A stretch of DNA of 62,897 bases, the filler included, from Reclinomonas americana ATCC 50394 (taxonomy: Eukaryota): assembly GCA_048213135.1 (NCBI GenBank). It is 11 parts of 11 records of this genome, joined end to end, with 100 filler letters (N's around TTAATTAATTAA, not from the genome) between each part and the next. Parts side by side here need not be neighbours in the genome. Positions count along the whole stretch, not along the records: positions 6,115 to 13,166 come from AFZH01019569.1; 10 more parts are not named here. The stretch is one strand, 5' to 3'. The notes below the pieces were generated by a model. That model was not told the origin of the DNA, did no database searches, and worked only from the letters and a program-made list of their open reading frames with translations. Within the stretch, counting starts at the first letter, position 1. The number at the start of each line of letters is the position of its first letter. Position numbers and translations under genes: made by a program. Positions 1 through 62,897 of this stretch are shown here, piece after piece.

Positions 1-48
<48 letters not shown>
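1..48. repeat. (TC)n microsatellite
   Basis: Near-pure TC dinucleotide run at the window start, probably intronic. Confidence 0.95.
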
Positions 49-50
<2 letters not shown>

Positions 51-79
51 GTGTGAAGGCTCATGCACAATCGTCGCAG

Positions 80-701
80 ATCGCGGAGGAGCGCAAGGTG
101 GAAGGCTGTGAGTTTGTTGCCGCCGACTTTTTCACTTACAAGCCCGACAAGCCTTACTCGTTCATCTTTGAGTTTCGTGCGCCGTGCTGCTGCTCGTCTG
201 CCGAGTGCCCGTCACTCACACGTTGGTCACAGTTATGCGTTGCGTCTCTCCGCAAGACGAGAGCAGTGGTTGATACGGACATGCTGACCCCTTTCCCTGC
301 CACGCAGCTTCCTGGCCGCACTGCCACCGTCCCTGCGACAGCCGTGGGCAGAGAAGGTCTGCCATTCTTGCCGCCCTCTCTGCGTAGATTGTGACTGACA
401 ACCGTGCATAACAGATGAAGGAATTGTTGTGCCCGGGCGGCGAACTGCTGACGCTCATCTTCCCGCTGGGCACCTACGAGGGCGGCCCGCCATACGCCAT
501 GAGCTACGAGCTGTTGTGTGAAGTTGTCCCCGAATACCAGTATCATGGTGCAACGTCGCGTGACTTACGTTTTTCCTGCACAGTGTCGAAGGCTTGCTGC
601 GGCCGCTCGGCTTTGAGAACATCTACGACGAACCAGTGGTGAAGGACTCGATCAAGCCACGCCGAGGCGCCGAGCGTGCCGTCGTATGGCGACGTTCTTG
701 A
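80..701 (+). CDS. SAM-dependent thiol/halide methyltransferase (TPMT/HOL family), 5'-partial, 5 exons
   Basis: Exons 80-171, 233-238, 308-356, 415-512 and 584-701 give ...VAADFFTYKPDKPYSFIFDYAFLAALPPSLRQPWAEKMKELLCPGGELLTLIFPLGTYEGGPPYAMSYELVEGLLRPLGFE...*. The DFF, FDYxF, LxPGGELxTLxFP and GGPPY motifs are typical of the TPMT/HOL family. Confidence 0.85.
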
Positions 702-851
702 AGTTAACAAACAAAAAGTTCGGTTTTTCCAAAAGCCTCGGCACGCGCTTTGTTTTTGTGCTCCGATCGCGCAAGCCACCACCACCACCGCCACTGCCAA
801 CTCCCGCGCACGCGACACTAGTGTGAGACACACAGAGAGAGAGAGTGAGAC

Positions 852-2662
852 ATGACGAGTCACCGCGACAGTGAGCCTGTGGTCACCGCACTGGCCTCGG
901 ACTCGCTCTACCACCAACTGCACATGCACCAAAAGCCTTCGATGATGGCGACAACGCAGCAGAGTGTGTCGGACGCTGTCAACAACGAGCTGGTGCTGCT
1001 GACAACACCACTCGCTCTCTGGGACACACTGCTGATGCCGACGACCATGCCTGCGCCTGCTGCTGTTGACTCGGCCGCATGTGCCATTGGCCCGTCCTCC
1101 TCTGCCTCCTCACCACCATCATCCTCTCTGTCACTGGTGGACGCACTCCGCAAGCTCAGTGATGTGCTGGCCCGTTGCGTCACTCGTTGTCAGTCGTCTG
1201 TTCGTCGTCCGTGCTCAGTTTCACTCACTGATCGCGATGCAGTTGGCCAGTGGAGACTGGAGCGCAGTGAGCACCTGGAGCGACTGCTGGAGCTGGCCAA
1301 GCACAAGGACGCGGAGACACGACACGCGGCTGTGTCGGCCTTGTGGGCGGCGTTGCATGGTCGGTCGAGTTTGGTTTCAGCCAACTGACACACCAATCAT
1401 TGGTGGTGACTGACATGGTGATGGTGTGTGATGGTGTGCAGACAATGCCGAGTTGCAGTACATGCTGGGCGGGCTCGGTGGTGTGCGAGTGCTGAGCTCG
1501 CTGTTGGTCGACTCGTGTGCCGATGTGCGGTTGGCGGCTGGTGGAGCTCTGCGAAACGCGTTGGCGATTACTCCGCTCAATCGCGACGCGCTGTGCGAGT
1601 GTGGTGGTGTGGAGGATTTGGCGCGGTCCATTGCCCTCGGTGCCAACGTGGAGAACGTCGGAGCGCTGCGGAACGCCGTACGGAGTGAGCACAAGGGCAA
1701 TGTCCGCACACTGCTGTCCAAGCCGTCGTATCTCGCCACGTTGATTGAGTGCTGTGCGTCACGCGAGCGGCCAGCGGTGCAGGAGCAGGCGCTTGCAGCC
1801 ATCATCAGTGTGGTCAAGAGTTGCGGAATGCATCAGTGGAAACAATGGGTGCAGTTGAGTTGACGATATGTGTGTACAGGCGACCGATCGAGTCGCAAGA
1901 TGTTGGAGGATCTGGACGGGTGGGATCGGATTCGTGCATTGAGCGATCCCGGCAACTCGTGCGACGCTGTGCGACTGCTGGCCGAAGAGGCGCTCAAGCA
2001 ACGGAGAGGTTTGTCTGTCGTGAGTGCACCACTGATGATAATCTACGCCGTGCTTCTCACCACCACCACCACCACCCCCAACAACAGCACTGTTGCACTG
2101 GTCGGCAGACCCAGCCACCAGCTCTGCAGGCGTTGCGTCTCTCACTGCATTGCGCTATTTCCTTCTTTGTTTATTGACACTTTCGTGCAGTACGATTTCT
2201 TGTGGACGATTGACGAGGACGGCTCCCGAGTGACCAAGAGCCACATGAATGAGATCATCACCATCTGCAAGGTCTGTACACACTGCAGGATCACTGCTAC
2301 GGCGTCTGTTGTCTTACATTTTCGTGTTCGTGCAGTCGGTCGAATACTTTGAACCGAATTCAGGGGTGCATGAGTTCTCGCTGCTGGTGGTGCGCAAGAC
2401 CAGCTCCAACAAGAGTCACATTGGCCTTTGTTCGCACACATACAACAACACGTCGTTGAGTTTCGACGGTGCACTGCACATGCCGATGGAGGCCTTCAAG
2501 GATGGCGACGTGGTCAAGTGCATTGTCGACATGCGGGCCTTCCAGGCTCAATTCTTGGTGAATGGACGCGCCGTGGCCGACATGCCAGTGCCACGCACGT
2601 GGACACGGGTGCATGTGGCCGTGGCTGTGCGGCACTTGGGCGGTTGCTTTGCATTTTGCTAA
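852..2662 (+). CDS. Armadillo-repeat protein with C-terminal SPRY/B30.2-like domain, multi-exon
   Basis: ARM-like helices (ETRHAAVSALWAAL, DVRLAAGGALRNAL, AVQEQALAAIIS), followed by SPRY-like strands (GVHEFSLLV...HIGLC...FKDGDVVKCIVDM...FLVNG...VHVAV). Confidence 0.6.
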
Positions 2663-2757
2663 TACCGGCGAATGGGTTGCAAGCGAGAGTGTCACAGGAA
2701 TGATCGGTGGAGATATTCGTAGAGAGATATGTTGCTTTTTTGAGGAGTCACAATGAA

Positions 2758-4501
2758 TTAACGCTGTTGCGACAAGTAGGCCTTCTCGCGCGAATCATAA
2801 AAGTGCAGCAAGTCTTCGCCACGTGGTCCCGGTGAGACACCGTATCGAATCGGCCGTGGTGAGCTCTGAGGGGGCATGAGGGAGTCAACGCATGCAGCAC
2901 ACAAGTCCACGAAGAGACAAACCAACATACCGTGATGAACTCGGCAGGAACCCGCTCGCCCAGCTCCAGGGTGAATTCGTTCGAGTCCCTGTTACACAGG
3001 TGAGCAACAGATGACCACAAGACACACAACACTCATCGGCAAGGTACCTGAGTTTGACTCCATCCTGTCCGCCGGGCCAGCCGACACCAATCTGCACGCG
3101 GGAGAAATGAGCAACCACCACGCGCGGCAGGGAAACACACACACGAGCGCAACATTCATGGCCACACACAGGCGTCCAGGCCCGGCGCACATCTCTGTAA
3201 TGGGAATGCGACGAGGCCGGGCTGCCGTCGATCGCTGACTGCGATACTCTTCCATGGCTTCGACACCCTCCAGTGGTTTCAGTGCGCGAATGAGAACGCT
3301 GCACTTGTTGGGCAGCACAATGTTGAAGAGCGGGTAGCCCTGCAGTGTGAATATGTAGGCTCGACCGACCGCATCCGGTGCATGCAGAGTGCCCGTCGTC
3401 TTGGTGTCTGTCCGATGCATTCATTTGTCTGCCATGACAGCACTCGGGGGAAAAAAGCAGCATGGGCCATAGTGACGCAACGCGCATGCGACCCCGGGTC
3501 TGTCACACCGTAATAGGCCTCCAGCTCCACAATCTTGGCCTTCATCTCGTGCCCGTCACACCTGCATGCACGACGTCAGTGCAAAACACCAGCGATGTGC
3601 GCCTCTACTCTCACACTCTCTCACCGGCGGACCACCACAGCACCGAGGAGGAACCTGGCCACATCCTCCACCGCATACTGCGGCGACTCAATCACGTCCC
3701 ACAACTGCAGCACGCAGCGATGTGTGAGAGCGAGGACAACAGGCGTGACCGACGACTACGTGGCAAACACACACACATACCGATGCATCCGGCGCAATCG
3801 GCACCGGCTGTGCGTCCTCGCCGCCAATCGCCGCAGCAATCGCTGGCGGGGGAGCAGCAGCCGACGCTGCTGATGATGATTTCTGCCGCTTGCGCGGTGG
3901 CTCTGCTGCTGATGGTGCTGGTGGTGGCGGTGGCGCAGCAGCTGCAGCTCCCCCAGCCGGACGGGCGAACCGCGACCAGTCGTCCTTTTTCTCCTTCTTC
4001 TCCTCCTCCTCTTGATCTTCTTCCGAGCCACCGCCATCGTCGACAATCACATCACCATCGTCGTCGACGGCCAGCACCTCGGGCGATCGCGATCGCTTCC
4101 GCGGCATCGCCACTGCATTGGCCGAGTCGAGAACGACCTCCACCGCCCCGGCAGCGAGGCCGCCATGAATACCGCACGCCAGCAGCGAGTCGTGCACGTC
4201 CGTGTCGTCGGGATTGGCGGCGTCAGTGGCCGGGTTGAGCAGACGCCCGTCGACCACCACCGAGCGTGCGCGAAGCGGCGCAGCACCGTTGCCGACAATG
4301 CGCTGCATGCGTGTGGTCACTTGCTCGACCAGCGCGCCCAGTGTGTCGGCGTTGCGCAAACCGGTGAGCACAATGTGCTGCACGTCGGCGCCGCGAGTGA
4401 CGCGCACCGAGCGCAAGGAGAACTGTGCAAACGGGCATTGGTTGGGAGCGCGCGCCTGTATGACGAATAAGAGACAAAACCCGCACCTGCTCCTCGCTCA
4501 T
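2758..4501 (-). CDS. MPG: DNA-3-methyladenine glycosylase (AAG/MPG family) with long N-terminal extension
   Basis: Spliced motifs VARFLLGAVVVR, KAKIVELEAYYGVTDPGSHA, GRAYIF, VLIRALKPLEG, GPGRLCVAM and SPRPIRYGVS...LLHFY. Start MSEEQ at 4501; stop at 2758. Confidence 0.88.
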
Positions 4502-4583
4502 CAACACACAGAAAAACACAACAAATCGATGTCGACATCGATGTCGACCAAATGCCAAGAAAAACACAAGTCGATGTCGATCT

Positions 4584-5958
4584 TTATTCCGCCTCACTTC
4601 CGCCACTCCCACTGCCACCTGCCGACGCCGATGCTCTCCTTCGTGCTCTCCGCACCGGTTTGGCTGCCCTTTCTCCGCTCTTGCTGGCCGATCCGCGCTC
4701 CGACTGCAACAGGAAATGAGTTGTTGGATGAAGAGAACGATGAGTGGCAAGCAACTGCAGCGGCGTACCGACTCCTCCCGCTTCATCCTCTTGCGTGGTG
4801 GTTCCGCGCTGTTCGATCGCATCTTCATGCGCTCCCGCTCCCGCTCCTTCAGCATCAGCAGCTTCTTCTTCTCACGACCGCGCAACGCCTTCAGTCCCTT
4901 CTTCTTCTTCTTGTGATTGAGCACGGGGGCGGAGGCGTCGGCCGACGACGCATCGTCGTCGTCACTGCTCGCTTCCGAATCACTGCGATGCGGCAGCTGG
5001 AGGACGAGCTTCTCCTGCTCCAGCTGCCAAGCGTATCTGCATGTCAGCAAGAGAAACGCACAGTTCGCGATCGCGCGAACGCCGATGCCGTGCCGTGCCC
5101 ACAAACCTTTTTTGCATAGCGCTCGCTGTTGACCGACGGCTTCTCCAGAATCAGCACCACACGCTGCATGTACAGAATGGGCAGGCCCGGCACGAGACGC
5201 ATCTCGGCACGAAAATCCGGGTCCTCAGTGGCCAAGAAATAGTGGTCTGGGTTGTTCTCGCCAATAATGCCCCGAATGCTGTCGGGCGCCGAGCGCGGCA
5301 CGACCTTCTTTGGTCCCTTTTCGCCTTCTCCCTTCTCCTCCTCCTCCCCATCCTCCTCCTCCTCGGCCTCTTTCTCCTTCTCACCACCTGCTGCTTCCTC
5401 GGCTGTCGGAGCACTGATGGGCCTTAGCCGCTGCGCATACCACCGCGCGTCGTTAAAGTCGGGACCGAGGCTACGCAGTTCCTGAACCACTTCACGCGTC
5501 ACCAGTGCGCGCAGGGAGAGAGAGCGAGTCAAGGATCAAACACACAAGCGCGGACGCAGAGAAACGAGGGAGGTGTGGCGACAACAAAAAAGGATATCCA
5601 ACTGCACGCGATCGCCGAGCGCCTTCTCAATCATCTCCTGCGGATCGTTCTTGGTGCGCAGAATGGCCACGATGAAGCTCCCGTCCACTGCGCAAATGAC
5701 GTCAGCAACTCTTCGCGCTGGCAACACCCCACCACCATAATCGTGGACGCAGAACAAGGTGCCGTTGAGCAGACGACACGAGCGGCCTCGGTGCACGTGC
5801 GGCGTGTGTGTGAATGTCTGTGCATGTGCAACGTCGCCCGCCCCCTCCCCGCCTCGCCCACGCACGCAACAGAGAACGCGATACGGTGCGCGGAAGCCAT
5901 AGACTGTGCGGAAGAAGAGCACCGTGCGGCGGAACTGTTTGAGTCGCTTGTAGCGCAT
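4584..5958 (-). CDS. UTP23: rRNA-processing PIN-domain protein UTP23 (Fcf1 family)
   Basis: MRYKRLKQFRRTVLFFRTVYGFRAPYRVLLDGSF and HYFLATEDPDFRAEMRLVPGLPILY...LEKPS, followed by a basic C-terminal tail. Confidence 0.88.
5505..5597 (-). other. U12-type (minor spliceosome) AT-AC intron in UTP23
   Basis: On the minus strand: 5' site ATATCCTTTT, branch-like TCCTTGAC (5528-5535) and AC terminus. Removal gives LGDRVQL-V-VTREVVQELRSLG in frame. No AG acceptor is available before the next exon. Confidence 0.85.
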
Positions 5959-6014
5959 GTGATTGTGATTGATGCAGAGGATGAGGACCACCAAGTCCTG
6001 CAACAATCTCTTTC

Positions 6015-6114
6015 NNNNNNNNNNNNNNNNNNNNNNNNNNNNNNNNNNNNNNNNNNNNTTAATTAATTAANNNNNNNNNNNNNNNNNNNNNNNNNNNNNN
6101 NNNNNNNNNNNNNN
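6015..6114. other. Artificial contig-joining linker N44-TTAATTAATTAA-N44
   Basis: Identical 100-nt linker with stops in all six frames. It recurs at 13167-13266, 22481-22580, 32144-32243, 41747-41846, 44271-44370, 48098-48197, 53760-53859, 57312-57411 and 61019-61118. Confidence 0.98.
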
Positions 6115-6468
6115 TTATATGGTTGCTCGCTGTTACATTTTGTTCTGTCCACCCCGACTGTTAGAACCGTTACACCCGTGTCCGGAAAAATTTCTTTTCT
6201 CGACAACGGCGAATCACTGCCGGGAAAGGAAAAAAACACCGGAAAGCGCACCGCGTGCGCTTTCGATAGATGCCTTTTCCGTGACATGATCAAAAAATTT
6301 CGCGGCGCACCACTCGACGTAAACTTTGTGACCGCCGGCTGACGCTCTCAGCACCCAGCACCCCCTCCCTCTGCCGTGCGCGATCGTCGCAGGACAAGGT
6401 GAGCAAGCCGTGTACCCGACTTGTTTCACACGTTGCGGTGTTGTTGTGCGTCGGCACATGTCTGCCCC

Positions 6469-9400
6469 ATGTTTGCGTCCTCTCTCTGTGACCAACTTCT
6501 CTCCCGTTCTGCGCGACCTGTGACACCCCTCATCGTGCCGGCACGTTGCCGAAGGACTGTAGTGGTGGTGTACCCGCCTGAAACTCGTCGCTTCTGTCTC
6601 CTTCATGTGGTGTGGGTGTCACATTTTGTTCATCACGACTGGTGACTGATCAAAGTGCTGACATACAGATGCACCATGACGAGCTGCCTGCTACGGCCCA
6701 AGAGCTTCTCCACGACACAGGCACTTGCATGTCACTCTGTGATGTGTGCGAGCGCGCTGTCGTCGTCGGATCACGGGATCAGGCTGCCACAGCGGCCAAA
6801 CGCTTGACAGCCATGGGCATCGACTGCGCTCCTGGGTTCCTCGTCAGCTCGTCGCACTTGGAGCTTCTGGACGTCTACAACGATGTCGACACCCACCAGG
6901 AGTTTGCGCATGCGTCTGAGTGTGGGCTCAGCGCCGATGAGATCGAGTCATTCCTTGCCGTCGACTCGACAGGAATCCTCTCTCTCCGTGCCGGGCGCAC
7001 GCTGCCGAAGGTACCGCGTGCACGTGGAGACTCTGTGGCGTCGGCACGGTCCCCACTGGCGCAAGCCAAGTTTGTGGCTGTCCACGCCCATACACTGGAA
7101 ATGGCGGTTGCACGGGCCGTGGAGAGGTCCGAGCGCAATGAGGAAGATCCTTCTTCACCCGTGATCTGCTCGTCGTGCAAAACGAGGATGTATCGGGAAG
7201 CGCAGTATGCCGTGCGATGCGCGTGCGTCACTTGCCGCTGCTTCGTCCCAGCGAGCCGCCGACCACCGGACTCTCTCAAAGGAGGGCAGCGAGGACGGCG
7301 CAAGCGACATCTCCAGACAGTGCAAAGCACGCGACATCGCAAGAGGCGTCGGACAGGTGCTGCCACCTTCGATGCTGACGACGAGGATGACGATGACGAA
7401 GCCGAGGGCGTTGGCGGCGAGGGCGGTGACGAAGCCGAGGGCGTTGGCGGCGAGGGCGGTGACGACGCCGTGCGCAGGTCCACGTCGGCAGAACTCGCCT
7501 TTGTTTTCGGTGCCGCCGTACGCACGTTTGGTACGTATACTGTTGACCTGCTGCAGCCGCCCCGTCCAGCTGTCGTACAGCTCGCTTCTTGTGCTCACTG
7601 CTGCGTCGCCTCCACCCTTGCCAGGCGACGAAATACACATCGTCACCGAGGACGGTGTCGATGTGTTCTGTTCAAGTGACTGCAAACGCGAGTTTCTGGC
7701 AGCGCGTTTCCCTGCCGCCTCCAACCCCCGCATTCGCCGCCGTGCCACGGCTGCAGCTGAGAGCGACGCAGAGAGTGGTGACGATGCCGAGGCTTCAATG
7801 GCTAGTGCGGAAGACTCGGATGGCACAGGCGCGATGGTCGAGGATGAGACTGGTGGAGAGGAGGACGAGGAGGATGAGTCGTCGGTATGCTTGGCTCGTG
7901 TACGATGCTCGCTTCGCTGATCACTGGTACCAATGCATTTCTTGGTGCGCGCTTCTCTTGTCGCAGGATGAAGCTGTCTATCCCAATCCTCGACTAACGG
8001 CAGTGGACACAGCCGCGGTGAGCCGCCGGCGGCGCCGCAAGCCACTGGCTGCGATGAAGCCGGGCACCGAGGCGAGAATTATCAGAGAGAGAACGAGGGA
8101 GCTCCGACGTTCAATGAACAGTTTCGCGGAGAGGGTGCGGCACTCTCATGAACAGCGGCAGCAGGCACCTGCCGATGAAGAGGACGATGCTGCTGCCGCG
8201 CACCGAAGCCGTCTATCATTCGCTCTCCAGCTGGTGAGTTGCCGGCCTGCGCAGATAATATATGCCTTGTTCGGCAGCGCAGCTCAACTCGTGCCCGCCC
8301 TACATGCACACGCACAGATCGAAACCATGGACAAGAATTTTGTGCGACAGATACTCAATCCCGATCCATCCGAGTCGTTGGGCGATTCTGTGCCGGCAAT
8401 TGAGTACGAGAAACTGCGCTCGTTGCTCGTTGTCCTCGCGCAAGATCTGGTCAAGCTCACCCAACGAGTGAACTATGTGAACGAGGCGCTCGCCGTGTGC
8501 CGCAAGCAAGTACGCCAACTGTCAGACAAGTTATCGGGCATTGACAAGGCGAGGGAGCGCGCGATATATGACAAGGAGCATGGCATGACTTTGGAAGAGG
8601 GTGCGTGCTGACAGTCGCGCACACCCACACTCCTCGTCGTGATCATCGCCATTTCTGACGCCTGCTCTACAGCGGTGCATTTCCGCTATCAACTTCGGCT
8701 GCCTTGGTCTCTGTACACGTACATGCGAACTCTCCGGGCCATTGGTTTCTGTCTTCCGCCGGTGAAGCGTCTATTCGAATACGAAAAGTCTCTCCTGCCG
8801 CAACTGGGTGCAGTCGCAGAGAAACGGATCATCATCACCGACAGGAAGACAGCAAGAGCGCCGCCGAAGGTGGAAGAGATGCAACTCGCGTTTATCCAAC
8901 GGTTCCTGCAAAGGTTTGTCGGTAAAGCAGAATGATATCAGATGTCGCGAAGTCGTCACATGCATTTGTCAAATCTGGAGACTTACACTGCGTGCGCACT
9001 CGCGCCGCACATGTACAGGAGTGTGCTCGTGTTACGTTCGCCAGGAGGTGACGGAGGCGAGCACAGTGCACAGTGTCGCGCTGAGGAGTGCACCCATGGA
9101 CTCTTCGCTCTCGCAAATAAGGTGGTGGGACTGCGACCTCATCCCTCTGGCCGTTTGCAGCTGCGCATTGCCGCGGATTCTGGGATTGTTCCATCGAGAA
9201 CCTCCGCCTGTGATCTGCAGGACGACCGTGGCATGCGCACACTTACTGTTGAGACTCAATTACGCCTCCTTCAACTTTTCATCTTGACGGTAATTGGGCA
9301 TCCAACCACTCATTCGCCGGAGTCTGTGGCACTCATTGCAGTCGCGTTGATGTCGTCGGAGTCACTGGCTACCACCTTCGGTGCCGTGCGGTCGCTCCCG

Positions 9401-11777
9401 TGGACAGCTTGGGCTGACGCTTGGGAGAGGCATGTCAATGAATGCGCGCTACTGAGGAGCCGGTTTCCACAGGGTGTACAATACTTTATCGGGGGAGACC
9501 TCAAGACTCTCCAGGCGTTCCTCGGCCTGGGGCACTGTAGCTACTGTCCTTTTTGTTTGGCGAGGCACGCTTTGCTGTTTTGCGGAACATCTGCGTCGGC
9601 GAAGATGTGGTTCATGAGGTTCACTCGTCGCAGTCGTGATCTTGCCACGGACATGCACAACAGAGAGTACACCGTTGACTGCTGCTTTGACTTCGTGCTG
9701 AACTTGGACGAGATTATCGATGGGAAGCGGCACTGTACCCGAACGCTGTCGACGGCTCACGATGTGCTGCGACAGTTTCTGCTGTGGCAGGAATCTCTGC
9801 AAATGCCCGGTGCAACTAAAGATGACGACGACTACGCTAGATTCCGCAGCATTAGTGCTGTTGGCCCTGGGAATACGGCATGGCGTGCATTGAAGACAAT
9901 CATTTCATTCCCCGCGGATCACGCAGAGCGTCTCAAACTCTTGCTGTCTTCGTTTGTGCCTGATCAGCTGCATCTCGAAATCCGCGCTGCTGAGGCAGTG
10001 TTCGGAAAGCTGATGTCCCTCGGCTACATGACGCAGAAGGGCACCAATGCTCGTGTTGAGGGGCAACCTTGCATTCAGACAACTGTCGATGGCAGACCAA
10101 TGCCCAACACGTCGTACTTCAACAAGGCAGAGGAGTACGCACGCGACGCAACGGCTGCTTTCAAAGACTTGTGTGGCAAGAGGAACCATCTGCGGTACGT
10201 ATACGCCTTTTGTCTACACCAAGATCCATATCACTGTTCCATGTCTGTCACTCACTCGACGCCGACACTTAAGCACTTGCATGCACGCACGCACAGGTTT
10301 AAGGTGGAAAGTAAATTATCCGCGCGAGGGAGTGGGCCAGGTGGCTCCGGATCAGGCACCTTCAGGAGAGTAACAGAGGCCACTCGGGGAAGCAATCTCG
10401 CTGGTGCCGCACTCGACAATCTCCTCGAAAATTTCGAGCAAGAGAAGGTATGCCTGCCGTCGTGCATCGCGCTGTCCGTGTATGTATCCATTGTCGGGCG
10501 AATACATGTGTAACCATGGCCACAGGTGAAGGAGAGGATTATTGCACCATTCCTCAGCCACGAACCAGTACTTGTCGAAATATGTGCTACTTTCCTATCG
10601 GCTGTCAAATGCTACCGCAAATTACAGTGGCATGTGCGCCATGGTGACTGTAACGGCAACGAGTGGCCTTGCAACTACACCGAACAGCAACTGCTGCCGA
10701 GGCTGGAGCGATTCAAGAATTTGGGCTCGCAATTCTACAAGGCAGTGTTTCGTGCACACGAAGTCATCGGTGTCAATCCTGGTGAATTCATCTCCACCAG
10801 TGTTCACTTATAGTTGCGAGCAGCGGTTTCATACACGTTGTGTTTGTGGCGGTGGACGAACACTCACTGCGGTTCCTTCTGTTGTCACCTGCAGTCTGGA
10901 CCACCTGCCGCAGTTTTGCGTTGACAAACGATTTGCCTTCAACACACACGCACATAGCCAGTACGGGAATGAGCAGAAAGTCAAGCAGTGTCGGCCTGTG
11001 TTTGTTCACGGGCCGAATGCATCTCCTCCGACTCGCGCTGAAGAGGTCGACCACACTGATTGCTATCGTAGCAGGCTGTTGCATGAGGCTTTCTACTGTT
11101 CACTCGGTAAGCATCATATCCGTGTGTTTGCTCGTATGCAAGTAATCCGTGTACGTATACCAAGTGTGATTCTTGCGCACATGTTCAGAGAGCCCGCTAG
11201 TACCTGCAGCGCTAGCTGGCGTCGGCGTCGGTCATGATCGCATGATTATCAAGACCTTGCGCGACGATACGAGTCCTTATATGCCCTCGAGCTCGCGACA
11301 GGCCGATCGCGACAAGAACTCGGACGATGAGGACTTGGATTCATGGCGGGAGGCAGCTCAGTGTGAGCACGATGCGAGGCAGGAGGAGCTTGAGCGGGCT
11401 GCGGAGCGACATAGTCTTGCACTCTCGTCTGTGCATGTACCGCAAACACATGTGCACGCGGCCACCGATGGAGAAGATCTTGAGGACGCCGAGGCGCCGG
11501 CTCCCGAAGTCGACGCTGTACCGCAAGGGAAGCGCAGTTTCGTTTGAGCGATTCGCTGCATCGAACCTTATTGGTGTCTGCTCTGACATGTACGCGCGCT
11601 GCGGCTATCTGCGCAGTGCGATCCAGCATAAAACACCAGATTGCGCATAGCATGGCGATTCTAACAACGACATGTCCGGAAGTCGTGCCCCAAGTGGAGA
11701 AGAATCGGGAGACGCGACAGAAGAATCGTTCAAAGGAGTTGATGGATCTGGATCCGGAGCAACAGGATCCACAGTGA
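6469..11777 (+). CDS. RAG1-like DDE transposase/recombinase, 12 exons, ~1467 aa
   Basis: Phase-compatible GT-AG exons: 6469-6609, 6669-7477, 7557-7884, 7967-8233, 8318-8600, 8673-8913, 9019-10194, 10297-10447, 10526-10812, 10895-11106, 11189-11536, 11617-11777. Motifs occur in RAG1 order: RRKPLAAM..RERTRELRRSMNSFAE, LPPVKRLFEYEKSLLP, LRIAADSG, GGDLK..CPFC, PDQLH, VHLYLDHLP, SQYGNEQK. The first and last exons are less certain. Confidence 0.85.
7395..7460 (+). repeat. Perfect 33-bp tandem duplication (DEAEGVGGEGG x2) in the acidic linker of the transposase
   Basis: GACGAAGCCGAGGGCGTTGGCGGCGAGGGCGGT repeated twice, in frame. Confidence 0.95.
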
Positions 11778-11860
11778 GATGGCATTCAGCGAGTTCATCA
11801 TCTTTTCCAATACAAAAAACACACGCCAAGAGACTACACACCACATACACATCACATCTG

Positions 11861-13030
11861 TCAACGGGCCTTCGTCACCACTCGGAAAGACACGAGGAGA
11901 ACCCTCGGCTTCGCCTTGTACGTCAGAACAAGTGGCGCAGAGTCGTCCACAGCACAAACGGAGAACTTGGATTGCAGCAAAAACCACTGCCGTCCGAGTG
12001 CGGCTTCCAGAGCATCGCTGGACGCCGGGCTCTCCACTTTTTCGCGCAAATCGCAGCATGGCCACCTAGGTCGGTACGTCTCCTCGGCATCTGGAAGCGC
12101 ATCGCGGAAAAGATGCAACACGGCGGCGAACGCGACACAGTTCAACTTGAAACCACGATCAGGCGGGGCGAATTTCACCTTCAACACCTGGCGCAGCACC
12201 CGCATAAAGCGCCGCTTCAGGTCGTTTGACAAGTCTTGGAGCAGGGCATAGTGATGGCGGTTCGCCTGGAGGGTGGGGAGAGAGAGAGGGAGGGGGGGGG
12301 TGGACGACATTAGCCCGCCGGCACGTACGTATCGCGACTGGCAGGCACGCTCACGTAAAGAATAGCCAAGAAGAGATGATAGGTGCCTTCCCTCGCGTCT
12401 GGGCCAAACGACACTCGCATCACTGCATTGGGAAGGGTATGGGGGGCTGGGGCAGGTCGTAACAAGACTGATCTTGTGGGGATGGACTCACGCACGTTCC
12501 ATGGGGTTGCAGGCGACTGTGACGTCGGTGTTCACAGCCACTGCCGCAGTGGCCACTCGCTTCGCCGTTGGAGTGCGCCTCACGCTGGGGCGTCGGCGCG
12601 GTTGACGCGCTTGGACTCGGCGGGCGTCGTCGATTTCCATCGATATCGACGCGCCGCTCTCATCGTCACTCTGATTGTGATGGAGATCACTCGCGAGTTC
12701 ATCATTGGCGGAGACCACAGGCTCGAGCCCCGCATGTGGTGCCTGGGAGAGAGAGGGAGAGAGGGAGAGAGGGAGACAACGAGGAAGTGAGTTCGCGCGC
12801 TGATGTCATTCAACACAAATCTTCCGTCACCAACTCACGCGCGCAGATGCTGCTTCGTCGCTGCCACGAGATGAAAAGCTTGAGCGTCGTGACCTACTGC
12901 GACGGGGCACACGCGCTGCTTGCGGAAGGCCGCGTGAGTCACCGAGATCAAACTCGGCGAAGCGGCGTCGCAGCTGGGCGGCGCGCTGTTGTGTCCAGCC
13001 CTGCCGTCTCGATCTAGTCGCACGCTCCAT
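11861..13030 (-). CDS. Unknown 303-aa protein, 4 exons, convergent partner of the RAG1-like transposase
   Basis: Exons 13030-12839, 12742-12496, 12422-12355 and 12265-11861, with GTGAGT/GTGCGT/GTGAGC donors and pyrimidine-rich CAG acceptors, join into a 912-nt open frame. The N-half is basic/disordered and the C-half is predicted globular. Confidence 0.72.
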
Positions 13031-13271
13031 GAATTGAGCTACACTCTGGCGAAGCGGCGGCGCGTGTGCACAAGGAATGACCGAGAACGACGTGCGTCAC
13101 TAGAGTGGGGTGCAATTTTCAGGCGGGAAATGACCGAAAAATTTCCCATTGGAGAGCAACGGCATANNNNNNNNNNNNNNNNNNNNNNNNNNNNNNNNNN
13201 NNNNNNNNNNTTAATTAATTAANNNNNNNNNNNNNNNNNNNNNNNNNNNNNNNNNNNNNNNNNNNNTCTTT

Positions 13272-16210
13272 TTACAAAGCGTCGAGCGAGAAAAAGTGCA
13301 CATTCTCCTTCTTCTCGGCCTTGTCCATTTTCTGCATGCACAATCAATCGTGAGAAGGGAAGGAAGTTACAGGGGACGGAGACTCGGGGGCGACGCACTC
13401 TTTCCCTTCTGTCGAGGATGACAATCGGAATGGCCAGCGACACGATCGAGACGAGGACGGCCACAATCACCCACAGAGCGTAGCTTGCAGGCGATAGCAA
13501 CAAATCGAGACTCCACCTGCGCACAGACAGCAAGTGAGATATCGAACGAAGCTCATCTGTGTGATTCGACGACGACGAAACCCTGTTGGGTTGTCGAGCG
13601 GGTACGGATAGGCGACGAGCTGTGCATTGGGGATGACACTGGTCCACGTCTGCTGATTCGCAGACTGCCAGACACAATTGGTTGGTAAACAGCAGAATGC
13701 ATCACTCCCTTGCATCGCTGCTCACCTGCACCGTAGGAATACCAACAGTCACGTACTCGATGTAGTTGTTGGTGCGCCCGACGCCAAACATGGCCGACGG
13801 CGACTGCAGCACATTGTACGCTGTCTGTGACATGATCGCTCCACTGCCCGTGTACAGCTCGCCACTAATTCCGCGAATGGTGAACTTGCTGTGCGCTCCC
13901 AACATCGGTGCCAGCGGCTGTCACATTGCGTTTGTCAGCGTCGGACGAGGAGGAGCAAGTTGGCACGCGCGCGCACACACACCTTGGGATCGGGGAAGCG
14001 CTCCCCACTGGGGCACCACCCAGGGCAGACGCCATTGGTGACTGCACGTGCACGTGAGTGTGACAAAGAGAGGAAACATCATCAACGTGGCGGCACAAAC
14101 CGTAGATCTTGAAAAAGAACGCATCGGCGGTGTCTGTGTCGCCGAAGACGCTGATCTGGTTGTTGCCGCAAGCGATAACGTCCAAGGAGCCGATTCCGCG
14201 CGGATCAGCAAATGTCGCCATCGAAATGCCGGCCACAGGCAGTGCCGTGTGCGTCGCCCACTCAAAGCCTCGACCCGAGTACGAGCACGACTGATGCCGG
14301 AAAGAGGACGTGAGTGGGAGAGAAAGAAGAGTGTCATCTCCACGCTCGTGCGTACCGAACAGCTAATGTTGGTAAGGATGCGAGTCGAGTACTGCGCAGT
14401 GCCGGTCTTGGCGCTGATCATCAAATCTTGGAAGCCGTCCAGGTTCAGGTCGCCCGGTCGGATCGTGACAGGACTGTACACGTCGTCGTTCCACATGGCA
14501 AACGAAGACGGCACCGACATGATGAAGCGATACTGTGAGAAAGGAGGGTGAGTTCTCTTGCAGACATCACCCTATCGATATTTGCACGACTGCGTTACCG
14601 GTGTTGCGCTCCACTCATTCAGCGCGTCAAAGCTGAAGTTGGCATCACTCGTGCACAGTGACGTGTACGACCTACAGCTGCTACCAGTGCCGCTCTGCAC
14701 GGCGCCACACACGCCCATCTGCAGACCACAGTGTCAGGAAAATAAAAAATACATCATTCGCGTTTCACCATACCTGCTTGTTGAATGCAACCATGAAGCC
14801 ATTGGTGGTGCTGCAGTCGGGAGCCGGGTGACACACGGGAATGACGAGGTCGAGATTACCGTCCGAGTCTGCACACAGATAGTGAGCGACAGTGCTCCAG
14901 AACAGCGACACGGATGGGCACTTGCCAATGTCGACGAGGGTCACTTGTTGTGCACCACTCGGCAGCGCGAGGCGCGAGTGGAAGCGATACACCGCATCCG
15001 GTTCTCCTATCCATATCTCAATGGCAATCGCACGTCGATCGGCACAATCGCCAACTTGTGCTGCGTGCGTCGTGTCAGCATCAGCACCGGCACAATGAAA
15101 ACGTGTTGATCGCAAACAGACCACACGGGCCCGTGACCGTCAGCACCATGTCGGCTCGACAGTCGCCGTTGATATCCGCAAAGGTGTGCGACGACGGCAC
15201 CGACAGAGCATACGAGGCGACATTGTCGGCGGGTACCGATCGGAAGAAGGTGCCGAAAGAGCCATCCGAAGTGCTGTGTGGCCAACAACAATCAGTCTTC
15301 TCGTCACGCACAATGCCCATTTCGCCCACGACTCAACGTGGTAAACGTGCGATTCTTGTTGTTGAGCCACATGACACGCTGCAAGGCCGAGTCGAGCGGA
15401 CTGCCCAACAGATCCGGGTACGCATCGCCGTTCACATCAACCACCGCCACTTGTCCGTACGATGGTGGGAGCACGAGCGGCGAGGCTGGCATGCACGCAC
15501 ACAGGCGTAGGTGTCGTTAGCAACAAAACGTGCGATACACCCTTGGCCACCGCATCGACACGCACTCACCAAACGTGTGAAGATCGCCAAACAACACCGT
15601 CAGCTTGGTCTCTGCTCGACATCGCATGCGTGAGTCTCTCTCAAGCGCACACACCTTCGCCGATGAACGCACCTGGCGACGTGGCCATTACGTTTGCGTC
15701 TCGACTCTGCACCAGCACGTCGACGAACCCATCGTGATCAAAGTCGACGACCACCACTCCCACGATCACATCCGTCACATCCGCGGCACTAATGCTCACA
15801 TCCGACACGCGCGAATATGCCTGTTTATCTGTGGCACGTAAAGCGGGCAATCGGTGCATGTGTGAGTGCGTGCGAGAAGGAGAGGGCGGGTGGGGGAGAG
15901 AGAAGAGCAAGCACACACCGATGGAGTAGATGCTGACACTGTGCCCGTCCTCGGCAAGAATAAACAAGTCCAAGCTGCACAACGCACACTCTCAGCAACA
16001 CTGTCTCACACTCTACTGAGGCACACACGCACGCAACTTCTTGTCGTTGTTGTAGTCGGCGGTGACCACCAACTTGCCGCGCACATTGGCCAGCCCACTC
16101 GACAGCTCTTCCAGCACCTTTTGCGACTGTGCATGCACCACAGTCGCCAGCACGACTATTGCTGCAAGCAGCACCGCGACAGACCACGTGTGTGGCCCTC
16201 GCCTCCTCAT
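13272..16210 (-). CDS. ITFG1: FG-GAP repeat membrane protein ITFG1/TIP/LINKIN
   Basis: Signal peptide, repeated DxNxDGxxD motifs (DFDHDGFVD, DVNGDAYPD, DINGDCRAD, DLNLDGFQD), SQTAYNVLQSPSAMFGVGRTNNYIE, IPNAQLV, a TM helix and the C-terminus HFFSLDAL*. Confidence 0.9.
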
Positions 16211-16272
16211 TCAAAAAAAACGAACTTGCAATCAAGCAAGCAGGAGGACGTCGACACTGTTGTCACACAAGA

Positions 16273-19200
16273 ATGTATCAGTATTATGAGAGCGAAGACG
16301 GCGATGGCGACGATGCCGTGAGCCTGTGGTCCTCTTCCTCTTTCGCCTCGTCATCGTCATCGTCGGCGGCAACACTGACCTTTTGTTGCGCACCAAGGGC
16401 GACGTTTCTGTCAAAACAGTCTCTGATCGCCTGACATGCATGCACAGATGAGAGCGGTGAGGTGATTGCATCGCCAGCTGCTGCTGCTGCTGCTGCTGCT
16501 GCTGCAGAGCCAGTGTCATCACCGCCGCCAACACCACCATTGCGCGAAGAAGAAGCAGAAGATCGACATCGTGATTGGAATGCCGAGTTTCAGGTGGCGT
16601 TGGACGCGTTGCTGGCCGCCGTGCGACCGGTGCAGGCCACTCCCGATGAGCATGTGCGGCGCTTGGCGGCGGTGCATCGTGTGGTGACGGCGTTCCGGGA
16701 GGCGGCGCGGCAGCATGCGCGGACGATTGTGTTGGAGCTGGCGGTGGAGCCACCGGAGGCGCGTTCGATTCCTCCGGCGCGCTCTGTGGGTGGTGTGGCT
16801 GGTGGTGTCAAGGTGCGACGTCGTTTCTCTATTGTTTTTTGGCTTGAAGTGCTGATGGATGGCGCTGGGAGCACAGTACATGGTCGACAACATATTCTTC
16901 AAGCTCGTGCGCGACCACACAGGTATGCTGTATGGCAGTGATCGTGAGGTGAGTGTGGTTGCTGTGCTGACTGTCGCTGAAGTGCTTCCTGACCATCTCG
17001 TGCGTGTGTACAGGCCATGAAGGCGGCCAGTCAAGAGATGACTGTTGCGTGTGGACTGGATCGCCTTTGCCCGCAGCGACGTGAGACAGTGGACTGACTG
17101 CTGCGCGTGTGCAGGGAATGGCGTCGTACTTGCTGGCTAATGTGTCACGCTTGCGCACGCCTCTCATGACCATGAGTTGCGTGGTGGACAAGGAGTAGGT
17201 TTCGTGCTTGTTTTTCTCTGACTCTCTCTCCTGCAGTCGACTTTCTCGGATATCGCATCATTGCATCTACGGTGTTGCCGCTCTCCGGCGACACACTGGT
17301 GTACGGCTCTGGTGACGGTGGCCGTACGGTGTTGGCCGACCCGGAGGTGTCTGCGTTGATGGAGGAGGCCGCGTGCTCCATCAATCTCAAGCGGCACGGC
17401 GCTGGTCGCGAAGGTTCGGATCGTTGCCCGTCAGCGCGCAGTCACTTGCTAACCTCCTGCACAGGTGTTCCACTCTGGGCTCCGTGCGACATTGAAGTGC
17501 ATCGCGCACTCGACGGGCGGTTCTACGTCTTGGACACGGCGTGCGTCATTGGTTTCTTCGCTGCGAATCCATGTTGTTGTTGGCACTCACGCCTCTCGAC
17601 CATGCCAACACAGGCGTGTTTTCCCACCAGTGCCATCCCTCGATGGAGGTACAGTGCTCCTCCTTTGTGCCTCGTCTCTTGCCGTGCTGACTCTGTGCGG
17701 CAGAGAATGTGTCGCTGGTGCGTGTGCCGGCGACGGTGACCGACGACGGCCTCGAGGTGCTGCCGTCGGTGCCCAGCCGAGACATCGGTCGCGTGATCAG
17801 TGCACTCTTTGGTAGCACCGAGCGAGCTGAGCGCGTGGCCGTCACCCGCGACACACTGGTGTTTTTTGACCGACAGGCTACCGTCAAGGTGAATGCCTAC
17901 AGCCGTTGTGCAGCATGGATGCATAGCACGTGCACCTCATGTGTATGTTCTGGTGCAGAACGACCGTGTGGCCACGCTGCTCAACATACCAGCTGAGCAT
18001 GCAGTGCGAGGGCTCGCTTTGGTGGTCACTCGGTGAGCACAAGAGTTGGTGCGCCATGGTAACGGGCGGTAGACTCATACGCTTTCATTTTCAGCAATCC
18101 TGGCCAGCATCTGACCCACTTGTTCCGGCCCGAGTTTGTCAGCTCCAATCCAGTCCCGCTCTCCTCCGATGCCTACACAGGTGCGCGCCATACCACTCGT
18201 GTGTGTGTGAAAGAGAGAGAGAATCTGCATGGGCTCAATCACTATATAATAATAGGCTTCGGAGCACATCAAGCTGCCGAGAACAATGCTGAAGTCGCGG
18301 AGGCACGTCGGCGTTTGCTGGACACGGTGATTCCGCAGCTGGTCGCCGATATGGCTTCCGGGCGAGTGTATCCCACCAACAGGTGCGGTGTCTCTCACTC
18401 CGTGGGAACAAAATCACGTTGCCGACGCATGCCTCCTCCAGCGAACAGCTCCGTGCGGCACTGCATCAACGCGGAGTCAACATGCGCTACATGGGAGTCA
18501 TTCGCACCATGCTGGATCATCCTGTTGGCTCCGACCACCCCATGCGTGTCGAGCTACTCACCGAGATGCTTGCGCGTCTGGCCAAGACCCAGTTGCGAGA
18601 TGAGCTTCGACGTGTGCATAGCAGCGACATTCAGGTGTACAGGTGCGTTTGTGCATTCCTCTCTGTGTCTTTCACTTGGCGCAGACGAGCTAATCTGGGC
18701 TTCCTCGCACCAGGCGCCACATTGTTGCGTTTTTCAATCTGATTTTTGGAAGGTCGGCGGCCTCCGACTACATGTGGCAAGGTGCGTAAGACGCAATGTG
18801 TGTGGCATGTCCCACGCATCACTCGCAGCTAATGCACTTACCAGAACGACTCTACTTTGCCGTACTGGAACGATACGGACGTTTCGGGACGGTGTTCACG
18901 GAGCTGGATCAGACTCGGCATCTGCATGTCGACATGCGTCTCAACACCAAGGTGGGTGTCGGTGGCGCCTGTTGTGCTTCTTTTGTTGCTGACAGACTGC
19001 TGCAGCTGCCTCGACTGCTGGATGCACTCGAGTATCACTGTGGCGTCGTGTTTTCGCATCGTGCACACCAGCTCCTCTCCAGTGTGACGCCAGAGACGCC
19101 CACTCCGCTGGCAGAGGAAGGTGTGCGACCAAGGCGTTCTTTTGGTAGTCTCTGTGCGCACGCTCACCGCAGTGTTGCGCAGATTTGCTGTTGGTGGTCC

Positions 19201-22150
19201 CTCGTGACAAGGGCAGCGAGAGGTTCTCTCCACTGCCACCCCCACGGTCTCTGATCGATACTTCTTAACTAAACAGCATTCCGCCCGCAGATTCTACAGA
19301 CTGGGCGAGGAACTGGCGGCCATCGAGACCGCCATGGGTGTCATGCCGAACCTGGAAGACATTTTGTACATGATGGAGCACCAGGCACCTGGTATGTGTG
19401 CGACTCTTGTGTAGTGTGTTGTGTACCTTCCGTGGCTCACTGCGCGAATGTGTGCAGCTCCAGCAGGCGATCTCGTCTCCACCTTCCGCAATCGACATCT
19501 GCTGCCGACGCTGCCGGCCGATGGCGGTGGTCAGGGAGTTGATCCCATGAAAGCTATGATGCGCCAGTCTGCCCGCTCGCTCATCCAGTCGCAGTTGATG
19601 GTGCATGCAATGCATCAGCAAGGTGCGCAGTGTGCACATGCGTAAGTGTTCACACAGCGCGCTCACGAACTGACGCACACGCGGGGCAGCGTTGCTCACT
19701 GTGTTGGGTGGCAACACGAGCCACCCGGCGGTGTTGCGTTCCAAGATTCGACAGGCGTACCTGCACGAGAGGATTGACGAACTCGACAAGGCAGCTGCGC
19801 TGCTGCAAGAGTGTCTGGCGATAGTGTCAACCGCAGTCTACCTCGGCCCCAATGTGCGTGCAGGCCAAGTTTCTCATTGTTGCGTTCTGCAAGCAATCAT
19901 CGTTCATGTTTTGTGTGTGCACAGATGACCGCTGCCTGTTTGTACTCGCTCGGTTGGGTGCTGTACAAAGCCGATCGCCTGAAAGAAGCGGCGCGGTGCT
20001 TTGAACTCGGCATGCACACACTGCACGCGGTGTTCGGCTGTGGCCCCGAGACCTTCCAGGTCGCTCGTGGCAACTGGCAGGCGGAACGCGGGCAGGTACA
20101 CACCATGGTGTCGTACATCGGTTAGTTGGATGTTGGTTGCTCCGCGCGCATGTTTGCTTGTCGGTGTCCTTGCTTACGATTGTTGTGTATCTTGGTTTGC
20201 AGATCGCGAAAGTCCATTCTTGGTGGCCACGGTGGCGCGTGGCCATCCCATGACCATGTTCTTCATCGATCGATTGACACACATTATGCGTGCTGAGGGC
20301 ACTGTCGGTGACTTTCTCGACCTGGGTCGTACCGCCATGCAGGCGTTTGGTGTGTGGGCGCCACCCCCCGATCCCGCCATTCTCGAGCGGGTATTTGGCG
20401 ACCGTGTACCGGCGTTCCTCGTGGAGCTGATTGCGTGCTTCCGGTTCCCGTACGAGCCCATGCAGGCCATTCAACATTTCTCGCACAACTTTTACGATGG
20501 CGAGAGGACTGAAAAGCTGGCGACGATCAGCACGTTTATCCGCGAAATTCAACAGTTTGTAGAGCCTGAGCGACGTTTCGTGAACAAAACCACTTTCGTG
20601 TGTGTTTTGTGCAACTGCGTCGCTTACCTGCAACGTGGTGTACAGTGTTCAGCGACTCACTTGGCGAGTTTATGTGTATTCCCGACGCACCTGTTCTGAA
20701 TCTCCAATCGGGACGACCGGGCGAGTCGGTACTTCCAGAGATTGCGCATGTGTCGGCCGACGAGAATGTGGCCGACAATGTCGATTACTTTGGCCTCTGT
20801 TGCGTCTGCCGACTGCAGTCCATGCTAACCACGTTTTTTGTTCACAACGTGGCTCGTGCAGCACACCTCACGTTCCGTCGTTACCCCGGCGCTCACCCGG
20901 TTTGTTTTTTATTTTTATCGATCACTTGCTGTACACCGCGATGGTCGGCTCAAACCATTGCTGCAGATCGCGCCGCCGCACACGTGGTCGTTCCCTGTCG
21001 GCACCACCATTATCACATCGGTGTGTACGGAATGCCGTACGTCTGTGAGCACCACGGCTACTGTTGCGTCGCCATTCACGTTCCTATCTGCAAACGCTCG
21101 TTGCTGATGGTCAGACCACTCGGCGCAGTACACGTTGAACAAGATGACACTGCAAAGTGTCGAGGAGCGCGATGGCGCATACTGGTGTGTCAAGAAGTTG
21201 TCGGGCAGCACCTCTGGCGTTACGTATGTCGCAAGCCTGCTGTCGGTACTCGACGGTGAGCACCGGCGTGTTGGCGTGTGTGTGACGCATCCACTCGTTA
21301 TTGACCGCTGCGTTTCGGTGCAAAAGACGAGCAGCAGTGGCTTGATCCCACGCACTACACGTTGAGTGAAGACCGCATTTTCAGTCCGGAAGAGGAGATT
21401 GCCGCTGGAGGTGTTCAACGACCATCACAGGCCGTAACCATTCGTACTCCCGACGGCGAGCAAGCATTCATGTGCCAGGTCAGTGAAGGGTGTGGTGCGG
21501 AAACCAATTGTTGAATCTGATTCATGTTTGTTGTTGTGTCTGCAGTGCGTTGCCTACGACGACGGCCTCAGTCCAGTGGATGCAGAGGGCCGTCCGCAAC
21601 CCACCTCCATCATCTCCACCGTCAACGCCGCCGACGGTAACGTGACGAATCGACAGGTGTGCGCACAAGAGTGTGACGGTTGATCCGGTGCCCTCACTGT
21701 GGTTCACGCAGGTGTGTGGTGTTGCTGGTGACGGCACGAGTTCGAACTCGCGAGAACACTGGCTTGTGCGCGGTTGCTCCTTCCCCGTGTACATTCGCAC
21801 GGGCAACAAAATGGCTGGCACAGGCATCACCAGCGAGTCGGAACTAACCATGGCGAATCTGTGTGAGGAAGTCACTGTGCCGGCCGGCACCTTCAAGTGC
21901 GTGCGCTTGGAGGGGGTGCAGCGTGCGGGTGGTATGATCAGCAAACTGGTGCAGTGTTTCTCGAGTGAGGTTTGGATCGGCTGAGCGTGTGGTACGCACA
22001 AAAAACGAATGTGTCTCACGCTGCCGAGGTGCGCAGGTACCTGGCACGTTGGTGATGATGCAAGTGACAATGACTCCCGTGCCAGGCATGGAGTACATTA
22101 TGACGACGCGACTGGAGCGAGTGACCCTCGGTGGAGCTGGCGATCAGTGA
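16273..22150 (+). CDS. CLU (clustered mitochondria)-domain protein with TPR-like repeats and extra C-terminal domains, many exons
   Basis: RDWNAEFQ, GGVAGGVKY, PLMTMIDFLGYR, TLVYGSGDGGRTV, DIEVHRALDGRFYVLDTARVFPP, LFRPEFV...PLSSDAY, LHQRGVNMRYMG, then TPR-like TAACLYSLG. The exact start, and whether 20600-22150 belongs to the same gene, are uncertain. Confidence 0.75.
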
Positions 22151-22188
22151 GTGCGTCGAATCAATACAACAATTCGCATGTTATTTTA

Positions 22189-22480
22189 CTACAACAATGG
22201 GTGACGGGGCTGTGGTGCTCGTCGCGCAAATCCTCGCTCGGGTTTCACCACGGGCGGTGGCGGTGGCATTAACGGCAATGCGATGGGTGCCGTCAGAGTA
22301 GCCGACAAGTCCACGTCGTCGCGGTTGTCGACGACTTCGTCCCCGTCGGCGTCGTCTGTGCGCGCCGAGTCGAGAGCGATTTCGACATCGCGTGCCGTGG
22401 CCATGGCCGCTACCAGCGGACGCACTGATATGTCCTCGCGACCCGTCAGCAGCGGCGGCAGTGGTGGTCCGCTGGCTCGC
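22189..22480 (-). CDS. 3' fragment of unknown gene
   Basis: Open frame from the contig edge to a stop at 22189; acidic/Pro-rich, no family recognised. Confidence 0.4.
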
Positions 22481-22580
22481 NNNNNNNNNNNNNNNNNNNN
22501 NNNNNNNNNNNNNNNNNNNNNNNNTTAATTAATTAANNNNNNNNNNNNNNNNNNNNNNNNNNNNNNNNNNNNNNNNNNNN

Positions 22581-24796
22581 TACTTCGGGTGTGCCAATGG
22601 GGCGCCGCACCTTGGTCTCACGCATCGCCTGTTGGCGACAGAAGGAGCAGATGAGACCACGAGAGATGTGTGCAAGATGCTGGGAGTGAAAAGCACATAC
22701 GTTTTCAAATTCCTCCTCAATGGCCTTCTCCATGACGCCAATGAGATGCTTGCGCGATTCGAGCTTGTCGGGGTCGTAGCCTTCGTCGGCGAGGAAGGTG
22801 CGCAACTTGCTGAGATCGGCGGTCATGCGTTGCAGCTGTGCCTTGAGTGTCGCGGCCGTTTCCGCCACTGATCGCAAATCTGCCATCTGGAAGAAAGTGG
22901 TCAGGTCACATGCGAGTCGAGAGCTGCCTCGCAGCCGGCTAGCAAACCTCGTGCTTGATCAGCTGCAGTTCGCTCATGGCGGCCTTCAACTCGTCACGAG
23001 TGGCCTGCAACTCGGCCTGCGTGCTCTGCAACGCGGCCTCGGTCATGTGCAACGTGCTTTCCGTCTCCCGCAGTGTATCTTGCGTGGAGGCCAGCTCGGC
23101 CTGGGCGAGTGGAGGGAGAGGATGAGCGGCAGTTACAAGACAGGGAGGCAGGGGAAAGACATCAATTATGCAAAAAACCTGCACACGCGACAGTTGTTCC
23201 TGCAACTCGGCGCACGCCTCCTGCCACCGCCTCGTCTCTTCGCGCTGCTGTTGCATTTCGGCCTCGTGTCGCATGCGCATCCGGTCGCGCTCACGCACCA
23301 TCTCCTCACGCTCCTTGACCATGGACTGCAAGCGCCCCTCCATCTCCGCCAGCTTGCCTTCGTACTCCTTGCGCACGTCGGCGCACGCAGCCATCAAGTC
23401 TGCCTCGCTGTAGCCACTCTGCTCCATCAGCGCGGCACTATCATCCGGTCGCTGTTGGCCCAGCATCTTGCGCAGGCGGATGGTCTCTTGCAGCAGCTCA
23501 TTGCGCGTCTGCTGCCACCACGCCGCACGCTGCTCCAGCGATCGACTGACGTTGTCCAGCTCAGTCTTTTGCTCCCTGTTGGTGGCCTGTACCACATATA
23601 CACACACACAGCAGTCAGCGCAGAGTGGAACACTCGCGACCGTGTGCCTGCAAAAAAATCGCACCCGCAGTGTTCGAATCTCTTCCGACCACGCCTGCAA
23701 ACGAACCAAACGACGGTGGTGAGCAAGTGCACGGCTCTCTTTCCCTCTAACAGGGAACTCACCGTCTCTCGCCAGTGGTGTGTCTGCCGCTCAAACTCCA
23801 GCGCCTTGGCCATGAGTTCCACCGACTCGCGCACCGACATGACTCGCCTCTCCAGATTGTGCGAGCCCCGCTGCAACAGGCGCACCAGCGCATCCTTGTC
23901 CCACAAAACCTGCACTGCCACACTGGCCGGCGTGTTCGGCTGCGAACTCAGCACCGCGTACTTCCAGTCGTCGGCAGGCTCCCACGTCGGAACACTTATC
24001 GAGAGCGCCGGCGCTGGCATTGTCGACTGATCCTGGTCGGGCAAGCTGCGTGCGCTGCTCCCCGCCAATCCCACCATCGCCAGCTGCGGCGGCAGAGCAG
24101 GCGGCGCATCACCGGCATTGGTGGCAGCCGCCACCGCCGAACTACTGCGCAGAGTGTTGTTGACCAGCTCCTCACTCCACTCGGCCAGCGACACCAATCC
24201 GTCGTCAAACACCTGCCGTGCGAGTGAGCGACGCTGAGAGCGGGGAGAGACACGCAAGAGAGGGCGACAGCACCTCGCCGAGCCACAGCGCCACGGCATC
24301 GGTGACGAGTGCAGCGACTCGATGTGTCGCCGCGTCCAACAACAGCTGTCGTGTGTGCCTTGATGGCGGCCTCATCCTCGGCCTCATAGTACGGCACGCT
24401 GTTTGCCGCCGCCAGAGCAGCCGCCGAGGCAGCCGCAGCAGCCTCGGCCTCTGCGCGCTTACTCATACTCTCCTCGTCGGTGCTAAAGGAGACCACCGAG
24501 GGCGACTTGCGGTGCATGCGACGAGCGGGTGAGGTGACCGACTTGGTCATCGCCGACGCCACCGCCGGCATCTCTCTCCACTCGGGAGTGCCGGGCACAC
24601 CGGCACTGGCGCTGTGTGAGTGCCCGTGTGCGCGCCACGGCATAATGTGTGGCCACGGAATCGTCTTATCGACGTGTTGCATGTGGGTGAGGCCACTGCC
24701 GCGCCGGTGCTGACGTGGCGACGACAGCGGGGAGGCGCTGCTGCGGTCGGCATCGTCGCGACTGCGAAGCGCACTGCGTGGGCTCTTGGAGGCCAT
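22581..24796 (-). CDS. Coiled-coil protein, 3'-partial, multi-exon
   Basis: Ser/Arg-rich N-terminus (MASKSPRS...), then heptad-rich E/Q/R/L exons separated by short GT-AG introns. Confidence 0.6.
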
Positions 24797-24906
24797 GCGC
24801 GAGAGGTAAGGAGCAGAGGTAAGGTGATGATTGTTGGTTGGTTGGTGGCGTCAATGTCCGATCATCATCGATCATGCATGATATTGTTGATCGGTTTTAC
24901 TACTCC

Positions 24907-27279
24907 TCACGTGGCCGCAGCTAACCTCAAAGCTGTGGCGATCGGCGTGGCTTCAACATCCGGTCGCACGTACACGTCGACAAACGAACGCTGCATGTCT
25001 TCGACGGTGGCATGCGGCGAGGCCAGGAAGACTTCGCGAGGCTGCTGCAACGCGTACAGGTCGGCCGGTGGCGACGATGAGCGTGGCGATGAGACGGCAG
25101 CAGCACCACCACCGGCCATGTCGTTGCTCTGCATCACCACCTCGTGCAGCTCGCGCAGGCGCAGCTTCAGTTCCTCGCTGGCAATCTGCTCTCGCATCAC
25201 CACACCCTCGAGCTGGCGCAGCTGTTGCGCCATTTTCTGCATCTCCGAGGCGTGACGTCGCTCCGCCTGCTGCAAGCGCGCACGCTCGGCTTCCACTTGG
25301 GCGCTCACTCGAGCCGCCGTGGAGCGCTCCAGTGCGGCCAGGCGCGACTGAATCTCGTCGAAAAAGGACGATTCGGTCGCGGCCAGCGTGCGAATGAGAC
25401 GAATGTGTCGCTGCAGGTCGGCACTCTCGCGGAGCGCCAGAGTGAGCTGTGGCGACGCAAATCAGCTAAGTACTGTCGACTTTGTGGTGGTGGTGCTTAT
25501 CGTCGTCACATCACCTGCTCACTCGAGTCGTCGAACTCGACGCGCAGCGAATCGAGTTCCTCGCGCACGCGATCCAGCGAGTTGACGGCCGTGGTCGCCA
25601 CCGAGTCTGTCCAGCCGTGAATGTCTTCCACCACACTGCGTCTTGTGTGAGAAAGGGAGAGGGTGAGAGAGGAAGAAAGGCACTTAACTGTGAAAACTGC
25701 TTCTCCACCGCCTGATATCGCATCGCGTCGAGGGAGGTTTGAACGGCCAGCGCCGGTCCCACAATCCGCTGGCTCACCCAATTCTCGGCCTCCGCCACGT
25801 CGAGATCGTCTTCCCGACCACAATAGTCGCGCGCCGTGCAGTCGGACTGCCGCTGCCGCACCATGTCGCCGGCCCACAAAAGACACCTCTTCAAGCACGC
25901 CACACTGTCGCGTTCGCGCGCCAGCTGCAGTCGCACCTCGGCCAGTGTCCGCTCGAGATCCGCACGTTGCGACACCCACCCGCTAGGGTCGGGAGGCTGC
26001 TGCATGGCCTGTCGCACTTCGGCCTGCACCTGGATCTCGTCCAGCCGTGCGTACACATCACGGAGAGTGTGGCGATCGCGCTCTCGCAGCGCCGCGCACT
26101 CGGCCTGCAACACCGTGAAGCGACTGGCCAGATGCAGAGTCTCCTCGCACGCACTGGAGTGCGCCGTCTGCAACTGGCTCACCACCTCGGCCATGCGAAG
26201 TACATCGTCCAGCATCGCGTGTGGTGTCAGGGCGGCGTTTGTCGACAATGGCGCTCGCGCGCTGCTGCTGCCGCCGCCGCCGCCGCCTCCTCCACCGTGT
26301 CGTAATCTCTGCAGTGGTGACATAGACGACGAGACCGCAATGGGTGGCTGGAGAACTTGCCGCTGCAGCAGCGTCAGTTCGCTGCGCAGCTCGTTGAGTT
26401 CCAGCTGACCGCGTGCAATCACCCGATCGGTGTTCTCCTGCACCGTCTGCATCTCCACTGCACCAAGGAGTCAGTACGTGTGCGTGTGCGCATGCTACCA
26501 AACACACGTAGCACCGCACCATGGGCATGTCGGCGAAGGACGTCGGCCTGTTCACGCGCCTCCTCGCACTGCTGCCGCAACATGACCAGCTGACTCTCCT
26601 GTCGCCTCGCCAGACCGATCACCGCCATCAAACTCTCACGCATGTGATCAAACAGCTGACACATGACCACATCCACCGACTGCAACAGCTGCGCCTGGAA
26701 CGCTCCTGTTTTCATGGATGATGAGGCATAAAGAACAAATCGTAAAAAATCGAGCGGGCCCGCAACACAGACCTCGGTCCGCCACATGCCGCTCACTCCA
26801 CTCCTCAAACGCCTGCAGCCGCGCCGCCGACTGCTCCAGCACACTGAACCGCGCACGAATTCCCCCATAGTCCTCCTCCAGCTGGCGCCACAGATCGCCC
26901 TCGCGCGCGCGACGATCCTTCAACGCCGCCACCTCCTTGCGCAACGCCGCCACCTCCTCCAGTGCCAGACTCTGCGGGCGGGACACTGTGAGACGACCGG
27001 CGCTCACATATACAGGCACACAAAGGCACACAGAGGAAGCGGAACCAGAGCAGCGTCGGGAGGAACGATTTGCGGAGCTGTTGTTGTTGTTGACGATGAC
27101 GAAGACGAGGAATCGCGTCGCGTGATCGACAAGGTGGCGCGCAGCCGCTCCAGCTCGCGTTCTGCTGCCACTCTGCCCTCCTCTGCCACACGCGATCGCT
27201 CACTGGCCTCCTCCACACGCGTCTCCAGCATGATCAATCGCCTGTGAGCGCGCAGATGTCGATCACCACCTTCATTCAT
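24907..27279 (-). CDS. Long coiled-coil protein, multi-exon
   Basis: Successive heptad-rich exons (LEEVAALRKEVAALKD, LELNELRSELTLLQRQ, LDRVREELDSLR, LKLRLRELHE). The start is approximate. Confidence 0.55.
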
Positions 27280-27480
27280 GGGATGAATTGCTCGCTCACT
27301 GGCTCACCGTCGCAGTGTGCGGATCTGCACACTCTCAGGCACCTCCTCCGCACCATCGCCATGATCCGACATTTGAACTTCGGGACATCACTCCGGACAG
27401 GCTCTTTATTGGATCGACACAACCTTGGCACGCGCTCTCTGCTCACACACGCGCAAAACGACTCGCCCTCATGAGCAGCA

Positions 27481-29816
27481 ATGGCGCGCTGCTGAGTCAC
27501 TTGAGTGGCGGTGACCAGTCGCGGTATGTGTGTATGTGTGTATGCGCGCGCGGCGAATCATACGTTTATCATCGCCTTACATGTTCTCTCTCTTCACGCG
27601 CACAGCAGACGCCGTCCAAGTCATCCACCAATAGCGACAAACGTTCTCGCACACGGCGCCACCATTCTGCTTCTCTCACATCAGCCAGCACCAGCGCCTC
27701 CTCCGCCACCGCCACCACTCACCGCATCGCAGTCGCTGTCTTCTTTTCAAAACACGCGACGCTCTTCTCTGCTGTACGCGGCCGCCACGCCCAACGTCCC
27801 TCATCCTCATCCATATCCTCAGCAGCAGCAGCAGCAGCTACAACAACAGCAGCATCCGCCAGTGACAGCCACTGCATCAGCAACATCCATTTCGTCGTCG
27901 TCGTCGTCGTCGCTGACCTCGTCGCCGACATCGTCGGTGCCTATGCTGCCGGCGGTTGGACGAGGCGGTGTGGTTAAACCGTCGCCTGCGGCTGTGGCAG
28001 TGTCGGCTGGTGAGTCTCATGTTGTTCCGAGTCATTTCGCGTTGACGGATCAGCGATTCAACGACGGTGCGTGCACACAGAGCGACGGACGACGCAGCGT
28101 GGGAGTAGAACGAAGCAGCTGGCGTCGACCGCGTCGGCGGCGGCGGTGGTAAACACACCATCGCCGGGTGCGCCAGTGGCTTTGGGGACTCCTCCGCCAC
28201 CACCGCCGCCACCACCACCGGCGTTGTCATTACCGCTGGCCACGACGCGCCGTCGCACGAGTTCCGAGGGCGTGGTGGGTGATGTGCAGACGACACCGGT
28301 GTTGTCGGCACGGCATCGTCTTTCGCCAATGCGACAACCACAAATGGCGGAGGAGGTGCGGGCGACGGAACGACGGCGATCGGGTGGTCCTGGTGGCAGT
28401 GGTGTCTTTTCGCCGCCACCGCCGGCGGGTGGTTTGTCGGGTAGGCGGCCACCACCCGGTGCCATGTCGTCACCGGCGGCTCCGCAGCATGAAGCGACCG
28501 CCACCACCACCACCAATGCATCCAATTCAACAACAGTTGCTGCTGCTGCTGCGGCTGCGGCGGCCTCACCCTCCACCGCGGCTGTGCCTCCAGTGGTGCA
28601 GATTCCGCAGTTCTTCCCGGCGCGCGGCTGGACCAACAGCAGTGGCCGCAACAAGGATCCGTCTGCGCCTTCGTCGCGCTCGTCGGCCGCCGGCGATGAT
28701 CCACGACCGGCGGCGCCAGCGCTGGCACCACCGGCGCCAACATCGCCGCGGATGCGCTCGCCACAGATCGACTCGCGTGCTCTGCTGTCCTCGCTGCACT
28801 TGCCGGTGTCGGAGATGGCACGGCGTGCAGTGGTGGCACCGACGGGCTCGTCCTCGGCTCCCACCACACCGCGCATGTATCGTGTGGCCGACACGGACGC
28901 TGGTGCTGCTGCGTCGAGCGTCACGTCGCTGACGCCGGAGAGTCTGCATGCGCACAACCGACTGTTGGAGGAAGCGCAGCAGCGTGCGGCTGGCGCCGCC
29001 GCCGCTCACCCCTCTCACGGTCGGCAGCCACTGGCCGCAGTCTCCGGTCAGCGCAACAATGCCGCCGGTACTCCGCCTCTGACTCGCCACGCATCACGCG
29101 GCAGCACGATTCTCAAGAACAGCCCCTCCACTCCACATCATCACCATCACAATCACCATCATCAGCAACATCACGTGCCCGAGCGCAGCGAGTTTGTGGT
29201 CAAGCTCGTTCTCCGAGTGCAATCGTGGCGGCGTGACTTGCCCGGTGAAGACTGCCCGTTGTCGCCAGTGCCGTCGCCTCGTGCGTCGGTGTCGCCCACC
29301 AGGGCACCACCGGCGACGACTGTGGATCCGACACAGCGCGAGCGCAATCGTCGCGCGCAGAGTGTCTCGGGCCCAGCTGCCAACTCCAGCGGCAAGAGGT
29401 ATCTGGGGGTGCCGACCGCCACCACGGCTGCCTCGTCGCGCTCCTCGAGTCGGCCGTCGTCGCCATCGGCGGCGGCCGCAGGATCCCACTCCGACGCGCT
29501 CACCAACGTGTCCCGTCGCGGCTCCTCCATGCACTCCCACTCGCCACCACCATCCTCCGCCGGTAGCGACGACGACGACGACGTCCACGAGTACGCTTAC
29601 GTCAAGAGCGGCGGCCGGCGACTGACATCCTCTCGACCGTCACCGCTGGTCGCCGGTCGCACTCCACCCGCCGCGCGCCACAACCACCATCGCCGCATCT
29701 CGTCCTCCTCGTCGCTGATCGACGACCTCAGCCCGCACAGCAGCGCCAGTCACTCGACCGCCTCGCGCTTCTACTCGTACCGCGCGATGAAGACGCGAAG
29801 CACCCGTCTCTTGTGA
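27481..29816 (+). CDS. Low-complexity Ser/Pro/Ala-rich protein
   Basis: A long 581-aa open exon (28071-29816) preceded by two spliceable exons; no folded domain recognised. Confidence 0.55.
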
Positions 29817-30010
29817 AGGGGGAAAATCTAGTGTACTATCAATGCCTGTAATGCCACACGAGACGAAGACATACAAGCGAGGAAGAGCGTTTTCTTTTTA
29901 TGTATGGTACAAGGGTACTCGCCCTCGGAGGGCGGAGGGCGGAAGGATCACACTGTCTTCTCTTTTTTTCCTTGATCACATGGCCAATGCGACTCTCGCC
30001 AGCTGCACGG

Positions 30011-30520
30011 CTAACATGGCCTCGGCCTTTGCGGCACGCTTGGCGACCAGCAGTGGCACAAGGAGAGCGTTGACTGTGATGAGCGTCGTGAGTGAGCGCG
30101 TGAGAGAGCGGGAGTAATCGGAGTCTCCTCGCGATCGCAACTGTCTTCGCGGCTATTGTAGGGTCCATCGGGGCGAATGGCGAAGATCTCACGCTGCCGC
30201 TGCAATGACCACTGCTGATACACGTAGAGTCCCACTGTGCGCGATGAGAAACACGAAAAGAGGAGTGAGATCGCAACATATCCCCGCGCAGACAAGTCAA
30301 ATCCGACACACACGCACGCACGCACCGGCGACATTGACACCCATGAGAACTGTACGCGTAGGCACACACACACACACGCAGGGAGGGAGAGAGAGACACA
30401 CACACACATGAGAGTGTGAGCTCGAGTGTGTTCGTTGTGTGATCATGATCACACAATGGCGATCTCAACTCTGGATCGCTCCCTGCGCAAAGCGCACACG
30501 CTGGGCCAACATGGCCTGCA
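30011..30520 (-). CDS. Possible small spliced membrane protein
   Basis: Short exons can be joined to ...RSPLFLMGVNVAVGLYVYQQWSLQRQREIF...*. The start was not resolved. Confidence 0.3.
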
Positions 30521-30882
30521 CCAGAGGCGGAACAACAAACGTCATTCTTCTCTCTTTCTCGCACCGCGCACAAAACAAATGGGGACATTCAATACTGTGG
30601 CTCGCGTAGACATCTGTCCCACTCCATTTTGAGTTGCGGGCAAAAGCAGAACCATCCCCTCGTTCCATTGCGCCTTTGCCCTGCGTTTGTTCTGCGCTTT
30701 CCTCTGGTGACTGCCACCGGTGACGAGTTTGCGCGTGTGCGCGTGTGTTGCCTCTGCCTCGTCGACGAGATCATACCAACTCCAAGGTGTGCATTGCGCA
30801 CATGTGTCATCATCCGTTTGCCTTTTTCTGTGTGTGCGTGTGTGCCTCATGTATTGCTGTATCTCGTGCTCAGTGTGTGCGA

Positions 30883-32143
30883 ATGAGTGGAAGAGGAGGT
30901 GGTGGAGGTGGAGGTGGGAAGCGGCGACGACGAGGTGGAACTCACTACACAACTGTGCGGCGGCGAAGCAGTAGCGGCAAGAAGCGGCTGCATTCTGGGG
31001 CGACCAGTGATGGCTCACCGGCCAGTAGGCACAGTGGCGGTCGACATGCGCGCAGCAGTGGTGATACAGTGGATGTCGACGGCTACAGTGACTCCTCCGT
31101 TCTCAGGGATGGCGTGCCTGCCGGTGGTGGTGGTGCTGGTGCTGGTCGTCGAAAGCGGGGACGCCCTCCTCGCAAGCCCGCTCGGCGGAAGAAGGGCTAC
31201 TACGATGACGACGATGATGAGGAGAGTGAGGACAGCACGAGTGAGAGTGACGACGATGATGACGATGATTACTACGACGATGACGACGAGGACTATATCG
31301 GCGACTACGACGGTGACTACGGCGACAACGACGGCCGTGAGGGCAAGGGAGGCGACAGCGACGACGACGATGTTATTGTTATTGATGGTCCGTTGTATAC
31401 TGGCATTGTATTGCTGCCGGGGAGTTTGTCGGCCGCCACGGACGCACAGATGTCATCCGACTCGGATCTGATGTCCTCCGATTCCGCGTCGTCCACAACA
31501 GTTGCGACTGGCTCGCCACGACGAGGAACATTGTCGCCACCACTGAAACGTGCTCGAGTCGATGATCCGCGGAGTGCGGCAGCCGCAGCAACAGCACCGC
31601 CGTCACCGCCGCGTTCGGCGGCTGCGGCACCCTTGGTCGACCCGCGTGCAATGCCTGGATCAGGCCAACACACCGCCACACCGACGTCCGCGCCGAACCC
31701 GGGTCCACCGCGGGCAGCGATGGCTCGTCGCCAGCATCCGTCGTCTGCGTCGCGCTCTGCGTCATCCGCGCAATCGCAGCATGTTCGAGTTGTGAGACCA
31801 CCAAACGTGCAGCTGCCCGGGGACGCGCAGTTGGCACGAAACATGCCGCCTGCTGGCAGTGCGGCGTCGCCGACGGAAGCCAGTGCAAACGCTCAGCGCG
31901 CTGCGCCTCAGCTGCAATCGCGTGTTCCACTCCCGCAGCAAGGGCAGACGACGCAGCCGCCACTATCGCAGTTGGAACTGTACAAGCAACGGTTGCTGCA
32001 GCGGGAGCAGCAGCAGCTGCAGCAGTATCAGCAGCATCAGATGCAACTACAACAGCAGCAACAATTACATCAACAGCAGCAGCAGCAGCAACAACTGCAT
32101 CAACAACAGCAACAACAACAACAACAGCAGCAGCAGCAACAGC
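30883..32143 (+). CDS. Nuclear low-complexity protein with AT-hook, acidic tract and poly-Q, 3'-partial
   Basis: MSGRGGG..KRRRR, AT-hook-like RKRGRPPRK, D/E/Y-rich tract and a poly-Q run to the contig end. Confidence 0.65.
32006..32143 (+). repeat. CAG/CAA poly-glutamine tract
   Basis: Mixed CAG/CAA codons running into the contig break. Confidence 0.9.
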
Positions 32144-32243
32144 NNNNNNNNNNNNNNNNNNNNNNNNNNNNNNNNNNNNNNNNNNNNTTAATTAATTAAN
32201 NNNNNNNNNNNNNNNNNNNNNNNNNNNNNNNNNNNNNNNNNNN

Positions 32244-34340
32244 ATATTCTCACGCGTAAGGCGTCGCCGAGGAGGGCAAGCGGTGTTTTTTTTCAGCGCG
32301 CAACACGAAACCTGCAGCGCAATGGCATTGATGCGACTGGCCAACGTCAGCAGCCGACAGCAATTGTCGGGGTCGACCAGCGTCTGCAGAAAATCGGCGC
32401 ACTGACTCTTCAGCGACTCAATGTCAAAGTGTTCCGCCAGAATCAGCAGCTCCAACACGGTGTCCTGGTCGACGCGCAATTCTCTCGTGTACAGGTAGCT
32501 GCGTCACCGAGGGCGACAGTGAGTCAGCTGGTGTGGACCAAGCGCACAACATCGACCTCTGTACACACCGGACAAACACCTCCAGCACCGCCTGCGAGTA
32601 GCCCGACAGTCGGACTTCTCCGGTGGCACTCTCCTCCATTCCCGAGCGGAACAGAGCTATATCCAACACATCAGTCATCGCAGCAATAACAAGAATGAAA
32701 GCATAGGATGGCGTCTATTACCGTCAAACACAGGGCTCACTGCGCACAGCAAGAGGTGCGGAACGCGAACCCGACAGTCTTCGTCACTCAGCAGCGTAAT
32801 ATCAGCCATGCCCGGCACATTGTCCACGTCCAGGAAGCGATTCTGTAAGAGCCAGCAGTCTCAGCTTGCTGGCGACAACAGGTCTTAGCGCAAGGAACAA
32901 ACCAACAGCCAGGCGACCCGATTTTCCACATCCACCACACAAGGCACTTCCAGGCTTTGCAGCAGACGAAGGACGGGCGAATCCGTGCCTTTGCGCGAAA
33001 AAAACAAATGTTGGCAAGCAAGCGTACGCACATACACACAAACACCATAACGCATGTGCACCTCGATCGAGTGTAGCGTGCCCAGCATACATTGCGCCCA
33101 GTGCATTCTCCACAACGGCATCTTCTGCGGGCGTGCTGATGGTAATCTCCTGCGATTCGCGTGAGAAACACGGAAGCTACATAAAAAAAGAGAGGGATAG
33201 AAAACGTGTAACCGACCTCCACTGCGTGCTCCCGACTGAACTGCGGTCGGAGAGCTGTGCAGTACGCGTACACGACCACAGCATGTGCCTCGAAACGCGA
33301 CGCACTCCTGCAACAACAGAGATTGGTGATTCAGTCCCGCGTGTCAAGCAGAGAGTGCGACGATACAGCAAGAAGCGTACCCCGCGACCCGCAAAATGAC
33401 GTCGGCGCGATCGCGATGACGGGCGCGATAACTTGCCTCCAGGCTGACCAAGGCCGGCGGCGGCGATACTTCAATGCCGCGCGCTCGGCCACGCAACTCA
33501 GCCTCCGGCGAGGAGTAGAGGAAGGTGGAGGCGGTGTGGAGAACCTTGATGTTGCGCACCTGGATGGCGCGATTCCACGTCGAGATGCCAATGACCTGCA
33601 GTGTGACGCGGAGGAAAACACACACAAACAGGCACTGAGTTGGCGTGATCTTTGCGATGAGCGGCGAGAGATGGCACGACCCACCCGCACAGTGCCAATC
33701 ATATCCGGATCCTCGGCCACCAGCGTAATGTTGGCCAACCGCACATCGCCCTTGCCGCAAAACACAAACGACCGCCACACACCAAACCAGTGCGTCTCAA
33801 AGTCCCCACCCATCACTGCACTGGGGCACTGCGCGTGCGTCTTGGAGACCAGCGGCTTGCCACGACGTCGAATGGTGCTCTTCTTGTTGTCGAAGCCGCC
33901 AATGTTGAACTCGTACGGCGCCGCCGTGCCCTCCCATCGCGTGTCGCCAAACTGCGATCGCCGAGCCCCGACATCGTCAAAGCACACGTGCAAATCGTTG
34001 CTGCCACGCGCCTCCAGCATCACGACTCCATCACCCGCCGACGGTAACCTCAGATCGTCATCCTCCAGGAACACGTAGCGCGCCTTGCGTGGCCCAAAGT
34101 TCAACACGACCGCGTTTCGCGGCACATGCTGCACGCGCATTCCGCCGACCAGTGCACTGCTGCTGCTGCTGCTGCTGCTGCTGCCAATAGAAGAGCCACG
34201 ATCTGTTGGCTGCTGTTGTTGTGGTGGTGGTGGTGGTGGTGCTGGCGGAGACACCACTGTGATGAGACGCTGGTGGCCGCCGCTGTCACCGTGCTGTGCA
34301 TCGAGCATGGGCGGCGATGCGTCATCGCCCGAGATCATTC
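32244..34340 (-). CDS. Methyltransf_FA-like domain + BTB/POZ(-BACK) protein, 3'-partial
   Basis: LEARGSNDLHVCF...YEFNIGGFDNKKSTIRR...FETHW (FAMeT-like), followed by BTB motifs (ALFRSGMEESATGEVRL, YLYT, VLELLILAEHFDIESLKSQC, VDPDNCCRLL). The start is approximate. Confidence 0.75.
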
Positions 34341-34693
34341 CACGCACCAGCGACTGCTCTCTGTGCACCAAACATGTACACAAACACACACATTCGGTGA
34401 GGTGAGGTGTGCACGGAGATGTGGATGTGCGGCATGAGAGAATCAGAGACACCGAATGAATGCCACTCTCGCACATGATTGAGCATTTGTGCAATGTGTG
34501 CGCGTGAGTGTGTGTGCGAAGACAAGAGTGGGAGTGGGAGGTGTGGTCTCATCCATCACACTAACCGCTGTTGCCGTGTTTCGCCCGCTGCTGCTTTCTA
34601 TTTCTTCTTCTTTGTCGACGGAGGAACGTTGTCGAATATTGGCGCGCGGGACACAATCAATCAATCACCCGCAGCGACGACGACGAGCTTCAC

Positions 34694-36627
34694 TTAAATG
34701 ATGTTGAGCCGGGCGTAAATGGTGTCCACTCGCTGCGTCAAAAAGTACACCTTCTCCTGCGCATGCATCAGCTCGGTCACCGAGTCGGCCAGTTCCTGCA
34801 GGCCTCCGGAAATGAGCGACAACTCTATTCGGAAAGCAAAGTCAACAACAACAAACCTGCTGTACACGCAGCCGCACGGCATTGCTGGCATCCAATTCCT
34901 TGTCGCGATCCGACAGCTTCCTTCGCATCTCTTCGACTGTGGTCTTGGACTCCTGCGCGTTAACAAATCAGTGCGCTGGCCACACCACCACCAAAGGATG
35001 TGACGAACCGCCTCCGATGACACCAGTCGCACGTTGGACTGCTGAGCAGCGGTGAGCTGCTTGGCCAGTGTCTCGTGTCGCTCTTCCCAGCTGTGGAGCT
35101 GCACGTTGAGTCGGTCCAGTTGCTCCTGCAGGTGCTCCCGCAGGCTGTTTTGTGCGGCCAGCTCACGGCGCAGCAAGTCGGCGTCCCGACGCAGCTGCTC
35201 CGACTCCTTCAGTGCTCCAATCAGCTTGTGCTGCAGATATGTGTTGCGCCCGTCCACCAGGTGCGCACGATCCTTAATGGAGTCGAGGCCTCGGACGGAC
35301 TCGTCGAGTGCCGAAAACTTGTTGCCAAGCTCGACGATTTCGCCTTCGAGTTTCTTGCACTGCGCCTGCCACTTGGACACGGTGTCTTCCAGGGCATCGT
35401 TCTCGGCACGCAGCCTCGATGTCTCCAGCAGGAACGCATTGTTGCGGCTGTGGCTGGTCTCCAGGTCGTGCTGAGCCACACACGCATCAGTGCGGAAAGA
35501 AGTGTGCGTTACCATTGGCTGGTGAACACAGACAAACCGACAGCACGGCCACTGCATCGAGGAGACGGACGCGCTCATCCTCCTCGCCCATCATGGTGCG
35601 CTCGTAGATGAGGCGCCAGTACTCGGCCGCCCGCGCTGCCGCCGCTAATCGCTCCTCCGATTGCACCTTGTCGCGCGTCAATTGCGCTCTACAATCGACA
35701 CCAGCAATGAGTTACCTACCGCTGCAGAACGCCGTTGCAGCACCGACAAACAACGCAACAGTGAGCGCGCCAGATCATTCATCCGCTTCGTCTGCTCGGG
35801 ACTCTTGACCTCGCCCGCATCAGCGGCAGCCGCTTGCTGTTGCTGTTGTTGTTGTTGTTGCTGCTGTTGCTGTTGTTGACCGCGTTCCACAGCCGACATG
35901 CCGCGTCGCCGCGGACTAGTCGGACTCGCATGCTTCTCCTTCTCTGCCAAGGCTGCTGCCGTCGCCTGCTGCTTGGTGCGCAGACTGGCCAGCCGCGACA
36001 CCAACTGCGCCACCTCCTCCGCAAGCCGCGAGTTGTCGGCCGACACCGCCTGCGTGTGCCCCTCCATCAAGTGCCGCTGCTGCGCCCACTCCTGCCGATC
36101 CAACTCCGCCTGCTGCCGCACCTCATCCAACTCTCGCCGCAACGCATTGATGCGCAGCGCCTGCTCTTGTCGCTCACCGACCTGTATAGTCGTGAGTTGC
36201 ACACGACGGAACTCCCAACAGAGAAGACACACACACCTCGCGCTTCCGCACAATCGCCACGTCGTTCTCCAGTCGCTGCTTGGCCTCACGCAGCTCCGAC
36301 AGCGCCTTGACATCGTCATCTGCTCGCACACGCAGGGCCTCATTCTCTGCACTCAGGGCCCTCGCCTGCATCACACACACACACGCACATCAGCACACCA
36401 CTGCCTCTCCTCCTCCTCCTTCTGCTCCTCCCTCTCACCGTCTCCTGCAACTGCTGAATGCGCTCCAGTGCCACGGCCAGCTCGCTCTTTGGTTTTCCAC
36501 TCTGTGGAGGCGATGATGCAGCCGGAGAAGAAGACGACTGTGCTGGCGGTGTTGGTGGTGGTGGACGTGGAGGCGGTGAGGAAGCCACCGAAGCCACCGA
36601 AGCCGCAATCGCCTGCTCGTCGCTCAT
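34694..36627 (-). CDS. Coiled-coil protein, multi-exon
   Basis: Start MSDEQAIAAS at 36627, heptad-rich exons, stop at 34694. Confidence 0.6.
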
Positions 36628-36704
36628 GAAGACGACAGACACACGAGCGGCTCTCAGTCGCCAAGGCCTGCAGGACATTGTTTTTCGACCCCTCGTTGTT
36701 GGCG

Positions 36705-38258
36705 ATGGTGAAGCAGATTGTGTTGGAGGAGGTGTTTGCGGGTCCTGTGGAGGCCGTGTGGGCATGCACGTTTGGCGATCCGCGATTTAATCAGCGGTAC
36801 CACGATGCGCGTGGCGATCGAGGTATCTTCTTCCTCTCTCTCTCTCTCTCTCTGCCCCTTTGTGCGATTCTCTCATGTGGGTGGTGATAGATCTGGTGGT
36901 CAGCGAGTGGGCACCGGTGACTGGAGAGGCGGGAGTGGAGGCACGACGAACGGTGTCGTTCACGGCGGATCTGAAGGTTCCGCGACTGATTGAGAGCTTC
37001 ATTGGTTGCGTTGGCCTCCTCTGGTGCTGTGTGTTTACCGTGCGAGTGTGCCTGTCGCCCGCTCATGGTGACTCCACACGCGCAGGCGCCAAGTGCGTAA
37101 TGGCGAGAATTGTCGAGACGCGGAGAAGCGCAGTGCCCGGATCTGAGTTGCGTTTCGGTCTCGCTTTCATGCCCGTCGTTGAACTTTTTCTGTGCGAGAG
37201 AGTGCTCACTGCGTGGGGCAATCCAGTACGTACGTGGTGTTCAACGAGAGTCACCTGAGCGGATTCCCGATGGCCAGTCAATTCCGAAGCACGCAGCTGT
37301 ATCGTCTATCGGCGACCGGCGGCGACCGGACTCGCATCCTGGCCGAGGGCAATGTCGAGTTTACTGGAGGGATGTGGCCTGTGCGCGGCAAGGTGGAGTC
37401 CGACATGGAGGAGAAGGTGCGCGCCGGACTGGAGCTGTGGATGCGTATCGCCCATGAGTCGCTGCGTGAGTTCCTCGAGCGGGCGGCAAGAGAACGCGAG
37501 GCCGCTGCAGCGGCTGCTGTTGCTGGAGCTCAGTCACCCGCCATGGTCGTGGATGAGCCGAGTGCCGCACCACTCTCGCGAGCCCCACCACCACCGCGCC
37601 AGCTGCGACCACCATCGACTGGCGGAGAGGTCACGCGGCAGACCCCCAGTGTGTTGGAACTCGACGAGGATGTGTTTTTCGACACGCGAGAGGCGTCGAC
37701 ACCAAACGAGATCTCGGCCATTAGCGCCGCCGAGAGCGTCGACTATGATGACGATCACGACGTGGACGAGGACGATGATGACGACGATCGGCTGAGTGGT
37801 TCCGCCTCGTCGTTTGCTCCGATTCGGCCGGCCATGTCTGCCGCTGCGCCATTAGCACAACGCAGTGGGGTGAGCACATTTTTTCCGACTGCATTGTGTG
37901 ACGATGCATGCATGGCTGATTGTGCATCACGCAGAGTGTATCATCGGTGGTGGGCACCGACACGGTCAACACGCTGGTGCGTGCCATCAACCGGTTATCG
38001 GATCGCGTCGAGGTGCTAGAGCGCTTGGTGAATCCGGCCAGTCGCGCCAGTGCCGCCGCCGCCGCCGCCACTCCACAGCAGCCAACACCCATATCCACCA
38101 CTGTGTCACCACTGTCGTCGGTACAATCAAGTCCGGCGGTGGAGCGCGCACAGTCGCATGCGTGGTCCTTGTCGTGGAAATCGTCGTTTGTGGTTGGTGT
38201 GTGCACGGTTATCGTGGGCGTAGGTGCCGGACTCTTTTGGTGGCGACGACGCAAGTAA
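36705..38258 (+). CDS. VASt/StART-like lipid-transfer protein with FFAT motif and C-terminal tail anchor
   Basis: EEVFAGPVEAVW...F...YH..RGDRDLVVSEW...RRTVSF (VASt pattern), DEDVFFDTRE, and a C-terminal TM FVVGVCTVIVGVGAGLFWWRRRK*. Confidence 0.72.
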
Positions 38259-38339
38259 ATAGACGATAATGGCATTACAATGTTGTTTTTTTGTGCTGTC
38301 GACAGCAACCGCCAGGTGCTGCTGCGGAGCTCTCCCTCA

Positions 38340-40187
38340 TCAGTGACCAAACACCAGGCGCTCCAGCATTTTCTTGATCGTGACTGTGGGCAGGCAGGTG
38401 AGCACAGACAGCAGCAAACGACAAGGAGAGTGCGAGAGAAAGACGTACCCATCTGTGGGCCCACGTTGCTGGCGTACTCGGGACCCGTGAAGCCCCACCA
38501 GTCGAAGCATCCATTCTGTTGGGGAGCGAGTTAAGACAGTGTGGCATATGCGGGGCTGCTGCGTGGCAACACTCACCGGGTTGAGGGCATTGGTGCGTGC
38601 CTGAGGCCACAGCACAATAATGTTGTTGGTCTCGGCCCATCGGTGCAAGCCAGAGTGGTTGAGGAAGGTGGTGCCGATCTTGTCGGGGTACATGAGGCAT
38701 CCGTGCAGCATGACAAACAGCTTGCACAAGGCTGCGAATGTATGCGTGGTCAACATCAAGATGCCAGCACGAGAAACAATTAATAAGGGAAGCATACCTT
38801 GCTGCTGGCACGCAGTTGGTACGTAGACGTAGCCAATGTCGTGCAGTGAAATGGTCTCCGAGGTCCACAGACCCGGGAAGAACTCCAGCTGGTTGAACGA
38901 GAGCAACTGCATTGTGCTGTGTGTGAGGCACGGGAGAGAGAGAGGAGGAGGGCACGAAGAGTTCCGTCTCCACACGCAACATTCTCCGGCAGACCGCCGT
39001 ACGGGACCGTGGGAGCCGACAGCGTGTTGTTGTACAGATGCTGCAACATCGCACCCGCCATGTCGTAGTGGCAGTTGCTAATGTACGGGTCTCCGAGCAC
39101 GCTGCCTGTGTGTGCGTGCGTGACGAGCACGAGGTGAGAAACAAGCAGGTGCTCAACGGGGGCGAGTCATATATCACGAGCAACACAACAATCGTTGCCG
39201 AAAAAGTCGGTGATCCACGCATGCTCCGACGGGATCTCGTAGTCGGTCAGCAGGCTGCCACCTGCGGTACACTGCATGAGCGCGACGCAGCACCAGCATA
39301 GAAACCCCAGTCACACAAACCAGTGCGAGACAGGAAATGCTCGTAGTACTCCTCCAGCTTCTTCACCACTCCCGGGTGCACAACCGTGTCCTTGGTGCCA
39401 CTGCACGCGAGTCAGCGGATCACCAACATGAGCGTGGGGTCTTTCTCTCTCGCACCTGTACAGATACACTCGGGCGTCGGCCAAGTTGCTCGTGTCATCA
39501 ATGAAGCCCGACAGCGCAGTCGACTCAGTGATGCCTACAATGTGCACGCACAGTGAGCGAGAAGAAAAGGAGGAGCGCGAGAAGATGCGATTGCGCGCAC
39601 CAATGAGCTCCTTGACAGAGATCAGAGACGGGTACTTCATGCACGAGGAGAGCGCAATGGAGGCTTGTGCCTGGGCACCTGTGAACGTGCGCGCTTGTGT
39701 GTATGTGCAGGGGGAGAGAGGGAGAGAGCAGCACAATGGACGTACACCAGAAGGGACCACCGGCTGAGATGCCAGCCCCAGAGAACATGTTGGAGTAGGC
39801 CACATGCAATTGCACCGCCTGCCAGTGTGCGTGTCAGAGGCAGACAGAGAGAGAGAGACAGAGACAGAGAGACACACCATGTAGGCACCGGATGAAATGC
39901 CACCAACAGTGATAGAATGCGGATCCACACGGTAGCTCTCTGAGAAAGAGAGAAAGAACATTGGTGAGTGACACATGAGTGGGGAGCGAGAGAGAGAGAG
40001 AGCTTGTGAGAACGCGCGCGCAACGGAGAGCGGCGCCAACGCGGTTGCTCTCATCGCTCTCGCTGTCGGCCATGCCGCGCAGCAGCACAGACGCGCGCGC
40101 GACTGCAGTCATCGCGAGCAGCAGCAGTAGTAGTAGTGTGAGCGCCACAGTCGTCACTGACATGACTCGTGGTGGTGTGAGCGCCAT
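38340..40187 (-). CDS. Secreted poly(3-hydroxybutyrate) depolymerase-like esterase (fungal/eukaryotic type)
   Basis: Signal peptide, ITVGGISSGAYMAVQLHVAYS nucleophile elbow, AGGPFWCA, KDTVVHP, CKLFVMLHGC, WAETNNIIVLWPQ and CFDWWGFTG. Confidence 0.85.
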
Positions 40188-40327
40188 GATGACTGATTGA
40201 AGGATCTGGTGGAGGACCGACGCGCGACGTCCGTCTTTCTGTCGACTCGCTGCGCTGCTGGCTACTGTAGTCGCGCAACACAAGAGGCCGTTGTTCTTTC
40301 TCACTCGTCTCGTTCACTACATGATCA

Positions 40328-41066
40328 CTACTTGCTCGTCGGCTTTTGCGGCTGTTGTCCGCCGGGAGGAGGAGGCAAGAAGGCAGGCGGCTGCTGCAAC
40401 TGCTGGTACTGCTGCTGTTGCTGTTGCTGTTGCTGAGGAGTCATGTACGGCGAGGGGTTCATGGGCGGCTGCGGTCGCATACCAGCCGGAGCAGGCATGC
40501 CAGGTGCTGGAGGCATTCCCGGCTGCGGTGGCTGCTGTTGCTGCTGTTGCTGCTGCTGATAGCCATACGGAACCGCAGAGGCGCCTGGAGGCATCTGGTA
40601 CTGCGCGTAGGCAACGTACTGTGGCTGCGGAGGCGGGGCGACGAGCAGCGGCGATCTCGAGGATTGGCTGGGGGCGCCGTAGAGGAGGCGCATGCGGCGG
40701 CGACGCCACACGATAAAGGCAATGGCGCTGATGATGGTGAGCACCACGACAGAGACAATGACGCCGACGGCCCACTTGGGGAGGCCACCGCAAATGCACT
40801 GTGTGCGCGGACGACGGAGAATCGTCAGTGATCGAACACGCCCACGTGGACGCACACACTCACTCCTCTCTCTTCTCTCTCCTTCACACACAGACACGCA
40901 CCGACGTGCTGGTGCCAATGGAGATCCAGGTGTAGGAAAAGTAGGAGGAGCAGCAGTAGCTGCAGGCGAACTCGCTGTAGGCGTTGCTGCAGTCGGCCAG
41001 CGCAGGCTCACTCACGGTCACCACCATCATCACCACAGCTGCGGCCAGCAAGATAACAGGCGACAT
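40328..41066 (-). CDS. Small single-pass membrane protein: signal peptide, 6-Cys ectodomain, Pro/Gln/Tyr-rich tail (Shisa-like architecture)
   Basis: Two exons: MSPVILLAAAVV...DCSNAYSEFACSYCCSS...CICGG-TM-WRRRR-P/Q/Y-rich tail. Confidence 0.7.
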
Positions 41067-41143
41067 TGATGTAGTCCGCCGACGCATTCTTGTCGCGAAA
41101 CAAAGAGAGACGCGAACGAGAGGAAGTGGCAGGACGACTGCGT

Positions 41144-41746
41144 TCACTTCATGACTCGCGGTCTCGACCAGAGTACGCTGCAAGGACCCAGGCGTAGGCC
41201 TCGCGGGAGGCCACCACCGCGTCGGGCGGTACAGAATCGGCGCGATGAAACTCGGCGGCCAGTGCCTCGGCTTGCTCGGCAATCGATTGTCGGAAGCGCA
41301 ACATGGTTGCGGCGCACGTGTCGGCCGCCTCGCCTTCCGGCACCGCCTTGGAGACGGCAAAGCCACGGCACTGCAGTGGGTGGTGGTCGGTATAACGCAG
41401 CACGAGAGGGAAGAGGCGACATGCACACTGTACAACACCTTGTGCCGCAGAGTGTCGACGGCCAGTCGCACGGCCTCACCGTCGTGCTGCGACGGTCCCA
41501 CGTGCCGCACCAGCACCTGCAGTGTCAGCAGCCAGCAACTGGCGTGTCTCGGTAACAACGTGAAGCACGCATGCAGCGCCTGCAGCGCCTCATCGACTCG
41601 CCGGCACGCCAACATCTCGCGCGCCCGTCGCAACTGCGCCGCCGGCCGCAGATGCGGAGCCGGCGCTGCCTCCTCGCCCTCATCGCCACCATCGCTCTCC
41701 TCACGGACACGGGCCAGACGCAGGCGGCAGCGGGCAACAACGTCGC
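41144..41746 (-). CDS. 3' fragment of helical/TPR-like protein
   Basis: RVDEALQALHACFTLLPRHASCWLLTLQVL resembles a TPR; the gene is truncated by the linker. Confidence 0.4.
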
Positions 41747-41846
41747 NNNNNNNNNNNNNNNNNNNNNNNNNNNNNNNNNNNNNNNNNNNNTTAATTAATT
41801 AANNNNNNNNNNNNNNNNNNNNNNNNNNNNNNNNNNNNNNNNNNNN

Positions 41847-43587
41847 TCTGCATCAATGGCGAGCCGGTCTCGCAAGAGCTCTTCACGAACCATTTCTGGC
41901 GCGTGTGGGACACCCTGGCCAGCAGTCGAGTGCGTGCTGTGCTCATTTGTATTTGTTTGTTTGCTTGCAGTCTCTGACAGATAGCCGCAGTCGGAGGAGC
42001 AGCCGGAAATGCCGACGTACTTTCGCTTCTTGACGCTGTTGTCGTTTCACATATTCTTGGAGGAGCGGGTCGATGTGTCGGTGATTGAGGTGGGCATCGG
42101 CGGCCTCTTTGATGCCACCAACATCATACCGCACCCCACTGTCTGCGGTTGCGTGACGACTGCTGTTGTGCGCGTTGTCGGGCGTGCCACACTCTAACAT
42201 TGTCATCGCAGCCTGTGCTTCGTTGGGCATGGATCACATGGAGATTCTCGGCAACTCGCTGGCAGAGATTGCCGCCGCCAAAGCCGGTATCTTCAAGGTG
42301 CGGACTTGTGTGTGTATGTGTGTGTGTGTGGAGAGAGAGCGAGGTGGTTGTGAATTCATTGAGGTTTGCATATTTTTCCGATGCGTGTGATTCTTGTCTG
42401 CGCAGTCTGGTGTGCCGGCCATTACGGTTCCGCAAAAGCCCGAAGCCATGGAGGTGCTGACCACGGTTGCCGCGTCGGTCGGAGCCCCGCTCTTCCTTGC
42501 TCTGCCACTCGAAGAGTTTGAGCTGGCCACTGGCGGCGGACCGCTCACTCTCGGCATTGCCGGCGCCCACCAGCGCTACAATGCATCTCTGGCTCTCTCG
42601 CTGGCGGCGACGTGGTTGCGCGCACACGACAAGGCGCACCTGCTGTTGCCGGATCGCTTCATTGCACTGAGCGACGAGGCGGCCTCGGCCAGTGCCGCCG
42701 GCGTTCCGACCGCCTTCCGCGCCTTCCCCATCACCGAGAAAGTGCGCAAGGCACTGGCGTCGCGCAGCTGGGCCGGCCGCTCGCACCGCCTGCCGTTCGT
42801 CGGACACGAGAATGTGGTGTTTTTCTTGGACGGCGCGCACACGGAGGAGTCCATGGAGGTGTGCCACACGTGGTTCACGCAGGAAATTGCGCGATCCGGC
42901 GATCAGTGCGTATGCATGTACATGTTCATGCGTGTGGTGAAGGCGGCGCACACTTTGCTCATCTCGAACGCGCGCAGCAATCTGACCGTGCTGGTCTTCA
43001 ACTGCCAGAATACGCGCGATCCCACCGTTCTGCTGCGGCAGCTGTGGTCCGTGGCCCGCCCGCTGTTCGACGTGGTCATCTTCTGTGCGCCCGACTCGAC
43101 CAAGGCACATCTGCGACCGCTGGTCCCCCCAGTGGCCACGGTGGAGAATGGTGATGCGGGCAGTGGCGGTGGGAGTGGGAGCAGTGGTGCCGCAACGGGC
43201 CAGCAAGATGGAGAGGCGTACACGCGTGATCTACTGAAGCCGCCGGCGGCGTCGCAGTTGGTGGAGCAGTGTGCGTGGCAGCTAGAACAAATGCGCGCAT
43301 GGTTGCGTCTGGCCGCCAACTACACCGAGTCGCAGCTGGAGGACACCGAGGCGCTGGCGAACACGGCGGTGCACAGCTGGGAGCGCCTCATTGGTGGTGT
43401 GCGCGCCGCCGAGGGTCCGCCAGTGGAGCCACTGGTGACGGTGGCACCGTCGGTGGCCGCCGTGCTCGAGTGGCTGTCCGTCGCCGACCAGCGACCGCCA
43501 CAGTTGCACATTGATGTGCTGGTGACGGGCTCGTTGTATTTGGTGGGCGACGTGCTGGCTCACTTCTCGCCGCCGACGGCGCAGTAG
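41847..43587 (+). CDS. FPGS: Folylpolyglutamate synthase, 5'-partial
   Basis: [74 protein letters not shown] and [11 protein letters not shown]. Confidence 0.95.
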
Positions 43588-44370
43588 TAGTAGAACGGAA
43601 GGATGAAAAATGGGATGTAAAAAGATGTGTAATCAAAATTGCAGCACGAGTGGGGAAAGCGGAGCCGGTCCCTGCATTTCCTTTTCACGGTCGATATTGA
43701 CAGTTTCGACCAGCTTGGAAAGGAAAATCTCGTGAAATGTCGCGATACCGGCCAGCCAATCTCTCCCTCTCCACTCCCCGCAACAAGCCACGCCATGCAG
43801 CCACCCCCACCAGCTCAACCTAACCGAATCTGACTTTGACCGCCACCAGCTCCTTTGGCGCCTCTCAAATTTGAGGCGTTCGTTGTCCATGGACAGTTCG
43901 AAGCGCAGCTCTCTCGCGAGCAGTTTCGCGCCCAAAACATTTACTTGCCTTTCGCGAGAGCACCTTGTTGCCTGTGTGCTTGTGTGTGTGTGTGTGCACC
44001 GCATCTCCTTCCACACTCGCTCTCCCCCTCTCGCACCCCCCCACCCTCTCGCTCTCTCTCGTCTTTACACACGCAGCAGAGAGAGTGTCTGTTACTTCTT
44101 CGTCTTGCTCTGTTTTGCAAGTTCTTCCGCGTGTCGCGTCTCGTCTCGTCTCGACTTTAGTGTGCGAAAACCCCCCAACGAAAGATGGCCGACGTGGCAA
44201 TTGCCTACGATGCCCCTGATCGCCCACGGTGAGAACGAATACAACAAACATGTGATATTCGTGTGTGTGTNNNNNNNNNNNNNNNNNNNNNNNNNNNNNN
44301 NNNNNNNNNNNNNNTTAATTAATTAANNNNNNNNNNNNNNNNNNNNNNNNNNNNNNNNNNNNNNNNNNNN

Positions 44371-47300
44371 CACCACCGACGCCGAGCTCAGGTCGTACAA
44401 GTAGGCACACTTGTTCTCCGAACCGCACGCAATGTAGCGCTGGCACGGCGAGAATCGCGCCCCGATAGACAATGCGCGATGCACATGCGAGGTGTACCGG
44501 CAGACGGAGCGCTCTGCTCGCAAGTCCCACAGCTTGATGGTGCCGTCGGGAGCCGTCGAAAGGAACAGATTCATCGCGGAGTCGTCGCTGACGGCCGCAA
44601 AACGAGAGCCCTCATTCAAGCGCAAGCACGATGCAGGCTTGCCGTGAGTCGCATCAATGCACCTACATCACGCCTGATGAGTACACACAGAAGCGCCGGC
44701 GCCAGCAACAATTCACACTCACCGCGAGTACGCTGCGGTGGCCACGTCGTACACATAAATTTTCTTGTCTGAGCCAGCCACGAACCACAAATCTGGTAAC
44801 AACAGTGTTGTCAGAGTGTGCAACGGAGAGAGGGTGCGAGGGACTGCGTGTCGGCGAAACTGGAGAGGAGTGCATTGGCGCACGCAAAGGCTGCGACATT
44901 CTGACACGGCAACACCAGCTCGTGTGCCAACTTGCACTTGTTATTCAAGAGCCTGTGAGGTGGTGGTGATTCAGTCAAAAGTACAGCAACTCGACCACAG
45001 CAGCAACAATCTGCACCTCTTGGCGTCGTCCTGCGGTGTTGACTCGATGGCATACTTGTACAACAACACACTGGGACCGGCCGCCAGCACTACAAACTTG
45101 TCGCGGTAGTAGAATGCAGCGTCCCGCACTTCGTGTCGAAACTCTTCGTTCCACAGAGTGGGCTGTCGGCAATTAAAGCGTCAGCACGCAATTCATAGCC
45201 CTCTCCGTGTAACACCACCACCGTACCTTGGACTGTGAGGGCACATTGCCGCCCACCGTATCGATGCAAAGCATCGGATCGCTTCGGCGAGACAAGTCCC
45301 AAATGCGCGCCGACTTGTCCATGCTGCTGGTGACCACGTACGTGCGGTCGTGACTGAAGCCCGCATTCGTGACCGGGCTGTTGTGGCCTGAGAAAAGATA
45401 GTGAGCAGAACACCTCGAAACGAGCACGCCTGTCCACACACCTGCGCACGAAGCCCCTTCGCCGCGGTACCTGGAGAGCGGCATCTTGAGCAATCGCGCC
45501 GTCCCATCACTCGACGCAGTCACCAATCTTGAACCATCATCTAGAGGAGACGTCAGTTACACGAAATGCACTCGCAAATCCAACGTCAACGCAACTGGAA
45601 AAGTTGACCCGACAAATGGCGCCGTTATGCGGTAGTTCGTCATCAGCGAGATCACTCTCCTCTTGCAACATGGTGGGTGGCAGCGATTGCATCGGATACT
45701 GACGAAGTGTGCTGTAGCATTATCACAAGTTTGACAAGGGTGAGTCGCCTTGCAAAGCAACAAACACGCACGAGAATCGTGCATACCGCGGAGGTAGCTC
45801 GCCGGCAGAAGTCGCAGCCGCCGATTTCCTCGCCGCTGCGCGCGCCTTTTTCGCACTGCTCAACCACTTGGCGGCTTCTGGCGCGGAGCCATATCCTGAG
45901 CTTTTCACCTTGCTGTGGAACATGACCGGCATGTCCTTGACTACGGTGTTCTTCTTGCCGCTGCTGGCGGCCGCGCTGCCCTTGATGCTGCCACGCCGAC
46001 TGGCACCCGAGCGAGTCGACGAGGGGCGTGAACTGGACGCCGACGATGCAACAGAGGAAGCCGTTGGCGGAGGCACTCGCGGCACAAGGTCTCGCTGCAA
46101 CGATTCCGGCAGCGGAGCAGTGGCGAGCAGCGACAAGTGCGCATACTGCGCATCCTCGCCAGCAGACGACACGGCCGAGCGCCCACTTGCCTGGCGCACT
46201 GAGGGCGATGTCGAGCGTGATCGTCGGCCGCTGGCTCCCGACGACGACCCGCCATCCTCACCACCTCGAGCTTCTGAATACACGCTCTGCAGCATAATAC
46301 ACGTGCACGTCATGTCAGTGAGCTTTCAACAGGCAGTCGTCGGTATGGTTTTCTCATTGGTACTGACCATCTGTATGCGCTTCACGTACACGGCCGACTT
46401 GGGGCGATGAGATCGCGGTGGTCTGCCTGCGCCGTGCGGACGCTTCTCGCCTGCAGGACCAGCTTCGGTCACAGCACGTGCCTCTTGTGCCCTCCGACCC
46501 GCGTCATCGTCGCTGTCTTCGTCATCTTCGTACTCGTCATCGTCGTCCCCGTCCTCGCCGTATCCCTCCCGATAACCATCTCCATCCTCAGCATCGTCGT
46601 AGTCGCTACCGTCGTCCTGCTCAGCTCGCTCGGCATCACCACCGTCGTCGTCGTCGTAATCAACATGCGTTGCAGCAGTGACAGCTGTTACTGGCGCAGG
46701 AGCAGGGCGTAGTGGTTCGCACCGAATCGGCGGCCAGAGGGGCACAGTCGAGACTGCCAGCAGCGGGTGGAAGGCAGAACATGTTGCCACGGTCATGCGA
46801 TTCTGCTCAAACGATGCACACACGCACTGCGTGGGTCGAAGGCTCCCCCTCTCTCTCACGGTCGAGCACTCACAACAACGCAACTGTGGCCGGATCGAAG
46901 GCCAGAGCAGCTGACGAAATGTGGTCCAACTCCTCGATCTCCGACGTCGACTGCGGGGTGGTTGGTTCGCCACCTGCACGTGACACACGCAGTCACGTAT
47001 CCATATACAGCCGCCAGTGACAAGCGTACCCAGTGAAGCGCAACTGGCAGTGTAGTACACGGCATTCTCCACCATCTCAATCTCGTAGCTTCGGGTGTTG
47101 ATCACCAAGACGCTTTGCGGGCACACAGCAACGAGCTTCGAAGCCGATCGACTGTGTTGAACAATTCAGTGCGCGACTTCGACGACGGGAAGAACAAGCG
47201 ATTCGCGCACGCACCGACCGCCGGGTATGAGATGCTCATCGATGCGGTGGGCATACTGCAACGACAAGATGGGAAACGAGAAGTCGGCCAGACGGACACC

Positions 47301-48097
47301 GACCACGGGGTCCCCTGCACGCGCACAATCGAACGACCTCAGTCCGCAAGAAAGCGCAGCGCCACAGAATGACAAGTAAGACGCCCACCAATGTTGTGAA
47401 TATTTGACGTAGACCCAGTGCCGCTGCCATTGCCACCACCACCACCACCACCACCGTCGGTGCGACGATCGGCTGACGCCTGTTGCTTCCAAGCCGGAGT
47501 ACTGGATACCACCACATACTCACCTACAACAATACAGGTTGAGTGCGTGCTGCGTGTGTCTGCGTGCGACTGGCTCAACTTTCGCGCGCCGCAGCAGCTC
47601 GTTTCGCAGCATCGCGCTTATCTCGCCGACTGAATTCATACGCTGTCTCCAACGCGTACAGCTCCACGCTACCACCCGGCACCATTTCGTAGAATCGGAT
47701 CTTGCCGTCCTCAGCACCAACCGCGAAACGAGCGAGATCAGGCGCCGCAGCAATCGAAATCAGTGGCGATGCTGCCGCGCTCGCTGTTAGGCTCCACGCC
47801 GAGTACAGGAAAGGAGGGAGCTGGCACAAGAGACGCAACACGACAGGATGCCAGACTGGTACAGCAGCACGCGGGAGCTCCAGTCAAACACCTAGCACGG
47901 CGTGAGCACGCACGGACTACAAGAAAATAACAACAGTCGAGCTCCACACACCTTGAACGTGCGATCTTCCGACACCGTGACAATATGGTACGCATCGCCT
48001 ACGGTGCACACGCACGCTGCGTTGACCCGCCCCGAGTGACCCTCGAGTTGTCCAACCGCTTCCCGCCGCTGCGAACACCGACCATCGGTGAGTCCCC
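44371..48097 (-). CDS. WDR27: WD40-repeat protein WDR27, partial at both ends
   Basis: WD repeats plus DMPVMFHSKVKSSGYGSAP and NLFLSTAPDGTIKLWDLR...FSPCQRYIACGSENKCAYLYD, which match the WDR27 pattern. Confidence 0.8.
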
Positions 48098-48197
48098 NNN
48101 NNNNNNNNNNNNNNNNNNNNNNNNNNNNNNNNNNNNNNNNNTTAATTAATTAANNNNNNNNNNNNNNNNNNNNNNNNNNNNNNNNNNNNNNNNNNNN

Positions 48198-51100
48198 AGC
48201 ATCACCTTGCCGACCAGCACCTCGGCCGACTGTGTCATCTTCTCCACTGCGCCAAGCGTTAGGAGAGGACGCGGGGAACTCAAGCAAACAACAACAACAA
48301 CAACAACAGCGCACCCGTGACAACAGACACCGGAGGCGATGACAGCGCCGGTTCGCCGCAGTCAGAGCCACGGTCACTGTCGTCGACATCTTCCATGCTC
48401 GGCGACGCATCGGTCGGCGCAGTGACCGAGGGTGGTGAGAGCGGAACCGATGCCACATAGGACATGTCGAGTGTGTGTCGAGGATTGTGTGACCAGCGAC
48501 GACTGTCTGCGTGCTGCCGGCTGGCAATGCAAAGGACGAACAGGTGAGGTGAAAGAAAAGAAAAAGGCCATGCTTAATCAGAAGGAAGAACGCAACATCT
48601 TGTCGGCAGCCATGGGAGGCGCCAGCTGCGGTCCCTCGTGCTGTGCACCGGCCCAGTAGTGCCTCAAGTGGGCGGCCACGGACGGAATGCGTAACCGCTC
48701 GTCCGACATGCTGCGCGCACTGCGCGACCGCGACATTGTTGGTGTGCCCTGTGAGACGATGGATGGATGAGCCTTCCTTCATGACAAATTCAAGCGCCGA
48801 AGTCCCGTGTGTACGCACTTCTCCTGCAGTGAGCGCCGAGTGCTCGAAGGCTGGCGACGATCCGGTTGAGTCAACAACAGCGCCACGCCCGCGGAGTGAC
48901 ACGCTGTTGCTCGAGTGCAAGAGGCCATCAAAGCTCTTCTCCATCGCATGTCGTTCCTTGTCCATGGGCGGCGAGATCTCCAAGCAAATCTCCACCAGCT
49001 GGTCGGCCACTGCATCGGCGTCCTCGTATCGGCTCATCATCTCACACGTGCGCAGTTGGTTGCGCAGAGCACCAATCAATTTGGCGGTGTACTTGTTGAA
49101 ACCGTGCATTGTCTGCTGACGAAATAAGAAAGAAAAAAAGAGAGAGAACGAAAAAGGTAATTACACGACTCGCATACCTTGCGACTGCGTGACGCCCGAC
49201 TGTGCAACACGCGATACACGGAAATGCACTGGCGGAACATGTCTTGGCAGTCCTCGAAACGACCGCGCGCAAACAGAATCACCGCACAGTTATGCAGTGC
49301 TTTGGCGTAGCTGTGGAAGTGCCGCGGTGTGAGTCTCCACAAGCTCCTCCCCATCTATTGTGAATCAGACGCAACATGGCACTCGAGTTGCCGTATAGAC
49401 TTGAGCGAAGAGCCACACACTGCGCACTCAGCCGCTCCGCTCGTTCCGAATGCGCCGATCGCAAGTGGACGTCAGCCAGCTCGCTCAGCACCTCCGATCG
49501 CAGACAGAGCGCAGAGTTGCAGATGGAGCTCCGCTCGAGCACCGTCAGCGCCGACTGCCAAAAGCACGCAGTCAGAAATTTGTCGTGCCCGAACAGAACC
49601 AAGGGAAATGCACACGCACCTCGAGCACTCGCTGCTTGTCATGAGCATGCTCGGGGTCCGTGAAGGTGGAGGACAGGAGCAGTGCAGCACGCGCCCAGTG
49701 AAAGTTGATGCGCTCACACTCGACTCCAAGTCGCGACACCTCGCCGTACACCTCCAGACACGAGGTGAGGAAGGCTCGTGCCGACTTGGACTCGTTGAAG
49801 CGCAGATAGTGCGAGCTGGTCTCGTACCTGGTGCGGAAATCAACATGAGAACATGGCGAGCAGAAGGAAAGAGAGAGAAAGGTTGAAGACGCAACAGAGC
49901 CTCGGCCACACTGGCGTGAGTGAGACCGAGATGCCGCTGACGGGACTCCAAGCACCGCAGAAACATGTGCTCGATGGCCTCCACTCGAGGAAGCGGTGAC
50001 TTGAGCTGAGGCTGCCACATGATAGTATAAATAACGGTCAGAACATATGCATTCGCTGGCGCAAACGCAACTCGTACGCCCGCCGACACGTCGCGCAAGA
50101 CTCGACTGAAGCAGCAGCCAGCATGCAGTTGTGCATATGCGTACTCCAGGCTACTCTCGCCCCACTGCTGTCCGGTGAGTCGCAGAGCGTCGGCAAAGAG
50201 TGAGCAGGCATCCGCCGCCCGATCGAGGGAGTCAAGCAGGCGCGAGAGGAACAGCTGGTAGACAGGGCACAGCTCGCGCCTCTCCGCAGTTGACACCGGC
50301 TGAATGTGTGACGACCACAAATCGATGGCCTCCTCGGGAGGCACTCGCGTGATCTTGGCAGTGATGATTGACAGCGACGAGAGGCGTGAGAGAGAAGGCC
50401 CGTCATCTGCGCCGTCACCACTGTCATCGCCGTGGTCGACTTTCGACACGTCCATCTCTCCCTGCCCGACGCCCACATTCACACGCGAGCCTGCTCTGGA
50501 CACAACGCCTCCATTGCGCCCATCCTCGCCCTCGCCGTCATCGACCTCCTCCTCTTCCACCTCGACAATGGCATCGATTGGGTCGATGGTGATGGCCGAC
50601 AGAGAGCTCACCACACTCGACGAGATGTCGGTGTGCGGTCGACGCACAGTTATCGGCTGTGAGGCGGATCTTGGTGGAGAGGCTGTTGTGGCAGCGGCGG
50701 TGGTGTCCGTTGCCGGTGCTGCCGGTGCTGCAGGTGCCAGTACGCCGGCACCACCGGACTCGGCCACCAAGAACGGATCAAACGAAAAGTGCGCCGGCAG
50801 CGTGTTCCGCAGCGAGGGAGTGTGACTCACGCGATGGGCAGACGGCACCGCTGCTGCCGCAGCTGCCGCAGCCGCAGCCAAAGCAGCCGCACCACTGTTT
50901 GTCGATGTTGTGGACGACCGCACAGATGTACCTTCCGGTGCCGTCAACAGCCGACCATCGGCAATGTGCGTCAGCGTCGTGTCACTCAATCGCATGTGCG
51001 ACCGGATGCTCACACGCGGATTGGGATCGTCCGAGTCGGCTGGTGCACACACAGGAACAGTCAGCAGCTCACTCTCACTCTCTCACAAACAAGCGCATCG

Positions 51101-53759
51101 GAACACACACCATCGATGCTGCTGGCCTCCGGTTCGCACATGAGATGGTACTCGTGGAACAAGTTGGCAAAGGCGACCTCGGGTGGCAGGGCCGGGAAAC
51201 TCCCACTGCTTGGTTCTTCCCGCTGCAGACACACACACACGCGAGAAGAATTGGCAACGAGGGATATTATGAGGAAAAATGCAGAGCGGGGCAAGCGCAC
51301 CGGTGCACTCTGCAACAGAGACATGCTCATGCGCGCCGGCAGCGACTTCATGTACTCGGGCGAAGCCACATCAGCGAGCTGGTCAACCATCGACGTCGAC
51401 GACTCTGGGCAAACAAGGCCAGTGAGTCACCTGTTCCGTGTGCGACCCACGGCAACACAACGTCGCAACTGTGCTTGCCGCGCGGTACGCGTTTAGGACT
51501 CCCCACAGCAGCTGCCGCCGCTGTGGTGGCTGACGCAGCAGCCGTGGATGCGGCCGACGACTGTCATGACGAGCGAGTGAGCAACGACCATAACACCGAC
51601 AGATAAAACATGTACGCAACAATACCCGGCACCACCTCGGGCTCCGCGGCGGTGCAAAACTCGACGCACAGACGAATGACCCGCTCCACCATGTCGTGGC
51701 TCGCCCACTCGACAGCGAAATCAGCACATCGATGCAAGTCGCGCAGCCACAATTCGCTGGTGTTCTCCACTGCAACCACACGGGTGAGCTGGTGGACAAA
51801 GTGTGTGTAAGCAAAGAGGGGGTCGCAACTGAGTGGACGCCACTGTGGATCCTTGGCCAGCGACTCGATCACGCGGAACAGGAGCGCAAACTGCAACTCA
51901 TTTTGCTTGTACAGGAGTTGTGCGCGCCCGGGAGACCGGTCGTTGACCTCGCTCAGCTGTAGCAGCGAATTCAAGTACAGGCCGACCAGCACCTGTGCGC
52001 AACCCATGAGAACACGAGAAGGGAGAGAGAGAAGGGAGAGAAGGAGTGGGAGAAGGGAGAGAGAGAAGAAAGAGAGAGAGAAGGGAGAGAGAAGGGGAGA
52101 GAGAAGGGAGAAAGAAGTGAGTGAGAAAGCACATAGACGCTGACATCTCATCTCCCTCGTCAGTTACTTTTGCACACACACAAACGCGCGCACACACAAC
52201 GAGAGAAAAAATGAAAGGAACAGAAAGCACACAACGCTGACATCTGCATCTCTCTCGTCAAGCACATTAACTCACACAAACGAGAGAGAAGGGAAAGAGA
52301 AAGAAACAGAGATAGCACATAAACGCTGACATCTGCATCTCTCCTGTCAAGCACATTAACACACACAAATGAGAGAGAAGGGAAGGGGAAAGTGACAGAG
52401 AGAGCACACAAACGCAGACCTCTGCATCTCACCTGTCAAGCACATTAACACACACAAACGAGAGAGAAGGGAAGGGGAAAGAGACAGAGAGAGCACACAA
52501 ACGCAGACCTCTGCATCTCTCCTGTCAAGCACATTAACACACACAACCGAGAGAGAAAGAGACAGAGATAGCACTCAACGCTGACATCTGCATCTCTCTT
52601 GTCAGTTACTTTACACCTTCAAACGAGAGAGAAGGGAAGAGAAAGAGACAGAAAGCACACAAACGCTTACATCTGCATATCTCTTGCATACATATTTTCA
52701 CACACTCACGCACACGCACGTGAGCGGCAACATACCTGCAGTGTCCAGCACGCGCCACGACGATGACCGAGGAAATGCAGAGCTGGTGAGCAGCGCGGCG
52801 AAACGCCGGCTATCTTGTCCGTGGCCAGCGCTGCTCACACCACCGCTCTGAGGACAAGCAAACAATAGTGCGAAAAAGACAAGCCACACACACCAACAGC
52901 ATGCAGCCACACGTTGGCGCGCGGGTCGAGTGCATACACTGTCGAGGACTTGAACGGGGGAAGCACAGATGTTGCCACATGTCCGCGCATACACAGCCAG
53001 CCGCGAATCTGCAAGGCATACAGCTGCGGGGCACGAGGCGGGGTGAGACGGCAATTTACAGCACGCGCAAGAAAATTCTCTGCCACACACCTCCCGGTAG
53101 AGAGCACTCGGCGGGCATTCGCAGAGACAACTGAGCACCACCGACGACAATGGAGTGCCGACCATGTGGGGAGCATCGGGTCGCAGGGTTGACACGTCGA
53201 CTGCAAAAGGGAATACGGCATGTCACACGGAGTGCATCACAGCATGAACTCACATAATTAGAGAGAGAGAGAGAGAGAGACATGCACACACACGCATGCG
53301 GAGAGAGAGAGAGAGAGAAACGCATGCGGAGAGAGAGAGAGAAACGAGCGCATGTACTCAGACGCACACATAGGCATACCCAGCTCTGCGCACACACATA
53401 CACACACAAAGAGAGAGACAGGCAGTAGAGAGACGCACGCACGCACGCACACACACACGCATGCACACACACGCACACAGAGGTATATCCAGCTCTATCG
53501 CTCTCTTCCTCTTTCTCTCTCTCTCTCTCTCTCAGGCATACCATCATCCTCCTTCAAACTCAGATGGCACATGACGGCCAAAATGCGTTGCTGTAGAGGC
53601 GATAATGACAAGTAGCAGGTGGCCACGGCATCGGCCGGGGTCACCATCTTGTCAATGGTGTCTAATCGGTGCAGCACACTGCCACTCATGTGCGACAAGA
53701 GCAGGTGACGGGAGAGCAGGCTCTGCACAAACGAAGCCGATCCGTCGTCCATGGAAAGC
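48198..53759 (-). CDS. Large helical protein with TPR (kinesin-light-chain-like) repeats, partial
   Basis: Many short exons with TPR-like units (CLESRQRHLGLTHASVAEALL, YAKALHNCAVILFARGRFEDCQDMFRQC). The exon structure was not fully resolved. Confidence 0.55.
52136..52690. repeat. Intronic minisatellite, ~7 copies of a ~75-100-bp unit
   Basis: Recurring AACGCTGACATCTGCATCTCTCCTGTCAAGCACATTAACACACACAAACGAGAGAGAAGGGAA core. Confidence 0.9.
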
Positions 53760-53859
53760 NNNNNNNNNNNNNNNNNNNNNNNNNNNNNNNNNNNNNNNNN
53801 NNNTTAATTAATTAANNNNNNNNNNNNNNNNNNNNNNNNNNNNNNNNNNNNNNNNNNNN

Positions 53860-54232
53860 GCTTTTCTCTTCTGTGTGTGAGTGTGTGGTTAAGGCAAAGG
53901 ATTAGGCATCGTCTGCATCGCCTGCAAGTCGCTCTCTCTCTCTTCTCTCTCACCTGCACACGCCCGCACGGCCATTCTCCACCCGGCCACATTTCTCCGC
54001 AACCCTCCACTCCCACTACTCCTCGGCGCCGTCGACCCCAGCGTCGGCCTCGCACCTCCTCCACCACGCTGCGAGCGCGGAGACAGCAGTGGCGTGTTGT
54101 ACGTGTAACTCCCCGCGCCGCCGCGAGGTGACGCAGGTGGCGACGAGTCTGACAGAGACACTGACAGGCCAGTGGCGCCCACAAGAGAGGCCGCAGAGGC
54201 AAGCTGCTGAGGGAGGTGGCGCTGCTCCGTCA
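53860..54232 (-). CDS. 5' fragment of unknown Ser/Gly-rich protein
   Basis: MTEQRHLPQQLASAASL... open frame heading to the contig edge. Confidence 0.4.
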
Positions 54233-54340
54233 TTGCACACGAGAGGAGATAGAGAGAGAGAGGGCGGAGTGTGTGTGTGAGAGCGGAATGTGTGCGTCTT
54301 TCTGTGTGTATGTGTGTGGTGGAGAGAGAGAATGTGTGTA

Positions 54341-54770
54341 TCAGAGAGAGGGGCGTGTGCTTGCGTGCGTACGTGTGTGTGTGCGTGCGTACGTGTGTGA
54401 ATGACCAAGACTGGGGACAGTGCGTGATTGAGGACACGAGGACGGTATTTCTTCTTGTTTTCTTTTGTTTTGTTGTTTCTCAAGGTGTGTGACGATTGTA
54501 TCAGAGAGAGGGGCGTGTGCATGCGTACGCGTGTGCGTGTGTGCGTCAATGAGCAAGACTGGGGACAGTGAGTGATTGAGGACATTTCTTGTTTTTTATT
54601 TTCTTTTTTGTTTTTTCTAATGGTGTGTGACGATTGTATCAGAGAGAGGGGCGTGTGCGTGCGTACGTGTGTGTGAGCAAGACAGGCAGACAGGGGACAG
54701 TTCGAGATTGAGGACACGAGGACGATTCTTGTTTTTCATTTGTTTTTTTCGATGGTGTGTGACGATTGTA
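54341..54770 (+). repeat. Three tandem ~130-160-bp units ending in the CRIPT start sequence
   Basis: Units 54341-54500, 54501-54638 and 54639-54770 each run TCAGAGAGAGGGGCGTGTGC...GGGGACAG..GATTGAGGACA...GGTGTGTGACGATTGTA. Confidence 0.9.
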
Positions 54771-55363
54771 AGAAGAAGTTGAAGCAGGTGATTACGCCGG
54801 ATCCGTTTGCGCGGCGTAGTGGTGGTGCCAGTGGGAGTGGGAGTGGGTCGACTGCAGCTGCGCCTTCTGCGGCGGCGGCTGCGCGGTCGGCCAAGAGTGA
54901 GAAGGAGCAGGCGGGTGGGCGTAAGCGCACGAATATGTTGTTGGCGGCGAGGAAACAGTGAGTTCGTGGTGTGGTGGAAGGGGAAGGAGGGTGAGAGGTG
55001 AATGTGTGATCTTTTCGCGCTCTTTGCTCCCTCTCTTGTTGCTGTTGTTGTGTTCTTCTTTCTGTTGTTGTTGTTGTTGTTGTTGTTGTTGCATTTCTTC
55101 TTGTGCCTGTGCTTCCACATCGTCAGCATCTTCATCTGGGTCATCTTCATTCTTTACTCTTTTCCTCTCTTCCTCCTCTCTCTCTCTCTCTGCTTTCTCT
55201 CTCTCTCTCTCTTGTCGGCTGTTGATTCTGTTCCTCTTTCTGTTGTTGTTCATCTTGTTCTTCTTCATCTTGTCTCTGTGCTGCATCGTCATCATCAGTC
55301 TTCATCTGGATCATCTTCGTCATTCTCCATCCTGTTGTTCTTCTTCTCTCCTCCTCCTCTCCG

Positions 55364-55404
<41 letters not shown>

Positions 55405-56296
55405 TCGTTCATTGTCTGGGGGTCCAGTTGTGATTTTGACCCCTTGGCTTCCGTTGTCTTCGTTTTACCTTCTTTGTGCTCTTCTCGTCCTTCTTCCTCC
55501 TCTTCTTGCTCTCTCTCCTGTCTCTCTCTGGCTGCTGATTTGTGATGTTCTGTTGACTTGTGGCTGCAGATCGGTGCCGTATAATGGGCGTTGCAAGAAC
55601 TGCAAAGTGAATCTGCCAGCGGAGGGGCAGTACTGTGCCACGTGTGCGAATGAGAAGGGTGCGCAGGGTGGGCGGCAGGGAGGGAGAGAGATAGCAGAAG
55701 AAGCAAGTCAGCTTGAGTGAGATGAGAAGCGAACAGCAGGTGGTGGTTGTCGTCTGTGCGACTTCGTGTCCATCTTGTTTCTGATGTCGTTGAGAGAGAA
55801 GAGGAGAGATTCTAGTCAGCTTGAGCCGTGTGAGAGGCGAACGGCAGGTCATCTCTGCGACTTCCTGTCAATCTGGTTTCTGTGGCCGATGAGAGGCAGG
55901 CAGAGAGAAGCAATGCGAGGGTTGTCGTCGTCGTCGTCTGTGCGATAACTGGTTTTATAGAGAGAAGAGGAGAAGCACGTCAGCTTGGGTCTTTTCCTTG
56001 TCTGTTGTCCGTGGTGAGGACGGCGACGAAGACTGAGTGTCTCCGATCCATAGTCATGCGAGTGGGGCTTCCTTCTCCTTCCATATAGTCAGCGCTGATG
56101 ACAGGTTTAGTGCAGTTGCCAAGCATCTTAATTTCCTTGTTGCGCAGGTGTGTGCGCTCGGTGCGGAAAGCAGATCATGGACATGAAATACGCGGGCACG
56201 ACAGGCACCAGTTACGCTGCCTCCACACCAGCTTCTCATTGCCATCGCCGCAACTCAACCACATGTGCATTCACAGATCCTTACTACAAACAATGA
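54752..56296 (+). CDS. CRIPT: Cysteine-rich PDZ-binding protein CRIPT
   Basis: Exons ~54752-54958, 55570-55658 and 56148-56296 give MVCDDCKKKLKQVITPD...GGRK...CKNCK...YCATCANEKGVCARCGKQIMD...YKQ*. Confidence 0.88.
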
Positions 56297-56388
56297 GACG
56301 CGCGCGAATATACACAAAGCTGTGCGTCCTATATATATCGAAATCACCGTTGTCCATCAACAGTTGTTCCGAGGGAGCGAAGAACATC

Positions 56389-57055
56389 ATGTCTCCCTCG
56401 CACCTCCCACTCCTCCTCCTCCTCTGCCTCTGCACCACACTGCTGCTCCTCGCAGAGCACACACACGCCAGCAGCCACCGACTCCGCGGAAACACACAAC
56501 AGCAACAGGTCACACACGCACACACACACACACTCTCTCACACACTCTCACTCTCTCTCACACACACACACAGTCACTCTCCAACACCGCCTCCACCTCG
56601 CGTTTCCTGTGGATCACCGATGTCCACTACGATCAAAACTACTCGCCCACTGCTGCAGTCACTGCTGATTGCCGCAACAACTGTTGCGTTCAACATGACA
56701 GAGAGTGCGTGAGAGTGAGAGAGAGCATTCTGTGTGAGAATGCAATACCGAACATGCATAACTCCTCTTATGTGTTCTCGCGCTCTTTTATCGCTCTCAT
56801 TGTGTTCTTTTTTCTCTTTTTCTCTGAGTAGCGGGTACTCCTGGCGAGCACGAGCAGTACAATGTTTTTCCGTTTGAGCGATCGCGTCGGACTGACATGA
56901 TGGCGGCGACTCGAGTTGCGCACTCTGTCTCTGTGTTTCCTTGTTTCTTACTTTCTTCTCTCTCATGTCTGTGTTTGCAGTTCACCAATCCGACTGCGTC
57001 GGCGGCGTGGGGTCGGTACGGGTGCGATGCCCCTGCTGCGCTCGTGCAGTCTGCG
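56389..57055 (+). CDS. Acid sphingomyelinase-like/SMPDL3 metallophosphoesterase, 3'-partial
   Basis: Signal peptide, RFLWITDVHYDQNY and WGRYGCDAPAALVQS. Confidence 0.8.
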
Positions 57056-57411
57056 TTGCGTTTATTGTGGTTGTTGTCTGCTTCGAGCGCTGGGCAATAC
57101 AACTGCTGACACTTCTTGTTCTTGTTCGTGTTCTTCTTCTCCTCCTCCTCGTTCTTTCTGTTCTTCTTCTTCTTCTTCTTCTTCTCCTCTTCCTCCTCTT
57201 CCTCTCTCCTCTCTCCTCTCTCCTCCTCCTCCTCCTCCTCCTCCTCCTCCTCTCTCCTCCTCCTCCTCCTCCTCCTCCTTCTTCTTCCGCCTCCTCCTCC
57301 TCCTCCTCCTCNNNNNNNNNNNNNNNNNNNNNNNNNNNNNNNNNNNNNNNNNNNNTTAATTAATTAANNNNNNNNNNNNNNNNNNNNNNNNNNNNNNNNN
57401 NNNNNNNNNNN

Positions 57412-57623
57412 GCTCGTCGCATCGATGGCGACACTGCACGTTGTTGCTGCTGTTGATGTTGATGTTGTGAGGAGGAGGCAGAAGGAGTGGGCAAATCGCC
57501 CAGTGTGAGTCCGCGTCCACTGCTGTTGCTGCTGCTGCTGTTGCCCAGTGAGGAGGATGACAGCTGCGACTGCGACAACGTCGGTTGTCGAGATGACTGG
57601 GCAAGCAGATCGCGCAGGTCCAT
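57412..57623 (-). CDS. 5' fragment of unknown Ser/Gln-rich protein
   Basis: MDLRDLLAQSSRQ... open to the contig edge. Confidence 0.4.
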
Positions 57624-58003
57624 GGAAAAACGTCGGATTCGTCGATCGCGTCGGTGTGAGCGACTCTGACGGAATTCCTGTTTTTGGTGATCGCCGTGTG
57701 TGTGCGGGTTGGTGTGCCCATTGCCATTGACGGTGAGTGCGCTGTGAGTGCGCTGTGCGTGTGCTCGCCTTGTGCGTGTGTGTGTGCGTTGCGCGTGTGA
57801 CATGGCTGCAATCACGACACGCACGCACACACGCGCGCTGTTGTGTGTCTCTCCTCAGTTCGTGTTCGCATGTGTGTCTCTTCTGCTTGCCATGTGTATG
57901 CGTGTTGCGCGTGTGTGTTTCTCTCTGTGTGTGTGTTTGCATCGCCGCGCTAATGCAAGGTTCATGTGATGCGCACAGTGCATCAGCGAATAAGTTGACG
58001 GAG

Positions 58004-59465
58004 ATGGGTGAGTTGTCTTTTTGGCTTGCTGTTTTCCACCTTACCGCGCTCACTGTGCGCCTCGGCGATGCAGCGTCTTCTGTTGCCAAGACGGCGTCGA
58101 ATGGAGACGCAAAGAAGGGTGAGGACAAACCGGCGGCGCCAGTGACTGGCTACGATGCCGCTGTGCAGTTTGCCATTGGTACCTTTGGAGGCATTGGCTT
58201 CTGGCGTGTGTTCCGGCCATTCGTGGAGTCCCACACGCACGCGCACAGTCCAGTCATGGTACGTGTGTTCGAGAAGTACACGCGCACACAATGCAACGGC
58301 GACGGCGGACGGTCACTCTGCTGTGTGTGTTGCTGCAGATGTTCCCGATTCTCAAGTGGCTGTTGCCCGCGATCTTCACCCCGCTCTACGTCATCATGGT
58401 CTTCTATCACAAGCGGGTACGTATTCTGCAGCGGCGACAGCGGCGACCGCAGTTGTTCACGGATCGCAATCGCCGCAGGTTCGCATGCAGAAGAAGCCAG
58501 AGGATGCACCGGTGATCAACCCGGGTCTCTGGCTGGCCCGATGGAACCTCTTCCTCACCATTCTGTCGTACATTATGATGACGGGCCTCCTGGAGGGAAT
58601 GGTGCGTGAATGTGGCGAACCGTTGAAGTGCAATTTGTCGGTGCTCACCGCGTCGCGCTACACAGTACGACGGGTACATGAAGCAGCCGGAGCTCGGCGT
58701 GCTTACGTTCCTGTGCACCGACGAGTGGTGGGACAATGGCATGCTTATGTTCAACATCTGGCTGTTCACGTACTCCAAGGTGCGTAGCGCATGCACAGCT
58801 CTCTCACTCCCCTCTCCTCTGCTGCTCATGTCTGCCGTTGTTTTGTTTGCTTGTACACCGCAGTACATTGAGTTGATCGACACGGTGTTCCACGTGCTGA
58901 AGCGCTCGGAGATCTCCTTCCTGCACTGGTACCACCACACCACCGTGCTGCTGTACACGTGGTACATGACCACGTTCCGTATGTCGCTCGGTTCCATTTT
59001 CGCCACGGTCAACAGTGCAGTGCACGGCATGGTGCGCTCGTCACCGCATTGTGCGCTGTCTGCTTTTGTGCTCTGTTTTTGCTGAGGCGCCACACACGTG
59101 CACACAGATGTACGCATATTATTACCACTCGTCGGTCGGCCGCCGTCAGACATATGGCGTGTGGGTGACGCGGTTCCAGTTGACGCAAATGGGCGTCGGT
59201 CTGGTCTCTACTGCGGTGTGGGCCTACTACCACATCTCCGACAACAAGACGTGCCCGTCGCCCACGGATCTCGAGTGGCCGGTGACGCTGGGTGCCTCGG
59301 TGGCGCTGTACGGCTCCTACTTTGTGCTGTTTGCCCTGTGCGTACGCGTGTCTCCTGTTCTCACGTTACGCACGTACTGACAATCTGCGCAGGTTTTACA
59401 TTGATCGATGGATCAAGAACGCGAAGGAGGCCAGCGCCGCCAAGGCCAAGAGCAAGACAGCATAA
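58004..59465 (+). CDS. GNS1/SUR4 (ELO) fatty-acid elongase
   Basis: WNLFLTILS, FTYSKYIELIDTVFHVLK, FLHWYHHTTV, NSAVHGMMYAYY, TRFQLTQM, LYGSYFVLF and a K-rich C-terminus. Confidence 0.93.
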
Positions 59466-59702
59466 GGCTGCACTCGGGTGCCCCAGATTTTTAACCTTCT
59501 ATCCTTCCCATGTTTTTCCCCGTCGCCATTGTCTGTCACTTGCGCGTGCTTGCGCACGGCCACCTGCCAGTTGTGTGGCAAATCGTGTTGTGTGCGTGTG
59601 TGCGCGCGTGTGTGCGCGCGTGTGTGCGCGCGCGCGCCGGTGGCTGCGAGGCGACTTTCCTGGCTATTTGATTTGATGAATGAACGTTATCTGTAGAGGT
59701 GG

Positions 59703-60858
59703 TCACTCGCCGCTCGCACTCTCCGCCAGCTCCGCCAAGATGGCCTCCACGTGATCGATGTCGTAGTACTCGTTGCCTGGTGTGTGTGAGAGAGAGAGAT
59801 GATGAGTTGAAGTCTGTACGCAGAGGGGAGGGGTGCGTACCATACAGCGCGTCGACACGACAGACGCGAGTGGCGTCGGTTTTGAGGTACGCATACAGCT
59901 TCGCCACACTGCTGTCGCTAATGTCGGTCCGCTCCACGTTGAGGTAGGTCAGTGACGGTGGCAGGTTGCACGCCAGCAGATCCATGCCTCCATCTTGCAC
60001 GCTGTTGCCTGTGCGTGTAGCTGGGAGATGAGTATCGAGAGCAAGCGCCAGATTCGTCAGCGACCACATCACCATCCAAGAAGAGTGTGGTGAGACGCGG
60101 CATGCTGCGGAACGTCCAGGCGGATACCATCATGGCCGACGCATCAAAATTGTTGGCCCCGAAATCGAGCATGACGAGCGACGCACCGCAGTGCGTGACC
60201 AGGGAGGGCATCAGCGTGCAAAAGGCGCGCTCGGTTACAAAGTTGCCGCGCAGCGAGAGTCGCTCAAGATGGGGAGTGGTGGCGAGCACCGAGCGAAGCG
60301 CCACTGCGCCCTTGCCACCGATGCGGTTGTCTGCGCAAGACAACAACCGCCATCAGACCTCACAATGCCGATGGACGGACGCACGCACGTATCGCACGCG
60401 AAACATGAGAGATCCAACTGCCGCAGCGAGCTCACACAGCCCTCCAGTGCCGTGCAGAGCGCCGGGAACTGCTGTGCGGTGAGCTGATTGCCTGTGCCTC
60501 TACCGTCAGCGATAGTCGCAGAAGGGAGGGCAGGAGTGCGAGGCGCGCAACGGCTCAGATTGAGGTACGTGATGCTGGGCAGACGCTCCAGCACACCAGG
60601 CAGCGACGACAGCATGGCAGCGTCGCGCAACTGCATGTGACTCAGATCGAGCGAGTGGAGCTTTTGCAGCGCCGACCGATCGCGACTCAGCATCCCCTGC
60701 ACCGCGTGCAGCATCACACTGTTGTGCTGACATCGCAGCGACTGCACGTGCGGGAAGGCGGCCACAATGTCGGCCAGCTCGGCGACCGAGAACGGAACAT
60801 TCACCGACACTTGTCCAGGCATCACGGTGACACGCGACTCCAGTGTCACATGTCGCAT
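59703..60858 (-). CDS. RNI-like leucine-rich repeat protein, 5'-partial
   Basis: LHSLDLSH, ITYLNLS(G)N, LRQLDLS(D)NRIGGKGA, LERLSLRGN, LVMLDFGAN, LTTLFLDGN and LTYLNVE. Confidence 0.8.
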
Positions 60859-60914
60859 GCAGTGCTCAATGGCGCTGTGAGAGAGTGAGTGAGAGAGAGT
60901 GCGTGAGAGAGTGT

Positions 60915-60968
<54 letters not shown>

Positions 60969-61162
60969 TAGAAGTAGTAGTGTGTGTGAGAGAGGAGGAG
61001 GAGGAGGAGAGAGAGAGGNNNNNNNNNNNNNNNNNNNNNNNNNNNNNNNNNNNNNNNNNNNNTTAATTAATTAANNNNNNNNNNNNNNNNNNNNNNNNNN
61101 NNNNNNNNNNNNNNNNNNACATCTGCAACCTCCCTCCTCTCTTCTACTCTCTCTCTCTCTCT

Positions 61163-61200
<38 letters not shown>

Positions 61201-61246
61201 CCCTCCATCCGCCATGAACCAAAACAAGACGTCACAGTTGGAAGAC

Positions 61247-61285
<39 letters not shown>

Positions 61286-62213
61286 TAGACATCTGCGGAG
61301 ACAGCCTCCCTTCTCTCTCTCTCACTCCCTTCTCTCTCTCACTCCCTCTCCCACCCTCCCTCCCTCTCCCTCCCTCCACCAATGGACCAAATCAAGACGT
61401 CACCATTGCTCTCGTCAGCGGCCTTTTGCGCAGCCGGCACCGCCTGCGCCGACGCCGACAATGCACCACCACCAATACCGACATTCCCCGCCGCAGACGA
61501 TCCCCCACCACTACTACTACTACTGCCACTGCCTGCTCCATCGACCGACGAGCAACTGAAACGGCTTTGGCGCCAGTCCGCCTCCGCCACCAGCAACTCC
61601 GCCAAGTCCGCTGCCTCCGCGACCCCAGTCACTGCGGCCGGCACCGCCGCGTGACCAGCTGCTGCCTGCACTGCCACGCCCTGTGTGTGTGCGCGTGTGT
61701 GTGTGTGTGTGAGATGTTGACCATCGCGACGTGTACACACACACGCGCGTGTGCGTGCGTTACCTCTAAAGCCACGTCCTGGTCCACTCATTTGCTGTGT
61801 TGTGCGTGTGCGTGTGTGTGTTCTGTCAAAGGCAAATGAGAGTTGGCGTGTGAGAGGTGACGGGTGGCGGGAAATAGAGAGACAAGTCGAGTGTGACATG
61901 CGGAGGAGGGCACACACGCGCACACACACGCGTGTGCGCAGAGAGGGAGTGGTGTGCGTGGGATACGCAGATGTGGGCGCTCTACCTTGGTTGATTGTGT
62001 TTCGTTGTGAGATGAAAGTGGACAGTGTGACGTCATCAGGGGAGAGCTTCGACTTTCTTTCTCTCGCGCGCTCTTTCTCTCCCCTTTCCCTCCTCTCTCT
62101 CTCTCTTTCTCCCTACATTTCTTGCATGCGCACTCACACACGCAAGCAAGTGCCCTCACAAATACACTCACGTCACTCCCGGTTAGCTTATGGATGCTCT
62201 GTGATACAAACCA

Positions 62214-62897
62214 ATGGTGACCGAGGGCCAGGTGATACTGCTTGTTACACGCGCGCCAGTCAGCCTTGACACAGAGGGGAAGCCAGGTTCGTTGCATTGC
62301 ACAAAAGGCCAACGTACTTTGAGGACATACCACGTGCCACCCCCGCCGCCGCCGCCGCCGCCGCTTGTGGCTCCTCTGCCGCCGTTGCCTGTTCCCCCTC
62401 CGGCTCCGCTCCCTCTCATTCCGGCTCCAGTCGCTCCCCAGAGTGCCCCGGTGTCGCCTGTTCGTTCCCCCGAGCGCCAGCCTTCCCACGACAACAACTT
62501 CAGCAGTTCCGACTCTGACAGCGAGCCTCTTGACGATGAAGAAGGGTTCAACTCCCCTCAGTCTCCTCGCCACCTGTCTCTTGCCTCACCCCAGTCGCAC
62601 TCGCGTGACGATGAGATGTCTCCCTATGCTGCTTCCCCCTCCGTTGTCCCCTCTCCCCTCCCTGCCCAGGTTGCTCACTCTCCCCCACTCATTCCGGGTG
62701 CTGGCCATGAAGCCGACGACCTTGATGTCGAGGAGCTGCTGCTGCCGCATCCGTCGCCAATCGAGGTGATTCTCGATTCTCCGATGGATGCTGCGCAACC
62801 TGTGGAGCCGGCCGCTGTGCCGGTTCCTGTGCAAGCCGCTCCTCTGGCACACGAGTACGACATGCTGTTCCCTGAGGACGCAGCAACGTTCCTCGAC
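62214..62897 (+). CDS. Pro/Ser/acidic low-complexity protein, open to window end
   Basis: The frame MVTEGQ...HVPPPPPP...SDSDSEPLDDEEG...HEYDMLFPED has no stop before the window end, so it is absent from the ORF track. Confidence 0.45.
   Translation, partial: MVTEGQVILLVTRAPVSLDTEGKPGSLHCTKGQRTLRTYHVPPPPPPPPPLVAPLPPLPVPPPAPLPLIPAPVAPQSAPVSPVRSPERQPSHDNNFSSSDSDSEPLDDEEGFNSPQSPRHLSLASPQSHSRDDEMSPYAASPSVVPSPLPAQVAHSPPLIPGAGHEADDLDVEELLLPHPSPIEVILDSPMDAAQPVEPAAVPVPVQAAPLAHEYDMLFPEDAATFLD

Follow-up and report, generated by a model that had tools for sequence, protein, structure and literature searches.

The window, a 62,897-nt stretch of DNA from Reclinomonas americana ATCC 50394 (GCA_048213135.1), comprises 11 contigs joined by 100-nt artificial linkers of the form N44-TTAATTAATTAA-N44. 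One of these contigs (7,052 nt, 6115–13166), bounded by an unstranded linker at 6015..6114 and its twin at 13167–13266, carries a split gene on the plus strand. Because linkers stand at both contig ends, nothing beyond 6115–13166 represents real synteny. By chaining open frames we obtained 10 exons between 6669 and 11547, which join into a 4,098-nt coding sequence for a protein of 1,365 amino acids (aa) whose sole stop is the terminal one. All nine introns between them are of the GT..CAG type and 72–105 nt long. Reading through the introns brings in an in-frame stop in five of the nine and a frame shift in two others; introns 8234–8317 and 10195–10296 are in frame and free of stops, so frame alone does not demand their removal. 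GC by codon position in the coding sequence (0.64/0.47/0.62) follows a coding-like pattern.

The intact, intron-containing gene proposed in a preliminary description of this DNA was thus borne out in silico by the nine GT..CAG introns and the stop-free join. Of the 12 exons and ~1,467 aa proposed there, the 10 exons above stand, and a product of 1,461–1,468 aa is reached if a possible exon is added at either end, both without independent support. The 5′ one (6469..6627, plus strand) starts at position 6469 with an ATG, from which the frame is open, and would use a donor near 6615/6627, there being several in-frame GT sites that might be spliced to the acceptor at 6668; the 3′ one (11617–11777, plus strand) would follow a donor at 11536. 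Could the model itself be partly artefact, a decaying pseudogene or two merged genes whose open frames are favoured by the 57% GC? The exon chain is predicted from DNA, this GC-rich DNA has many long spurious open reading frames (ORFs) on both strands, and two introns are not needed for the frame. However, a stop-free chain of 4.1 kb, with nine consistent introns of uniform size and coding-like codon-position GC, makes such an artefact very improbable. The locus is a real multi-exon host gene, apparently intact, in a microbial eukaryote with GC-rich DNA, and it encodes a protein of ~1,365–1,470 aa.

All 10 exons lie on the plus strand. In exon 1 (6669..7530, aa 1–287), CxxC pairs occur at aa 24, 167 and 186, along with a basic run resembling a nuclear localization signal (NLS) and an acidic stretch with a 33-nt repeat inside it (7386–7451); against Pfam the exon matched nothing at E ≤ 1 and gave two noise matches (E = 1.6 and 4.2). 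Exon 2 (7625..7884) has a motif that by eye resembles an FCS-type zinc finger, followed by an acidic tail, and matched no Pfam family. A basic, arginine-rich run occupies part of exon 3 (7967..8233). Exon 4 (8318..8600) looks by eye like a coiled coil, and its sole Pfam match was the sub-threshold Sec10_N (E = 0.033). The protein looks nuclear; clusters of Cys, NLS-like basic runs, acidic repeats and a stretch resembling a coiled coil mark its N-terminal third. Exon 5 (8673..8913), which had no Pfam match at E ≤ 10, contains the motif EKSLLP (8783–8800), presumed in the preliminary description to correspond to the region preceding the RNase H domain of RAG1. Exon 6 (9019..10194) encodes a 391-aa core. 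It is followed by exon 7 (10297..10447), before which the in-frame, stop-free intron (10195–10296) could be retained, and by exons 8 (10526..10812) and 9 (10895..11106). Exon 10 (11189..11547) encodes an acidic C-terminal tail and ends with the stop codon (11545–11547).

Only one neighbour shares the contig: a spliced gene in convergent orientation, incomplete there, whose last exon lies at 11864..12265 on the minus strand. This exon has no significant family match and bears no recognisable resemblance to kelch, PHD or RAG2; likewise, the neighbour's exon pieces that we scanned match no kelch or PHD family. Terminal inverted repeats (TIRs) flanking the gene were not found on the short (7 kb) contig 6115–13166, nor was a second gene copy found within the window, and the heptamer CACWGTG was not enriched (22 found, 25.7 expected). 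We rejected an active autonomous transposon copy, given the absence of TIRs on the contig, the spliced gene and the convergent, host-like neighbour. Contamination was likewise rejected: the tetranucleotide composition of the contig correlates with that of the other pieces at r = 0.93, inside the range among those pieces (0.59–0.97), which gives no obvious sign of a contaminant. Elsewhere in the window, 4 of 141 long ORFs match any Pfam family, and the best database matches to a conserved CLU exon are unnamed and only 39–43% identical to it.

Candidate catalytic residues and their spacing

The motif coordinates in the preliminary description are right. Exon 6 holds two candidate catalytic aspartates, D691 (9176–9178) and D798 in the motif GGDLK (9497–9499), then the Cys motif CSYCPFC (9536–9556), whose CPFC (9545–9556) supplies C814/C817, and PDQLH (9959–9973). 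Exon 8 ends with H1174 (10805–10807), and exon 9 provides H1179 (10902–10904), which completes an Hx4H motif, and the candidate catalytic E1202 (10971–10973). The candidate triad D691/D798/E1202, with CxxC after the second Asp and Hx4H before the Glu, follows the order seen in RAG1. Between D691 and D798 the hydrophobic pattern reads by eye as strand-strand-strand-helix-strand, as an RNase H fold requires.

We compared these spacings with mouse RAG1, using the reference residues D600, D708, C727/C730 and H937/H942 given in the accessible part of PMC4914335. The two aspartates are 107 aa apart (108 in RAG1), CxxC follows D798 by 16 aa (19 in RAG1), the Hx4H form is identical to H937/H942, and H1179 precedes E1202 by 23 aa (20 in RAG1). 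By contrast, D798 and E1202 are separated by 404 aa, compared with 253 in RAG1 and 206–214 in Transib, both from the accessible part of PMC1131882. The Hx4H motif straddles the predicted exon 8/9 junction and so depends on that predicted splice, which uses the weakest of the nine donors (GTTGCG).

These motifs could also arise by chance. In composition-preserving shuffles, the composite pattern D..D..CxxC..Hx4H..E, itself picked post hoc from a very large scan, appeared in 166 of 5,000 under tight spacing (3.3%) and 410 of 5,000 under loose spacing (8.2%). Such frequencies are in keeping with a fast-evolving nuclear protein, restricted to its lineage and unrelated to transposases, in which zinc fingers and a coiled coil would be combined with low-complexity runs of acidic and basic residues and the RAG1-like motifs would be short post hoc chance matches. 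That the gene is spliced, faces a convergent neighbour, lacks repeats and has no second copy within the window, all as for an ordinary host gene, fits this explanation as well, and orphan genes are to be expected in a poorly sampled lineage where so few ORFs match Pfam and the CLU exon has only such distant relatives. However, four separate spacings fall within 3 residues of those of RAG1 (residues from PMC4914335, as far as accessible), which argues against coincidence. We regard an unrelated protein as a serious contender, at rather less than an even chance.

Homology and language-model searches

Formal homology tests were negative throughout, as the chance explanation would predict. The preliminary description had led us to expect a Pfam RAG1 match. 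When all 10 exons were run through hmmscan at E ≤ 1, nine matched no Pfam family and the tenth gave only the sub-threshold Sec10_N; no RAG1 family appeared, even with the core exons at E ≤ 10 (0 of 5 queries matched), a null to be read with the HMMER filters, which drop most matches above E ~0.1, and with a run made without a RAG1 positive control. The RAG1 families named by the ESM Atlas are PF26100, PF26101 and PF26104, whose presence in the searched Pfam copy is unconfirmed. Transposase families of any kind, including the CACTA/Mirage/Chapaev (CMC) type, were likewise unmatched by the exons, in a Pfam search without a dedicated Chapaev profile. NCBIfam gave sub-threshold noise only.

Searches of protein sequences gave the same picture. 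Among PDB sequences, which we take to include the RAG1 and Transib structures, neither RAG1 nor Transib was matched at E ≤ 10 by exons 6, 8 and 9 or by the 70-aa segment from D798 to CxxC; exon 9 was without any PDB or Pfam match. A phmmer search returned 0 matches at E ≤ 0.001 among 1,835,955,588 representatives, and word-indexed searches had no match either, whether among longer proteins (E ≤ 0.001) or among those of near length (E ≤ 10). Scanning metagenome contigs with exon 6 yielded 94 pattern matches, 0 of which were confirmed by tblastn. Single-sequence AlphaFold2 models, built with no homologues for alignment, had a pLDDT of 35.0 for exon 6 (391 aa) and 36.9 for the sub-domain from D691 to CxxC (191 aa), values so low that any fold match to them would carry no meaning. 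Known RAG1-like (RAG1L) and Transib proteins average ~26% identity among themselves (PMC9435367), and, according to the accessible part of PMC1131882, they detect one another by BLAST. Because the known members are mutually detectable at that identity and no match was found here, the protein lies outside known RAG1L/Transib diversity.

The ESM Atlas feature search is the one independent line of support pointing to RAG1-likeness. For exon 6, RAG1 accounted for 9 of the 30 nearest clusters, with scores of 0.90–0.91; all named clusters were RAG1 (RAG1_RNase_H, ZnC2 and ZnH2), and the other 21 were unnamed. Exon 1 of the same gene, used as a control, scored at most 0.76, without a RAG1 cluster among its neighbours. 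The exon 6 values (recognition 1743, below 2300; shared features 140–152, below 170) fall in the tool's class of ‘chance or distant relative’, and this weak range would suit an unrelated protein whose language-model match is a motif-driven false positive. On the other hand, nine of nine named clusters being RAG1, with none for the control exon, would be unlikely for a random false positive.

Comparison with known systems

RAG1-like genes are already known well beyond animals: across Eukaryota, Tao et al. 2022 described 786 RAG1L homologues from 173 species, among them an active RAGL transposon carried by a unicellular alga, and the same study recorded Transib from fungi, plants and bacteria (PMC9435367). 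Like RAG1 and RAG1L, the protein described here has a candidate D-D-E triad, CxxC after the second Asp and a predicted Hx4H before the Glu at similar distances; unlike them, it shows no detectable sequence or profile similarity, its insertion between the second Asp and the Glu is ~150 aa longer, and the 1,365-aa model contains neither the GRPR/K motif of the NBD nor the CCGHC motif of the C-terminal tail (PMC10462144), features that also vary among published members. It shares a non-animal host with the RAG1L of Aureococcus anophagefferens (AanRAG1L), which is described as single-exon (PMC9435367), whereas the gene here has nine introns. Unlike for RAGL transposons, we saw neither a RAG2L neighbour nor TIRs on its contig.

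Compared with Transib (for example, that of Helicoverpa zea), as described in the accessible part of Kapitonov & Jurka 2005 (PMC1131882), the gene likewise shows no RAG2 partner on its contig, and its protein has a candidate DDE triad, whose second D lies at an unusually long distance from the E, and a CxxC after the second D. Unlike in Transib, that distance is longer still, and a regex search for SxxCxxC (motif 7 in the accessible part of PMC1131882) found none, the site reading CxxCxxC with Cys for Ser. The gene further differs in having no TIRs resembling recombination signal sequences (RSSs) on its contig and no BLAST- or HMM-level similarity to Transib. The differences extend to overall length. 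A typical Transib transposase is about half the size of the protein described here.

CMC transposases are large, multi-domain DDE enzymes with Cys-rich regions, and the GGDLK motif presumably resembles Chapaev transposases, a likeness noted in the preliminary description. The gene could therefore derive from a DDE transposase of another or a new superfamily (for example, of the CMC clade or KDZ type), either domesticated or part of a larger element with ends beyond the 7-kb contig. Several transposase superfamilies have in common two Asp surrounded by an RNase-H-like hydrophobic pattern, a long insertion ahead of the Glu, and Cys/His clusters. Because the contig extends no more than 554 nt upstream from the ATG and 1.4–1.6 kb downstream, element ends could be missed. 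However, no Pfam transposase family of any kind was matched, there were 0 relatives among the 1.84 billion representatives, the sole named Atlas neighbours of exon 6 were RAG1, with no CMC cluster or other transposases among them, and the convergent spliced gene fills the downstream space. Descent from another superfamily therefore seems improbable.

Interpretation

The reading that we tentatively favour, while placing it somewhat short of an even chance, is that of a host gene derived from a transposase of RAG1/Transib type and very divergent from its known members. A domain of this type, itself very divergent and originating from a DDE transposase, would make up the protein's central ~650 aa (aa ~550–1250). 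Its RNase-H-like catalytic fold would place D691 at the end of the first beta-like strand and D798 after the fourth, the long insertion may be pinned by one zinc site formed by CxxC (C814/C817) and Hx4H (H1174/H1179), and E1202 would complete the catalytic triad. By analogy with RAG1 and Transib, a protein of this type would be a DNA-binding dimer that carries out metal-dependent nicking and transesterification. The gene would be a domesticated or fossilised transposase and not an active element, because it is interrupted by introns and neither another copy within the window nor inverted repeats on the contig were found.

In a more specific version, it would be a RAG1/Transib-type recombinase that carries introns, is apparently single-copy and has diverged so deeply as to lie outside the RAG1L/Transib diversity described. 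Its zinc-domain insertion would be larger by ~150 aa, zinc fingers and a coiled coil would form a large N-terminus, and a protist lineage would have domesticated it independently for programmed DNA rearrangement or genome defence. We consider this elaboration doubtful.

The novelty originally claimed, that of a new protist branch, was overstated: RAG1-like genes from across Eukaryota, including a unicellular alga, have already been published, and with algal RAG1L and bacterial Transib on record (PMC9435367), the gene can say only a limited amount about how RAG originated. Should the homology be false, it is one more orphan gene in a poorly sampled lineage. A split gene with RAG1/Transib-like motifs is nonetheless an interesting, if unproven, lead. 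If the homology is true, the gene would be an independent and very old offshoot of the transposase family from which the V(D)J recombinase arose, preserved intact among the host genes of a unicellular eukaryote. Such a gene would widen the known sequence space of RAG1/Transib enzymes and, as a second case next to that of vertebrate RAG, help to show to what ends a recombinase of this kind is recruited.

A split gene with RAG1-like motifs

Open frames on the + strand, joined at GT..AG sites, gave ten predicted exons (6669–7530, 7625–7884, 7967–8233, 8318–8600, 8673–8913, 9019–10194, 10297–10447, 10526–10812, 10895–11106 and 11189–11547; + strand). Together they form a CDS of 4098 nt encoding 1365 aa, in which the sole stop is the terminal one, and GC by codon position is 0.64, 0.47 and 0.62 at positions 1, 2 and 3. 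All nine predicted introns are GT..CAG, with lengths of 72–105 nt; five carry an in-frame stop and two others would shift the frame. The predicted introns at 8234–8317 and 10195–10296 are multiples of 3 and stop-free in frame, so that the reading frame would stay open whether or not they are spliced out. In silico, these results uphold the preliminary description of an intact, intron-containing gene, and an artefact of the gene model is a very improbable explanation. The additional end exons proposed there are possible candidates, one 5' (from 6469) and one 3' (11617–11777), extending the product to 1461–1468 aa, with no independent support for either. Its motif coordinates were all correct. 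The observation of the gene and its motifs is confirmed; their RAG1-like interpretation is neither confirmed nor refuted.

The N-terminal third of the protein has CxxC pairs and basic, NLS-like runs. Exon 1 contains a 33-nt tandem duplication (7386–7451) encoding an acidic/Gly repeat, and exon 2 an FCS-type zinc-finger-like motif seen by eye only, on which Pfam is silent.

Motif spacing compared with RAG1 and Transib

In mouse RAG1, the catalytic residues are D600, D708 and E962, and one zinc site comprises C727/C730 and H937/H942 (PMC4914335). The candidate counterparts in the 1365-aa model are D691, D798, C814/C817, H1174/H1179 and E1202. The two aspartates lie 108 aa apart in RAG1 and 107 in this protein, and the second aspartate lies 19 and 16 aa, respectively, from CxxC. 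Hx4H has the same form in both, although that of the protein is made at the predicted junction 10812/10895, and the His–Glu distance is 20 versus 23 aa. The bare pattern D..D..CxxC..Hx4H..E is not rare: of 5000 composition-preserving shuffles, 166 reproduced it when the windows were tight and 410 when they were loose. It was also picked out post hoc.

Other features differ from the known proteins. The second aspartate and the glutamate are separated by 404 aa, compared with 253 in RAG1 and 206–214 in Transib transposases (PMC1131882); the conserved SxxCxxC of RAG1 and Transib reads CxxCxxC; and GRPR/K and CCGHC motifs are absent from the 1365-aa model. By eye, the segment from D691 to D798 has an alternating hydrophobic pattern in which three stretches resemble strands, a long one then resembles a helix, and a fourth strand closes with GGD; this could suit the needs of an RNase-H fold.

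Homology and feature searches

The preliminary description had proposed a Pfam HMMER check for RAG1; this returned no RAG1 family, either at E ≤ 1 across all exons or at E ≤ 10 for the core exons. Nine of the ten exons matched nothing at E ≤ 1, exon 4 matched Sec10_N only (E = 0.033), and none of the five core queries had a match at E ≤ 10. NCBIfam gave noise only. Using phmmer against PDB chain sequences (E ≤ 10; exons 6, 8 and 9 and the 70-aa D798–CxxC segment), we recovered neither RAG1 nor Transib, and exon 6 had no matches at E ≤ 0.001 among 1,835,955,588 representatives. In word-indexed searches, none of 6515 longer candidate proteins reached E ≤ 0.001 and none of 6431 candidates of near length reached E ≤ 10; a metagenome contig scan gave 94 pattern matches, of which none was confirmed. 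AlphaFold2 was run on single sequences because there were no homologues; exon 6 reached a pLDDT of 35.0 and a 191-aa sub-domain one of 36.9.

Published RAG1-like (RAG1L) and Transib proteins share a mean mutual identity of ~26% (PMC9435367), and their kinship was first recognised by BLAST and PSI-BLAST (PMC1131882). Every formal test was negative here, which places the protein outside the RAG1L/Transib family as currently recognisable by sequence. It is quite possible that it is a nuclear protein specific to its lineage and unrelated to any transposase.

The ESM Atlas feature search bears on the same question. Exon 6 had 30 neighbour clusters, comprising 9 RAG1 clusters (scores 0.90–0.91) and 21 unnamed ones; no other named family appeared, and a DDE transposase of another or new superfamily is an unlikely reading. 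On the Atlas calibration, recognition of 1743 (<2300) with 140–152 shared features (<170) falls in the class 'chance or distant relative'. Exon 1 of the same gene, used as a control, reached a top score of 0.76 without RAG1, so RAG1 is no generic attractor for this organism's sequences. As the language model and the model behind the preliminary description were perhaps cued by the same short motifs, we give the match moderate weight and do not count it as wholly independent support. Our leading reading, held tentatively, is of a host gene, either domesticated or fossil, whose core is a DDE domain of RAG1/Transib type that has diverged very far.

A RAG1-like gene outside animals would not be new in kind: Tao et al. 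(2022) describe 786 RAG1L homologues from 173 species throughout Eukaryota, with an active RAGL transposon in a unicellular alga among them, as well as Transib in fungi, plants and bacteria (PMC9435367), and Martin et al. (2023) likewise include a protist (PMC10462144). In literature on Transib in named protist groups we found no such gene. If the homology is real, the novelty would lie in how far the protein has diverged, in its larger insertion and nine introns, and in a setting like that of a host gene.

Genomic setting

Ten artificial 100-nt linkers (N44-TTAATTAATTAA-N44; 6015–6114, 13167–13266, 22481–22580, 32144–32243, 41747–41846, 44271–44370, 48098–48197, 53760–53859, 57312–57411 and 61019–61118) separate 11 unplaced contigs of 1.8–9.6 kb. 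Because the contigs were joined artificially, gene order across linkers is not real synteny, and the true context of the gene is limited to its own contig (6115–13166, 7052 nt).

On that contig we found no inverted repeat flanking the gene. The RSS-like heptamer CACWGTG showed no enrichment, with 22 occurrences across the window against an expectation of 25.7, and the rest of the window held no second copy, the sole tblastn match having E = 7.8. Downstream, a convergent spliced neighbour on the − strand (exon 11864–12265, further exons to ~12750) ends at ~11861, about 85–315 nt from the gene's stop codon; among its scanned exon pieces, no family reached significance, kelch and PHD included (GST_C_2 only, E = 0.07). 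Given these absences, neither a mobile element nor a RAG2-like partner is indicated, although the short contig limits this evidence.

Tetranucleotide composition of the gene's contig correlates with that of the other pieces at r = 0.93 (the other pieces' own range is 0.59–0.97). Those pieces bear ordinary split eukaryotic genes, with Pfam matches in 4 of 141 long ORFs scanned across the window: exons of a CLU/eIF3 p135 (clustered mitochondria) gene (17176–17736 and 18293–18739, + strand; CLU E = 1.4e-19, eIF3_p135 E = 2e-10), and, each on a different contig from the gene, pieces of exons encoding an rRNA-processing protein of the Fcf1 type (5047–5535, − strand; E = 3.3e-12) and an ELO fatty-acid elongase (58627–59082, + strand; E = 1.3e-18). 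The best database relatives of the CLU exon are only 39–43% identical. From the composition and these genes, the contig looks native to the same GC-rich (~57%) eukaryote; contamination was set aside on the composition match.

Elsewhere, tandem repeats lie at 52213–52683 and 54406–54770, with units of 89 nt (5.5 copies) and ~132–138 nt (2.2–2.4 copies). The piece at 53860–57311 has deviant composition (r = 0.59) and strong AT skew, and a CTC microsatellite occupies 57184–57311.

Follow-up and report, generated by a model that had tools for sequence, protein, structure and literature searches.

A single contig of the Reclinomonas americana ATCC 50394 genome (AFZH01019569.1; positions 6115-13166, 7,052 bp) contains two genes that converge tail-to-tail, a large transposase-like gene on the plus strand and a smaller gene on the minus strand, hereafter called the partner, and nothing else that is recognisable. 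We regard the 303-aa partner ORF as a genuine, lineage-specific gene that is spliced and encodes a protein; its model is well beyond chance expectation, and its product is an orphan with no recognisable family or fold in the databases searched. As the most likely reading, which we favour tentatively, the partner would be the second of two genes in a cut-and-paste DNA transposon, or in a locus that recently arose from such an element. All positions refer to the window, i.e. the whole stretch of 62,897 nt that was analysed, in which 11 contigs are joined by N44-TTAATTAATTAA-N44 spacers. Rfam and tRNA scans of the entire window yielded zero matches.

The partner gene spans positions 11861-13030 of the minus strand and comprises four exons (13030-12839, 12742-12496, 12422-12355 and 12265-11861), which together form a 912-nt coding sequence specifying 303 amino acids plus a stop codon at 11863-11861. 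This splice model reproduces the four-exon gene proposed in a first-pass annotation of the sequence and contains all four peptide strings quoted there. The introns (12838-12743, 12495-12423 and 12354-12266; 96, 73 and 89 nt) have the termini GTGAGT..CAG, GTGCGT..CAG and GTGAGC..CAG, respectively, and all three combine in-frame stops with strong GT..YAG signals and C/T tracts. A chance control, considering spliced ORFs with up to three introns of 60-110 nt and GT[AG]NG[TC]..YAG boundaries, gave maximal lengths of 334 codons for the minus strand and 110 codons for the plus strand of the real contig, compared with 124 +/- 40 codons (maximum 250) in 60 dinucleotide shuffles, none of which reached 303 codons. 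In addition, the partner frame scores highest of all six in codon usage (0.153 bits per codon over its full length). This signal is clearest in exon 4 (11864-12265 without the stop codon; 134 aa), which scores 0.176 bits per codon, as opposed to at most 0.024 in the other frames, and thus constitutes the best-supported coding part of the gene.

It is quite improbable, in our view, that the partner ORF is non-functional, be it a decayed or mis-modelled reading frame assembled from GC-rich pseudo-exons, a consequence of 3'-flanking antisense transcription, or an ORF of which the last 156 codons alone are real. The shuffle control, the intron signals and the clear frame preference of exon 4 all argue against this possibility. 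It draws support from exons 1 and 2, in which the frame is not clearly resolved and only weakly supported by the codon score, and from the existence of a second self-consistent splice model, which uses a donor at 12491 and retains intron 3 to give a protein of 334 aa. We prefer the 303-aa model because intron 3 shares the C/T-rich tract and the CAG of intron 1. The orphan status of the predicted protein, the low confidence of its modelled fold and its low language-model recognition value (1528) likewise fit a non-functional ORF.

The predicted protein appears to consist of two dissimilar halves. Its N-terminal half, encoded by exons 1-2 (12496-13030 including intron 1), is rich in Arg, Ser, Ala and Asp; residues 1-170 form a low-complexity region with 28 Arg, 25 Ala and 18 Ser, in agreement with the Arg-rich segment described earlier, and are probably disordered, judging by their composition. 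Exon 4 is predicted to contribute the bulk of an alpha/beta C-terminal domain. None of the four exons matched a kelch, PHD or RAG2 family of Pfam at E<=10, which bears out the previous assertion that the partner lacks kelch repeats and a PHD finger; exons 1-2 were without a match in Pfam and NCBIfam, exon 4 was not assigned to any family, and no DNA-binding or nuclease family was found in the protein by family searches. For exon 4, a word-indexed protein search returned 80 candidates (restricted to lengths of 114-364 aa), none of them at E<=0.01, and a HMMER search of 1.84 billion representative proteins revealed no credible relative. The sole HMMER match, P0001 (E 2.9e-7), was rejected as a repeat-inflated chance match, with a 28-residue stretch aligning six times within a 935-aa repeat protein. 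Searches of metagenome contigs and viral contigs did not uncover any relatives of the partner either. At the structural level, a single-sequence AF2 model of exon 4 showed mixed helices and strands at low confidence (pLDDT 61.7), and four of the five AF2 models had pLDDT values of 35-39. Foldseek found no PDB match for the partner model at E<=0.001; with VIA-align, the best Z among 48,161 chains was 4.3, and no chain reached Z>=5. A search of the ESM Atlas yielded no usable match.

The transposase-like gene (6669-11547, plus strand) has an intact gene model of nine exons (6669-7530, 7625-7884, 7967-8233, 8318-8600, 8673-8913, 9019-10447, 10526-10812, 10895-11106 and 11189-11547), encoding a protein of about 1,399 aa. 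All of its introns are of the GT..AG type and 72-105 nt long. An optional tenth exon would shift the stop codon to 11777 (TGA at 11775-11777), but it depends on a weak last intron of 80 nt, reaching from GTTTCG at 11537 to CAG at 11616; the preferred reading omits this intron and terminates at 11545-11547. The RAG1 core is composed of pre-RNase H, RNase H, ZnC2 and ZnH2 domains. A candidate catalytic core at positions 9176-10973 of the transposase-like gene, proposed on the basis of residue spacing, mouse RAG1 numbering (PMC4914335) and ESM-feature matches, would include D691 (9176), D798 (9497), a CxxC motif at residues 814/817 (9545-9556), an HxxxxC motif at residues 1213/1218 (10902-10919) and E1236 (10971), all picked by eye without alignment support; the protein also contains H1228-x-H1230. 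The resulting D-107-D, C(2)C and H(4)C-E spacing, again for residues chosen by eye, resembles that of RAG1, as numbered for the mouse protein (PMC4914335). RAG1 clusters dominated an ESM-feature search (best value 0.93), and nine of the ten best named matches belonged to one family or clan.

Conventional comparisons did not detect this relationship. The exons of the transposase-like gene had no match in Pfam at E<=10, including the transposase families of the CACTA/Mirage/Chapaev/Transib (CMCT) clade, and none in NCBIfam, and a phmmer search of PDB chains, RAG1 and Transib included, also returned none. For its 525-aa ORF, no relative turned up when 8,000 candidates with lengths of 920-2,625 aa were scored, nor among those of 288-919 aa, and the searches of metagenome and viral contigs were likewise negative. 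An AF2 model of the ORF computed without an alignment was unusable (pLDDT 32). We treat the label 'RAG1-like' as only a lead, suggested by language-model features and motif spacing; motifs of this type occur throughout the CMCT clade.

The convergent arrangement of the two genes noted in the first-pass annotation holds for either version of the transposase gene, with stops at 11547 or 11777 on the plus strand facing the stop at 11861 on the minus strand. The 83-bp gap given there, by contrast, applies only to the stop at 11777 (11778-11860); with the preferred stop, the region between the genes measures 313 nt (11548-11860). Both 3' UTRs must fall within this interval, and they probably overlap. 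As also stated previously, the two genes begin near opposite ends of the contig, with the transposase ATG (6669) located 554 nt from its start and the partner ATG (13030) 136 nt from its end. They are similar in intron size (73-96 nt in the partner and 72-105 nt in the transposase gene) and in position-specific base composition (GC3 of 0.65 and 0.61, respectively).

These features have to be weighed against the almost equally likely possibility that the partner is an unrelated, lineage-specific host gene, which converges by chance on a domesticated or resident transposase-derived gene in a compact genome that is poorly sampled, and plays no role in transposition. Convergent orientation is expected by chance for one in four neighbouring gene pairs, and both genes are intact and rich in introns of the host type, which suits ordinary host genes just as well. 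Moreover, the orphan status of the partner is uninformative in this respect, because the transposase is equally undetectable and, among 110 long ORFs on the other ten contigs, a single one matches Pfam at E<=1e-5. One argument against a chance encounter is the short distance between the stops, since 83-313 nt leave little room for a transposon end together with a foreign 3' UTR.

The contig ends provide additional hints on both sides of this question. The left terminus (6116-6131, plus strand) and the right one (13151-13166), when the latter is reverse-complemented, agree in 11 of 16 positions (P about 0.006 in 20,000 random pairs), the highest inverted similarity among the 11 contigs, albeit found post hoc. 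The local score of the contig ends (15.3, compared with a null of 9.2 +/- 2.3) was reached by 1% of 1,500 random pairs; under harsher scoring of 300-nt ends, the value of 16 fell below the shuffled mean of 18.4 +/- 2.4. These two segments possibly represent a short, imperfect terminal inverted repeat, as far as can be judged from the sequence, and inverted-similar contig ends would be expected if the assembler stopped at the boundaries of a repeated element. A longer, asymmetric TIR of 50-67 bp with a 23-nt spacer difference was rejected, as it failed the statistics and only its outer 13-16 nt stood out. Speaking for an unrelated neighbour, the end similarities are weak, many of the other ten contigs also end in ordinary, non-repeat sequence, and canonical transposon ends were not found on the contig. 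Its termini read TTATATGG.. and ..GGCATA, with neither of them starting with CA or CAC. The element ends need not coincide with those of the contig, which would stop at or short of them. RSS-like heptamers were not found near the contig ends, with CACWGTG occurring on the contig only at 9062, 9069 and 11770.

A further hint comes from the 10-mer RAAAAATTTC, which argues against unrelated genes in that it is rare and common to both 5' regions. Its only three matches in the 62.9 kb of the window, compared with 0.06 expected, are two copies upstream of the transposase gene (6185-6194 and 6292-6301, plus strand) and a third (13136-13145, plus strand), antisense to the partner and 106-115 nt upstream of its ATG. 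The motif was chosen post hoc, all three copies are in direct rather than inverted orientation, and comparing the two 5' regions without bias gave no significant result (P about 0.16). We dismissed E2F-like TTTSSCGC sites close to the two 5' ends, as such sites are not enriched in the window (11 compared with 9.7 expected). Taken together, the hints that the contig represents a single mobile unit are weak, and some of them were picked post hoc.

If the partner is indeed the second gene of a transposon, the transposase of this element would belong to the CMCT clade as a highly divergent member, seemingly closest to RAG1/Transib, and each gene would be read inwards from its own promoter near one end of a unit of ~7 kb. 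The partner may enter the nucleus by means of its Arg/Ser-rich N-terminal half, and its alpha/beta C-terminal domain of ~170 aa could serve as an accessory factor that binds the element ends or the transposase, or that regulates the latter. In CACTA/EnSpm, Harbinger and RAGL elements, it is the second ORF that fills such an accessory or regulatory role. It is also conceivable that the closely spaced, convergent 3' ends yield overlapping antisense transcripts that dampen expression. The gene model, the layout, the absence of RAG2 features and the orphan status are observations, whereas a shared membership of the two genes in one element, and any interaction or function of the partner, are inferred.

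Alternatively, the partner might be a passenger, captured by the element or born de novo inside it and dispensable for cutting and pasting, a scenario to which we assign only a small chance. According to PMC12730594, fungal CMCT elements repeatedly bear extra genes, such as TET/JBP, and the lack of a match to DNA-binding or nuclease families would be in line with a cargo function. Conversely, the ORF may lie outside any element, and further copies of either gene were not found in the 62.9-kb window or in the databases searched, a point that applies equally to the transposon reading we favour. A more specific version of the transposon reading appears rather unlikely. In this version, a RAG1-lineage transposase of a unicellular eukaryote would have acquired, in an event separate from that of RAG2, a small partner that is not a kelch protein and has a new fold, is encoded convergently in the same element, and either is needed for DNA cleavage or regulates it.

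The RAG1-RAG2 pair is commonly traced to a single event, the capture of a kelch-propeller gene by a Transib-like element early in eukaryote evolution (PMC9435367; PMC10462144). If a RAG1-type enzyme truly travelled with an unrelated partner in R. americana, this would mean that a RAG-type machine with two components had been invented twice, independently; it would also imply that such transposases acquire cofactors repeatedly and provide a natural comparison for the contribution of RAG2 to cleavage. If the genes are chance neighbours, the contig would still be of some use, adding from a eukaryotic lineage with sparse sampling a RAG1/CMCT-like gene that is very divergent, intact and intron-rich. 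The presence of such a putative RAG1/CMCT-like gene in this organism also bears on the spread of the enzyme family among protists.

Among known systems, RAGL elements are the obvious reference. The RAG2-like product of their second gene forms a six-bladed kelch propeller, to which a C-terminal PHD finger is often added. RAGL elements with a convergent second gene set a precedent for the two-gene layout (PMC9435367), and the supplements of the same study list RAG1L fragments of 'primitive eukaryotes'. Like ProtoRAG of amphioxus, the R. americana contig has two convergent genes, the larger of which would encode a DDE enzyme; the candidate D, D, E, CxxC and H residues of this protein follow RAG1 in their spacing. 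Unlike in RAGL elements, the partner has no kelch propeller, PHD finger or RAG2 match and a folded part of at most about 175 aa, no RSS-like CAC heptamer was found at the contig ends, which need not be the element ends, a search N-terminal to the candidate transposase core found no GRPR/K motif, and the large protein is missed by the RAG1 models of Pfam and the RAG1/Transib chains of the PDB. AanRAGL of Aureococcus anophagefferens also has a protist host, but its genes are single-exon and co-oriented (PMC9435367). The present genes, by comparison, have nine and four exons and converge.

Transib elements are characterised by RSS-like TIRs and 5-bp TSDs. Their only protein is a transposase of about 700 aa, and they lack a RAG2-like product (PMC1131882, PMC10462144); our literature search found no report of a Transib element with a second ORF. 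The large R. americana protein may share a RAG1-type catalytic core with them; it differs in its size of about 1,400 aa, in the presence of a second gene and in that no RSS-like TIRs were seen at the contig ends.

The broadest frame of reference is the CMCT clade, which includes EnSpm/CACTA, Mirage, Chapaev, Plavaka, ESTA, Lanisha and Transib and most of whose members have 5'-CA..TG-3' termini and 2-5 bp TSDs. PMC12730594 reports that members throughout the clade share the D-D-E / C(2)C / H(3-4)H pattern, that a second ORF is ordinary and extra genes are common beside the transposase, and that the ESTA lineage is recognised as RAG1-like by profile methods only. While its contig ends, which may not be those of an element, are not 5'-CA..TG-3' and its candidate second zinc motif is HxxxxC rather than H(3-4)H, the R. 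americana locus may resemble this clade in the candidate D, D, E and CxxC residues of its large protein, as identified by eye, and in the extra gene that adjoins the transposase.

The second contig of the window (6115-13166; 7,052 bp; about 55% G+C) carries two convergently oriented genes, confirming the arrangement described in the first-pass annotation. On the plus strand, an intact gene of nine exons (6669-11547) encodes a transposase-like protein of 1,399 amino acids (below, the transposase); its model could be joined at the first attempt, and its introns are all of the GT..AG type, with lengths of 72-105 nt. The minus strand contains the gene for the partner protein, whose four exons (13030-12839, 12742-12496, 12422-12355 and 12265-11861) form a 912-nt CDS of 303 codons plus stop. 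As stated previously, both genes start near the contig ends, with the ATG codons of the transposase and the partner located 554 nt and 136 nt, respectively, from opposite ends. The distance between their stop codons depends on an optional last intron of the transposase gene (11537-11616), which has a weak donor: with it, the stop lies at 11777 and the reported gap of 83 nt holds, otherwise the gap is 313 nt.

The window as a whole comprises 11 contigs of 1.8-9.6 kb each, linked by N44-TTAATTAATTAA-N44 spacers (6015-6114, 13167-13266 and eight more sites), and represents more than one molecule; no similarity was found between any two of the contigs. Short GT..AG introns, together with an ORF in the next contig (17176-17736, plus strand) that contains a CLU (clustered mitochondria) domain (Pfam E 1.4e-19), identify the source as a eukaryote. 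Tandem arrays are present within GA/CT-rich contigs at 52213-52683 and 54406-54770; their units measure 89 nt (5.5 copies) or 132-138 nt (2.2-2.4 copies), and several contigs have TC, GA, CTC or AC microsatellites at their ends.

The three introns of the partner gene measure 96, 73 and 89 nt and have the donors GTGAGT, GTGCGT and GTGAGC, respectively; all end in CAG, preceded in two cases by a long C/T tract, and each contains an in-frame stop codon. Every peptide quoted in the first-pass annotation is present in the 303-residue translation, and the Arg-rich N-terminal half noted there corresponds to residues 1-170, which are high in Arg, Ala and Ser. A search for the longest CDS, allowing no more than three consensus introns, each of 60-110 nt, returned 334 codons on the minus and 110 codons on the plus strand of the real sequence; the control gave 124 ± 40 codons, with at least 303 codons reached in none of 60 dinucleotide shuffles. 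When codon usage was scored with the transposase gene and the CLU ORF as the training set, the annotated frame was the best of six (0.153 bits per codon overall, 0.176 in exon 4), with exons 1 and 2 giving no clear choice of frame. At a minimum, the last ~156 codons can safely be called coding, and we consider it improbable that the ORF is not a functional gene. An alternative, self-consistent model of 334 residues uses a donor at 12491 and retains intron 3; it is mutually exclusive with the 303-residue model, which uses the donor at 12495 and splices intron 3 (introns 12423-12495 and 12266-12354). The two models could reflect alternative splicing; we prefer the 303-residue version because the signals of intron 3 are strong.

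Empty family, sequence and fold searches establish the partner as an orphan that is not RAG2-like. In line with the reported lack of kelch repeats and a PHD finger, Pfam detected no kelch, PHD or RAG2 family in any exon at E<=10 (top noise match: GST_C_2, E 0.07); NCBIfam contained no matching family, and a phmmer search of the PDB yielded nothing below E 0.25. HMMER, run in full against 1.84 billion representative proteins, returned a single match, a 28-residue stretch matching six times in a repeat protein, which we rejected as a relative. No relatives were found by word-indexed protein search or in metagenome contigs, viral contigs and the window itself. For the C-terminal half, described earlier as helical/beta, an AF2 model of exon 4 predicts a mixed alpha/beta domain at low confidence (pLDDT 61.7; the remaining four models, 35-39); since the input was the unjoined window sequence, this model derives from exon 4 alone and does not include the strands contributed by exons 2-3. 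With it, Foldseek gave no match at E<=0.001 and VIA a top Z of 4.3, and ESM Atlas returned no usable match for the partner. This orphan status carries little weight, because the transposase is equally dark and a Pfam match was obtained for only 1 of 110 long ORFs in the remaining ten contigs, the CLU ORF (121 ORFs of at least 170 aa in all, 11 of them from the studied contig and excluded from the test).

For the transposase, Pfam detected no family at E<=10 in any exon, NCBIfam nothing above noise, and phmmer no PDB chain with a 525-aa ORF and two motif-bearing pieces; a word-indexed collection of 5.8 billion proteins contained no relatives in either length class, and AF2 without an alignment reached a pLDDT of 32. 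Two leads point to RAG1. In an ESM Atlas feature search, RAG1 clusters ranked first (score 0.93), and nine of the ten best named matches belonged to one family or clan, with a recognition value of 1945 and 150 shared features, both under the usual level of true family members. The second lead is the spacing of candidate catalytic residues chosen by eye, compared with mouse RAG1 positions given in excerpts of PMC4914335: D691 and D798 are 107 residues apart (mouse RAG1: 108), a CxxC starts 16 residues past the second D (19), and an HxxxxC lies 23 and 18 residues ahead of E1236 (25 and 20). In contrast, D798 and E1236 are separated by 438 residues, compared with 254 in RAG1, and the N-terminal part lacks a GRPR/K motif. 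We therefore regard the protein as a candidate DDE transposase of the CACTA/Mirage/Chapaev/Transib (CMCT) clade, possibly closest to RAG1/Transib.

Its N-terminal extension contains CxxC motifs at residues 24, 167 and 186 (residues 24-190, about 6738-7240), and an H-x2-C-x7-H-x5-C motif follows the candidate catalytic E (residues 1262-1278, about 11049-11099); judged by sequence, these are possible zinc fingers without a family match. An in-frame 33-nt tandem repeat (7394-7470; 2.3 copies, 97% identical) in the acidic, Gly-rich N-terminal region looks like a recent expansion. Inspection by eye also suggested a possible 5'-UTR intron (GTGAGC at 6399 to CAG at 6668) that ends directly ahead of the ATG (6669) and, at ~270 nt, would be far longer than the coding introns.

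The signals that the two genes belong together are indirect and weak. Compared in inverted orientation, the two extreme termini of their contig agree at 11 of 16 positions (P about 0.006, 20,000 random pairs), the highest value among the 11 contigs, and a gapped local alignment starting at most 4 nt from each end has a score of 15.3 (null 9.2 ± 2.3), which 1% of random pairs attain; with harsher scoring and 300-nt ends, the inverted match falls under the shuffled mean. Neither terminus begins with CA or CAC, and both lack a nearby RSS-like heptamer. The motif RAAAAATTTC, chosen post hoc, occurs three times in the window (0.06 expected), always in direct orientation and within the 5' regions of the two genes; an unbiased alignment of these regions gives no significant similarity (P about 0.16). 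The short gap between the stop codons mildly favours one unit, because it leaves little space for a transposon end and a foreign 3' UTR. Our leading, albeit tentative, reading is a cut-and-paste element with two genes, or a locus that arose recently from such an element, with a small accessory protein, whose basic N-terminal half would be nuclear and whose alpha/beta domain may bind the element ends or the enzyme. That the partner is an unrelated host neighbour of the transposase is almost as probable; a passenger gene appears quite unlikely. The original proposal of a cofactor independently recruited by a true RAG1-lineage enzyme is doubtful.

In a diffuse literature search, PMC9435367 supplements aside, we found no published description of a RAG1-like transposase with a non-RAG2 partner, and the locus merits follow-up with genome and RNA data of the source organism. 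In RAGL transposons, RAG1L is paired with RAG2L, a kelch-propeller protein; the two genes converge in ProtoRAG, the protist Aureococcus also carries RAGL elements, and single RAG1L fragments without RAG2L are reported from other early-branching eukaryotes (PMC9435367). Transib elements encode no RAG2-like protein (PMC10462144), and elements of the CMCT clade commonly carry additional genes (PMC12730594). Given these precedents, a non-RAG2 second gene beside a RAG1-like transposase is not a new kind of system.
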